DNA from: Dendrobates tinctorius
Lineage: Eukaryota
Direction of reading: 5' to 3'
Assembly (NCBI RefSeq): GCF_039654945.1
Contig: NW_027361960.1
Span: forward strand, 17,484,001-17,548,000
Length of the DNA stretch: 64,000 nucleotides
A program made the translations under genes and the position numbers. Each line of letters starts with the position of its first letter. Position 1 is the first letter of the stretch. Shown one piece after another: positions 1 through 64,000 of this stretch. The notes under the pieces were generated by a model. The model was not told the DNA's origin and did not search any database. It saw only the letters and a list, made by a program, of their open reading frames with translations.

Positions 1-19
1 TCGAGACCACCTGTACACA

Positions 20-375
20 TACAAAAGTATTCACACCCCATGAACCTACACATTTTTTCCATGCTACACACACACAAACTTAATTGTATCTTATGTGATC
101 TACTAATAAAAAGCAGCAAGTAGCAGTAACTGCAGAGAAGGGTGGTCCCACAAAGTGTATTAAGTCAGGGAGCGGAATACAATTGCAAATCACAATTATA
201 AAATCTATATTTTTAAAATAATTACAAAACCATGTATAATTTTGTTTACACTTCACAAATACTTGCTACTTTGTATTAATATATCACATAAAAAAATCCC
301 AATAAAATACATTTAAACTTGTGGGTATAAAGTGAAAATGTTCACGGGGTATGAATACCTTTTCAAGCCATGTAC
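20..375. mobile_element. Degenerate non-autonomous Tc1-like element
   Basis: Imperfect inverted ends caaaagtattcacacccc ... ggggtatgaataccttttc, with Tc1-like AT-rich subterminal sequence. Confidence 0.5.
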
Positions 376-476
376 GTATTTTCAGTAGAAAGAGGCAAGA
401 TACCTGTCAGAAGCCTATCACCTCAAGAACAAGGTACTTTGAATTGAAGGGTCCATTTACACAAGCAAACAATCAT

Positions 477-899
477 TTAAAAAAAGGATATTAGGGACTT
501 CTATATTTAAAAAAAAAAAAAAAGTAATGTAGTTGCTAACAGAGGCAACTACCTGTCGGTTTTACCCGGCACTGATCATTGACCGCTCTCCTGCCAGAGA
601 TTCAGCCATTCCCTGTCAGAGCAGCAGTTTGTCTTCCTGTTGACAGGGCGGGACTACGGGACTATTGGTGTCATGCTGATTGACAGCTGGCTTCCACCAA
701 TTAGGCAGAGAAATGGCTGTCACTCACAATGACACCAATAGTCCCGCCCTGTCAACAGGAAGACAAACTGCTGCTCTGTTGACAGGGAATAGCCAAATCT
801 CTGGCAGGAGCAGTCAATGACCGGCGCCAGGTAAAACAGACAGGTAGTTGCCTCTGTTGGCAACATGCTTCTTTTTTAAGTCCTGGATATCCCCTTTAA
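477..899. mobile_element. Palindromic TTAA-flanked MITE (T2/Kolobok-type)
   Basis: Long internal inverted arms (aacagaggcaactacctgtc ... gacaggtagttgcctctgtt). Ends ggatatcccct-ttaa. Confidence 0.75.
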
Positions 900-1528
900 A
901 CAATGAACGTTACTATCATGACTCGAAACTAGTGAACAATATTAGACAAGTGGTTATATAGGACGAGGAGTGTAACATCAAACTTCGAGCACTAATCACA
1001 CAAACAAAATCTGAAATGTAGGTAGATTCAACCTTCAAATGCAATAAGTAATTCTAAGTATTTCTAATATAAGTATTCATAAGGCATTCGACAAACATTT
1101 CCGATGACAGTACATTGAAAATATATTGTAATTTATTTTTTTTTACAAAACTGCAAATATATACTGGTTCCAGCTCCTACTGATCGCATTGGAATATAAC
1201 CAGCCCTATTTAAGACTTGAATTTCTACCCCTTTCTGCAGATCAAATCGTTGCACATCATTTTTTCGCTTGCCTAAACATGCATCCACAATGAAAGTATT
1301 TTTAGGCCCATCGTTCAGTGACTAAACCCATTCACATTACACAATTATCAAGAACAATAGGTCGTTATAGTTAGAATGATGGATCGGCAGGTGTGAATGC
1401 AGTTTACCTTCCTAACAACTGCTAGGGGCAGGTTTGGGGGTGGCACCCATGCACGCTGGATGGTAGGCAAGTCTTGCTCCAATTGGCTGTTTTGGCCTAT
1501 ATAAATCACATGCATATGGCTACATTTT

Positions 1529-1958
1529 AGGCTGGTTTCACATTTGCGTTTGGAGGCGCAACGGACGCTCACCGTGAAGCTCCGCCCCCTGCCGCGCCTC
1601 CTCCGGTCAGCTCCGCCTAGGGTATGCAGGACGCATGCACCCATATCTTCAGCATTGGGTACCCAGGCCGTGTGCGGGTATGCTTTTGCCGCCGAATGAG
1701 TCCTTTTGACGGTGCAGCAACCTGCGCCAAACGCAACGTGTTGCATTTTGGTGCGATCGCCACACCGTCAAAAGGACGCATGCGGCGACAAAAGCATACT
1801 CGCACACGGCCTGGGTACCCAATGTTAAAGATAGGGTACGCAGGCCACATGCAGCGGCATGCGCCCATAGGCAGAGCTGACCGGAGGAGGAGCGGCAGGG
1901 GACAGAGCTTCACGATGAGCATCCGCTGCGCCTCCAAACGCAAATGTGAAACTTGCCT
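1529..1958. mobile_element. Palindromic Harbinger/PIF-type MITE
   Basis: TIRs aggctggtttcacatttgcg / cgcaaatgtgaaacttgcct. The entire element folds back and accounts for the mirror-image ORFs at 1617-1971. Confidence 0.8.
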
Positions 1959-3365
1959 CAGCGGAGTCTAGCATAGGCTTCGCAAAGCGTCATTATTCGA
2001 CAAAGTACGTTTCGAGTGTGGGGGGCACTTGTCCCTAACATCAATATTCAAACTCCAACCTCAACTTAGGGATACAACTGCATGCAAATGCCTGCATACA
2101 TCATGGTGGGTACCGCTACACAAACTGTACTCAGGTAAAAGATGATGCAACCAGGGTTGGAATTATACTTGCAAATGAGGGTTATGCCCCAAGACTGTGG
2201 TTAATTGCAGTATTTATTTATTTCAAAGTCTGCGCTTTTCTTAATTTCTTGCTTCTTTCCAAAAATGTACTGGGTAAGATGGTATCAACTCTGATGTTTT
2301 CCTCCTTCATAAAAGCTGAGAAAAATTACACCGATGGAGTCCCAGATCCAATACGCATCAGACCCCACTATCTTCTAATCAATGGCTGCCGATTTTAACA
2401 TTTTTCTATTCAGACTAAACAAAAATCAACCAGATTTTCTTGTGTTTTAGAAGTCACTGAATATGCACATCTTTTATTTTTAAAAGAAATAAACAAGTTT
2501 GGTATCTGCTTACCTTGTTAAGCGCCAACATACTACATTCCAGTATATTGGTAACAGCCTACATGCAGCATGTCAAAACAGTAATAATTGCTAGTTAGAA
2601 AAGCATAGGACAAGAACATAATGAACAATAAAAGCCAAGTGACAAGAGAGCTTACACATCATATAGACTGCATTCCTACTAACACTGGGGGAAGGATATT
2701 CCTGATGAAGTCAGATGTTAAAAGTCTATGTATTGTGACAGATGGACAAGCAGCGGATCAAGCCTGGTCTCTTTCATAACTTTAAGGTGTTTTAACTTCT
2801 CTAAAAAGGGATGGCATATTGCTAAAAAAAATAAGTTTACTTCTTAAAGAGAGTAATGTCACCCCATTGCTACTCCCATTACAGGGTTACACTGGCAACG
2901 GTCTGCTTACTCCGGGCTATAGTGGCACTGCCTGCAGAAGTATTTAGGCCAATTGTACTTACAAAGTGCATTTAAGGTTAGAAGCAGGACTGACGGATTG
3001 GATTCAAGCAATTGTACCTTTGGTAACTTTATAGTATGGAAATAGCTACAATTCTTTTATTTTGGAAATGTTAAAGACAATTTAAGTGACCACATGTGGA
3101 TTATGGAATCATTAATATGTGCAGAATCAAGGCATAAAGAACAAGGCCAAGTTCAGCCAAATCTAAATCAGTATCGTGGTCACTGTACACTTCTGCAACC
3201 TGCGGTATCTGTAAGGATTCGCTCCGAATGAACGGCCATGTCTTGGGCCTGGAAGCCCCACGGTGTCAGAACTGCTTCTAGACATTATGTGGTTATACTA
3301 TAGCTGCGTGCGGCAGAATTGTAGATGTATTTGCGGTAAGTGGGCGCCTCAAAAGTCATACCAAC

Positions 3366-3482
3366 CTTTTTCTTGTCTCTCATTGAGCCTTTGCCTCGAA
3401 CCATAATCTTGCATCCGGTTTCTGCTTCCAATTGCTTAGCAGTGAGTCCTCGTGGTCCAAGGATACGTCCAACAAAGTTAAA
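3366..3482 (-). CDS. qki: QKI coding exon 3 (KH domain core)
   Basis: Translates to [39 protein letters not shown] (KH GxxG loop GPRG). Acceptor ttctcttttag|TTT, donor AAG|gttggt. 117 nt, in frame with exon 2. Missed by the ORF track. Confidence 0.98.
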
Positions 3483-3510
3483 CTAAAAGAGAAGGAAGTC
3501 AATGTTAGAA
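3483..3510 (-). promoter_or_regulatory. Branch point and polypyrimidine tract of qki intron 2
   Basis: Minus strand reads TTCTAAC attgac TTCCTTCTCTTTTAG directly before exon 3. CTAAC matches the branch-point consensus about 22 nt upstream of the AG. Confidence 0.75.
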
Positions 3511-3590
3511 CCTCACAGTTATTTCACAGTTTGTAACCAAAAAGATTAAGTAGTTGCTCATCCAATTTATCAAGTGTTATAAACTGCAAC

Positions 3591-4001
3591 TTAAAGGGAA
3601 CCTAAAGCAGGCTTCAGCTATGTAATCTGAGAGCAGCATGATGTAGTGGCAGGAATCCCAATTCCAGCTATGTGTTGCTTGCTAGTCTGCATGCTGTTAT
3701 TTTGATACAATGTTTTCTCTACTGCAGATCTAAAAGTTCTCTAATGCGGAGGCTCTGTATAACTGCCCAAACCACTGATTGGCAGAAAACTACTAATCAG
3801 TGCTAGGGACAGGGGATACACAGTTCACTAGGAGGCATGTGGTTCCTAGTCTTGTAGTGATAATCTCCTACAGATAAACCACTTAGTGTACCGATACAAA
3901 AAACAGTCTAGGAAGCAACATATCCCTGAAATCAGGTTCATAACCACCACATCCTGCTGGTCTCAGAAAACAGCAAAAACCTGTTGACAAAATGCTTTTA
4001 A
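3591..4001. mobile_element. T2/Kolobok-type MITE (family also at ~10477-10860, ~50894-51317, ~61390-61740)
   Basis: ttaa-agggaacct start, shared motif tatgtaatctgagagcagcatgatgtag, TTAA at the right end. Confidence 0.7.
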
Positions 4002-4164
4002 GCTGAAACCCAGAAAAAACATTTGTTAACCTGGACTTCACCACACATTACAGACAAGATACACGACTCTAGTAACGGATCATTCAATGTGGGTTTACAA
4101 AGGCAGATTTCTACCTTTAACAAGCGAAGATCGACTGTATAAAGTCCATCAACACTTGTTTAAA

Positions 4165-4697
4165 AGCATTCTGTAATGCTGTAGATAAGCCGCCGATGAA
4201 ACCTGAAAGGTAAGAAAAAAAAGTTATATTATACTCACCAGGGGGGCGGGGGCGGTGGGTGTCACGGTCCGGCGCCTCCCATTTTCATACGATGATGTCC
4301 TCCTCCTAGCTTCTCCCTCGGCTCCTGCGCAGGCGTACTTTCTCTGCCCTGTTGAGGGCAATGTAAAGTACTGCAGTGCGCAGGCGCCGGGAAAGGTGAG
4401 TGAGGTCTGGCGCGTGCGCACTGCAGTACTCTGCTCTGCCCTCAACAGGGCAGAGAAAGTACGCCTGCGCAGGAGCCGAGGGAGAAGGAGGAGAAGATCA
4501 TCGTATGAAGATGGGAGGCACTGGACGGGACTGAGACACCCATCGGACCGGACCGAACACCAGGGTGAGTATAATATAACTTTTTTCTCATCTTTCAGGT
4601 TACATCGGGGGCTTATCTACAGCATTACAGAATGTAGATAAGCCCCTGATGTCGGTGCCGTCAGCTGATAAAGGGAATCTGTCACCCCATTTTCCAC
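4165..4697. mobile_element. Palindromic T2-type MITE (same family as 24703-25243)
   Basis: gcattctgtaatgctgtagataagcc ... ggcttatctacagcattacagaatg arms, with internal ctgccctgttgagggca palindromes. Confidence 0.75.
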
Positions 4698-5596
4698 CTA
4701 AGGCTGTGTGCCCATGATGCGATTTTTAAGCATGTTTGCCACGATTTTCGGCGTGAAAACGTTTAAAAATCTTGTACATGACGCACCCCATGCATTCCGC
4801 ACATGCTGTGCTTTATTCCGCGGCGGAATCGCATCACGGAAAAAAATCGCAGCATGATCATTCTTTTGTGCGGAATCGCAAAGAATTGCCGCGATTCCGC
4901 ACCCATAGGAATGCATGAGAATCGCTTACTTCCCGAATGTGGCTATGCCCACCATGCGGGAAGTTAAGCGTCTCATGTGTGGTTGGTACCCACGGTGTGG
5001 AGGAGAGGAGACTGTCCTACAGGCCCTGGGTACCATACCCCTGTAAAAAAAAAAAAAAAAAAAATGAATAATAAAAAAAAAAAAAAATCGGGGTATATTT
5101 ACCTTCTGACGTCCCGCGCTGCCATCCCGGGCCTCAGCGTTCCCAGTAATGCCTTGTGGCACGGTCCTGTGATGACGTGGTCTCGCGAGATCGCTATAGT
5201 AACGCGAGACCAACGTCATCACAGGTCTCGCAAGGCAATACTGGGAACGCTGAGGCCCGGGATGGCAGCGCGGGACGTCGGAAGGTAAATATACCCTTTT
5301 TATTATCATTTTTAACATTTTATCTTTTACTATTGATGCCGCATAGGCGGCCTCAATAGTAAAAAGCTGGTCACACTTGTCAAACACTATGTTTGACGAG
5401 TGTGACCAACCTGTCAATCACTTTCCAAGCGATGCTTCAAATCGCTTGGAAAGTGCTTGAGAAAATTGCGGCAAAATCGTGAACAGAATCGCGGTAAAAG
5501 CGAGGTGAAATCGCGCGGAAAAAAATGCGCGATTTCTGGGAAGGAGTCCGGTTTTCATTGTGCGTTTTAAAACGCTACGTGGGCCCACAGCCTAAA
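4698..5596. mobile_element. Harbinger-type non-autonomous element with internal palindrome
   Basis: taa-ggctgtgtgccca ... tgggcccacagcc-taa ends. Internal near-perfect hairpin at about 5092-5296. Confidence 0.75.
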
Positions 5597-5944
5597 GTTT
5601 AACATTAATCTCTGCCCAAAAGTCTGACTGACAGCCTAACATATAGGCTGAATGTGATGCGGCTGTCGAACAGCCATGGTGACTCGAACATAGTATTGCA
5701 GCACGCCAAAGATACTCTAGAGTACACGAGCGTGCTCTGACAACACCTTATCCCAGCACCTTCGCTCATCACTATTAAACAACTACCGTATATTAGCATG
5801 GATTTTAAAATTAAGTAAAATAGGTTTAAGAGATTTACTTAATAGTCTTTGCAGATTGTACAGTGAAATCTATGACCAATCCACTTTTTAGACTTTTTCT
5901 TTTACATAGCCAGGACCAAATTATATATACACAATAAGAATTTA

Positions 5945-6612
5945 ATACACTGCCAATTTTGCAAGTTTTCCTATCTACAAAGAATGGAGAGGTGTGTAAT
6001 TTTTATCATAGGTACTCTTCAGCTGTAATAGACAATCTAAAAAAAAAATCCAGAAAATCACATTGCATGATTTTTACATATTTAATTTGCATTTTATGGC
6101 ATGAAATAAGTATTTGATGCAATAGAAAAACAGAACTTAATATTTGGTTCAGAAACCTTTGCAATTACAGACGTCAGACATTTCCTGTAGTTCTTGACCA
6201 AGTTTAATCCATGACAGCGTAGTGTGTTACTAATGGTAATGTTTGAGACTGTGTTCTCAGCTCGCTTCCACTGCGGTTTGCCATCTCCTCCATTGTAGAG
6301 ATGATAAACCGCAGGTCTTTTGACCTGCAGATTTACCTGCGGATTTTACAAAACCCGCGCGGCCAAATCCGCACCCCAATCCTCAGCGTGTGCACATACC
6401 CTTAAAGAAAAACCAATAGGTCTGTGAGAGCCAGAATTCTTGCTGGTTGGCAATTGATCAAATACTTATTTCATGCAATAAAATGCAATTTAACTATTTA
6501 ATTTAAAAGTCATTCAATGTGATTTTCTGCCTTTTATTTTTAGATTCTGTCTCACATTCTTGGACGGTGGGAAAACTTGCAAAACTTGTAGTGTATGAAA
6601 TACTTATCTTTC
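5945..6612. mobile_element. Internally deleted Tc1-like element with ~200-bp inverted repeats and a nested MITE fragment (~6270-6403)
   Basis: tttgcaagttttcc...gaaaatcacattg...catgaaataagtatttga is mirrored by tcaaatacttatttcatg...caatgtgattttc...ggaaaacttgcaaa. Confidence 0.7.
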
Positions 6613-7326
6613 TAATTTAATAAAAAAATATATGAAATATTATAAAACATTTTATATGAAAAAAACAACACCACCAGTGTCGTTGAGAGAGTTAGAAAGT
6701 GTGGATCTGTATTACCATCACGTAAGTGTGCGATGTGTCGGTCAGCAATGAACCTTTCTAAAGCAGTTTAAGTGCAGGAAAGGAAAAACTTATATTCTAG
6801 TTACATTGTGCTGATCTTGGGCCACAAAGAAACGTTCCATAAACATAAGCACACCCAAAAATGGCTGCTATTCCTGCCTGAACTGTAACTATTCCAATAA
6901 TATGCTTAAAAGGTGGATAATTCTGCCATCCAGATTCTGGTAAACGCTACAAGAGTGATGTTTAGTTTCCCTGCCAGTCTGCCTATGTGATTTCTATATA
7001 CAACACTGCACATGTGGGCGAGAAAACGGTGGGATTTTAGCATTCAGAACCACAAATCTACCATTAGAATTAAAAACTGGAAGGCACAGTAGCCAGAGAT
7101 TTTGCAGAGTTTCGACATATTTCTCCAAATACATTTTGCAATTATTGATAATGTTCTGCCCTATGAAACGAGGTGCACTATGGAGAAAAACTACACAAAT
7201 GGAAAAGAATCATCCTGGATATTTATAAATTGGACACTATGGTACTTGCCCCATAAATCCTTTGATTTATGGGTAATATTTAAAGGTTTGGTTATCCAGA
7301 CAATTATATATATATACACACACACA

Positions 7327-8540
7327 CACTCACTGGCCACTTTATTAGGTACACCATGCTAGTAACGGGTTGGACCCCCTTTTGCCTTCAGAACTGCCTC
7401 AATTCTTCGTGGCAGAGATTCAACAAGGTGCTGGAAGCATTCCTCAGAGATTTTGGACCATATTGACATGATGGCATCACACAGTTGGCGCAGATTTGTC
7501 GGCTGCACATCCCTGATGCGAATCTCCCGTTCCACCACATCCCAAAGATGCTCTATTGGATTGAGATCTGGTGACTGAGGAGGCCATTTGAGTACAGTGA
7601 ACTCATTGTCATGTTCAAGAAACCAATCTGAGATGATTCGAGCTTTATGACATGGAGCATTATCCTGCTGAAAGTAGCCATCAGATGTTGGGTACATTGT
7701 GGTCATAAAGGGATGGACATGGTCAGCAACAATACTCAGGTAGGCTGTGGCGTTGCAACGATGCTCAATTGGTACCAAGGGGCCCAAAGAGTGCCAAGAA
7801 AAAATTCCCCACACCATGACACCACCACCACCAGCCTGAACCGTTGATACAAGGCAGGATGGATCCATGCTTTCATGTTGTTTACGCCAAATTCTGACCC
7901 TACCATCCGAATGTCGCAGCAGAAATCGAGACTCATCAGACCAGGCAACGTTTTTCCAATCTTCTACTGTCCAATTTCGATGAGCTTGTGCAAATTGTAG
8001 CCTCAGTTTCCTGTTCTTAGCTGAGAGGAGTGGTACCCAGTGTGGTCTTCTGCTGCTGTAGCCCATCTGCCTCAAAGTTCGACGCACTGTGCGTTCAGAG
8101 ATGCTCTTCTGCCTACCTTGGTTGTAACGGGTGGCAATTTGAGTCACTGTTGCCTTTCTATCAGCTCGAACCAGTCTGCCCATTCTCCTCTGACATCAAC
8201 ATGGCATTTCCGGCCACAGAACTGCCGCTCACTGGATTTTTTTTCTTTTTCGGACCATTCTCTGTAAACCCTAGAGATGGTTGTGCGTGAAAATCCCAGT
8301 AGATCAGCAGTTTCTGAAATTCTCAGACCAGCCCTTCTGGCACCAACAATCATGCCACGTTCAAAGGCACTCAAATCACCTTTCTTCCCCATACTGATGC
8401 TCGGTTTGAACTGCAGGAGATTGTCTTGACCATGTCTACATGCCTAAATGCACTGAGTTGCCGCCATGTGATTGGCTGATTAGAAATTAAGTCTTAACAC
8501 ACAGTTGGACAGGTGTACCTAATAAAGTGGCCAGTGAGTG
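7327..8540 (-). mobile_element. Tc1/mariner DNA transposon, DD36E (Incomer-type), near full length
   Basis: Perfect 29-bp TIRs CACTCACTGGCCACTTTATTAGGTACACC (7327-7355 / 8512-8540), 1214 bp, TA-rich flanks. Catalytic triad WSDES / QQDNA / NPIEH with 36 residues between the second D and E. Confidence 0.93.
7359..8392 (-). pseudogene. DD36E transposase with a single frameshift
   Basis: N-terminal HTH ORF (MGKKGDLSAFERGMIVGARRAG...) at 8392-8144 and catalytic ORF at 8183-7359 are in different frames. No internal stops otherwise. Confidence 0.92.
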
Positions 8541-8549
8541 AGTGAGTGA

Positions 8550-8602
<53 letters not shown>
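8541..8602. repeat. (AGTG)n/(TG)n/(TA)~24 microsatellite abutting the right TIR
   Basis: Read directly from the sequence. Confidence 0.95.
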
Positions 8603-8607
<5 letters not shown>

Positions 8608-8874
8608 GATCATAAGAAAACTGACGAATTTACACTTCCTCACGTGGGTGTTCTCTTAAGAGGAAAGAAGACGCGCACTCTTGCTATGAAGAGGTGCTGA
8701 CTGAGCGTGGATAGACCACAGACAGTAGTAAATGGATGGACAGTCGCACTCAAACAATCTTTGCAAAAAAGTCTTTGAAAATTTTTTTTTATGATTTTTA
8801 ATTCATGTGAGATTTTTCCAATAAAATCAAATAAAACACTGCAAACAAAAAATAAATATTCCAAAGGCGAGTAT

Positions 8875-8922
8875 TATATGGTTACGTTTTGACCTAATCC
8901 TACGTCTTTCTCAAACCATACT
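8875..8922 (-). ncRNA. Decayed minimal type I hammerhead-like motif (U3-A8 variant, G12 lost)
   Basis: Minus strand: GUAUGGU-UUGAGAA-A-GAC(10 nt)GUC-AAAA-CGUA-ACCAUAU. 7-bp stem I, stem II, palindromic ACGU stem III. GAAA appears as AAAA at a CpG. Confidence 0.55.
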
Positions 8923-11900
8923 GCAAGAGAAAATGTAGAAAATTACAACACTGAAATAGGTGAACAAAGTAACAAACAACTGGAGATATACCGTAATTAT
9001 ATACAAAATAATTATATACAAAAAATAGTAAAAAAAAAAGGGTTAAAAGGGGGGAGGAGAAGGGGGGATGGGGTTTGTTGAAGAGACCCAATATATACTC
9101 GGGTATACAAAAAGAAATGACAACATAGGGATCTATAAAATACCCAAGAAAATGCCCAGTTGATCAGGGGGACATAAACTGGAGGGTGTCACAGGCTATT
9201 GGCAAAAGTTAATATATATAAGACATTATGCTTCATAAATAATATGACGGGGGGGTGGTGGAGGCAGGCGGCAAACACAGAAAAGTGTGGCAGGTATAGT
9301 CTGTACTGACCTCAAATAAATTTTATATTTATTTAGATCATTTGCTGATTATTTTTCTTTAATATTTTGGACTGACTTATCCCCAATCCAGCCAGGTCCT
9401 TCCCAATAAACATGTACTACCACTTTTTCTGCCATGTGCGGTTCTGCATCTATTTTGTAGCATTGCAGGACTTCTCATGAGTGGAGCTGAGTGGCTTTAA
9501 GCTTTAGGCTGTTACTGATCTTTACCCCCCATTAGTTGAGTAGCATCAATATTTCCTTTCTACCTATCCGGTCTATGGGATCCCTAGACGAACACCGGCT
9601 TTATACACCGCGGAACCATTAATGACACTCCCTCTTGGTTGGTGATACTGGGTGGCCGCAGACAGAGACATTGTCCTCGGTCCTTTATGTACTTTGCTGC
9701 TCATTATGACGGGGACTGTGGACAGCTGATGCTTAACGGTAATTATTTTTACGACATTACGTTGTGGGTGAACTGTTTTTTTTCAATATAATGATATTAA
9801 TCGTGCTATACTGTCCATTATGAATCACATTTGGTATAATGCTGATCTTTCTTAATTCATTTTCCACTATAATGCACCTTTTTCCCTAATGATTATTGGA
9901 TTCTTGACTTGTATTTATACTGGTATACGGGCCGGTCGTAACCTCCTCCTCACACATGCCCACAATTCTATCACTCTGGCTCTGCTGATGGTCGGAACGC
10001 CCCGATTCAGTTTTGCGTAATAAGAAAGCACCAGTACAACAATTTGGTCTGAGACATTTGGCTCCAGAGTATCTCAGCTGTTCTAATACATTGATCCGTA
10101 TCCACTGCCATTTTGTCAATTTTTATACTCTGCAGGAAACATCTAGAAGAGTAATCGCCCATCTTAGAAAACAACATTTACTGAGTATTAATTGTACAAG
10201 AAGTCATATAAACGGTTCACTATAATTCAAGGACGGGGAGGGAATTAAAAAAAAACTTGAGTTTTCTGAATAAACTGGTAGGAAGTTGCTGCATAGGATG
10301 GTTATTAGGGTATATTTATGTTTATTAGCTTCTCTGCCTAAAAACCTGTTCCATATATCTGAGGACAGTCAGAAATTCCTGTAACAAATGTGCTGCGTGT
10401 AAACACAGCCCAAAGGAGCCCTGGTGCAACACAACCCACATCACTGGTCTTCAGACAAAGCATGAAACAAGCGGCCTTAAAGGGAATTAGTCAGCATTTT
10501 TGTGTTATGTAATCTGAGTGCAGCATGATGTAGGGACAGAGACCCTGATTTCAGCGATGTGTCACTTACTAGGCTGCTTGCTATAGCTTTGATAGAATCC
10601 CAGTTTTCTCTGCTGTATAACAATCGCTTTCAGCCTGATTGGCAGCGACCACAGTACATTGTTCATGGTCAGCATGCTGCCAGTCAGTGGTGGGGGTGGG
10701 GCTACACAGAAAAGCCCGACTGGTCTGCATGTGAGACCTAGTCAGGCTGCGATAATCACCTGCTGACAAAACACTGATTGTCTGGAAACTACAACACAGC
10801 CTAATAAGTGACATCTCTGGAAAGTGTCCCTTTCTATATTGTACTGCATTTGTATTAAAGGGAATCTGACAACAGGTTTGTGCTATTTAATTAAACTAAA
10901 TACAGCGTGATCTTAGGGATATGAAGGCAAGCAGCATAGGAACCAGATTCAGAAATGCACAGGAAGTCCCATCCTAATTTCATTATTTAGAACTGCTTAA
11001 TACAGACGGTTTGCACTGTGCTTGTATGTCGGTGTCTAAATAGAAATGTCAATATTCTATAACAATTTGGGTTTTTAATTACACGCAGGGATATAGCAGT
11101 CATTGACACTGTGAACCTGTAATGTCCCTCAGACAAGGGCACTGATACCACATCCTTCTAAAGCACTTTTGCTCTGAAGATGACACTTCTAAATGCCCTT
11201 TTAAAACCGTGCTCTTAGAAGTTTAACAAGCCAGACGATAAATATGATATATTGCTACCTGTCTAAGACTGAGCAAAAATAAAATAAATAAAAGTCAAAA
11301 TACTCATACTCATTTTCCGGATAGTGAATGTTAATTCACCCCCCCCCCCCGCATCAATGAAACACAGACAAGGATTGACCTTCTACAGAACAGGCCAAAT
11401 TCATAGAGAACGTTGTCCGAAAAAAGAACATGGCTCAAGGAAAGAATAAATTCTTGCCATCTTCTGTTCGCTATTTAGAAGAAAGCTGGGAAACAATCAA
11501 TGCCTACCACCATAGCTTCCCCGGACTGCTGAACGCCTAATATGACCTTACAGAAGATAGATTGTCTAGCATTCTGCCACATAACTAGGCAGATTCTGGA
11601 ACTAAAGGAGGGGACACTGTACACCAACATTGTCCAAACCTACAGACATCGAAAAGTTGGGCCGGCAGCTTAATGTGTATGGGGACCTCCCGACTCTCCC
11701 CCAACATCTATTAGAGGACAGAGTTATCTAGCAATTCCTATTTCACAAAACAGATCTTTGTTCTGAAAGACATTTAGCCGCAGCTCCCATACGGAGACCA
11801 AAGGCCAAGAGAACGCTCCAGTGTATACGTACCATCGTTCTGCCGACAGCCATCAAAAGTGTACGCGGGCAGAAGGGAGCGGGGAGGATTAAAGCAGTCC

Positions 11901-11977
11901 AAACAAGCTATATAACTTCTCACTTGCCTGACTTATATGCATGCTTGGAATTGGGAGCGTGTACATGTATGAGTAGG

Positions 11978-12607
11978 TATTCACTATTCTGATAACCGTG
12001 TAATGAAGAAACAAGGCACCACAGAATGGTGTATAAAATGAAAATGTACTTTATTGACAATTAAAAACACATAAGATAAGGTGCTGAATACATAAAGAGG
12101 TACAACACAGCCATAGGAAATCCACTAAATTAATGAATACCGACCACGATGGTGGCTGGTTTCACATGCCAGATCAATTAAAAATGCTAATGAGTAACAA
12201 GTGACCACAGCGTCCTATAATATAGTTTAACATGAGCCAAACTGGCATACAAATGTAAAGGCCTAAGCAGCAACTTCTCCCCAAATACACAATTGCCCGT
12301 GCACGTATAACACTGCGTGAATAGAAATATGAAGATACATATCAACATACCAGGGGCAGTTAAGTGGAGATCCACGGACGTCCCTCTGCCATGACGCGCG
12401 TTTCGCACAGCTTCTTCAGGAGGCGTATAAGACGCTGTGGTCACTTGTTACTCTTTAGCATTTTTAATTGTTGATTAATCTGGCATGTGAAACCAGCTAC
12501 TATCGTGGTCGGTATTCATTCATTTTGTGGATTTCCTATGGCTGTGTTTATTTAGCATTCTGTGGTATCTTGTTTCTTCATTACACGGTTATCATAATAT
12601 TGAATAG
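11978..12607. mobile_element. Fold-back Penelope-like non-autonomous element
   Basis: Arms ~11978-12218 and ~12426-12607 are reverse complements. Minus-strand AATAAA at ~12050. Hammerhead motif in the spacer. Confidence 0.7.
12388..12426 (-). ncRNA. Minimal type I hammerhead ribozyme motif
   Basis: Minus strand: GCCUC-CUGAAGA-A-GC UGU GC-GAAA-CGCGCG-UC-AUGGC. Core intact, palindromic stem III, two stem I mismatches next to the core. Confidence 0.65.
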
Positions 12608-12841
12608 CTGATTCTGTGGTATATAGTATCCCCAAGATTGATGGGGTTTATTAACATTTGGGGCATATTTGTGATTTAATGTATGAGAAGGGGAGGTGTG
12701 ACCACTGAGCCCAAGAATGAGGGTATCCAACCTAGTGAAATAGACTGAAATCAAGGGGGAATGCAGAGTATCACCATGGCGATGCCCACCAGACATTTAA
12801 TGCACCATCAGTTGATATGTCATGAAGTGTTAACTCCTTAA

Positions 12842-13392
12842 ATAGGTTTTCCCCACAAACAAAGCACATTTTAATTCACAGATCTTGGAATAAAAATTCC
12901 ACAACTGGATGTGAAGTGTTAAATAAATGTTCCTGTGCTGAGATAATCTTATAAATGCGTTCCTGCTGTGCACTGTGTAATGACTGTGTCTGTCTGTGCA
13001 GGAACATGGTCTGATCATACCACAGCTCCTGGGCAGGGGGAGAGCAAAAGAGTATACAGGCAGGACAGCATAGGATCACAGATTATTCTTTTTGTGAAAT
13101 AAAACATTTACCTGCCTGTTTTTAAGCAATGCTTTACCTCAAAGAATCAGCTGTGATCCCATGCTGTCCTGTCTGTATACTCTTACTTCCTCCCCTGCCC
13201 AGAAGCTGTGGTGTGATCAGACCATGTTCCTGTACGGTCAGACACAACCAGTACACAGTACACAGCAGGGGCACATTTATAAGATTATCTCAGCACAGGA
13301 ACATTTTATTTAAACACATCCAATTGTGGAAAAGATTACCATTCAAAGATCTGTTGATTAAAATTTATTTTGTTCATGGGAAAACTTTTTTT
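12842..13392. mobile_element. Palindromic T2-type MITE
   Basis: Arms cctgtgctgagataatcttataaatg / catttataagattatctcagcacagg, with TTAA at the left end. Confidence 0.75.
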
Positions 13393-14055
13393 TAGCTTGA
13401 CATACAATTTTACTATAAAACTATGCCAACAATCCTGAATAGCCTATAAAAAGTGTGGTATTTACAAGAGAATAAAATATTAAAACTCTACAATAGATAC
13501 ATTCTGTGCTAGAAGACTGATAAGCTGAGCAAGAACAGAAAAATTACTAAAACTAAAAGCCTGCATGTACAGAAAAAAGGGTGTGCAATCCTTGCCTTTA
13601 TTTTGGCTATGCTCCAGTGAATATTCAAAAGGACAGCAGTTCAAGGAGAGAGGAAAAAAAAAATCACAGCATGGTTATTCCCTGCGTGGCTTAGAAAGGA
13701 AATGTCTGATTGCTGAAGAGCTAGCACGTAAATCAACACTGATCAGGATCAATCAAGCCGAGGTGAACACAGACGTAGTTTTCAATTCCAAGTCACACTC
13801 GCAAAGCTGTGTCACAGCCCCAACACACGAAAAACAAGCCAAGCTCCATATATACCGATTTATTCTCCCCGAGTGAGGACACTAGGACAAGTAGGTACCC
13901 CGCACACCGAGAAACTCCTAAACAATGTGCCCTTATTTCATCAGAATGACACAGACGCCATGGCCATTCTATTCCTTGTGATTAATGCAGGGAGTAATGA
14001 GAATATGCACAGTCCCCAATAATGAGAGCGCTGGGATATTTCTAACATTTCTAAC

Positions 14056-15124
14056 TGCTGCAGGGGGAATGTTAGGTGTAACCAGTGCCAGATGAAGGCC
14101 GACACTGTCTGATTCATCGTATGTAGCCAGGACTGATGTTGCAGGGGGAATGTTAGGTGTAATCAGTGCCGGATAAAGGCCGACACTGTCTGATACATCG
14201 TATGTAGCCAGGACTGATGCTGCAGGGGGTATGTTAGGTGTAACCAGTGCCAGATGAAGGCCGACACTGTCTGATACATCGTATGTAGCCAGGACTGATG
14301 CTGCAGGGGGAAGGTTAGGTGTAACCAGTGCCGGATAAAGGCCGACACTGTCTGATACATCGTATGTAGCCAGGACTGATGCTGCAGGGGGTATGTTAGG
14401 TGTAACCAGTGCCGGATAAAGGCCGACACTGTCTGATACATCGTATGTAGCCAGGGCTGATGCTCCAGGGGGTATGTTAGGTGTAACCACTGCCGGATGA
14501 AGGCCGACACTGTCTGATACGTCGTATGTAGCCAGGGCTGATGCTCCAGGGGGTATGTTAGGCGCAACCAGTGCCGGATGAAGGCCAACACTGTCGGATA
14601 CATCGCATATAGCCAGGGCTGATGCTGCAGGGGGTATGTTAGGTGTAACCAGTGCCGGATGAAGGCCGCCACTGTCGGATACATCGCATGTAGCCAGGGC
14701 TAATACTGCAGGGGGTATGTTAGTGTGTTAGGTGTAACCAGTGCCGGATGAAGGCCGACACTGTCGGATACGTCATATGTAGCCAGAGCTGATGCTGCAG
14801 GGGGTATGTTAGGCGCAACCAGTGCCGAATGAAGGCCAACACTGTTGGATACATCGTAAGTAGCCAAGGTTGATGCTCCAGGGGGTATGTTAGGTGTAAC
14901 CAGTCCCGGATGAAGGCCGACATTGTCGGATACATCGTAAATAGCCAAGGCTGATGCTCCAGGGGGTATGTTAGGTGTAACCAGTGCCGGATGAAGGCCA
15001 ACACTGTCGGATACATCGTAAATAGCCAAGGCTGATGCTCCAGGGGGTATGTTAGGTGTAACCAGTGCCGGATGAAGGCCAACACTGTCGGATACATCAT
15101 AAATAGCCAGGGCTGATGCTGCAG
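14056..15124. repeat. 81-bp minisatellite, about 13 copies
   Basis: Unit gctgcagggggtatgttaggtgtaaccagtgccggatgaaggccgacactgtc... with period 81 (14071, 14152, ...). One 7-bp insertion near 14723. Confidence 0.95.
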
Positions 15125-16539
15125 CCCATGACCTATTCAGCAGCAGCTCATGTACACGGATCAATTGCATTTACACAGCAATTGCAAATCCCTATCTGTA
15201 CTGAACAATGGCTAAAGCCATCCTTGCTTCTGTTGATGAATGTGAATAAATGTAGATTTAGGGGATTTAACCGACTTGTCTAATCTGGGCTGCATTATTG
15301 TTAAATGCATTTTTTCTCTCTGCTTCTAAAGCCTCCATGCACCTGTTCTGTGGGGCGAGTGCGGTAGCTAGCGCCGGCCTGTTTTGGTTAGATTAGTTTC
15401 GTGTTGATAAGACAATCATTCAGAGCCCCTGGAACAGTCTGCAGTGACCTTTTGATGAGAGTGCAATATGAATGAAAATTATTTTTGTAATCCTTAGGGA
15501 TTCTGCACGATTATTTGTAGGCATTTGTGGCTCTATATTTGCCTTTGCAGAGCAATACAGAGAAGAAAAAAAAAAAAAAAAAAGGATGAAACTGCAAAGG
15601 AAAGATATCAGGGAATGCTTTTTCTGCCGGCTCAGAGAGGGAGAGCAAGATTCAGCGGCAACCTTCCACTCTGCTCTTGACCTTCCCAATCAGCATCAAT
15701 TGAACTCATTACAAACTTATACACTGGGGTCTTCAACGCTGCCACGCATACGCAAGGGGAGTCAGGTGGTAGAGACCGATAATCTAAAACTCAAAAATAC
15801 TACACATAAAATCCCTACAGCAGGATAAACTAATCAAACTTAAGAAAATAGTGTAGTAAAGAGTTGCTGACATACACTAATACAGGCACGCACACCTAAG
15901 ACATTCAGCAATTCACACTACAAAAACAGTTTGTCCGAGTGATGCACAACACTTGTTCCACGTATCACAGAATCAATAGTATAAAAATAATACACTAACA
16001 TCACAAAACAAACCACCAACTGACATGTTGATAGTGTGTACTCAAGTGGCCCCGTCATATTAGGTAAAGGGAACAGAAGCCTCACCAGAGTCACCACCTT
16101 CGCCTGGAAATGTTTATTTTGGAGGTCCATTTTGTCATACAATCCATTCTTTGCGGGGAATTACCAAAAGCTCCCTACAAACACCATCTACAGTGTAAGC
16201 CAGGTCAGGCTTTGGTCAGTAGCTTTACTTTGACCTCTTCCCTCCACAGCCAGTTTTCATTTTTGCCCTCTTGTTTTAACTTTCACTTCTTCCAAGAACC
16301 ATAACGTTTTTTATTTTTCTATCCACATAGCCCACACATGCAAACTCTGACCCGTGGGCTAAATTTGTCCTGCAATACCAGGCATGCCCCCTTTGTTGGC
16401 ATCTCAGATGCCCATACAGTTGAAAGCAATGCCTGAGAAGGGAGTGCCAGCTGACGTTCCCTCCGCCATCATTCTCCTAACGTCTCCGTGCAGCAGGGGC
16501 GATGTCATTACATAATAACCGCAGGAAGATTAAATGGAT

Positions 16540-18815
16540 CCCACTGATCTGTTTTTGTGACATTGTACTTCAGGATAGTGGTAAAAAAAATTTTTTTGAA
16601 AAATGTGAAACTTCATTTTTATGCCCTTAAACCAGAGAGTTGTATTTCATGTAAAGTAGTTAATACATAACATTTAACGTGTACTTTACATCACCACAAT
16701 TTTTTTTTTGTTAGGATGTTAGAAGTTGACCAGCAAGTTCTCATTTTTCCAACAAAATTTACAAAATCATTTTTTTTTAGGGACCACATCACATTTGAAG
16801 TCACTTTCAAGGGGCCTATATAATAGAAGATATCCAAAGTGACACCATTCTAAAAACTGCACCCCTCAAGGTGCTCAAAACCACATTCAAGAAGCTTATT
16901 AACCCTTTAGGTGCTTCACAGGAATTTTTACAATGTTCAAGGAAAAAATGAACATGCTTTTTTTTCACAAAAATTTAGCTTTAGAACCCAAATTTATTTT
17001 TACAAGGGTAAACAGAGAAAATGGACTACAACATTTCTGCAATTTCTCCTAATTAACACTGATACCCTATATGTGGTTGAAAACGACTTGAGGCAGAGTG
17101 TATAGCTCAGACAGAAAGAAGTGCCATATTGGAGTTCAGATTTTGCTGGTATGGTTTGAGGGTGCCATTTCACATTGGCAAAGGCCCTGAGGTGCCAGAA
17201 TAGAAGAAAACCCCCATTAGTGACCTCATTTTACAAACTACCATCTCAATGAATTCATCTAGGCGTGCAGTGAGCATGTTGACAGCACATATTCCTCATA
17301 CAATTTTATACTAATGGGCGGTAAAGAAAGAATAATTACCGTACATATTTAACACAAATGTTTTAGCTCCGAGTTTTTAATTTTTCTAAGGGCCAATAGG
17401 AAAAAATGAACCTCAGTTTGTTGTAAAAATTTATTTTGAGTGTGCCAATACCCTACATGTAACTCAATAAGTACTTTTGAATTACAGTGCATAGCTCAGA
17501 AGGAAAACCACGCCATCTTACAGTGCAGATTTTACGGTCATCGTTTGCGGGTGACATTTGGATTTGAGAGCGCAAAATTTATTTTGGGGAACAAGGAGCC
17601 ATTTCGCTTTTCCAGAACCTTTGAGCCATCGTGGAATGTGGAAGCACCCTATATTTCCATTGGACAGATGATGGACTTGAGTCTTTTGTGGGTTGAGTTG
17701 AAACTTTTATTGGGAATATTTTACATAACATTTTGGATCACTTATCCTGCATTGCCATCTAAATCTCCGAGTGACGCGATTTTTATTATTAGGTTTAATG
17801 TTTGGTTGCTGTCACACACCAAGACAAGCAAAAATTTTTAAATAATTCTGCTGACAATCATGTGAAGACTTGTTTTTTTGCGTGGCGATTCAATGTTTTT
17901 ATTGGTACTATTTTGGGGCTTATGACATTTTTTGATCACTTTCTATTCAGAGTTTTTGGAGGCAGAATGAACAAAAAAACATCAATTCATGAATTTTTGG
18001 GGCTTTTTTATGAGGTTCCACATGTCAAAAAAATGATAAGGCAATGTTATTCTTCAGTTAAGTACAAATACAGTAATGTCACATTCATATTTAAGTTTTG
18101 GCGCTTTTACACAAAAACAATTTTATAGAAAAATTTTCTTGCATTGCTATATTTTTCCGCTGATGGAGCTGACGTTTTCAGAGATAACATTTCTATTTAC
18201 GTTTGTCTTTAGGATTGCATTTTCTTCCACTTTTTGTTCGGCGGTATGATAAAGCATCATTTTTTTTGCCTTTTTTATGGTATTCACTGAAGGTCACTAG
18301 GTGTGACCGTGTGACTTTTCTTAGGGCGCATCATTCTGGACATGGCAATGCCAAATGTGTACTTTTGTCTTTTCTTCATTAAAATATTTATGGGTACCAT
18401 ATATTTATAAATTTACAACTTTTTTTTTACTTTTCTGCATTTCTATGCTTTGCAACTTTCAGTGCAGTGCTGCACTGACAAGTTAGATCATGTGCAGTGC
18501 ATTAACTGACTTGCTAGAGCCTTGGACCTGGATGTCGTCCCAACATCGGGTCACCATGGCAACCATTGGACCCCCGCAATAACGCCGATTGAAGGGCAGA
18601 GGGGGCTCACTCCCTTTTCTTGCCTCCTAAATGCTACGATTGATGGCTAGCGCAGCACTTAATCGGTCATCCTGGCAATAAGTGGCTGGTGTCAGCTGTG
18701 ATATGTGATTTGTGTGCGCACAAAATCGCCCGAACGTATCTATGCATCCAAAGTTGGTAAGTACCTACTGATCTGGATGGACATATGGATACGCAAAAGG
18801 TTGTGAAGGGGGTTA
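16540..18815. mobile_element. Large decayed non-autonomous DNA element, piggyBac-like right end
   Basis: Ends ...ggttgtgaagggggtta (CCCCTT-type TIR next to a TTAA-like site). Internal degenerate direct repeats, no transposase ORF. Left boundary uncertain. Confidence 0.4.
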
Positions 18816-20513
18816 TACTGTGTTGACCACTATACAGGGGGCAATTATAATGTATGGAAAGCAATGGAGGGTCCATTATACTGTATGGAGGACTATGCGG
18901 GGTCCATTATTCTGCGATAAGGACTGTTACTATTACAGTTGGGGAATCATACTGTGATGGGTCACCATACTTTGATTTTGGGGTGGGGGCGGTACAGTAG
19001 GTTCATCATACCGTGCATAATGAGAGCGTCTTACTGTGTTTGGGGGCACTTTTGTTGGCATATCTGCATTATTTAAGGTTTTTCCGTCCTTTGCGATTAC
19101 TTATTTAAAATAGGCCATTGAGCCATATGCTTTTATTCCAATATGCTAAGATCTATTCATTAAAATGTGATTTGTTTGTGGAACAACCCCTTTAAGCTCT
19201 GGAAAAACAGGAAAAAATTGTAAGTGTAGTGAAACGGAGACAAAAATGCTACTCTGCCATGGGTTTTTTGGGTATGGTATTTATGGCATAAATTATGTAG
19301 TATAAATTACACTGAATGATTATGGACTTTCCACATATGTATAGATTTTTTTAATTTACATGGAGAAGAAGAAATTCAGAAATGGGCAAGTAAATTTTTC
19401 GGTTTGTGTTGTCATGAGTCCCATAACATTTTTGTTTTCAGTCAACTGTGCTGCACGAGGGCTTTTTTTGTGTGATAAGCTGATCGTTTCATTGATACCA
19501 TTTTTCACTACATATATTTTGATGTGCTTTTACGGTTTTTTTTTTTTTTTTTTTTAGGGAGGAGTGGTAATAAAAGAAAAAAGAAAGCATTTCTGGCATT
19601 TGGATATTTTTTTCTTATTACAGCGTTTACCGATCAGATTAATTTCATATTTTGTTTGGACTTTTACAAACGAAGAGATACCAAATATGTTTTTTTTTTT
19701 GCTTCTGTATTTTGAATTGGGAAAAAGGAGCAATTCACTCATTTTTATTTTGAAATTTTTTTCAACTTTTTTTTTTTATCTCCGTACGAGACTTGAAACT
19801 GTTATCTGATTGCTTATACTATATACTGCGATACCGATGTATATTTATCCATACATGAAAAACACTGATAAAACATGGATGACACACGGATCTAAAACAC
19901 TGATGACAATTTTTTGGCGTACATGAAAAACACCTACATCTGATTGACAGACACACTGCTAGATGTTACTTCTATGTTATGCTGTGAGGTTCTGATTGCA
20001 GTATGGATCTCCTACAACCATTGGGGATTGCTTACTCCATTGCAGCTGACATGCTGTGTTTTGCAAATTAAAATTGGATATATGGAAGGACTATGGGCAA
20101 CACTGTAAGGGCTCATACAAACGTATGTGGATCTCAGTCTGATCACTGATCAGCCGCTGGTCTTTCAACCAAAGCTTAACAGTTTCATATATGTTTCTAT
20201 GAGGCTGTCGCGCTTGGGTCGGAAGACCCGCAGCCACTTCGTGCATTAAAGTCTGTGATCGCACAGAGATCCACGGACGCTTGCATGAGCCATTACACTG
20301 TAAAGCATTAAGTCACTTGCTGATATCCTTAAATTAGTAATCTTGCAAGTCACACACTGGTTACTGAGGCTGTTTTTTTTATCATACTTGTCCTCTGCGG
20401 AAGCGTTTTTCAGCAGCCTTATCAACAAAGACAGGATTAAAATGTCTCTATAAGAAGCTGATAATTCAGGACCCATCAGTCACAATAGGGGAGGTCTCAG
20501 CTCTCCCTCTCTT

Positions 20514-20858
20514 TAGGGTGTGTGCACACGTTGCAGATTATGCTGCGGAATTTTCAGCGCAGATATGTCTAAATCCGCAGGTCAAAAGACCTGCGGATTA
20601 GCCTGCGGTTTTCCCCAGCGGTTTGACACCCGTCATGGAGCAGGTGCTAAACCGCTGCGGAATCCACACAAAGTGACATGCTGCGGACTTAACACCGCAG
20701 CAAATCCGCGTGGAAAATTCCACACCGTGGGCACTACGGTTTTCATTTTACATAGATTAAAAGGGTACTGTACACCGCAACAGAGACTGCTGCGGATCCG
20801 CAGGGCCAATCCAGCTGCAGACCGGCAGCAGAATCTGCAACGAGTGCACACACCCTTA
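20514..20858. mobile_element. Harbinger-type MITE (family also at 33712-34048, 37215-37530, 40278-40608)
   Basis: tta-gggtgtgtgcacacgttgcag ... ctgcaacgagtgcacacaccc-tta, with ccgcag/ctgcgg-rich interior. Confidence 0.85.
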
Positions 20859-23727
20859 CAATGACCTTCGCGCTGGTCTATTCAACACCAACACAAAAGA
20901 TAGCATCAGAGTCCAATCATCTTGACTAGGTACATGTGTTGCTTCCTGAAACAAAAGAAAGTTAAGAGTAAAAATAAAGGACTAGCAACAAGGGTTGAAA
21001 TTGCAAGAGCTCCATTTGTTATTTTTAAAAGAAGCGATACAAAATACATATTGAATGAGATATACAGTGTGGTTGGGGACTTGGCCTGTACAAAATTATA
21101 TTAGCACTTTACCTGTTACCATTACAGATCTTGAGAATATAACATTTGTATTCAAATTAGGGAGCTATGGTGCACCCTTGGCATGGGCTCGGATATAAAG
21201 TATGTGCGGCTCCTGAGTTTACTCCATCACCAAACTGATGGCAGTAGGGATAATCACCTATGAGAATAGTGTATTATTATTTGTGGCAGTAAGTATAATG
21301 ACCTTTTGGGTGTTGTAGTAAATTTGAGTGCACGTATTTGCTCTCCGTTGTCTCCTTTTCTCTGAAGCCACTTGCTACACTTCTGTGCGTATTCGTGTAG
21401 CGAGGGAAAGAACTTGCATTGTGCCAAGCCCCCTCCTTTGCACACAAATTACGGTATGTTATTTTCTCAGGCACTGTCCACTAACAGGTACCATGTTAGT
21501 ATGGTTTGTATACAGGATAGTTCCCCATAACACTCTGTAGCTCATTTAAAACAGATTTTGAATGTGACACTTTGGTAACAGATTCTGATACATTTAAAAA
21601 ATTGCCAAAAATTAGGATATTTAACACAAAAATCTGATTTAATAAACCCTTCTCTGATGATCGGTTCTCTTTAAAATTAATTTTTAATTTGCACAAACTA
21701 TATCACAGGATTGCAAGGTATAATGTAACATTGGAAGGAAGGATGGTGGAACAGTGTGACAAAGCATTCGCCTCCTAAACACCTTCTCAAGGAAAGTTCC
21801 AACTAATAATGCCATCATGCAAAAGTGAACAAAGCAGAGTCAATTATGGTAAATAGGCCATTTACATGTGTTATCAATACTATGAAAGGACTGAAGGAAA
21901 GTCTGAGCAGAAGGTAAATATTTGCATTTCAATGAGATGACAGATAAAAGTAATGCAGGTTTCTGGATCTTCTTATTAACATTATGAACATTTTCTTTAA
22001 GAAAACAAAAACAATCTAAATGCAGAAGGCGGCGATAAACTAGGTGCAGGATACAACATTTCTGGGCATCTATACAAGGGATGCAAAATTACTAATAGGT
22101 AGAAAGCAATGGGATCATAACCCAACAGTAACCAAGCAGGAGAGAAGGAAATGCCTCCCTTAATTCCACAAGTCCAGACCCTGGAAAAACTGACTAACAG
22201 ACACATTGTCTTTTTGAGCAAATGCTTGTCCTTCCAAACATGTGACCTTAGCTGTCAGCGCTAGTGATAAGACCACCAGCTGCTTGGTTTTCTCCCAGAG
22301 CTACAATACATTCTCTTCCTTTTTTAGGGCACTGCACCCCTGCAACAAACAGAAGGGCTTAGAACAGCTGCTAGAATGTCACAAACCTATATATTTAGCT
22401 CTGAGCTCATTTCTCGCCACGCTTGGAGTCATACTCCTAATGTCCCTATTTACTCCACTCTGTCAACATTTCTGCCTAAAGAGATAAAAAGTGAGTGAGC
22501 AAGTAGCCACCAGAATAAGTCACAAAAAAGAATAAACATAAAAAGGGCCATCCATTCTCACAGCTGATCTGCAGACATGTGAACTGGAAAGAGGTGTGCT
22601 GACACACACGAGCTCCTGTATACACAGGTTTATGTCTGACAATTGCTTCTGTCACCATGTCGAAGACCTACTCAATATTTGACATCTGCACCATAGCATG
22701 AAACAGAAGGGTGTGGAGGGAGACCGTCACAGGTCGCCAAAGGTGGTCACCATCAACGCGGCTGCTCTCAGAAAGGGCATTTTATTTGATGTCGGAATAA
22801 CTGAGGCCACTGTATTCTAAGAGGAACCTTGGACCATTCACTGCACAATGTAAATGTAACTCGGTGGTTAATGCAATTCACTAGAATTACTATCTATTTT
22901 TTTTTATGCCATTTGCCATGTTTGAGGCCGTTGGGACACTTGCGACCCACGAAGTTCACATCCAAAAGCAGTCAGCTAAGAAGAAAAATTGTCAGCATGT
23001 CCGGGACTTCTAGTCAGTAGAGCATGACCTCGTCCCGCACATCACACTGTGGACAGCGCCTCAGACTGTGGTGAAAAAAAAAGCCTTACATTTTGTTCTG
23101 CCTCCTGTGGCAACGTTTCGGTCCATGCTTGAAAAAGCACACTCAGCATGTGGACATCTGAATCTAGGACATCTTTGACCTTGCTTTGTTTTACCCTCCA
23201 ACTATGCACCCAGTTATAAAACAAGATCCATAGAGCTTTCAGCCATGGGTGAACTTTAGGAGATACAGACAAATTCCTTACATTTCTACATGTGATGACA
23301 AAGCTATAAAAATGCTTAAGAGCTCATCATTTCAAAGCAACACAAACGAAATGCTAAGAATTAGAGATATGTATATACATGTACATCAGGGAATAAAGCC
23401 TACAGGTGCAAGCTGCATTCAGCGCGCGCAGGGGGTGAGAGGAGGGCTCTGCTTCTGACTCAACCCTTTTCACTTCCTTTTTTCTACTCTGTTATAACTT
23501 CCCTCCCAACATTTCTTATTTCTCATCCCGCTTAGGCTTCCATTCAGACAGATACATTTCATGGGTAGATTACTAACCAAGTAGTATCATTTCTCCTTGC
23601 GGAGATTGACAGGCTAAGATGAGGAGACTAAAGGGGCCTTTAGATAAAAAAAGACAGCGCCTCAGACTGTGGTGAAAAAAAAAGCCTTACATTTTGTTCT
23701 GCCTCCTGTGGCAATGTTTCGGTCCAT

Positions 23728-23760
23728 GCTTGAAAAAGGTCTTCGGACCGAAACGTTGCC
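23728..23760 (+). ncRNA. Minimal hammerhead-like motif, U3-A8 variant (inverted copy at ~25552-25586)
   Basis: GC-UUGAAAA-A-GGUC UUCG GACC-GAAA-CGUU-GC. Stem II is capped by cUUCGg, stem III is the AACGUU palindrome, stem I is only 2 bp. Confidence 0.55.
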
Positions 23761-23916
23761 ACAGGAGGCAGAATAAAATGTAAGGCTTTTTTTTTTTTTT
23801 TTCACCACTGTCTGAGGCGCTGTCTTTTATTATCTGTTTCCAAGGCAAGCTGTCTGTTCCTGGACGCCGGAAATCTTACTGAAGCCCTGCACATTACACC
23901 GGAAACTTCGGATAAC

Positions 23917-23949
23917 AAACCAGTGTTTCGGGGTACTGCCCCTCATCAG
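23917..23949 (-). ncRNA. Hammerhead ribozyme core (canonical)
   Basis: CUGAUGA-GGGG CAGUA CCCC-GAAAC ACUG GUU. Stem I is weak (2 bp). Confidence 0.65.
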
Positions 23950-23963
23950 TAGGATTGCTACTT

Positions 23964-24040
23964 CCAATAGGTGGCACTAGAGTTCTAGTCGTCTTCCTCT
24001 CTGAAGAGACAATTTGCATATTTCCCAGAGGAGCATTGCA
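23964..24040 (+). promoter_or_regulatory. Repeat-borne CTCF-like site + octamer + SPH(ZNF143)-like motif (copies at 25251-25327 inverted, partial at 26140-26222)
   Basis: CCAATAGGTGGCACT (23964-23978), ATTTGCAT (24012-24019), TTTCCCAGAGGAGCATTGCA (24021-24040). Motif resemblance only. Confidence 0.5.
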
Positions 24041-24356
24041 GCTTTAAAGGGATCTGTCACGCTTTTGTTTTTGCAGCTGCCGGCATTGACGTCAGGGTCT
24101 TATCTACAGCATTCTGTAATGCTGTAGATAAGCCCCGGATGTAACCTGAACGATAAGAAAAACACATTTAAATTATACTCACCGGAGGGGGCGGTCCGGG
24201 CTGAGCAGTGCGCCGGAGCCACTACAGGAAAGGAAGAAGAGGATGGCATCTTGTGAAGATGGGAGGCGCCGGACCGGACCGCGACACCTATCGGACCAGA
24301 CCGCCCCCTCCGGTGAGTATAATTTAACGTCACAAAATCGGTGACGCTTTAGCGAT

Positions 24357-24702
24357 ATCGCTAAAGCGTCACCGATTTTGTGACGCAGCAGCGATAATCG
24401 CTATGTGTGATACTTACCTCCGACCGGCTCCCCCGCTGATTATCGCTGATCGCGCAAGATCGTCCAGTTCCATTTCTCGTCGGGCGCTTTCTGCTGGCGC
24501 CGACGCGTGGACGCGGGCGGGAGGACATCAGGATTGCCGCGTCTGAAAGGTAAGTAACGACCGCTGCTGCGTCGCTACATCGCTGTGAGATCTGCCTGTG
24601 TGACAGCTCACTAGCAACCATTTAGCGATACGACCTGGTCAGGATCGCTGGTGCATCGTTGTCGGGATCGCTGGTGCATCGCTAAATGTAAAGGGGCCTT
24701 TA
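24357..24702. mobile_element. Harbinger-type 'agcgatatcgct' MITE, left end lost
   Basis: Right TIR gcatcgctaaatgtaaaggggccttta is identical to the 44640-44989 copy. Confidence 0.8.
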
Positions 24703-25243
24703 AAGGGAATCTGTCACCTTTTCTTTTGCGTTCTGTAATGCTGTAGATAAGCCCCCGATGTAACCTGAAAGATAAGAAAAACACGTTAGATTATACTCAC
24801 CGGAGGGGGCGGTCTGGTCAGATAGGTGTCGCGGTCCAGGCCGGCGCCTCCCATCTTCACAAGATGCCATCCTCTTCTTCCTTTCCTGTAGTGGCTCCGG
24901 CGCACTGCTCTGCCCTGTTGAGGGCAGAGCAGAGTCCTGCAGTGTGCAGGCATCGGGAGAGGTCAGAGGTCTGGGGCCTGTGCACTGCAGTATTCTGCTC
25001 TGCCCTCAACAGGGCCGAGCAGTGCGCCTGCGCTGGAGCCACTACAGGAAGGGAAGAAGAGGACATCATCGTATGAAGATGGGAGGCCTCGGACCGGACC
25101 GCCCCCTCCGGTGAGTATAATCTAAACGTGTCTTTCTTATCGTTCAGGTTACATCCGGGGCTTATCTAGAGGATTACAGAATGCTGTAGATAAGCCCCTG
25201 ACGTCAATGCCGGCAGCTGCAAAAAAAGGGTGACAGATTCCCT
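24703..25243. mobile_element. Complete T2/Kolobok-type MITE
   Basis: ttaa-agggaatctgtcacc ... ggtgacagattccct-ttaa. Perfect 15-bp TIR with TTAA TSD. Confidence 0.9.
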
Positions 25244-25341
25244 TTAAAGCTGCAATGCTCCTCTGGGAAATATGCAAATTGTCTCTTCAGAGAGGAAGAC
25301 GACTAGAACTCTAGTGCCACCTATTGGAAGTAGCAATCCTA

Positions 25342-25374
25342 CTGACGAGGGGCAGTACCCCGAAACACCGGTTT
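25342..25374 (+). ncRNA. Hammerhead ribozyme core (duplicate copy)
   Basis: CUGACGA-GGGG CAGUA CCCC-GAAAC ACCG GUU. Confidence 0.65.
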
Positions 25375-25457
25375 GTTATCCGAAGTTTCCGGTGTAATGT
25401 GCAGGGCTTCAGTAAGATTTCCGGTGTCCAGGAACAGACAGCTTGCCTTGGAAACAG

Positions 25458-25497
<40 letters not shown>

Positions 25498-28131
25498 CAG
25501 CGCCTCACACAGTGGTGAAAAAAAAAGCCTTACATTTTATTCTGCCTCCTGTGGCAATGTTTCGGTCCGAAGACCTTTTTCAAGCATGGACCGAAACGTT
25601 GCCACAGGAGGCAGAACAAAATGTAAGGCTTTATTTTTCACCACAGTCTGAGGCGCTGTCTTTTTTATCTATTTCCAAGGATGGACTCCCTGGTTTTGAC
25701 ATGGGCCTTTACAAATCTGTCTTAAAGACTTTAACTCTTATAGGGTGCGGTTTAACTTTGTTTTTTGGTATCAGCTTGCCTTGGAAGACTTCCGGGGCAT
25801 AGAAAGTGATGCAAAATACCAGCGTATGCGCAATACTAATTTTATGCTTTGCCCACAGTTGGGCAAAGCATACTGCGCACGTGCGAGGGCCCTTCTCAAT
25901 GCGCACGCGCGGAAACCCTATGTGAACGCAGTAATAAGAACAAATGCATAGGGCAAGACAGGAAGTGGGGTGGGGGAGAATAAGCCCCGCCAGTCCGACC
26001 GGACCACGGGATTTGCATACATCACAAAGGTGAGGGGTCAGGGGCTATGAAAGATACTACTAGAATACTTATGGGATGCACAACTGGGTGATATCTTTAC
26101 CTGATATCACAAAAAATGGGTGACAGATTCTCTTTAAAGGGTCGACATTGACTTTTAGGATTGCTACTTCCAATAGGTAGCACTAGAGTTCTAGTCCTCT
26201 TCTTTGAAGAGAAAACTTGCATGGATAGATTATGTAACTCATTATAGTGTATGGAACAATTCACACATTTGTGGATTTTTATTGAGAACCTTGTGTCCCC
26301 TAAACAGAAATTGGTTGTATCAGCTTACAATTACTCCAAAAAATGAAACCAAAAGAAGAAAACTCCCATCTCTCTAATTATCATGAGCAGTGCACACAAA
26401 CATATTTGGTAGGGCACAGTTCCCAGCCTACACATGTGCACATAATACCAATACAAAGCACTAAACTTCGCTTCTGGATTGGATTTTTGAAGATAAACCA
26501 GAGCAGTAAGTGGGAGCCCACTATAATTTCTATAACACTGGCAGAAAACTGTGAATTGTACAAAATAACAATCTCTGTCGTAGCAGCAAATTATATAGTG
26601 AGAGCAGTCAGCCATTAAGACCTTCAACACTGGCATTTCACAATCTGCCAACAATCAGGGCTGGCAAGGCAGTTTCTTCAAATTGTATATATAAAGGTGG
26701 GTGGATGTGCTCCTATCAGCGGCATCGGCTACTGTATCGGAAATTTGCTCGGTGTTGATTTATTATGCCAGTGTTGTTCCACTTAATTAAAATGATGTCA
26801 CACAAAATGCTCTGGCAAAATAATTTCAAAGTGCATTAGCTACAGGACACTGGAAAGGCCAAGAGGAAGAGGGGAAAATACATTCATTAACCCTGCTGCT
26901 CAAATGCCGCCCTTCACTACCCTGGCACAATTATAAATCTGTCAAGTCGCACTTGTTTATGGGAATTAACTTTAGGGTTCGTATGCTTTAGGATATGAAG
27001 TGCAATGTAAAAAATGTCATAGGACTCTGCAGCCATAACACACAATTACTTCGGCTAGCTAACAGCACGGTTACAATATTGCACATTGTGCGCTCGTCAT
27101 TCATTGACTCATTTTCTAGGAGAATCTGCTTATTAAAAATAGTTGTGACAGCATGAGGAGCCACTCCTGCCAGTGCATCTGCTGACAGCACTTCACATTT
27201 CTACAGAGACCGCGGCTGCCTGTTCCTAGAACTGGCCCGAGTACAGGAGGCCATACATGTTAGATTAGCTGACGGCAACACCCCGATGGACAGGCACGTG
27301 GCCAAGTATGCTGAATCAGGGCGAGCGGGGATGCAACGTATAATGCTCCCAGCTGATATTGGGAGGCAGAAGAACCATGTATGACAATATCTGCATTCTA
27401 CTAGTTTAGTTTGTGGGGATAAAGGGGGAAAAACAGCAAGTCTACCATTTTGTGTCCTAATAAAGGACTAGAATCGGAAATTATTTGATCACTTTTGTAA
27501 CACTCTACATAACATTTTTCCAGCCAGTGTAAGACCTTCACTTTATTAGGTACCCAGCAGCAATGATGCCACATTCAAATGCCAGACTCATATTGCAAGA
27601 TGTCATGGGCTAAAATGGGCTAATAACCCCCTCCTACTGTCAAACATCTTAAAATGCCATCTCCACCATCGACTATGGCATCTAAGAAGTTAAACAGTGG
27701 GGATCAAAGTTGGCTTCAGACCAGGCAGTTGTGGCACCTTCAGCTGTTCCTGTACAGTGGCCATATTTATTCAGCCGAGGTCATAAACGCACTCACCTGT
27801 TAGTCACTGTTCACATGCCAACATGACAATTTGTAACAGATTTGGTAATAAAAAAAAAAAATCAAACTTCACCCATTACAACTGGAGCAAAAAACGCTGA
27901 AAATGGAAACCAGCCGTCATGAACTTTTGTAATAGGTTTCAAATTAACCAGGTGATATCTTTTTATGATGGCTGAACAAAAAAAGTTGCACAACCTACAT
28001 TTTTTTTTACCAGGTTTTCATAATGTCAAAACACATTTAAAAGTGACAAACAGTGAACATAGCCTTACAGATATAGATTTCATATGGTATTAGGGTCTAA
28101 AGTGTCCCAAACTACTGCTCCCACCTTCACG

Positions 28132-28334
28132 GTAAGGGCTCATACTCACATGCGAGAAACTCGGACGAGTCTCGCACGTCAATACCTGGCACTGCTGCCC
28201 GGCACTGGGGAGCGGAGCGTTCAGCTGCATAGAAATACATGCAGCTGAACGCTCTGATCCGAGTGCCGGCGGCAGTGCCGGGTATTGACACGAGAGACTC
28301 GTCCAAGTTTCTCGCATGTGAGTAAGAGCCCTTA
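28132..28334. mobile_element. Short near-perfect hairpin MITE (Harbinger-type)
   Basis: taagggctcatactcacatgcgagaaact ... agtttctcgcatgtgagtaagagccctta. Confidence 0.85.
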
Positions 28335-29538
28335 GTGTGCACATAGCACCAAGTGCACAGATTCCCTCTACTGGAAAACAACCTACTTGAACCTCAACAT
28401 GCTAAATCCTGCTTTACTCCCCTTTCTCTGTGTATGCTGTCAAGGGAGAATTAGGAGAACCTTGAGTTCAAGTTATTTAATGAGAATAGATACTTTTATT
28501 TTTCCCGAAGGTCAATATTCCCACTCACTTGTGCCACTATCCAATCTTTCTATAACACAAAAGGACAATGGAGGACTAGAGCTTCAGAATGTGAAGTTCA
28601 AGGAGGACAATACATGTAGATATTATTGAGATAGGCACCGATCTTCTAATTATAGCAGATATTCATCACATTGACAATTCAGAATGATTAATAAGAACAC
28701 TTTACCCAGTTAGACTAATGAACGATGGGAAGAGGATAAATAGCACAATTTACATAGGATCGGTCACCACATTTCACAATACCAACTGCATGTGATACTA
28801 AAAAAGACATCTTTGATCTGATTAAGATACGGCACGTACAGCATGTATGAAAGTAGGACTCAAATGCAGCTTGCCAATTTCCAAGCATCTCCAGTGGTGC
28901 TCCAAATGTAAAAGATGGACAGAGCAAAGATGACAAAGAACAAGAACCAATGAATTTGCATTGTGGTTATGGTTTGTAAACAGGGAAAGTAACGAACAGC
29001 TCTTGCCGCTCACAATGATGTACAGATTTCCCTATGTGACCTCAAAGCTGAGCCACAATTCTTTCACTATAATAGCTGCACTTATTCATTTACACACAAG
29101 ATGTAATGAATGCAGGCAACAGTGACATTATTATTCTGTAATCAAACAATAAGGAGCAATTCACAGTGACATGATTTACTACTGCACCACATACTGTCGC
29201 CATAGCTGTGACCAGGCATGATGCCTCCTGACGGATGGATGGATGGAGGTAATTTTTACTTTGGCTTTCACAAAATCATATTTCTTGTTGATTCAGGACA
29301 CACCACATGTACAAAGCCACAATGGTCAGACCCCACCCCTATATTTTGTATTTGAAATGCCTAATGGGTATGTGCAAAGGTCATTATCAAGAGAGAGCGC
29401 GAGAGACCTCATCTGTTACACATGGTGGATCCTGTGTGATCGGCTGTGTACAGAGACGTTACCGGACATTGGAATCCTGCCTCGGATAACAAGGAGCCTT
29501 GCTGGAAACTCTTCCTAAAAGGACAGGAAGTAGAACTC

Positions 29539-29957
29539 TAAGGCTACTTCCACGCGGTTAGTAATCGGCAGCGCTTTGGATGCACCACATGTCTGTTGCA
29601 GCCAAACGCTTCCGGCTTTTGTACGCAGGTGATTCCGTTTGTGTTCACTGAACTGTGCAGAATCTCCGCATCCTATACACTGGATGAGTGAAATTTATCT
29701 TGGCGGAGGCTCACATCTCCGCATGATAAATAGACATGCTGCGGTCTGGAAAGACGCACCGCATGTCCATCTCCGCAGGGAAGCAGTGGGTGTCGGACCA
29801 CACATAACAGACATGAGATTTCTTGAAATCCCATCCACTATGCTGTAACATCTGACCACTGCGGATGTACGCAGCATCCAAATGGCAGCGTTTACCAACC
29901 GTGGGAGCGTGCTGCGTCCAAAGCGCTGCCGATTACCGACCATGTGGACATAGCCTA
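29539..29957. mobile_element. Harbinger-type MITE
   Basis: taa-ggctacttccacgcggttagtaatcggcagcgctttgga ... tccaaagcgctgccgattaccgaccatgtggacatagcc-taa. Confidence 0.8.
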
Positions 29958-31998
29958 AAATATTCCTAGTGGCCAGTGTGAAAATTGCAAGGTTACTCAC
30001 ATCCCCACTATTCCCTCTTGTGAGCAGGGCCCTGACTCCTTGCTTGACCCACATGAGTGTAGCTCCATTATGTCTGATAGTCTGTAGATGTGCCCTATGC
30101 ATTGCAGTTCTGAATCTATACCTCGGCATTGTAGAAGGATTATCTTCAATGTAATTCAGAACCAAGTTAGTATGTGAGATTTTGAAAATCTTAATTTTTT
30201 TTTTTTTTTTACCTATTGTGCAGATTTTGGAATCTGCAGCATGTGATTTTCGTCTGCAGATAACACTTAGTTATACTTTGTCATCAGGAGGAGAGTGGTG
30301 CCAATGACAGTGCTGCTGGGATGTGTGTCAGTTATGCACCCGTCCTCTCCATGCAAATAAGACAATGTGCAAGTGAGTAGGGTCCAACAAACCCCTTAAA
30401 CAGAAATAGTCTGAACAAGGGCAGGTTTTGCATGCATCTTCCCCATTTGATGCCTTTTTGGTACAGATTTTAATTCAGTTTATTGAAGATCAGAAAACCT
30501 TTATTTGTGCATTTAAAAAAATTAACCGTTTCCATGTTTTTTTTTCATTAGCAATGAATACTCCTCTCCAGCAAGTACCATATAGTCTACGTGGAAAGAA
30601 ACTTATCTATATCATTTCAACATTGTAATATTTGGTGATGATGAGATGTTATTTAGTTAGTAAGCTCCCTAAAGTGCAATTAATCCCCGGGTTCATCATT
30701 TTGTTGCACTAATTAAACATTTTAACGAAAATGGTCAAAAAGTACGCAGAAGCTGTTTATCACCGCTGCCCTTTGAGCTCCACAATACTCCGAGGACTGG
30801 AGGCTTTAGATGTGATAATTATGGAGTTCTTGAGTTTGACTAAGAAGCCACAGAGGAACACCAGTAGTGAATTTCACATTAATCAGAGTTAACACTTTTT
30901 TTTTTTATTAAAGCTGTAATTATAAATTAAAAAACATTTATTCATTTGTGAGACTAAGGGAGAGCAGTATAACATTGAAGAACATTCAGATGAAAGTCTT
31001 CGATTAAGTCAATTTTGTTAAATACTCTTCAATTAACAATTCAACAGAGGTTTTACCAAAGAGAAGGAAAAGTGCTAGCGCAAAGCTTTGTCATGTGCAG
31101 AATATTTAAAGCCTTCGTCATGTAAACATGGAAACGGATTGAGTTTTATGTATAACAACATTTTTTGGAATCTATCAGATTTTGCAGCTTACAAAATGTG
31201 ACTTCTTGGGTCACAAACTGAACAGTGTAGACGGGTTGAAGTTGCTTTTTGAGGAAAAAATGACTCACTGTACGAATTGTTTTTTTTCTAAAAAAAAACA
31301 CTCAAAAGGACTCTGCAGTGTTAGATACAGATTAAAATGTAAATATAAGGAAAAGATTAAATTATCTGCTTTTGGTCACGTAATCATATCCCTGACATTA
31401 AAAAATGAGCAAAACCACAGGAAATGCACCCTGGCGGCCATTTTTAAAGGGAACCGGTTGTGAAAAAAAAAAAAAAAAAAAACTATAAACCTACCGCTAT
31501 AGAGTTAATTTGTAGGTTAATAGCAATCTGAAACTGTCTGGGCCCACACTGAGAATCCCGCTGCCAGGAGAAAATGAACTTTACTCCTCCCAGCAGCCTT
31601 GGGCTTTCAGTCACAGGTGGACAGATGCGGCTTTAGTCCCCGCTCAGTGTATAGAGTGGCTGCTACAACCACACCCCAGCACTGACTGACAGCCAGCCAT
31701 CTAAAAAATAAATAAAATACAGACTGTAATGGTATGGTCACATGTGGCAGAGATTTCTACGGCTAAAAAATGTATTCCCTACATTTAAATAAATCTCCAA
31801 AAACCAAATTCAGATGAGTAGGACAGTCACAGAAATTTCTGCAATAAATAATTGTATGAACAAACTAATTAAAAAAAAAAGTTAAGGAACTGAAAAAAAA
31901 AAAAGTACAAATTTCATACATAACGAAGAAAAACATTAAAACTACAGCTCTTTTTCATCGAGGCTGGCAATGTTCAAGCTGCCGGTCTTGATGAGGAA

Positions 31999-32272
31999 TA
32001 GTGATGAGTGAATGTGCTCTGATAACACCTTATCCGAGCACGCTCGGGTGCTATCCGAGTATTTTAGGCGTGCTCTGATATTAAGTTTGCATCCCTGTGG
32101 CTGGATGATTTGCGGCTGTTAGTCTGACCACATACAGGGACATCCTGTTTGTTAGGGAACCCCCACGTGTTCAGACTGTCTATCAACCGCAAATCATATA
32201 GCCACAGTGACGTGAACATAATATACGAGCACTCCCAGATGCTTGGATAACGTGCACGTTTGCACATCACCA
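31999..32272. mobile_element. hAT-type MITE with 8-bp TSD (family also at 49907-50215 and ~5640-5773)
   Basis: ATGAGGAA directly repeated at 31991-31998 and 32273-32280. TIR tagtgatg...catcacca. Confidence 0.85.
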
Positions 32273-33711
32273 ATGAGGAAGCATGTTGGAATCATCCTTC
32301 TTAATGAATCAGGAGTATCCGGCCAAGTGGCGTGTGCCTTTGCGCTGTGCCAGAAATCTTACTCTAGTCACTGACTGGAGTAAGACTTCTAGAGTAAGGC
32401 ACTCTACAGCGCATCTTGAATTCAATAAGCTGTGGCGTTCCGCTTCCACCCAGCTCATTTGGCAAAACTGGGAGAAACTGCAGTGAAAACACCGTAAGTC
32501 AGTACATTTATTGCATATCCAAGATTTTGCAAGCCTTTGAAACGTTTCATGCCAGTTATCAGGGTGTAGAAGCACTGATTAATAATGGTCTAGGTGATAA
32601 AACCTGAAAAGGTGTCAGCTTTACTGAGCAGTGTGAGATCTCAGCAGCCGAGAGGTGGAGGGACGCGGAGTAGGAATAAATCAGGGCCAGGCGGGTGGAG
32701 CTTTGAGTTGATATTTTAAAATTTACTATAAAACCATTCTGACATGGATTTTAAAGTAAATATATCAGCCTCATCAGGTTTAAAAGCTCAAAGAATGTAT
32801 GCAGCTTGTATTTCTAAAATCTCATGACAATCACTTGATGCACATCACTTGATGTAAATCAAAGGGATTTGAACGCTACTGATTTTAGAAATCCACACCA
32901 CTCTTGGGCTCTAATACTACTGTATCACATGATCAGTCCGAATGTCCAAAAAGCACCAGGGGTTGACGATTACATCACATGATTTCAGAGCTGTTGACAG
33001 GCTTCTTGGGATACACTGACTCCAGCGAACTTGAAGTGCTCTATTTTCAGCTCAAGGAAAATAATGTGCACTTAAAACCACAATTCTAGATATATGAGGG
33101 TATACTACCGTCTCTCGTTAAGAGCATGACCAAAGAGCAAACAAAATTGTGGTGGAAAACAACTAGTCTGTTGGTACATGGGGACACGAGGCATTTACTG
33201 GTAAATTTTACTTCTACGACTGGCCAACAAGATCTCTGAAACATTATTTACAGCCCCTTAAGTTTATACTGGAATATATATTTTTATTTTCAGCCAGAGA
33301 CTTGCAGAAAATGTCAATTTTTTTCGAATTGTGCCATTGCATTTAAATTTAAAAATGAAAATCGAACAACAGAAACCTATTTCATGCTTGGGAAATTCTA
33401 TCCCAAATCTATTTTGGGGAAGCTTTAAATGGACACATTATCGCAGGGATGCAATTCTGTCGCCTTTCCTGAAATATTATTTGTCAATGTCAAGAGCCGC
33501 AGTAACCTTTAGCTGCTGGGTTCAGTGGCTGCAATGTCCCAATGCTGTTGGCTTCTAAAAGTACCATTTTGGTTACAAAGACAAGACCATAAGAATAAAA
33601 TCTGTGTACTACAGCACAATTATAAGGTCACCATCTACTAATATCCACGACACAGGACAAAACGGCTACCAATTAGAAATAGATACATTAGAACAACCAC
33701 AGAATTGACTA

Positions 33712-34048
33712 TTAGGATGTGTGCACACGCTGCGGATTCTGCTGCGGATCTGCAGCAGTTTTTGCTGCAGTGTACAGTACCATTATATTCTATGGAAATC
33801 CAAAACCGCAGTGCACACGGTGCAGATTTTTCCGTGCGGATTTGCTGCGGTTTCAAAACCGCAGCATGTCACTTCTTTTTGCGGATTCCGCTGCGGTTTT
33901 ACACCTGCTCCATTGTACAGGTGTCAAACCGCAGGGGAAAACCGCAGGCTAATCCGCAGATGAACCGCAGGTCTTTTGACCTGCAGATTTAGCTGCAGAT
34001 TTTGCAAAACCCGTGCGGAAAAATCCGCAGCATGTGCACACACCCTTA
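33712..34048. mobile_element. Harbinger-type MITE
   Basis: tta-ggatgtgtgcacacgctgcgg ... ccgcagcatgtgcacacaccc-tta. Confidence 0.85.
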
Positions 34049-34305
34049 TAGGGTCATGGCCCGTCACTGTGGTCAACAGCATACACACAAAAAAAAAAAA
34101 TCTACATGCTGCTCTATTTTTTCATGTCTGTATCAGAACCTCTGATGCACATGTGAACCTGGCCTTATAATACAAGATTAGAGGGATATTCCCATTGGCA
34201 AGTGTTATGAGTGCAAATTATCAGACATCCCTTGAAAGTAGCTCTGCAGAATGGAGCTTTATTCATTCGCTGTAGGACCTCTGAAAAGAGCAGAGTACAG
34301 AGTTA

Positions 34306-34644
34306 AAGAGGTTGTCCACCACTTTTTCATTGATGACGCATCCTTAGGACAGGTCATCAATGTCTGATCAGTTGGGGTCAGACACCCAGTACCTCTGCCG
34401 ATCAGCTATTCTCTGTGTCAGATTGAACTGCTCGATTGTGAAGTTGCTCAGTCTTCCAATAGTGGCCACGGCAGGGTGCTACATATCCGCCTCCTATTCA
34501 AATCAATAGGAGGCGGATGTCTAGTAGTCTGCTGTAACCACCATCGGAAGACTCTGTAGCTCCGCAATCAAGCAGTTCCTGCCCGCGGCTGCCGCCACTG
34601 ATCCTTAGGATAGGTCATCAATGGAAAAATAGTGGACAACTTCT
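34306..34644. mobile_element. T2-type MITE
   Basis: ttaa-agaggttgtccacc ... gtggacaacttct, with a palindromic interior. Confidence 0.7.
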
Positions 34645-34768
34645 TTGAGCCACCTCCGGCAGTCTCATAGAATGACTAGATCATTCCAGAGCCTCATTTG
34701 AGATCGGTAGACGTCCCAGTGATCAGACCAACAGCAATCTGCAAGTTTTCACCTATGGCTTGGATGCC

Positions 34769-35570
34769 TAAAGGTACTGTCACACTTAGCGATGTACCAG
34801 CGATCCCGACCAGCGATATGACGCGGTCAGGATCGCTGGTACATCGCTAAGTAGTCGCTAGTGAGCTGCCACATAGGCAGATCTCACTAGCGGCATCGCT
34901 GGGGACGGGGATCGCTACTTACCTGTCACACCAGGCGATCCTGCGTCCTCCCGCCCGACTCCACGCGTCGCTCGTCCTCACAGCAGGAAGCCCAGCAGGA
35001 AGCTGACGACGAGAAACGGTCCTGAACGTTCTCGCGCGATCAGCGATAACCAGCGGGTCGCTGGTAAGTATCAGACACAGAGATATCGCTAGCAATATCG
35101 CTAGAACGTCACTAGTTATAGCGATATTGCTAGCGATATCTCTTAAGGCCCTTTTACATTTAGCGATGCACCAGCGATCCGACCAGCGATCCCACCCGGT
35201 CAGGATCGCTGGTGCATCGCTAAATGATCACTAGTGAGCTTTCACACAGAAAGATCTCACAGCGATGCAGCAGCGACGCAGCGCACGATACTTACCATTC
35301 ACACACAGCGATCCTGCGTCCTCCCGCCCGCGTCCAGCGTCGCTCGTCGTCACAGCAGGAAGTCTCAGCAGGAAGCGCCCGACGAGAAATGGAGCCGGAC
35401 ATTCTCGCGCGATCAGCGATGGACAGCGGGGGAGCCGGTCGCTGGTAAGTATCACACATAGCGATATCGCTAGCAATATCGCTATAACGTCACAAAACCA
35501 GTGACGTTTTAGCGATATTGCTAGCGATATCGCTTAGTGTAAAACCCCCTTTAGTGTGACATGCCCTTAA
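34769..35570. mobile_element. Harbinger-type MITE with a related MITE (35144-35552) nested near its right end
   Basis: Outer ends ggtactgtcacactta / tagtgtgacatgccc. Inner ends ggcccttttacattta / taagtgtaaaacccc-like. Confidence 0.8.
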
Positions 35571-36132
35571 CTTCAAGCAGCTGATCTGTCATGAGATACC
35601 TTCTGCCTGAATATGTTAAACCACAGACCAACAGCTCCAGGTTTTACACACTGGAAAGAGGCACAAACCAATGTGGATTATAGCCCAAACATTGGTAACA
35701 GTTACATTTATAAAAAGTGTGAAGTCTAAGGGGTGCTATTATTTATGGAGTAGCGCACACCTGCTTAGCTATATCCAGGACTCCCACAGAAGTCAATGGA
35801 CAAAGCTGCACATGCATCCTCAGTAACAGGCACTAGGGCATGATAGATGCAAGTGCCACGGCTGGGTCCTGCACCTATCAAAAATGTATGATCTTTTCTG
35901 TAGATATTCCTTAAGTGTCCAGATGAGAATACCACCTTCAAGGGGATTGTGTAATCCAGACAAGTCTTTGCCGTATTAACCAGAGCAGTAACCTCTGCAG
36001 GATCACAGCCGGCAGGTTTAGTGCAGGAATAAAGTGAAAATACACGATGGCCACTGGTAGCATCACACTAGCCCCATGACATCACATATCATCAAGAAGA
36101 AAATCACACACACGATTGAAACATATACTTAC

Positions 36133-36281
36133 ATCTGGATATTCTTTTACAGGCACATAAAGTTTTTCTTGTAACTGTACAATAGGTCCAATACCGTCAG
36201 GCAATTCTGCACTTCGCCTGTCAGGGTTGCCACTGCCATTTAATGTGTCATTGTACATGTCTTTCCGTACCCTGCTGATCT
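36133..36281 (-). CDS. qki: QKI (quaking, STAR/KH RNA-binding protein) coding exon 2
   Basis: Translates to (E)[49 protein letters not shown], the end of QUA1 and start of the KH domain of QKI. Acceptor tccatgcag|AG (phase 1), donor GAT|gtaagt (phase 0). 149 nt. Confidence 0.97.
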
Positions 36282-36853
36282 CTGCATGGAAGCAAACAGA
36301 AAACACAATCAATAGCTGCCAGCTACAAATATAAGGGTACAGAATCACAGATTACAGATTTACTGGGGGCGTCAGGAGGTGTACCCCAAAGAGTGGCCCG
36401 TTATAGCTAGCCCTGGTGGGGTGCAAGTGCCAGATTCAGGACATTTAATGCACGTGGTAGGTTTTATCCATTTTCATTCACTCGCTTCTTACAATAACCT
36501 GACACAAATAGCTGCTTGTGGATCTATAGAAGGAAAGGTTGCGATAGCCTGCTCCCAATTTACACAATTTGCAAGTACTGGGCTTTAATTTCAGGGTATT
36601 TTTATAGTGTTATTTCTTTTATAAGTGAAAACTATGAGTAAAGTAGCCTGCTCCGTCATCACAACGGGAAAGTTGGGGGAAGGGAGCGGCCTGCCGAAGT
36701 ATTTCACAGTCCCAGAAGGCAGTTACTTTTACCACTCAATTGCACAGTTTTACTTTATGTAAAAAAAAAAAATGCATTTCCAGTCTTCAAAATGTGTAAA
36801 ACTCGTGTCTCCAAATGAGATAAATGGGAGTGGACCCCGACTACAACCTACAC

Positions 36854-37530
36854 TTAGGCTGTGTTCACACACAGCGGTTTTTTAGCGGCATTTTTAGCGG
36901 TTTTTCCACTAAAACAGCTATAAAACTGCTAAAAATAATTTCTATGCATTTTGCACTTTTTGTGCACACTGATGCATTTTTTTACCGCGACAAAAACGCA
37001 TCGCGGTAAAAAATGCAGCATGCTCATTAATTTCGCGGATTTTTCCGCATTTCTGGCTATTTCTATGCTTCTTGAACACGCGCAGAAAAACGCATAAAAA
37101 CTGCGCGTTTTCTGCGCAAAAACCGAGCGGGAAAACACGCAGAAAAAATGCGCGGTTTCTGGGAAGGGAGTCAGGTTTTTCAGCAGAAATTTTCTGCTAC
37201 GTGTGCACTTAGCCTAAGGCTGTGTGCTTACGTTGCGGATTCTGCTGCGTTTCCGCAGCGGTTTTGGCCCTGCAGAAACGCAGCAGTTCCGCTGACATGG
37301 TACAGTACCATGTAACCCTATGGCTTTTCAAAACCGCTGTGCTCACGCTGCGTTTTTTTCCGCGCGGTTTACAAACCGCAGCATGTCAATTGTTTGGGCA
37401 GTTTCCCACCTTTAACATAGTAGAGGTGTGAAACCGCAGGCTAAACCGCAGGAAAACTGCAGGTCACTTTACCTGTGGTTCCGCGGGAAAAAACCCGCTG
37501 GTGAATCTGCAACGTGTGCACATAGCCTTA
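36854..37530. mobile_element. Two abutting Harbinger-type MITEs (36854-37216; 37215-37530)
   Basis: ggctgtgttcacac...gtgtgcacttagcc-TAA-ggctgtgtgcttac...gtgtgcacatagcc-tta. Confidence 0.85.
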
Positions 37531-40500
37531 GGGTCTGCACTGCACCCAACAATATGGGCTGGGACTTTACGAAAGTGATGGATGGTGGCTAAAACAGAAA
37601 AGCTTAAAAGAAAAAAAAAAAAAAAAGCAGCAGCCATGTAACGGGCTTTTAATTTGAAAGGTCATTCCAATAAAATACAGCCGAAAATATATCAAGTATG
37701 TCAAATAAATTGAAAGGGCAACAACATAATGGACCGGAGAGGCCAGCGAAAAATGCTGCCCCAAGCAAGTAAGCAAAACTGGCTCCCAGGGTCCGAGCCG
37801 GCGCGTTCGGCACTAGACGGGAGTTGGTTTTACATAATCAGCTGGGTGATTTTAAAAATGATAACCAAATCCCTAGCAATGCAGGAGATTACCCTGGATT
37901 AGGGGGTTGTACTCACTCCTATTGTAACAGCCTTTACATTATTATGCTTCCTCTGTGGCCAGAAGGTTATATTCAGCCTACATAGGCGGAATTGAAAGAC
38001 ATTACAGTACCCTGGGCAAAATCCTCAGCAATATCACATCGCTTGTAAAAAGTCCAGCCTACAAGAGGATGATTATACGGTGCAGCAGATACAGTGTTCC
38101 AGGAGAGAAAAATAACCAAACCAACTATATATATATATATCTATCTATATATATTTATTATCACACACACACATTTTTATGGATCTTCATTAACGCCATA
38201 CTCCATGCAATATTAGTACATCACTAGTGTCAAGTGAATTTGACATGTGAGCTGAAGGGGAAGTGAGGCCCACAGTGGTCCCAGTGAAGAAGTGGTGGGG
38301 CTGATGGCCGCCTTACAGCAGGGCTAGGGAGGTAAGACTTCTCCAGGCCTGCAGGCTTTCCACACAAAAGAAAATGATTGAATTCTGAAATTGAGAGAGC
38401 TGACAAATCAGCAAAAGCACTGTCCATTAATCACTAGCGTGACAGTTTAATCATCCTAAGTACTTTTATAAATAGTGCTCACAGTAGAAAACCAGATTTT
38501 ATTTTAACCCCTTATGAAGAGTGCCTGCTAACCAACTGTTGAAAAATTAGCCGCATGTCATCCATCTCAGCCCTGCATAGAAATATACATTTTAGGAGCA
38601 CCAAGCCGGCTGACAGCCTCTCGGTTATCGGCGGCCGAGTGACTCAGGGCTGCTGTATGAACGCCACTGGCCTAGGAGCCAATTCTCCTTTGGAAAATAT
38701 ATACACAGTTTTCCCGATGAGACCCAATAATATCCACCCTGCAAACATTTCCTTTACCAACACGCAAGAGAGGAAGAAAAACCGTTTTAATTTGTTTTTA
38801 GAAATGAACAAAAAACCTTAATGAGTGCATGGTGTTATTAGGTTGGACTCACAAGAATTTCCAATATGAGATTTCAGTGACAAATCCACCACAGACATCC
38901 TGGTATGCTGACACTAGGCGAATACAGCTGCACACAGGATTTTCATGTATGGTCCCTTACTACACCACAGATAGTAAGTGTGGGTGTCTTCCATTACTCG
39001 GACAGAGCAGCGCATGGACGCCAGAGACTTCCCACTGACCCATACACCACCCTGGGCACGCACTCCTGCAGGGGCGTTCTCAGCAATCCACCAACAATCA
39101 GCAGTTCTTTGTAGTGCATAACATATGAAACAATTTTTGGAAATAATACAACACACTAAATAGGGTTTATTAACAAATTCCTGCTGAAGTGTGCTTTAAA
39201 AGCCAATATTCACACATCCATTTTGCTCACCCGCGTGCCGTTGGTTTTTCAGGGCTCGTTCACAGGACGGTATCTTCAGTCTGTCCATGAAAGAATGGAC
39301 GGACGGCACTCAAGCCAATGTTATCCATTGGGGAAGTGCAGATGGACATGTGAATAAAATCACCGCATGCACTAAATTCAGACGAGACTCACCCACTCAA
39401 GTACTGCAGTGCAGGGCCACAGTATAGCATCCATTCTTTGCGGATACATTGCAACTCTATAAAATGGGAAAACGTAAATGGTCTTGTAAATGATTAATAG
39501 CAGCTGAGCAAAAAAGAAAAAAAAAGGGGATTGTATACAGACTGCACATGAATGACAAGTGTGAGAAAAATTGTCCTACTTTTCTGGATGACACTGAGCA
39601 ATTTTTTATAAGCTCGAGTGTGCCGACCCTAATGTGACAGCACACCAACTTATAGTTTAGTGGAACCAGTCACACTTCTTGTGTCCCAGTCTCACATTTA
39701 TGCAGGTTAGCCCAAGTCATTCAAGTCTATAGGGAACTGTTAAACACAAGCCATCCATTGCCAAGTGTTCATGGATTAAAAAATGTAGGAGTGGAGAAAA
39801 AAAAAAACAGGTGCAAAACATGTGAAAAACAGAGGGAAAACTAAAGACAATTGGTATAGCAGTATGTCCCTTTATTTATAAGGGCCAAAAGAAACCTGGA
39901 AAGGCCAACAGGAGCCCCACACGAGGAAAACAATAGCTATAGCAAAAAAAGGGGGATTGTGAAAGAAAAAAATTATAAAATATAACTTTTAATATTAGAA
40001 GTTTAAAATAAGGACACACATGCAAATGATCCAGCAAGGATCACACCGCTAATACATTCAGGCTGAAAAGGAAAGTGAAAGTACAGAATTTATTGGGTAC
40101 AAATCAGTAGGTGAAGAAAAACTGCACCATCAAGCAGCTCACAACATCACAGAGGGGCTCTTATTAAGAATGTTTAGAGTGCAGGTGGGCCCATGTATTT
40201 TTAAACAAAAATGTGGTATGAGTCATACTCCTTATCAGGGTGAATATATAGACAAATAACTGGACCACTCTCACCCATAAGGGTATGTGCACTCACTGCG
40301 GACTACTGTGCAGAATTTTCCGCGCATAATCTGCTATTTTTGGCAGAATCTGCAGGTCAACATGCCTGAGTTCTACCTGTGGATTTGACCTGTGTTTTTA
40401 CACCTGCGGATTCCTATAATGGAATTGGTGCAAAAACGCTGCAGAATCCGCACAAAGAATTGACATGCTGCGGAAAATAAACCGCTGCGTTTCCACAAGG

Positions 40501-40894
40501 AATTTTCCGCAGCTTGCGCACAGCGTTTTTTTTTTCCCCATTGGATAACATTGTACTGTATTCTCTGGCGGATCAACACAGCAATCCGCAATGTGAGCAC
40601 ATACCCTAAGTGGTTTTGACATCCAGTTGCTGAAAAACACCCTGTGCTAACAGCCCATCAGGACCTGGAGATCACCTCCAGTCTCCTAAAAACGTCCATT
40701 CTCAAGGGCCACAGGGAGTAGTATATTGCAACATAGGACCACCTCCCAAGTATGGCTCCATGCCACATTTTTGTTGTTTAAAAACTAAAGACAAACAAAA
40801 AAAAACTGTTTCTGAGAGATGTAAATATTTAAATTCATGTAAATAAATGATTGTAAATTTGCACACAGACAAAATGGTTTGTACACGTCTGTTA

Positions 40895-42298
40895 AAGTAA
40901 GAAACTCCATAATGGTCACTGACATAACTTGAAAGTCAGACATTGCTTTTGAAAATTGTTCAACAACAAAAGTAAATAAAAATGGTTAGGAAAAAAAATG
41001 ATGGTAACCTTCTCGTAATATTTTGTGGCACAACCTTTTGAGGCAATCACAGCAAACCCATGATTTCTACAACACTCAGACTTCTGTACCTGGAGGTATT
41101 TGGCCCACTCCTCATGAGCAGACTGCTCTAGCTGTCTCAGGTGTGAAGTTGCCTTGTCCTGACTGCATGATTCTGCTCTTTCCACATATGCTCAATAGGA
41201 TTTAGGTCAGGGCTCATAAAATCCAATTCAGAATAGTCTAATACTTTGTTATTTGCCATTCTACGGTGTTTTTAGCTGTGTGCTTTGTCTTATTATTGTG
41301 TTGAAAGACCCAAAACCTGTGACTGAGACCAAGGTTTCTGACAATGGGCAGCAAATTTCTCTCCACAATGCCTTGATAGTCTTAAGATTTCATTGTAGCC
41401 TGCACAGATTTAAGACTCCCCTAAAAATAACCAATCCACCTGTATGTTTCACAGTAGGTACAATGTTATTTTCGTTGTATGCTTCATTTTTGCGACTGAA
41501 CATAGAGATGATGAGACTTACCAAAAAGCTCTCATCTCCCAGAAGACTTGTGGCTTGTCAGTATGTATTTTTGAACATTTCAGCCTCACTTTTTTATGAT
41601 TTGCTTTCAACAGTGGTTTCCTTCTAAGTCGTCTTCCATGACGTCCACCTTAGCAAAGACAGCGAGGGACAGTGCAATCTGACACTGATTTACCTTGACT
41701 TTGGAGTTCACCCCTGCGGATGTTCTGGGCTCTTGCTACATTCGTATTATTGTTCTCTTCAATTTGTCGCCAATATTATGCCTGCAGTCACGTCCAGGAA
41801 GGTTGGCTAAAGTCCCATAGACCTTAAACTTCTGAATAATATGTGCAACTGTAGGAACATCAAGCTGTTTTGAGATGATCTTAGAGACTTTACCTTTAAC
41901 TATAATTTTCTTTCTAATCTACTGAGACAACTCTCTCCTCAATTTTCTTTGCTCCATTTTCAGTGAGGTATACACCATGATACCAAACAGCACAGTGACT
42001 ACTTTTAACCCTCTTAACAGACAACCTGATTACAGGTTTCTAGACACCTGTGATGCGAATTACAGGACACACTTTAGTTTAACATGTCCCTATGGACAAA
42101 ATTATTTTCAATCTTTCATAGGGGTACCATTTTTGTTCAGGCCATGTTCATTAGTTTGTTGTATGAAATATTTCTGTTGAATCTCAATACAAAAGCAATG
42201 TGAGATTTTCATTTGTTGATATTCAGTATATTTAAATAGAAAATTACTTTTGTCAGTTTCAAGTTACATCAGTGACCATTGTAGGTTTTTGTCCACAT
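40895..42298 (-). mobile_element. Decayed Tc1-like transposon with transposase remnant (~41957 to ~41015)
   Basis: Minus-strand peptides LRQLEQSAHEEWAK and AVIASKGCATKY match the Tc1 transposase C-terminus. Inverted ends tggtcactgacataacttgaaa / tttcaagttacatcagtgacca. Many stops and indels. Confidence 0.75.
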
Positions 42299-42302
42299 CT
42301 GT

Positions 42303-42758
42303 CAAGGCCCCGTCACACACAGCGATCTCGCTAGCGAGATCGCTGCCGAGTCACAAGTTTTGTGACAACAGCGATCTCACCAGCGAGATCGCTGTGTGTG
42401 ACAGCGATCAGCGACCGGCCCCCCTGCCGGTACCGCTGATCGCTCTGGGAAACCTCTTGAATTTTCTTTGGTGGTTGGTCTCCCACTGGCCAGCATGCAT
42501 CGCTGCGTGTGACAGGCGGGAGACCAGCGATCTGCTGGTAACTAACGTGCACATCACGTATCCAAGGGACGCATGCATCAGCGCGCTGGTAACTAACGTA
42601 CACAGCGACGCCGCGCGCTCGGCGTCGCTGTGCTGATCGCTGGTGAAGCTGTCTGTGTGACAGCTCAGCAGCGATCACATAGCGACTCACCAGCGATCCT
42701 GACACGTTGATATCGTTGTCGGGATCGCTGGCGAGTCGCTATGTGTGACTCCAGCTTA
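42303..42758. mobile_element. Harbinger-type MITE (family of 57965-59023)
   Basis: ggccccgtcacacacagcgatctcgctagcgagatcgct start, gctatgtgtgac end. Confidence 0.8.
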
Positions 42759-44639
42759 ACACAAGTCCTTTATCTGGCTAGCTGCTCTTCATAATATACA
42801 GATTTGTCAGAGCGCTTAGTTCTGAGAACCCTCTATTCTCCCCTCCCTTCAGACAGTCAGGCAACATTCATACATCAGTGCGACACATTCTAGTGCTCAG
42901 TTTTTTCCCGGACAGCACACTGTCCTATAGAGTTGGATTAATCCATACACATCTGTTTAAAACGGATCTGTATATCTGGTCTTAAACATGTCCATTTCTC
43001 ATCAGCTTTATTGATCAGACTCGGCCACTGAAGTCTAAGGGGATCTGTGTAAAACAGAAGACATACTTTGTACTTCAGTGTTTCATGTGATCATCAGGCT
43101 TTTTAACGGAAACATTGCTAAGAGTGAATGGATAAAAAAAATAGTTTATACAGTCGGCATCAGTGGAAAAAAACTAAAAACAACTGAGTAAAAAATGGAC
43201 ATATGAATGATCAGTAAACCATAGAAAGATGTCAAAAACTAAGACTGTCAAGACTGTAATAGCATATCAAGTGTAAAATCCATGTCTACTACAACAATAA
43301 TGGAAAACCTGCAGGAGTAAGTTTAGGGGAAGATGAAAAATGAGGGAAATGGGGCCGATTTACACTAAGAGACGAGGCTAATCCAGCCAGGAGCAGAGGG
43401 AAAGTGGCACGTCGGACCACAAACAATACAGTATTTTAGAATAGCAGCTCATAACAGATGTTTCATTGAAAAACAGATGGCTGGAACGGATTCTGGGAAT
43501 AGTTGCATGTAACTCAGCATGACACAAAGAGGGAAAAAAATTCCCAGAAAAGGATGTAGTCACGTAACAAATCTACAGAATAACTCTTGTAATGCTTTGA
43601 TGAGTTAAAAAAAACAAAACACTGCATTACATTTTGGAACTTCCTAAAACCCCATAATTCACAGTATTAAGGTAAAGTGGTGCAGTAAGAAGCAGAGTGG
43701 TTTCACAAAAGGGCCCGAGTCCTCAAAATGTTTGCCAGAATTCTGATGCAAATCAACTTGAAATGTCTTATTTACGCAACCAAAGTAGTGTAAATTATGC
43801 CAGAAATATACTGAAGTCCCTGACCGGAGTGACACTTATGGCAGTGGTGCACAACAGATGTGCTAAATTCATTAAGGTGAGGGATGATTGCCTTTTAATT
43901 AATTTAGCACATCTTATCGCAGTGCACAGTTCATCAAGAGGCTGGTGTACAGAATGCCAGTCTTTATGATGAGCCCAAGGTTTTTAACTAAAATGACTTT
44001 GTAGTTTTTCAGCAAAAACACTGCGGCCTCATGTCAACTGTTAGGCCTCATGTAGACATCCAAGGATCACGTATCCGTTCTGTGTGTTTCACGACCAGAA
44101 TACATACCCGTTACAATTTGTGGCCTACTCACATGATCATGTTGTCCTGCAGACTGAGTGGAGACGTGTCTGTGTGATCCGAGTCTATGGGCATGTGACA
44201 GATCAGTGACAGCACATACTGGAATCTGTGTGCTGTCCGTGATCAGCACTGAAAATCAACAGAAGCTTTGTAATGTATTCAACCATATGTGAAAATCACC
44301 GATGAAACCAGACACTGACTAAACACTAATGGAAATTGGATCCAATAAATCAACAGTAGGACAAACTCTGAAGTTTTTATTAAAATGGGGTTTTCGGTAT
44401 GTAGGCATTGTTTCCAAAATGCAACATGCTATAAAGAAAAGTGTGCATTATATACATATACACACAGAGCAGAACAGTTGACAAACCCATGCTGGAGATG
44501 TTCCACTAAATATGGGACAGAAGAGGCTCCCAAACACAAGTAATAACCAATATGGCATATGTTGTAACAAGGGCATTAATGGCAAGCAGTTGGGTAAACT
44601 TTGGCTGACAGAAATTTCTATAACCTATCCTCCTTGGGG

Positions 44640-44989
44640 TAAGGGGGTTTCACACATAGCGATATCGCTAAAGCATCACCGATTTGGTGATGCAGCAGCG
44701 ATATCGCTATGTGTGATACCTCCGACCGTCTCCCCCGCTGTCCATCGCTGATCGCGCAGCTCCATTTCTCGTCGGGCGCTTCCTGCTGGCGCCGACGAGC
44801 GATGTGTGGAGGCGGGCGGGAGGACGTAAGGATCGCCGCGTCTGAAAGGTAAGTATCGTCTGCTGTATCGCTGCGAGATCTGCCTGTGTGGCAGCTCAAT
44901 AGCGACCATTTAGCGATGCACCAGCGATCCTGACCGGGTCGTATCGCTGGTCGGATCGCTGGTGCATCGCTAAATGTAAAGGGGCCTTT
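44640..44989. mobile_element. Harbinger-type MITE, inverted relative to 35144-35552
   Basis: taagggggtttcacacatagcgatatcg ... gcatcgctaaatgtaaaggggccttta. Confidence 0.85.
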
Positions 44990-47247
44990 AGAACCTGCCC
45001 CTTATCAGTGTGGTGCCAGAAAGACCGGCATTCTAACAATGAAGAGGAGCTGTGATGTGCCGACTTCCATCCCTCCGATGTGTACAGGGCACGGATGCGC
45101 TCCTCCATTCTATTTCCATAGAAAAATGACATGTATCTATTTCAATTGAAGTGAACATTACATACAAGCAGTGCTAAATATACACCGCCTCAGCTCTAAT
45201 GAAGGAGAGACTGACAAGGAAGAATACCATCCCTCGCCAATGCCATGGCTGACATGTGTGCTATTTTTATTTTTCTGCCAGTTCCCTCAGACAAAGAATG
45301 ACCTTGAGAGCGGGAGGCCTTGAAGCCGACAGCAGCAAGTGCTGGATTATTTTACAATGTTAGCAACAAAAGGTTGCTCTTGTTTTTACATAGACTGGTA
45401 AAACTCGAGCACCACTTAAAATAATTTACCAGAATAAAAAAACACTTCTCAATGCAGCCACATTTACCTCAGTGACAAAACCTCCCACATCACTGCACTC
45501 AAGTCTCTACTATAAAATCCACGCGAGAAATGAGACTGCAAAGATGCGAGTGTTTGGCGCTGTGCCGCTATTTAGACATCAGGTGTGGTATCAAGGCCCT
45601 GGAAACTGGGAGAACCCAAGGAAGTCTACAGCATTTCAAGTCTGTGCCACCAGTCCTACAGTGAAAACGTCCCATGTCACAAAACATGTCACTGGACACA
45701 AAACTGAGGCCATCAGTACCTTAGCTCTCCACCAGATTGGGTCTGTGGGGCCACAGTTAAGACTTTAGAGATTTGTTAGCAGGGCCCGATGCCTGCTTCA
45801 CACACACTGTGACCGCAATAAAAATGGAGGTTTTAAGTGTCATCTTTTGCAGAAATGTTTCTGACATTTTGAAGTTTTCTGCAGAAGCCCTTGGACAAAA
45901 GCATCAGAAAATTATATGACTATACCTAGACCATACAGTGTTTCTATAAACCACTGCTGACCTCAAAACACTGTGCATGAACACTTTTCATCACACTACT
46001 AAGGACTTGTGCCCCCTTTACATAACTAAGTGGTTTGACAGAGGAAGAAAGCTTCTTCTGTCACCCATCAAAAGACTGCACAGCAGTACTGAGCTGCCAT
46101 GGTAACTGGCCTAAAAAACAACCCCCTGGGCTGCCAAGGCTGCATTTCTTGGCTTGAGCAATGCTTTGGTATCCCATGTATAGTAAATATAAAAAGCTTA
46201 AAGGAATAATGTGCTAAAAAAATAAAATATATACATTATATACACACACGGTTTTGTTGCAATTGCCATGGCCCAAATAATTTAGTTACCCAATATACAA
46301 TGTTGTGAATTAACACAAATAAAAAAATAAATATTGCATAATATGACTAATAGGAAAGTAGAATAAGGTAAGAATCCACTAACGCATTTTTATTGCCCTT
46401 ATGATGTAAAAGTAGAAGAAAAAAAAAAACACTATACATATTTAGCGTTGCTGTAATCAGTCTCATGAAATTAATGTACCATTATCAACGCAAAATTTAA
46501 AATACAAAAAAAATGCAGGTATTAAAAGATTTTCTCCATTCCTATTGCAAAATATAAAAATCTTCGGGCACGTGCACGCGTAGTCTTTTCCAGGCAGATT
46601 ACGCAGCCGTGAAAGCCGTGCAGTGACTAAAAGTAGTGACCTGACCATTGTCGTGCAATACCATTCTGTGTGGCCGGCCACCAAACATCTGACTCCTCTG
46701 TGTTTAGTATCTCTCAAAATATGGGGATAGCTGCTGTCATTACATGGTGATTTTGATTCCTTTTATCTGAAATTTTTAAAAAGGGGGGGAAGAAGACCCT
46801 CTGTCTATAACAGTGGAAGTTGCAGGAATCAACCCCCCATTAGACTATGGCTTACTTCATAATGTTGATATAAACCTTGGATCAGAATATCCCTTCAGAT
46901 TTTATACAGCCTTGGGAGTGGGTACATTCACAAATTAGTCTCAAGACCATAAGAGTTGTGCACCTCTTGGTTGAAGTAACATCTTGTTCTAGACCTGTGT
47001 GCTTTTAACAATTGTGAAGAAAACACGGTATGTAACCCCAGCCTTACTCTAATGGATTGTGACCTTGATGTGAGCACAGGAGGTCATGGCAGTGACCTGA
47101 AAAAGTCTTGTTATCTGGTCTGATGTGTGAGCTCTTGGGACTGGAGGGTTTGGTCACTTGCTGGCTGTTCAGTAGAGATAATATGGTGGGCACGCAATGG
47201 TAGAAACTTATTTTAGTGCTTGGAGAGAACCAGATAGTATATAGAGA

Positions 47248-47491
47248 CCACGACACAGAAGAGTGTCAAGGGAATGAAACGTCATTTATTTTAGCAGCAG
47301 GAAGTGTCTGCACAGGATCCAGGCCAACGTTTCGGTCAGAGACCTTTCTTGCAGCGTTTGTATACCTGTCTCTCCATTGTGGCCCTGAGATAAGTCTTTC
47401 GGAGCAAAATATTTTCCTGAATCTTGTACAGACACTTCCTGCTGCATAAATAAATCACATTTGATTTTCTTGAAATTCTTCTGTGCCGTGG
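47248..47491. mobile_element. Short fold-back Penelope-like element with hammerhead remnant
   Basis: Arms gcagcaggaagtgtctg / cagacacttcctgctgc plus aataaa. Minus strand reads AGAAAGGUC UCU GACC GAAACGUUGG (47322-47350). Confidence 0.55.
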
Positions 47492-50400
47492 AATGTCCAT
47501 ATAATGGCTGTACAGTGACACTTCAGAAACACACAATATTCAATTGTGGTTATTACCACAACCACCTAAACCACTAGAGTATACTGACAGCAGGTTGTGA
47601 AAAGACTCACAAGTCGCAGTGCAAAATCCCACAAAAGCAGTATATTGATTGTCAGGACCCTGAACTATCATGTGTATACAAAGAACATGCAGGGGGCTAT
47701 AGTGGCCACCTAGGAGGGTGTTTTCCGTTAAAGCGCTCCTCTAATTAGAACCGTCATGGTGTTAATGTTGGCACGATCCTCCTAATGCCCCAATGCTTGG
47801 TGGAGGAGTCATTTAAATTATTGCACTTTGGCAAAGCAGCGAAACATTTTGTGTATTCTTACAAGTCCAATTTATGTTCAGCATTTGTTGAGATCTCTAT
47901 GAAAGCAAATTTATTAGCATCATTATGAGCACTCAACTTGCTGTGCAAATGCCATAGATATGCAAAGTTGAATCTCTGCGTCCATCTGCTTTCTCTTTGT
48001 GCATCGCTAGTCATCTAAAGCTACAGTCAAGATCAGTCACACGCACACACAAATATAATAATTACGCTACAACTGTAGCACAGCGAGGGGGAGGGGATGT
48101 GGAGGAGGGTCACAAAGCACGCTAATGTAGTGGTGGGAGATCGGAGAGAGCGTATGCACGACTATAACGTAGCCTGCAGAGATTAGGATTGTGCATCCCC
48201 TATATGTGCAGGGTGAGCCCCCCTGACCACGCTCATCACTTCCGATGGATCAGAGCACTAATATCTCAGTCCACAATGTCACTTATATACACACAGCTGA
48301 CTGTATACACAGTATATATCATTACTATATACATTGTGTTTGTCTGGGCTCTCATGAAAAGGATTAGCCAGGCACTTGTCACAAGCCTGACAGACATTAC
48401 ACTCTTTGGAGGAAAGACATCTACGTTTCATTAGATGGAGTCTGACAATTCTCGGTTATGAAGCGCTCTGACTCCTCAAAGACACAGTATGTGTATGACA
48501 GGGCTGCCAGCGAACCACACAGCTGCAGCTCCATCTTTGAGGAGAGGAATTGGAAGAGACAGCCAACTACATGAGCACCTTAAATCAAACACCAGCCACT
48601 CGGTGACAAATGGCCAGATACAGCGGTGTCATCATTAGGGACGCCGTCTACTGATGTCTCTTTGGCAAGACATCCACTATTGACAAACACCATCTCTCAT
48701 GGAGAAGTCAGAAAATAAGATAAGGGTGGGCACAAGACTGCCCACGGAATAGTAATGGCTTACACCAGGACACGAGAAGTAACGTGTAGCCATATACAAA
48801 TATTAGCACACTTCTATTACTCGGAAAGATTTCTTCCACGCTCCTCTGACAGATACAGCAAGACGTCAAAATCCTCTCGTTATTCCAGTCAATGTAAAGG
48901 AGTATGCACCATTATTGTGATACACGGGTATATAAAGTATAGGATATATCAGCCACGCATCATGGCAGGGAGCGCCTATACACATCACACCGCAGTTACA
49001 GAAGAGTCATGGGCTACAAAATGACGCCATGCATTTATTGAAAGTGATACAGCTGCTCAGGAAGGAGAGGCAATCCCCAAGCTCCAGGTGGGCTCCTCTG
49101 CCCTTATGTCCAGCCTATACGTTTGCGGCTTCTCCATTGTGAAGCGCAGCAGAATATTCTATTTACTGTTCTTACAAAGTGACTTCTGCAGCTTAAAAGG
49201 CAAAAAGCAACAAATCTTCCATATTACGCTCTACTGGGCCTCATTAGGACGTCGGGGATTTTTCTTGTATGCAACAAACACGATCCTACTTTCTGAAGTG
49301 TTTTTTCATTCTTTAGCATCAGTGATGATCTGATGAAAAAAAGTTACAAAGCTTCTCCTATCCACTGCAGGGCTGACCATGCCGTCTGCATGACGGCCAT
49401 CATTTTCAGAGATCAAAAATGGACATCACGATGATGTTTTTGCGCATGACCTAGCCCATGGGGAAAAAAGTGAACGTTTTCATACATTATAATCGGGTAC
49501 ATGGTCAATCCGCGGATAAAAGGAGTAGAAGCCATACATGAAAGATTCACACGTGAATGAGGAGGCCTTATGTTTAGTGGCTACTGCAAAAATAGCAAGG
49601 TTTTTATTGTACTAGTCTCAAACTTTCTGTTCTCTACAAAAAAAAAAAAAAAAAAATCATCAGTCTCGTTATCATCACAGGCCGGATTACAGTAAAAGAT
49701 ATCAGTGCGGTATCACATGAGGCATCAGCTCACCCCCTCCTCCATTCACAATCACCTTTGCTGCCTATGTCCATGTGGCTGCTGAAAATATTTGGAAGTA
49801 TATGTCTAGTATTAGGCCTAGTGGCTAGTTTGAAAATAGCAAAAAGTTCAGATTTTTTTTGTATATAGAAAAATTTAAAAAAAATTGAAAATAAAAAGAT
49901 ATTTAATAGTGATGAGCAAGCGTGCTTGGATAAGGTGTTCGAGGACACTCGTGTCCTAATCAGGTATTTTCTGTGTGCTCGAAAAATATGTTCCGAATCA
50001 CAGTGGCTGCATGTCTCGCCACTGTTCGACATCCACATCACATGCAGAGGTTGCCTAACAAACAGGTAATCCCTCCAAGTGTTGCACCTGTTGAACAGTC
50101 GCGAGACATGCAGCCGTGGGGACTCCAGCATATTTTGCCAGCACGCAGAAAATACTCAATTAGGACATGAGCATGCTCAGATAACACCTTATCCAAGCAC
50201 GCTCGCTCATCACCATTTAACATAAGAACATGATTTAATGTTATTCAGTGTTATTCTGATGGCACGTTCTCAAACAGTTGGCCTGACCTGCAGACATTCA
50301 AAGACAAAAGCCTTAAAACCTAGTTGTGAAATACAGAAAAGGGTCTTCTACCACGTCCTTGCAGGCGCATATTGGATAGGAAGTGATGTAAAGAAATACT

Positions 50401-53400
50401 AGGTGACTGAAGTAATGAATTCCACACGGAGCGCCTGCTTGGTGAAGCTAACAATACAAGAAGTGATTTATGTGGCCAGCGATTATGATCTTACAAGGTG
50501 CTACAGAGTCACGTGATATACGTCCAGGAGAGATAACCTCTGCACCAGTTAAAACCAGACAAGAGGCAGATCTCTCTCTAGTAGGAGAACATTAATCTTG
50601 CTTTTTCTCCAGGTACCAACTCATTCAGACTAAATCAAAATGTAAATCTCAAAGGAAAAAGTGCAGGCCAAGGGAAAAACATCAGCTCCAAGCAGTTTTG
50701 GAAAGAAGATAATGCATTGTACACAGAGGCTCAGTACATAACAGGAATAATGGAGCACAAAGCACGCAGCCACATACACATGCCACTACATCTACATCAT
50801 GACTTGTCATTGTGCTCTGCTTTCATACCAGAAACGGCAATATCATCTGCCAACAAAAGTGTTAGGCTGGGGCTTCAGAGTGCAAAATATTACTTAAAAG
50901 GGAATCTGCCAGCAGGTTTTTGCTGTGTAATGTGAAGACAGCATGCTGTAGGGGTTAAAAACACAGATTTCAGCTGATGCCTCACATGAACCTTCCTGGT
51001 TTTAATTACCTGCAATGATTGTTTTAGCACCAGGAGCTTGCCATTGCTAGGACACAGCAGCAGTGCATGCACGCTAGTCTGACCCGCCCCTTCCTGTGAT
51101 AGGCAGCTCACTGTCTATGGACATTGTATGTGGAGAGCCTTGTGTGGGTGGGGGCAGCTTTCTCAGCTCTGCTGTATTGCTAACTATAAAAACTGATTGT
51201 GTTAGAACAGCTGCACCCAGTAAACTAAGTGATATATCGTTGGACTACGCTTCTCTTTGCCTACATCAGGCTGTTTTCAAATGAGATAGAGAAAAAGTGC
51301 TAACAGATTCCTTTTAAATGGCCTGTGCAGATAGGCACTGTAAAATATGCAATTTACAATCAATGCACCATTCTCCCAATATTTCAATTCTTCTACTTCA
51401 TGATTTCCAGCTTGTTGCCAGCGAGTCTGGCCACTGCTGAGAACTAGGAGCTTTGGCTTTACAAGTGCAGTTCCTCTAACCAGTTTCCTTTCGTGGCTGG
51501 TGGAAGGTCACATACTAGGCCATGTGAGTTGGATCCTAACCCAGCCATCTCTCTACCAGTCCATAAATAGTAAAATTAGGAGTGCACACACTTGATTTTC
51601 CTGAGGTGCTAGCACAGTGGGAATGGGTTCCCAGAATACTAGAACAAATAGCCACTGCACATCCATTTCATGCAGAACCGTAGACGTTTATTCCAGTGGT
51701 ACAATCAGGTTTTGAAAATGAAACATTGGTTCATTGTAGCGACCATGAAGGAGACGGTTCAATACACAGAATCGTTATCAAACGTAACTATAGAGCAGAA
51801 ATAAGCCACAGGATTGGGGGGGACGTCTTAAAGGGCACTATAAAGCTTCTCTCTCTCGCCAGCCCAGCTGACTTATAAAGAATGGCTGCTGGGGTTCATT
51901 CATGACAATCACGCTCATTGTAGCAGGATGTAATGTTCACAGCACTTCTGATGCTGCAGAGACAGGCAAGGCTGCCTTATACAGCGGCGTCAGGAGTGTG
52001 CACACTCAGGCTAGATCATGAGACTGGTCTGACCTGTCAGGTGTAGGAGTGATCGCCCAAAAGCCAACCAGGATATCGGCAGGCTGAGCAGTGGGACACC
52101 ACTGAACCAAGTCTACCCGCAAGAGAAAATGACAGTAATACAAAAAAATACGTAGAAGGTAAGTTTATACTACTTTAAAAAATAAAAACAAGAACTGCAG
52201 GCATGAGATTCCTATACGGCGTGTTCACACACAGTGGTTTTTAAGCACATTTTAACTGTGGAGAGGAAAAAACCCTAAACAGTAGTGCTTTACTGAACCA
52301 GCAAGTGAATGCGTTTTCATAAATCTCATACTACTTTCCTTCCAGATTTGAACCGAAGCATTTTTACAAATCTGCAGCACGTCAATTCTTTCAGCGTTTT
52401 TGGAACATTTTTCAGCCAGATAAATGAAGAAAACGTGCACATTAAAATCAGGCAAACGCAGCCATTTTATGCAGTGCTCTTCTTGCAGCAGAAAAATCAG
52501 CTTACAGCCCAAACCCCATACACTTGGCTGGAAATGTAAGACGCTGCGTCTTTTGCGCACTGAAACTACGCAGTGTCAAGGACTCGTGGGGTGGGACGCT
52601 AACCGAAAAGTGAACTGAGGGCCCCCAACAAGATTAGGCACTGGCAAGTTACCGGGTCACTGTGTCTCCCCATGCTTCACTCAATGCATTCTCCCATCTA
52701 AATTCATTAGCGGCACATCACATCCATCATCCTGTTGTGATCGCTCCTAACAGCTGGCTGAAGTTAATTTTAATGCATTCCTCCCAGCCAGGTAAATTAA
52801 AGACTAGAGGTTTCCTTCCCCCTCACATATATAATCAAATGTAATTACTACAGTTGTAACAATGCTTTCCTCAGTCACATTCTACAAGTAAGCATAATGA
52901 AGATCTAAACATGCAGGTAGGCACAGCGGGCTGATCTGCACAGCAACATTAACAAATGTATTAACGCCAACCGACACTCACAGGTGCGGGATTGTGCGCC
53001 AACCGCTCGCTCAGCTGACGGATGCTGTGAAAGGCTTCACAGTGCTGATCCATTACAGTGGATGGAAAAGAAGATGAAATCAGAAGTATCACCCTTCAGC
53101 TACGCTGTGGGCTTGGGACCTCGAGAAGCCTTACAGAAGCCAGGATAGTAGCCCAAGTAAAGGCAGGTTTGGCCATCACACAATTTTGGGTACATTACAG
53201 TTTTAATGTCCAGTATGGACGGCTTTATCCCAAAACCCATGATCACGTGTGCACATGCTTTTCTACACAGGGAGTTTTCACGCTTTTGCCCATACAGTGT
53301 GACTTTCTGCAACACTTCACATATAGCTTATTTTAGTAAAAACTTGTTGCTGTTGTCACTTACGATGTTCATTTCACAAGAAGAGAAGCGACCTGTGGGC

Positions 53401-54000
53401 ATGGAAGCAATTATTCAGTCATCTTATGTTAATAGATTGGCGCGTTATCTGACAAATAAGCCTGCCTAAGAGAGGACCAGCCATTTCTACCGCTGCCGGC
53501 ATGAAGCCGAAGCACCAATGCCGGAATAAGCAAAGGCGTGAGGGGGGATAAATGATTATTTCTGGGGGACACCATAAGTGACCTTATCATGCTAAGTCAC
53601 ACCAAAAGCAGTACCCTACAGACTGGCAGGGCGCCAACCATTGGGTATGGGCACAGACAGGGCTATACTCGGCACCACCAAGCACACAATGGAAGGTCTG
53701 GAAACTCAGGATATTGGAAACTGGTTTGTTACAAGCTCACTTTCACCAACACCTACATGCTATTCTTATGTCCGTTTTTTACATCCGTATGGTATCAGTT
53801 CTAATGCAGTACAAAAAAAAAAAAAAAAAAAAAAAAGATTTCATACAGATCAACCATATAACAGTTTTACAGATACATTGCAAATCTTAGGCCCTTTCAC
53901 ACTGCATCCTTCATCATGTTCAGTGGGCCAGTCGGGGCCTATATTCAAATCCCCCTGCAAAATGGGTTTCAGGCATACGAGTCGACTGTGCCATTGACTA

Positions 54001-54343
54001 TAAGGCTGTGTTCACACACAGCGTTGGTTTAGCATTTTTTACCGCGGTTTTCACTATAAAACCGCTAAAAATAAGCTTCCCAGTCATTTGTATGCATTTT
54101 GCACTTTGTGCACATTGATGCGTTTTTTACTGCGAAAAAACCGCATTGCGGTAAAAACCGCAGCATGCACATTAATTTTGCGGATTTTTCCGCGATTTAG
54201 GCTTCTTCCATGTGGTTTGAAACCACTGCGGAAAAAAACGCATCAAAACCGCGCAAAAACCGCCGCTGAAAAATAGGTGCGGTTTCTGGGAAGGGATTCA
54301 GGTTTTTGAGCAGAAATTTTCTGCAACATGTGCACTTAGCTTA
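54001..54343. mobile_element. Harbinger-type MITE (same family as 36854-37216)
   Basis: taa-ggctgtgttcacacacagcg ... atgtgcacttagct-taa. Confidence 0.85.
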
Positions 54344-54817
54344 AGGCTATGATCACACGTTGCATTTTTTAAAATGCATTTTTAATTCAAATCTTCAAAC
54401 GCGTTTTACAGTGACGGCAAAGTCTGAGATTTTAGAAATCTCATGCACACAGCTTATTTTTTTTGTCCCCAGTATTTTGTGCAATACCTTGGTTTTTGCC
54501 AAATGCAGCATGTCACTTTCAGCATTCTTCCCCCATTCAAAGCACTGGGTGGTGCAAAAAACACTGGGGAAAAAAAAACACCCGTATCCATTTTTGAGTT
54601 TGAGGTTTTTGTGCCAAATCCTGATGAAGTAGAATCAGATTTTTTTATGCACTAAACTTTATCACTATGCACAAGAGACAAAATGTACCCTAACAAAAAC
54701 GTAACAAAATACAACAAAACCTGCTTTTTGGAGGCAGGTTTATTACTGCCAAGAGCAGGTTTTAGCTTAAGAAATAAACGCAACGCTGGCGCAGACTCAG
54801 TCACTGAGTGCTCTGTC

Positions 54818-55552
54818 GTGCACCATTTTTGGTCGTATATGCCATCTGGAAGCGGTCTACTACGTCTGGGTGTCCACCTCCAGTAGGCGCGCACACACAA
54901 AAAAAGATGCACAACAGTAGACAGTGACACAGTCTGCACCTTTAGGCTAAGTGCACACGTAGCAGTGCACCATTTTTGGTCGTATATGCCATCTGGAAGC
55001 GGTCTACTACGTCTGGGTGTCCACCTCCAGTAGGCGCGCACACACAAAAAAAGATGCACAACAGTAGACAGTGACACAGTCTGCACCTTTAGGCTAAGTG
55101 CACACGTAGCAGTGCACCATTTTTGGTCGTATATGCCATCTGGAAGCGGTCTACTACGTCTGGGTGTCCACCTCCAGTAGGCGCACACACACAAAAAAAG
55201 ATGCACAACAGTAGACAGTGACACAGTCTGCACCTTTAGGCTAAGTGCACACGTAGCAGTGCACCATTTTTGGTCGTATATGCCATCTGGAAGCGGTCTA
55301 CTACGTCTGGGTGTCCACCTCCAGTAGGCGCACACACACAAAAAAAGATGCACAACAGTAGACAGTGACACAGTCTGCACCTTTAGGCTAAGTGCACACG
55401 TAGCAGTGCACCATTTTTGGTCGTATATGCCATCTGGAAGCGGTCTACTACGTCTGGGTGTCCACCTCCAGTAGGCGCGCACACACAAAAAAAGATGCAC
55501 AACAGTAGACAGTGACACAGTCTGCACCTTTAGGCTAAGTGCACACGTAGCA
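54818..55552. repeat. 147-bp tandem repeat, exactly 5 copies
   Basis: Unit starts at 54818, 54965, 55112, 55259, 55406. Copies are identical except for one G/A site. Confidence 0.97.
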
Positions 55553-55858
55553 GAAAATTTCTGCGGGAAAACCTGACTCCCTTCCCAGAAACCGTGCGTT
55601 TTTTTCTGCGCAAAAAATGTGCGGTTTATGCGTTTTTTTCCGAGCGTTTTCAAGACGCATAGAAATAGCCAGAAACGCGGAAAAATCCACGAAATTAATG
55701 AGCATGCTGCGTTTACCGCGAAGCATTTTTTTTTCGCGGTAAAAAACGCATCAATATGCATAAAAAGTGCAAAATGCATAGAAATGAATGGGAAGCTTAT
55801 TTTTAGCGGTTTTATTGGGAAAACCGCTAAAAAAACGCTGTGTGTGAACACAGCCTTA
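55531..55858. mobile_element. Harbinger-type MITE, inverted relative to 54001-54343
   Basis: ggctaagtgcacacgtagcag ... tgtgtgaacacagcc-tta. Confidence 0.85.
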
Positions 55859-56574
55859 TAATCATAGGCCACGTTTGCACATATGTCCAAAGTACAATAT
55901 CTGTTTAACAGGGGGCACTGAAAATATGGTCATATATTGACAGCACCAGCTGAGGAGCAGGTGAAAAGCTCCCACAACATCTGCACAGCTTCTCCTTGGG
56001 ATGCCAGATACAATCAGGTCTAGGTAAGGCTGCTGTTATACTGACAAATGAGTGGCTGTGTTTGGAGGGAGCGCAGTATTTCTATTCCGTTATTGGAACA
56101 CCACAGCGTACAGATGGTATCTATCGTACACGAGCTTTCAGGAATGCACAAATCTCCTCTTCATATGTTAAATAAGGGATCTGTGTGGTATGAAAGGCTC
56201 ATGATAATACCATCTGTATATAATTTTGCTGTTGGCCCAATAGAAAAAAATATTCAACCAAAACGAAAGCTACAGCAACACGATAATCCAAGGAGCTGAT
56301 GAAATAGTATAAAAAATGGTGTGTTCATGGGAATTCATGTATCAACTACTAGTTACTGTAATGATATCTATTCTCAGGGCCACCACATACAAGTCGCCAA
56401 AATAGACTGCCCTCACAAAATCAGAACCCGATACAGGACGCCTCTCACTGAGCCGAATACTGTAATAGTCTACGGCCCGCTGAATATCCATTCTCACCAA
56501 TTAGAAGCCTCTAGGTTAAATCCACAAGTATCACCACAAATTTGCCAGTAAAAAAAAGCCACGATTCCTTTCCA

Positions 56575-57200
56575 TATGAACTTCCAATAGGATCAGCCCT
56601 TAGACAACTACATGGGCATGTAGGTCATAGGAAGCTGAAAACGGTACCTTGATACCTGCAACCCGATGTCTTATTCCAGAGAAAGCCATGTTTTTCTTAT
56701 ATGTAAAATGAGCTGTTCAGGACTATGGGCCGGACACTGATCTGCATGAGAATCTGCCTCCAAAGATTATAATAAAATTGGGCATTACCAGTGTGAGACA
56801 TAGAACACAGAACAGCAGAACTGAACTTCGTCTCATAGCAAACTTTAGCAGCTGCAGCTCTTTCAACTCTGCTGTAGTACACCATCATCACACTGTCTGC
56901 CTGTGAGGTGGGAGCTGAAGCAGAGATGTGTCAGTTATAATCACACACAGCTCTGCAGTGAGATCAGAAGAGCAGAGAGCGGCCATTACACATCACACTG
57001 GGAATTCCATATGTAAAATTAGCTCTAGAGGCAGATTCTCATACACATCAGTGTCCGACCCATAGTTCTGAACAACTCATACATATATGAAAAGCATGGC
57101 TCTCAGAAATAAAACATAGGATCACAGATATTAAGGCATCATTGTGTTCATCTTCCCATGACCTGCAAAGGAGGGTTGATCCTACTGAAAGATTCCATCT
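56575..57200. mobile_element. Palindromic T2-type MITE, older
   Basis: actatgggccggacactgatctgcatgagaatctgcctc is mirrored by gaggcagattctcatacacatcagtgtccgacccatagt. Confidence 0.65.
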
Positions 57201-57964
57201 AAGCCAGCCAAATTAGATGTTGGCTGAACAATAATTTGGCTGATCATTTGGAATACAGCTATATCTGCTCTCTACAATACACAGTGACACTTCTGTATTC
57301 ACTATGAGAAAGTGATCAACAGTCATCTCTGCCGGCAGCCTATCTCAGGGAGAACATTGCAAACAGTCCGAAATTGGCCATGACCAAATGACATTCCCCC
57401 GACAATCGGATGACTGGTGCCCCCACATGTTGATATCAGCGGATTCGGACAACAGTCTAATGTACCTATATGCCTGTGTTCAGATCAGGAAGTCCACAGT
57501 CAGGGCTTGCTGCCATCGGATCACGATCGGACAGAAAAAAAAGGCAGCATGCTGCGATTTCATGCCAAACTCGTATTGCACGCACCCATATAAGTCTATG
57601 GGCGCATGTGAAACATTATACTGCACTCTGATATCACCTGAGTGCAGCGAATTTCACGCTGATGCCGGCAACAAAGGAGATGGAGAAATTTATCCGTCTC
57701 CTTCACAGCTGGATGCAACAGGATCGGAGAAAAGAGTACTGACACTCATCTCACGCTCGCAGCAGAGGAGAGCCCTCACATCGGAGGGATTCACTAGTGG
57801 GACCCCGGCCTCAGTCCGGAAATTGCAGAAAACACACAGATACTGAAATGTGGATGTGTGAAGTCATTCTTACTGTGAAGCCAAACAATTCTCAAAACCT
57901 CTGTGTCTCAAAAGATTAAAGTGAACTAGAGCACGTACTGAGCATGTGCAAAGGTCATTGTGAC

Positions 57965-59023
57965 TTAAGCCCCCGTCACACACAACGATCTCGCTAGCGA
58001 GATCGCTGCTGAGTCACAAGTTTTGTGATCGTTGATCGTCCTGGAATGGCCAGGACATTTTTTTGATCGCTGGTCTCCCGCTGTTCAGCACGCATCGCTG
58101 CGTGTGACAGGCGGTAGACCAGCGATCAGCACGCTGGTAACTAAGGTAAACGCAGTGTTTCTAAGCAGCGTGCGGTGCTTAGAAACCCTCTGTGTACCCT
58201 TAGTTACCAGCGCGCTGATGCAGGGAGCCGCTAATCAAGGTACACATGGGGTTTCTAAGTGACGCGCGCTGCTTAGAAACCCGATGTGTACCTTAGTTAC
58301 CAGCTCCCTGCATCAGCACGCTGGTAACTAACGTACACAGCGACGTGCCCGCTCGGCGTCACTGGTGCTGATCGCTGGTGAAGCTGCCTGTTTGGCAGCT
58401 CACCAGCGATCATGTAGCGACTCACCAGCGATCCTGACAAGTTGATATCGTTGTCAATATCGCTGGTGCGTCGCTATGTGTGACGGGGCCCTTAGGCCCC
58501 CGTCACACATAGCGACGCACCAGCGATCTCGACAACAATATGACCTTGTCAGGATCGCTGGTGTGTCGCTACATGATCGCTGGTGAGCTGTCAAACAGGC
58601 AGATCTCAGCAGCGATCAGGACAGCGATGACAAGCGCACACGTTGCTTAGTTACCCGCTGTGTACCTTAGATACCAGCATGCTGGTGCAGGGAAACCCGC
58701 TGTTTACCTTGGATACCAGCTCCCAGCACGCTGGTATCTAAGGTACACAGCGGGTAACTAAGTGACACGCGCCCTTGGTTACACACGGTTTATCTTGGAT
58801 ACCAGCTCGCTGATCTCCCGCCTGCCACACGCAGCGATGAGTGCTGGCGAGTGGGAGACCAACGATCAAAAAAATGTCCAGGGCTTTCGAGCACGATCAG
58901 CTATACCCGGCAGGGGGCCGATCACTGATACGTGTCACACACAGCGATATCGCTGGGGAGATCGCTGTTGCGTCACAAAACTTGTGACTCAGCAGCGATC
59001 TCGCTGTGTGTGACGGGGGCTTA
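57965..59023. mobile_element. Pair of related Harbinger-type MITEs in inverted, abutting arrangement (junction ~58492)
   Basis: taagcccccgtcacacac ... gtgtgacggggccc-tta-ggcccccgtcacac ... gtgtgacgggggctta. Confidence 0.85.
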
Positions 59024-62000
59024 AAGGGACAAATGTCACAAACTACTATGAATGGTAGATTGTGTAATTGAGGTGTTACCTTTCCATGTAACCCTGCCTC
59101 TGATGATAATAAGACTGCTGAAAAGTCATTCTTACATCACAGGCAGGAGGAGTCCAAAATAGCCCAAGTGGCCAGACTAAACATTGTTAAAACAAACATT
59201 AATAGGAAATAAGAAAAAAATGTATTTCAAAATATTTTTAAAAATGAATTTAACACAAACCTGATTTAAACAAGAAGTAATTTTTTGATGATACATTCAC
59301 TTTATATATTTCACCGAACAAGAAACATGCCCTCCATAATACAGCTGTAAATACCCTTCTGGGCGCAGTTATGTTAAAGGGGTGTGTGCGCTTTATGGCA
59401 GTTGCAATGAATGGAGTAAATTCCCCGCCCCCATATCAGCACAGTGTTCTGTAAACACACAGAGGGGTCACCATTCTGAAAAACAGTACGTGTCCTGTCC
59501 ACTTTATCTCAAGGGCAACCCAAATACTTAAGGAAAATAGCACAACATAAGTGGGGTTTTCAGTACTAAACGGGTGACAAATCCTTATAATGGGTTATCA
59601 CTAGATCGGTGGGGTCTGATACCACCGCCGGCAGCTAGAGGAGCAGTGTATGGACGGAGTACATATCCAGTAGTACTGCTCTTTTTAGAGCTGATTTGCA
59701 GTACCAGTTAGCAGCCACTAAACAGTATGGCGGTGCTATTCAGCTCACATCTGCCCACCGCCAGCGATAACTGATCCGGGGGGATACTGGGCGTCAGACC
59801 CCAATCTTACATTCAGCAATGTAAAAATAGTGGCCAACCCCTATCAAGTATCAAGGGAGGAAGTAAGCTGCTGGTTACATTTCTGGATGTTATTTTCCTT
59901 TACAAAAAACGAGGTTAGCCTCTTCGCATTTTAGAACATAGTATATTACTACATTTCTTTGAACGTTTAAAGAGTTCTTGGAGAAACACACACATGCCCC
60001 CAAATGTCAAAACAGAAAATTCAGCCAGCCAGGAGGAAAAATACACAGTGCATGGGAATTTTTCAGTGTATTTGTGGCCAAAATCTCCCGTCCACACTGC
60101 CAGTAAAGTAACCCGCAGCGGATTTTCCATGCACGTCTCGCCTGCATGCATGCAACACTCCATCTTCCATTTATATAGACTGCTCTGGTGTCATTTGGTG
60201 GTGATCTACAGGCTTGGGTGCACGGAGTTAATCCTTGCTGATCCAGGCTTTTCATGCTACTTTACCTTTAAGACCCTGGTGGCACAGGAGGCCGGATCCC
60301 CCCAAACACATTAAAGCATGCGCCTCTGCCAGATTTCTTTTACACCCTGCACTCCAGAGATGTTGCTTTTTATATAAATAAAAAACCTGTTTCAGGCCAT
60401 TCATCTGAACTAAGTAGGCCAAAATATCCTCCGATTCCCGTGTTCTTCTCAATGTCGAAATGGGTGGATAAATTTAAAGCCTGCTCTCTGAAGAGTTGCT
60501 TTATAGGCAATTTTCTACCAGTATCAAGGTCTGCAATTTCCATTTGGCTGCCAGTTTGCGATTAAATTCATCACCTTTATTATAAAAATGCGCTTCACTC
60601 CATGGCCTGCTGCACAAGCATTGTAAGGAAGCCATTTTTCACTGCTAACGGCTGCATCATTCTCCGGCAGCCACCACATCCATTCAGGCATTAGCTGCTC
60701 CAACCTGATGCAGGAGGCCTATCACTCATAGCAGACAAATCCGTAACAATTGTATACCCTGGAGAAGCCAAATTCTGCACAGGCGGCATCTTTCAGCTCG
60801 GCTTTCTGGAGGCCTGCCATATACAAGCCTCTCCTAAAAAGCTGCAAAAAGCACTCGCATCAGGCAACATTACACAGACAACAGAAAATTAATATTCACT
60901 ATCCATCCTGAACTCATCACTTGTCCGACATCACGCAGAAGGCGATAATTCTTCAAGGTGCTAATGAGCACCTGTATTTTCCGGGAGAAGTCATGAATGC
61001 AGTACGGCGATGTTACGAAATTAATCCTCTAATCATGCTGAAAAGAGAATTTCCAGACACTGAAAGGCTGAAGACACTGACATATAATGGCATCCTCCTG
61101 CACACAATTATATGGAAGGGTATACCATGCCATCGGCGGTGAGTGCGTCTCCTGGAGGGCTACCCATCTGTTCCCAGCAGTGCCAACTGGAGCAGGACAC
61201 TCAGATCCAGCAAAAAGGTAAAAAGAGGACATCTGGTGACTGACAGGCATCATGAAATTCTGGCACGCGTAGTGATGTGGCTTGGTTGGAACCCTAGGAC
61301 CCCATGTATTGGTCACCACACTGCTCTGAAGTGTGCAGCCCCTGCAGGGTCATGTGAGCAGAGTGGTGGACCGGCTCAATACCTTACTGCGCTGCCAGCT
61401 GTAGTATTAATAATCTGCTGATAAAACACTGATTTTCTCAGAAGAGGACCAGTTAACCCGCTTCCATGTAGTCATCTATATTCATAAGATCATCCCCACC
61501 ACTAATTAGCGGCTTTCTGCCTATGCACAGCACATACAGAACGCTGTCAATCAGTGGCATGGGCAGAGTTTACAGTGAGCTCAGCATCAGATAACTGGTA
61601 GATCTGCCACAGAAAAAAAAATGGGTTTTAGCAAAACTATGGCAAAAAGTGATACATAGCTAAAATCAGGGCCTCTGTTCCTACATCACAAGGCTTTCAA
61701 CATGGGGTAGCAAAAAACTGCAGACAGATTCCCACTAAATCAAGTAGACAACTAATTCATTGTTGAATTAGATTCGATATGTTAAACATCACCATGTGAT
61801 TGAGGGTGTCCCAAAAGTCCACACCAGCGCTCCAAAGGGCGGCTGCCCTGAAATGGTTTACCAGGAAGCTGAATGAATCATTAACGGAAGAAAAATACAC
61901 ATCCAGATACCATGGATTATTATTACTGTCATGCACGCGACTGGAGAAGCCTGTCAGGCTATATGCAGAGCCTGGTAAAACACAACTGCTGTGGATTTAT

Positions 62001-62278
62001 CAATGAATGACGGAGAACATGATTACCACTTACGAGGAGGCCTCATACACCGTGCCATGTTCTACTCAGCGCTGTAGTGGGATTTTACTGTAAACCACTG
62101 TACAACCTCCAATATCACACACAGATCTGTCAGACTATCGCTTCTAGGGGAAAACGACCCTTACAGCATGGCACCACACACCAGCCCGTGCAGGGCAATG
62201 TGTCCTGGCATGTCTCAGATACATCAGTATGTTATCCAGAAAAGAAACGTACCGTAACAGGGTCCATTCACATCAAGG

Positions 62279-63180
62279 CTAATACAGCACAGTACAAAAA
62301 GAGGACTTGAAAATCCTCCAATAATGGAAAACAGCAAGAGAACAACAAAGTTTACCCATACAGGCCTCCAAACAAATGCACTATCAGGATGCAGTGGACC
62401 CATATAATAAAGATAGCAACACAGGTGCAAAAATACCAATCAAGCAACTGCTCCAGCCTACCAATACATGGAGGGGGCGATTGCCTGGTATGTTGATGCA
62501 CAAAACAACTTGTATGCGGCGCTGTTCACACTAAGGCCATGCACAGCATCCAGGCCAGCCTAGTACCAACACCCTTCTATTAGCTCAGGCGGGCTGGCCC
62601 AGCACTAACAAAATGCATGCTGTGTGAACAGACACCGCAGTTTACAAGACCAAATGGGCCCAGCTGCACCCCGAATAAAAAGTGCAAAAAACACATTTAA
62701 AAAAATGTGGAGTATTAGCTGATATTTTGGCCAAAATACGTGAGCCCGTAACCTACGTCAAAGATCTCCATGTTTACGGGTACCTAACACTAAATACTAA
62801 TACAGCACCGTATGTGTTTTTTGCACTTTTTATTCAGGGTGCAGCTGGGCCCATTTGGTCTTGTAAGCTGCGGTGTCTGTTCACATGACATGCATTTTGA
62901 TAGTGCTGGGCCAGCCCGCCTGAGCTAATAGAAGGGTGTTGGTACTCGGCTGGCCTGGATGCTGTGCATGGCCTTAGTGTGAACAGCGCCGCATACAAGT
63001 TGTTTTGTGCATCAACATACCAGGCAATCGCCCCCTCCATGTATTGGTAGGCTGCGAGCAGTTGCTTGATTGGTATTTTTGCACCTGTGTTGCCATCTTT
63101 ATTATATGGGTCCACTGAATCCTGATAGTGCATTTGTTTGGAGGCCTGTACAGGTAAACCTTGTTGTTCGCTTGCTGTTT
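62279..63180. mobile_element. ~900-bp fold-back insertion flanked by a 16-bp direct repeat
   Basis: TCCATTCACATCAAGG at 62263-62278 and 63181-63196. Arms ~62325-62697 and ~62812-63184 are high-identity reverse complements. Confidence 0.85.
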
Positions 63181-64000
63181 TCCATTCACATCAAGGAAAA
63201 GGCGTGGAGGAGTCACTACGCTCGTAAAGTATAGAAGCCCCCACACACACCAAAGTAATGGACAATATTAACCAAAACAATCATTTTTTGGGTACAAAAG
63301 TAAACATCTTTCTTTTTCAGCCAAAAGAACTTTTGTTCAAACAAAAATGGTTGGTCCATGAATAAGCTTTCATTGAAAGGCTATGCCAAGAAGGTCCTTT
63401 TGTTGCCCGAAGACACCGACCATGTATGGCCAAACTGAAGGATTATACACAGGTAAAATGGTTGCGTTGGCCCCACAATTGTTCATCCAGTATAGCGGCA
63501 CATAAGCCAAGAAATGGTGCAATCCTTATTTAGACCGGTGGCAATTACAATAAGCAGAAGAGTTTGCCGGCGCTCACGGGTAATGGGTGTCTTGCCTGTT
63601 CTTGTACTTCTACTTGCCGGAGAATAAGGCCTAGAAGCATGGGAACACGCAGAGGAACCACTGTCAGTGCATCGTGCCAGATGGTGCCATCATTTCTTGG
63701 CTTCCATGTAGATATTTTTACTCCTGAGGATTGTTCTCCAATATTTTTGTCATCACCCCATGGGATATACTGTTATACGTTCCCGCTGCTTCTACCAGTG
63801 CTGGTTTTGCTGCGTATTTGGTGGCTGAACACTTGCATGTGTATGGGCCCTTTGGAAAGGTGGGTTTTCATGAAGTTGGGTACCCCAAAGGGCCGGATAA
63901 CAGGACACCATTTCGCCATGTGCTACCCATTTCACCAATGTTATTGACTAGACCAGTTTGCACATCTCTGGCTCTGTGTGTCTGCTCCATGACCGCTGTA

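What the first reader, a model, noticed from the sequence alone, without database searches (positions are those of the whole stretch)
62263..63196. Palindromic insertion with 16-bp TSD, terminal redundancy and an unexplained structured spacer
Seen: a 16-bp direct repeat flanks the insertion. CTAATACAGCAC occurs at 62279 and again at ~62797, giving a ~518-nt terminally redundant unit, followed by an inverted ~370-bp copy. The spacer has nested stems (CCCGTAA/TTACGGG; AGTATTAG/CTAATAC). A long TSD is unlike the 2-8 bp TSDs of the DNA transposons here. Inference: a retroposed non-coding RNA (Penelope/retrozyme-like). The spacer sits where the other fold-backs carry a hammerhead but has no hammerhead core, so it could be a different processing structure or ribozyme.
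Basis: partly seen in the sequence, partly recalled or inferred. Interest (0 to 1): 0.7.

Follow-up and report, generated by a model that had tools for sequence, protein, structure and literature searches.

The report
Ribozyme-free folded Penelope-type parasite element
This 0.9-kb palindrome is one copy of an abundant, protein-less 518-base repeat whose insertions have the same layout as the genome's Penelope-like jumping genes; it has no hammerhead ribozyme, but its RNA is predicted to keep one fold across distant subfamilies, likely the signal that lets it borrow those elements' copying enzyme.

Summary
The anatomy is real: 16-bp TSD, 518-nt unit, 12 nt of a second unit, 375-nt inverted arm. 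It is one of about 1,300 candidate copies, with older subfamilies down to 65-70% identity. Insertions show 12-16-nt TSDs, tandem units, variable inversion points and two preferred outer ends about 45-55 nt apart, one at each side: the layout of Neptune-type Penelope-like elements (PLEs) in this genome (7 of 7 examined). The 'spacer' and 'terminal redundancy' are by-products of where two cDNAs met; both vary between copies. Yet the spacer holds two covarying hairpins, and the rest of the unit forms a larger covarying domain. G-U versus A-C counts (74:22 and 106:11) put the fold on the window's minus strand, the inferred template. No hammerhead core or Rfam ribozyme was found, and insertion ends do not sit at a fixed distance from the spacer fold. 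Best reading: a ribozyme-free non-autonomous PLE whose folded RNA likely recruits Neptune RT. No autonomous partner, empty site or expression was shown. The scan noted ribozyme-free PLE parasites before, in this genome and another. New variant of a known kind.

The parts
62263..62278 (+). left target-site duplication, 16 nt
   Evidence: flank is single-copy in G000, so no empty site to compare
62279..62796 (-). full 518-nt monomer; inferred template RNA is the minus strand; left end is the 'tail-containing' preferred end
   Evidence: 518-nt tandem period in L008, L012; ends
62279..62322 (-). optional 'tail' between the two preferred ends (unit 1 to about 45-55)
   Evidence: present at one end only in 10 of 14 inverted family-A insertions
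62301..62318 (-). 5-bp tail hairpin, present in subfamilies A-D, no two-sided change
62350..62355 (-). weak 5' splice-donor-like site (stronger in subfamily C; not picked up in D)
   Evidence: inference from sequence only
62387..62402 (-). motif resembling the 3' module of several Neptune families in this genome; forms the 3' strand of the body's closing helix
   Evidence: resemblance noticed post hoc
62383..62678 (-). large covarying body domain: closing helix of about 23 bp plus two long arms
62671..62672 (-). position of a 3' splice-acceptor-like AG after a pyrimidine run; reads GG here and in most family-A copies, AG in B and D
62712..62790 (-). spacer module: weakly supported closing helix (62784-62790 with 62712-62718) around two hairpins
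   Evidence: 0 of 7 pairs with two-sided change; 3 of 7 broken in D
62723..62738 (-). 16-nt palindromic hairpin with a self-complementary GGCC loop
   Evidence: 2 of 7 pairs with two-sided change
62745..62780 (-). main spacer hairpin: 7-bp stem, inner helix, G-U-rich apical stem
   Evidence: four consecutive pairs with two-sided change
62797..62808 (-). first 12 nt of a second tandem unit (the 'terminal redundancy'); length varies between copies
62812..63186 (+). inverted partial copy, unit 418 to about 45-51, tail-less preferred end; 13 differences in 362 nt from the forward copy
63181..63196 (+). right target-site duplication

Best explanation
The insertion is one copy of an abundant, protein-less 518-nt repeat that has no hammerhead core and is likely copied into new sites by the reverse transcriptase and endonuclease of Neptune-type Penelope-like elements. 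Shown: tandem units, long TSDs, two preferred outer ends, variable inner junctions, a covarying fold. Inferred steps: (1) a tandem array is transcribed on the window's minus strand and stays unspliced; (2) a Neptune protein binds the folded RNA; (3) both target strands are nicked about 14-16 nt apart; (4) each nick primes a cDNA at an internal start, one including the tail and one not; (5) the two cDNAs run for variable lengths and are joined head to head, giving the palindrome. The 'spacer' is the part of the unit that only one cDNA reached. Its two hairpins lie just 3' of the tail start on the template and most likely serve protein loading or start-site setting; the self-complementary loop could pair two units (speculative). 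About 0.85 for PLE-driven non-autonomous element, about 0.5 for the spacer as protein-binding signal.
For: Family A: 1323 and 1308 first-look candidates; natural dimers and trimers. Of 24 distinct loci (30 fetched, 6 dropped as overlapping or duplicate) 15 have a 12-20-nt direct repeat at the ends, 13 of the 14 with an inverted arm; 10 of 14 have one end at unit 513-2 and the other at 41-55, none has both ends of one kind. D (480 nt, 1944 candidates): 14 of 24 with 13-21-nt repeats, 14 of 24 with an end at 10-13. B: 16 of 25 with an end at 16-21, 8 of 25 with 13-16-nt repeats. Neptune insertions here: 7 of 7 have one long and one short end, 12-15-nt repeats at the junction in 6 of 7; RT and GIY-YIG matches. 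Tail = two internal RT starts, and RNA 3' of the start is needed, in Anolis Poseidon (PMC11167929). Covariation: 35 two-sided cells vs 12.1 shuffled in spacer plus tail, 34 vs 13.8 in the body. Strand: G-U:A-C 74:22 and 106:11 on minus, the strand that also carries the splice-like sites.
Against: No autonomous element homologous to the unit was found (only 30 of 5686 GIY-YIG candidates were fetched, 10 stretches extended). The link to Neptune rests on shared layout, a short post hoc motif resemblance and one composite without a TSD. No empty site. Nine of 24 family-A loci lack a 12-nt repeat. The covariation comes from four or five related subfamilies, so independent events are few, and the shuffle control ignores relatedness; the body structure was predicted from the same alignment. 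The helix closing the spacer has no two-sided change. Folding z-scores alone do not pick the strand (L002: plus -4.6, minus -4.2). One locus (L012) carries a change that keeps a pair only on plus. The role of the spacer is untested.
Confidence: 0.72

Rival explanations
1. The spacer is a new self-cleaving ribozyme on the minus strand that replaced the hammerhead and makes the template's 3' end or circular monomers.
For: Covarying hairpins with conserved joining segments next to a preferred insertion end; tandem arrays like retrozymes.
Against: That end is spread over several nucleotides and lies about 14-18 nt (A), 18-23 nt (B) and 12-14 nt (D) from the main hairpin, with no shared sequence at the cut; joining segments differ between A/B and C/D; closing helix unsupported; Neptune shows the same two-end pattern about 130 nt apart; tandem units inside one insertion differ at diagnostic sites (26/335, 34/383), which argues against copying one circle, though recurrent mutation could add to this.
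Confidence: 0.08
2. The spacer is a decayed or variant type I hammerhead on the plus strand, so the family is an ordinary retrozyme that lost or altered its core.
For: Plus strand reads stem, CUGA, hairpin, GAAG (in C and D), stem, UC, stem: hammerhead-like order.
Against: G8/A9 absent in all four subfamilies, 15.1 is G, GAA is lost in A and B; a canonical first box occurs at this place in 1 of 19 pattern hits, a copy cut off by a microsatellite; G-U asymmetry favours the other strand; the would-be cut is 10-20 nt from the insertion ends; Neptune hammerhead cores here are on the sense strand.
Confidence: 0.08
3. The unit is the terminal repeat of an autonomous PLE not yet sampled, and these copies are truncated stubs rather than a self-propagating family.
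For: Solo and inverted terminal repeats are common PLE products (PMC3846280 passages); sampling of autonomous elements was small.
Against: The unit follows itself head to tail in natural arrays of A, B and D; no ORF continues from it except the one composite; several subfamilies kept the whole circular order.
Confidence: 0.1
4. A DNA transposon or MITE fold-back.
For: Long inverted arms; many MITE-like fold-backs in the window.
Against: Arms vary in length and position, TSD is 12-16 nt and unrelated in sequence between sites, tandem units occur.
Confidence: 0.02

Closest known systems
EN+ Penelope-like elements, Neptune and Penelope/Poseidon clades (PMC8557442 passages; PMC3846280 passages; PMC11167929 main text)
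   Same: Partial tandems, adjacent inverted 5'-truncated copy, optional tail at one end, long TSD, intron signals; the Neptune family tested here has the same end pattern and TSD length.
   Different: No ORF, no hammerhead, tail about 45-55 nt, whole unit is a covarying fold; no extended homology to sampled Neptune termini.
Animal non-LTR retrozymes (PMC7229834 part 2 and passages; bioRxiv 10.64898/2026.07.22.740005 parts 1-3)
   Same: Non-coding tandem units of a few hundred nt, highly self-paired, long TSDs, proposed PLE mobilisation.
   Different: The defining type I hammerhead is absent; circular RNA not shown; splice-like sites present.
Non-autonomous Chlamys elements such as MRC1 (PMC8557442 passage)
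   Same: Protein-less PLE parasites with head-to-tail insertions, in a group mostly lacking canonical hammerheads.
   Different: Algal, different PLE clade; generally share 3' sequence with an autonomous family, which is not shown here; no conserved fold mentioned in the passages seen.

Membership tests
Non-autonomous EN+ PLE | partial tandem plus inverted 5'-truncated copy | tested here: met
Non-autonomous EN+ PLE | optional 3' tail from two preferred ends | tested here: met
   10 of 14 inverted A loci have one end of each kind; same in D
Non-autonomous EN+ PLE | TSD like that of autonomous PLEs in the same genome | tested here: met
   12-16 nt vs 12-15 nt in Neptune; no empty site
Non-autonomous EN+ PLE | 3' sequence shared with an autonomous partner | tested here: inconclusive
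   no profile match in sampled loci; short post hoc motif resemblance
Non-autonomous EN+ PLE | mobilised by PLE protein in trans | not testable with these tools
   needs the in vitro assay of PMC11167929
Animal non-LTR retrozyme | type I hammerhead in each unit | tested here: not met
   (positive controls found; the only full-pattern hit is an A-rich loop on the plus strand of family A)
Animal non-LTR retrozyme | non-coding tandem units with long TSD | tested here: met
Animal non-LTR retrozyme | expressed as linear and circular monomers | tested here: inconclusive
   only contigs of runs not on record as RNA were available
Other known self-cleaving ribozymes or ncRNA families in Rfam 15 | covariance-model match | tested here: not met
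   no match over the unit at E<=1 in the window or E<=5 in five loci
MITE / DNA transposon | fixed terminal inverted repeats and short fixed TSD | tested here: not met

The most novel reading that the evidence does not exclude
The two-hairpin module and the large body domain form a new catalytic or telomerase-RNA-like ribonucleoprotein scaffold: the RNA either cuts itself by an undescribed ribozyme fold, or loads and dimerises the telomerase-related PLE reverse transcriptase and assigns a different start site to each target strand, while hiding its own splice acceptor in a helix so that the template stays unspliced.
Probability: 0.2. Interest if true: 0.8.

Novelty: new variant of a known kind. 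Interest (0 to 1): 0.42.

Why it matters
How PLE reverse transcriptase, the sister of telomerase RT, recognises its RNA, and whether the template is the unspliced sense strand or an antisense strand (left open in PMC3846280), is unresolved. A protein-less element is presumably selected only for being copied, so a fold kept on the sense strand across subfamilies 65-70% identical points to the sense RNA as the working molecule and maps candidate cis signals at base-pair level. It also shows that the retrozyme layout can spread to thousands of copies without a hammerhead. Protein-less PLE parasites and the tail mechanism are already described, so the gain is a compact testable substrate, not a new class.

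Tried and rejected
Rfam scans: nothing on the unit. Canonical first hammerhead box after the conserved flank: 19 hits, 18 unrelated, 1 a family copy cut by a microsatellite. Twister, pistol, HDV-like and hatchet layouts were compared by eye from memory and did not fit; only the Rfam scan is a test. My first idea that unit position 1 is a hammerhead cut site was dropped when D and B ends fell elsewhere. Empty site: flank single-copy. Sequencing runs: no RNA holder listed; contigs of five coded runs hold relatives at mostly 80-95% identity but show no splice joint and cannot show strand or expression. Local alignments of the unit to five Neptune termini were near shuffled scores, best 0-2 of 60 shuffles higher, driven by U-rich composition. 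The composite of unit and Neptune 3' part, seen at six places, has flanks from different repeats and no TSD, so co-insertion is not shown. The family-B part used a faulty reference and is discarded; one search replaces it. Degenerate telomere-like repeats on the plus strand were noted and discounted because of end polarity. No earlier scan note matched by sequence.

Full report
Observation. The region reads: TSD (62263-62278), a 518-nt unit (62279-62796), 12 nt of the next unit, an inverted copy of unit 418 to about 45 (62812-63186), TSD (63181-63196). It is the longest inverted repeat of the window. The genome is 6.36 Gb; I infer an amphibian from its size and repeat content, no call names it.

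The family. A search with the spacer gave 1323 candidates, 40 scored, all 97-100% identical; the tail gave 1308. Fetched copies are monomers to trimers with a 518-nt period. A variant seen in outside contigs led to older subfamilies B (524 nt) and C, and a gapped pattern to D (480 nt, about 65-70% identical to A, 1944 candidates). No conserved ORF lies in the unit.

Insertion anatomy. Of 24 distinct A loci (30 fetched, 6 dropped as overlapping or duplicate), 14 have an inverted arm; 13 of these have a 12-16-nt direct repeat at the ends, against 2 of 10 without inversion. Outer ends cluster at unit 513-2 and 41-55; 10 of 14 inverted loci have one of each and none has two of a kind; inner junctions fall anywhere. 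The ten non-inverted loci have their fixed end at 47-56 (six) or near 1 (four). D repeats this with ends at 10-13 (14 of 24) and mostly 50-81, and repeats of 13-21 nt in 14 of 24; B has an end at 16-21 in 16 of 25. Fixed ends facing the target and variable inner ends mean, on the usual target-primed logic, that the template is the window's minus strand. This matches the PLE layout with an optional 30-40-nt tail (PMC8557442 passages), which in Anolis Poseidon is the stretch between two internal RT starts (PMC11167929 main text).

The likely enzyme. The genome holds thousands of GIY-YIG candidates (5686); those inspected have the cysteine linker that I read as Neptune type (clade feature). For one family with RT and GIY-YIG matches all 7 inverted insertions examined have one long and one short end about 130 nt apart, and 6 of 7 a 12-15-nt repeat at the junction by script. 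Several Neptune families share a short 3' module upstream of a splice donor, 8 distinct contexts in 296 kb against 0 in five shuffles; the unit has a similar motif at a similar place, noticed after the fact. No profile match to the unit was found in the sampled PLE loci. A unit fused to a 5'-truncated Neptune copy occurs at six places as one duplicated composite, without TSD; it is suggestive only.

The fold. In 19 sequences from A-D, the spacer's main stem has two-sided changes at four consecutive pairs and the palindromic hairpin at two; overall 35 two-sided cells against 12.1 shuffled, 0 of 500 shuffles as high, but only 7 of 32 pairs (138 of 500 shuffles reach that). The helix that would close a three-way junction has none. 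The body (62383-62678) is predicted to form a closing helix with two arms; 12 of 84 pairs have two-sided changes in 10 sequences, and it folds with z -5.8 on minus and -4.1 on plus. Few independent subfamilies stand behind these counts. Non-Watson-Crick cells are G-U rather than A-C on the minus strand, 74:22 in spacer plus tail and 106:11 in the body, so the minus strand is the one under structural constraint. That strand also has a pyrimidine run with AG (B 20 of 22, D 41 of 41, A only 2 of 33) and a weak donor, which would place tail and spacer in an intron; the acceptor is paired in the body's closing helix. Decay of these sites in young families suggests splicing is dispensable.

Ribozyme question. 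No hammerhead core is on the minus strand in nine arrays or copies; the same pattern finds the cores in the window's other fold-back and in two Neptune termini. The plus strand has a hammerhead-like order of elements but lacks G8/A9, has G at 15.1 and loses GAA in A and B (numbering as in PMC4209133, details from my own knowledge). The near end lies about 12-23 nt from the main hairpin depending on subfamily. Tandem units within one insertion differ at 8-9% of diagnostic-site comparisons, inverted arms at 10-15%, different insertions at 30-37%: both arms tend to come from one source, but not from one identical circle; hypermutable sites may inflate the first figures. An unknown ribozyme is not excluded.

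Comparison and novelty. It works like an animal retrozyme but fails the defining hammerhead test; it meets the layout tests for a non-autonomous EN+ PLE, with the partner unproven. Protein-less PLE parasites are in print for algae (MRC1) and retrozymes are proposed as PLE derivatives. I found no paper describing a hammerhead-free, covarying vertebrate family in searches, seen as listings unless cited above; Repbase, Dfam and supplements were not seen. Earlier scan notes, read after my reading was set, report a 495-nt intron-bearing, hammerhead-free element in this genome and similar two-start insertions elsewhere; these are unchecked and not support. Verdict: real, new variant of a known kind, interest 0.42.

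Noticed in passing
L179:9744-9795 (G000:C39), also L177 (G000:C129): A young Neptune-type family carries, just after its ORF stop, about 50 nt matching the 5' Alu domain of 7SL RNA (Rfam Metazoa_SRP, 25.4 bits, E 7.8e-5, below gathering score). One paper search for this found nothing. Could be a ribosome-binding aid in an autonomous element.
   Followed up: partly
window:23825-24052 and 25239-25466; fragment near 26157-26200: Inverted 228-nt arms each with canonical hammerhead boxes, enclosing other nested repeats.
   Followed up: no
L025/L080:1139-4202 and five further places: 518-nt family copy fused to a 5'-truncated Neptune copy through a 9-nt filler; duplicated as a block.
   Followed up: yes
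L052:1028, L149, L155, L160, L168, L176, L179, L180: Conserved 3' module with palindromic hexamers ahead of a splice donor, 30-45 nt before the element end, in several Neptune families.
   Followed up: partly
L175, L176-L177, L179-L180: Neptune-type elements with a separate upstream ORF of 300-357 aa overlapping the RT ORF in another frame.
   Followed up: no
G000:C39:36.4-40.2 Mb and C345: Dozens of near-identical GIY-YIG matches spaced as in a large segmental array.
   Followed up: no
window:13986-15184 and 54671-55553: Tandem arrays with 81-nt and 147-nt periods.
   Followed up: no
L006 right end: A family-A copy ends in an expanded AAT run that grows out of the unit's own sequence, before a 9-nt repeat.
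   Followed up: no
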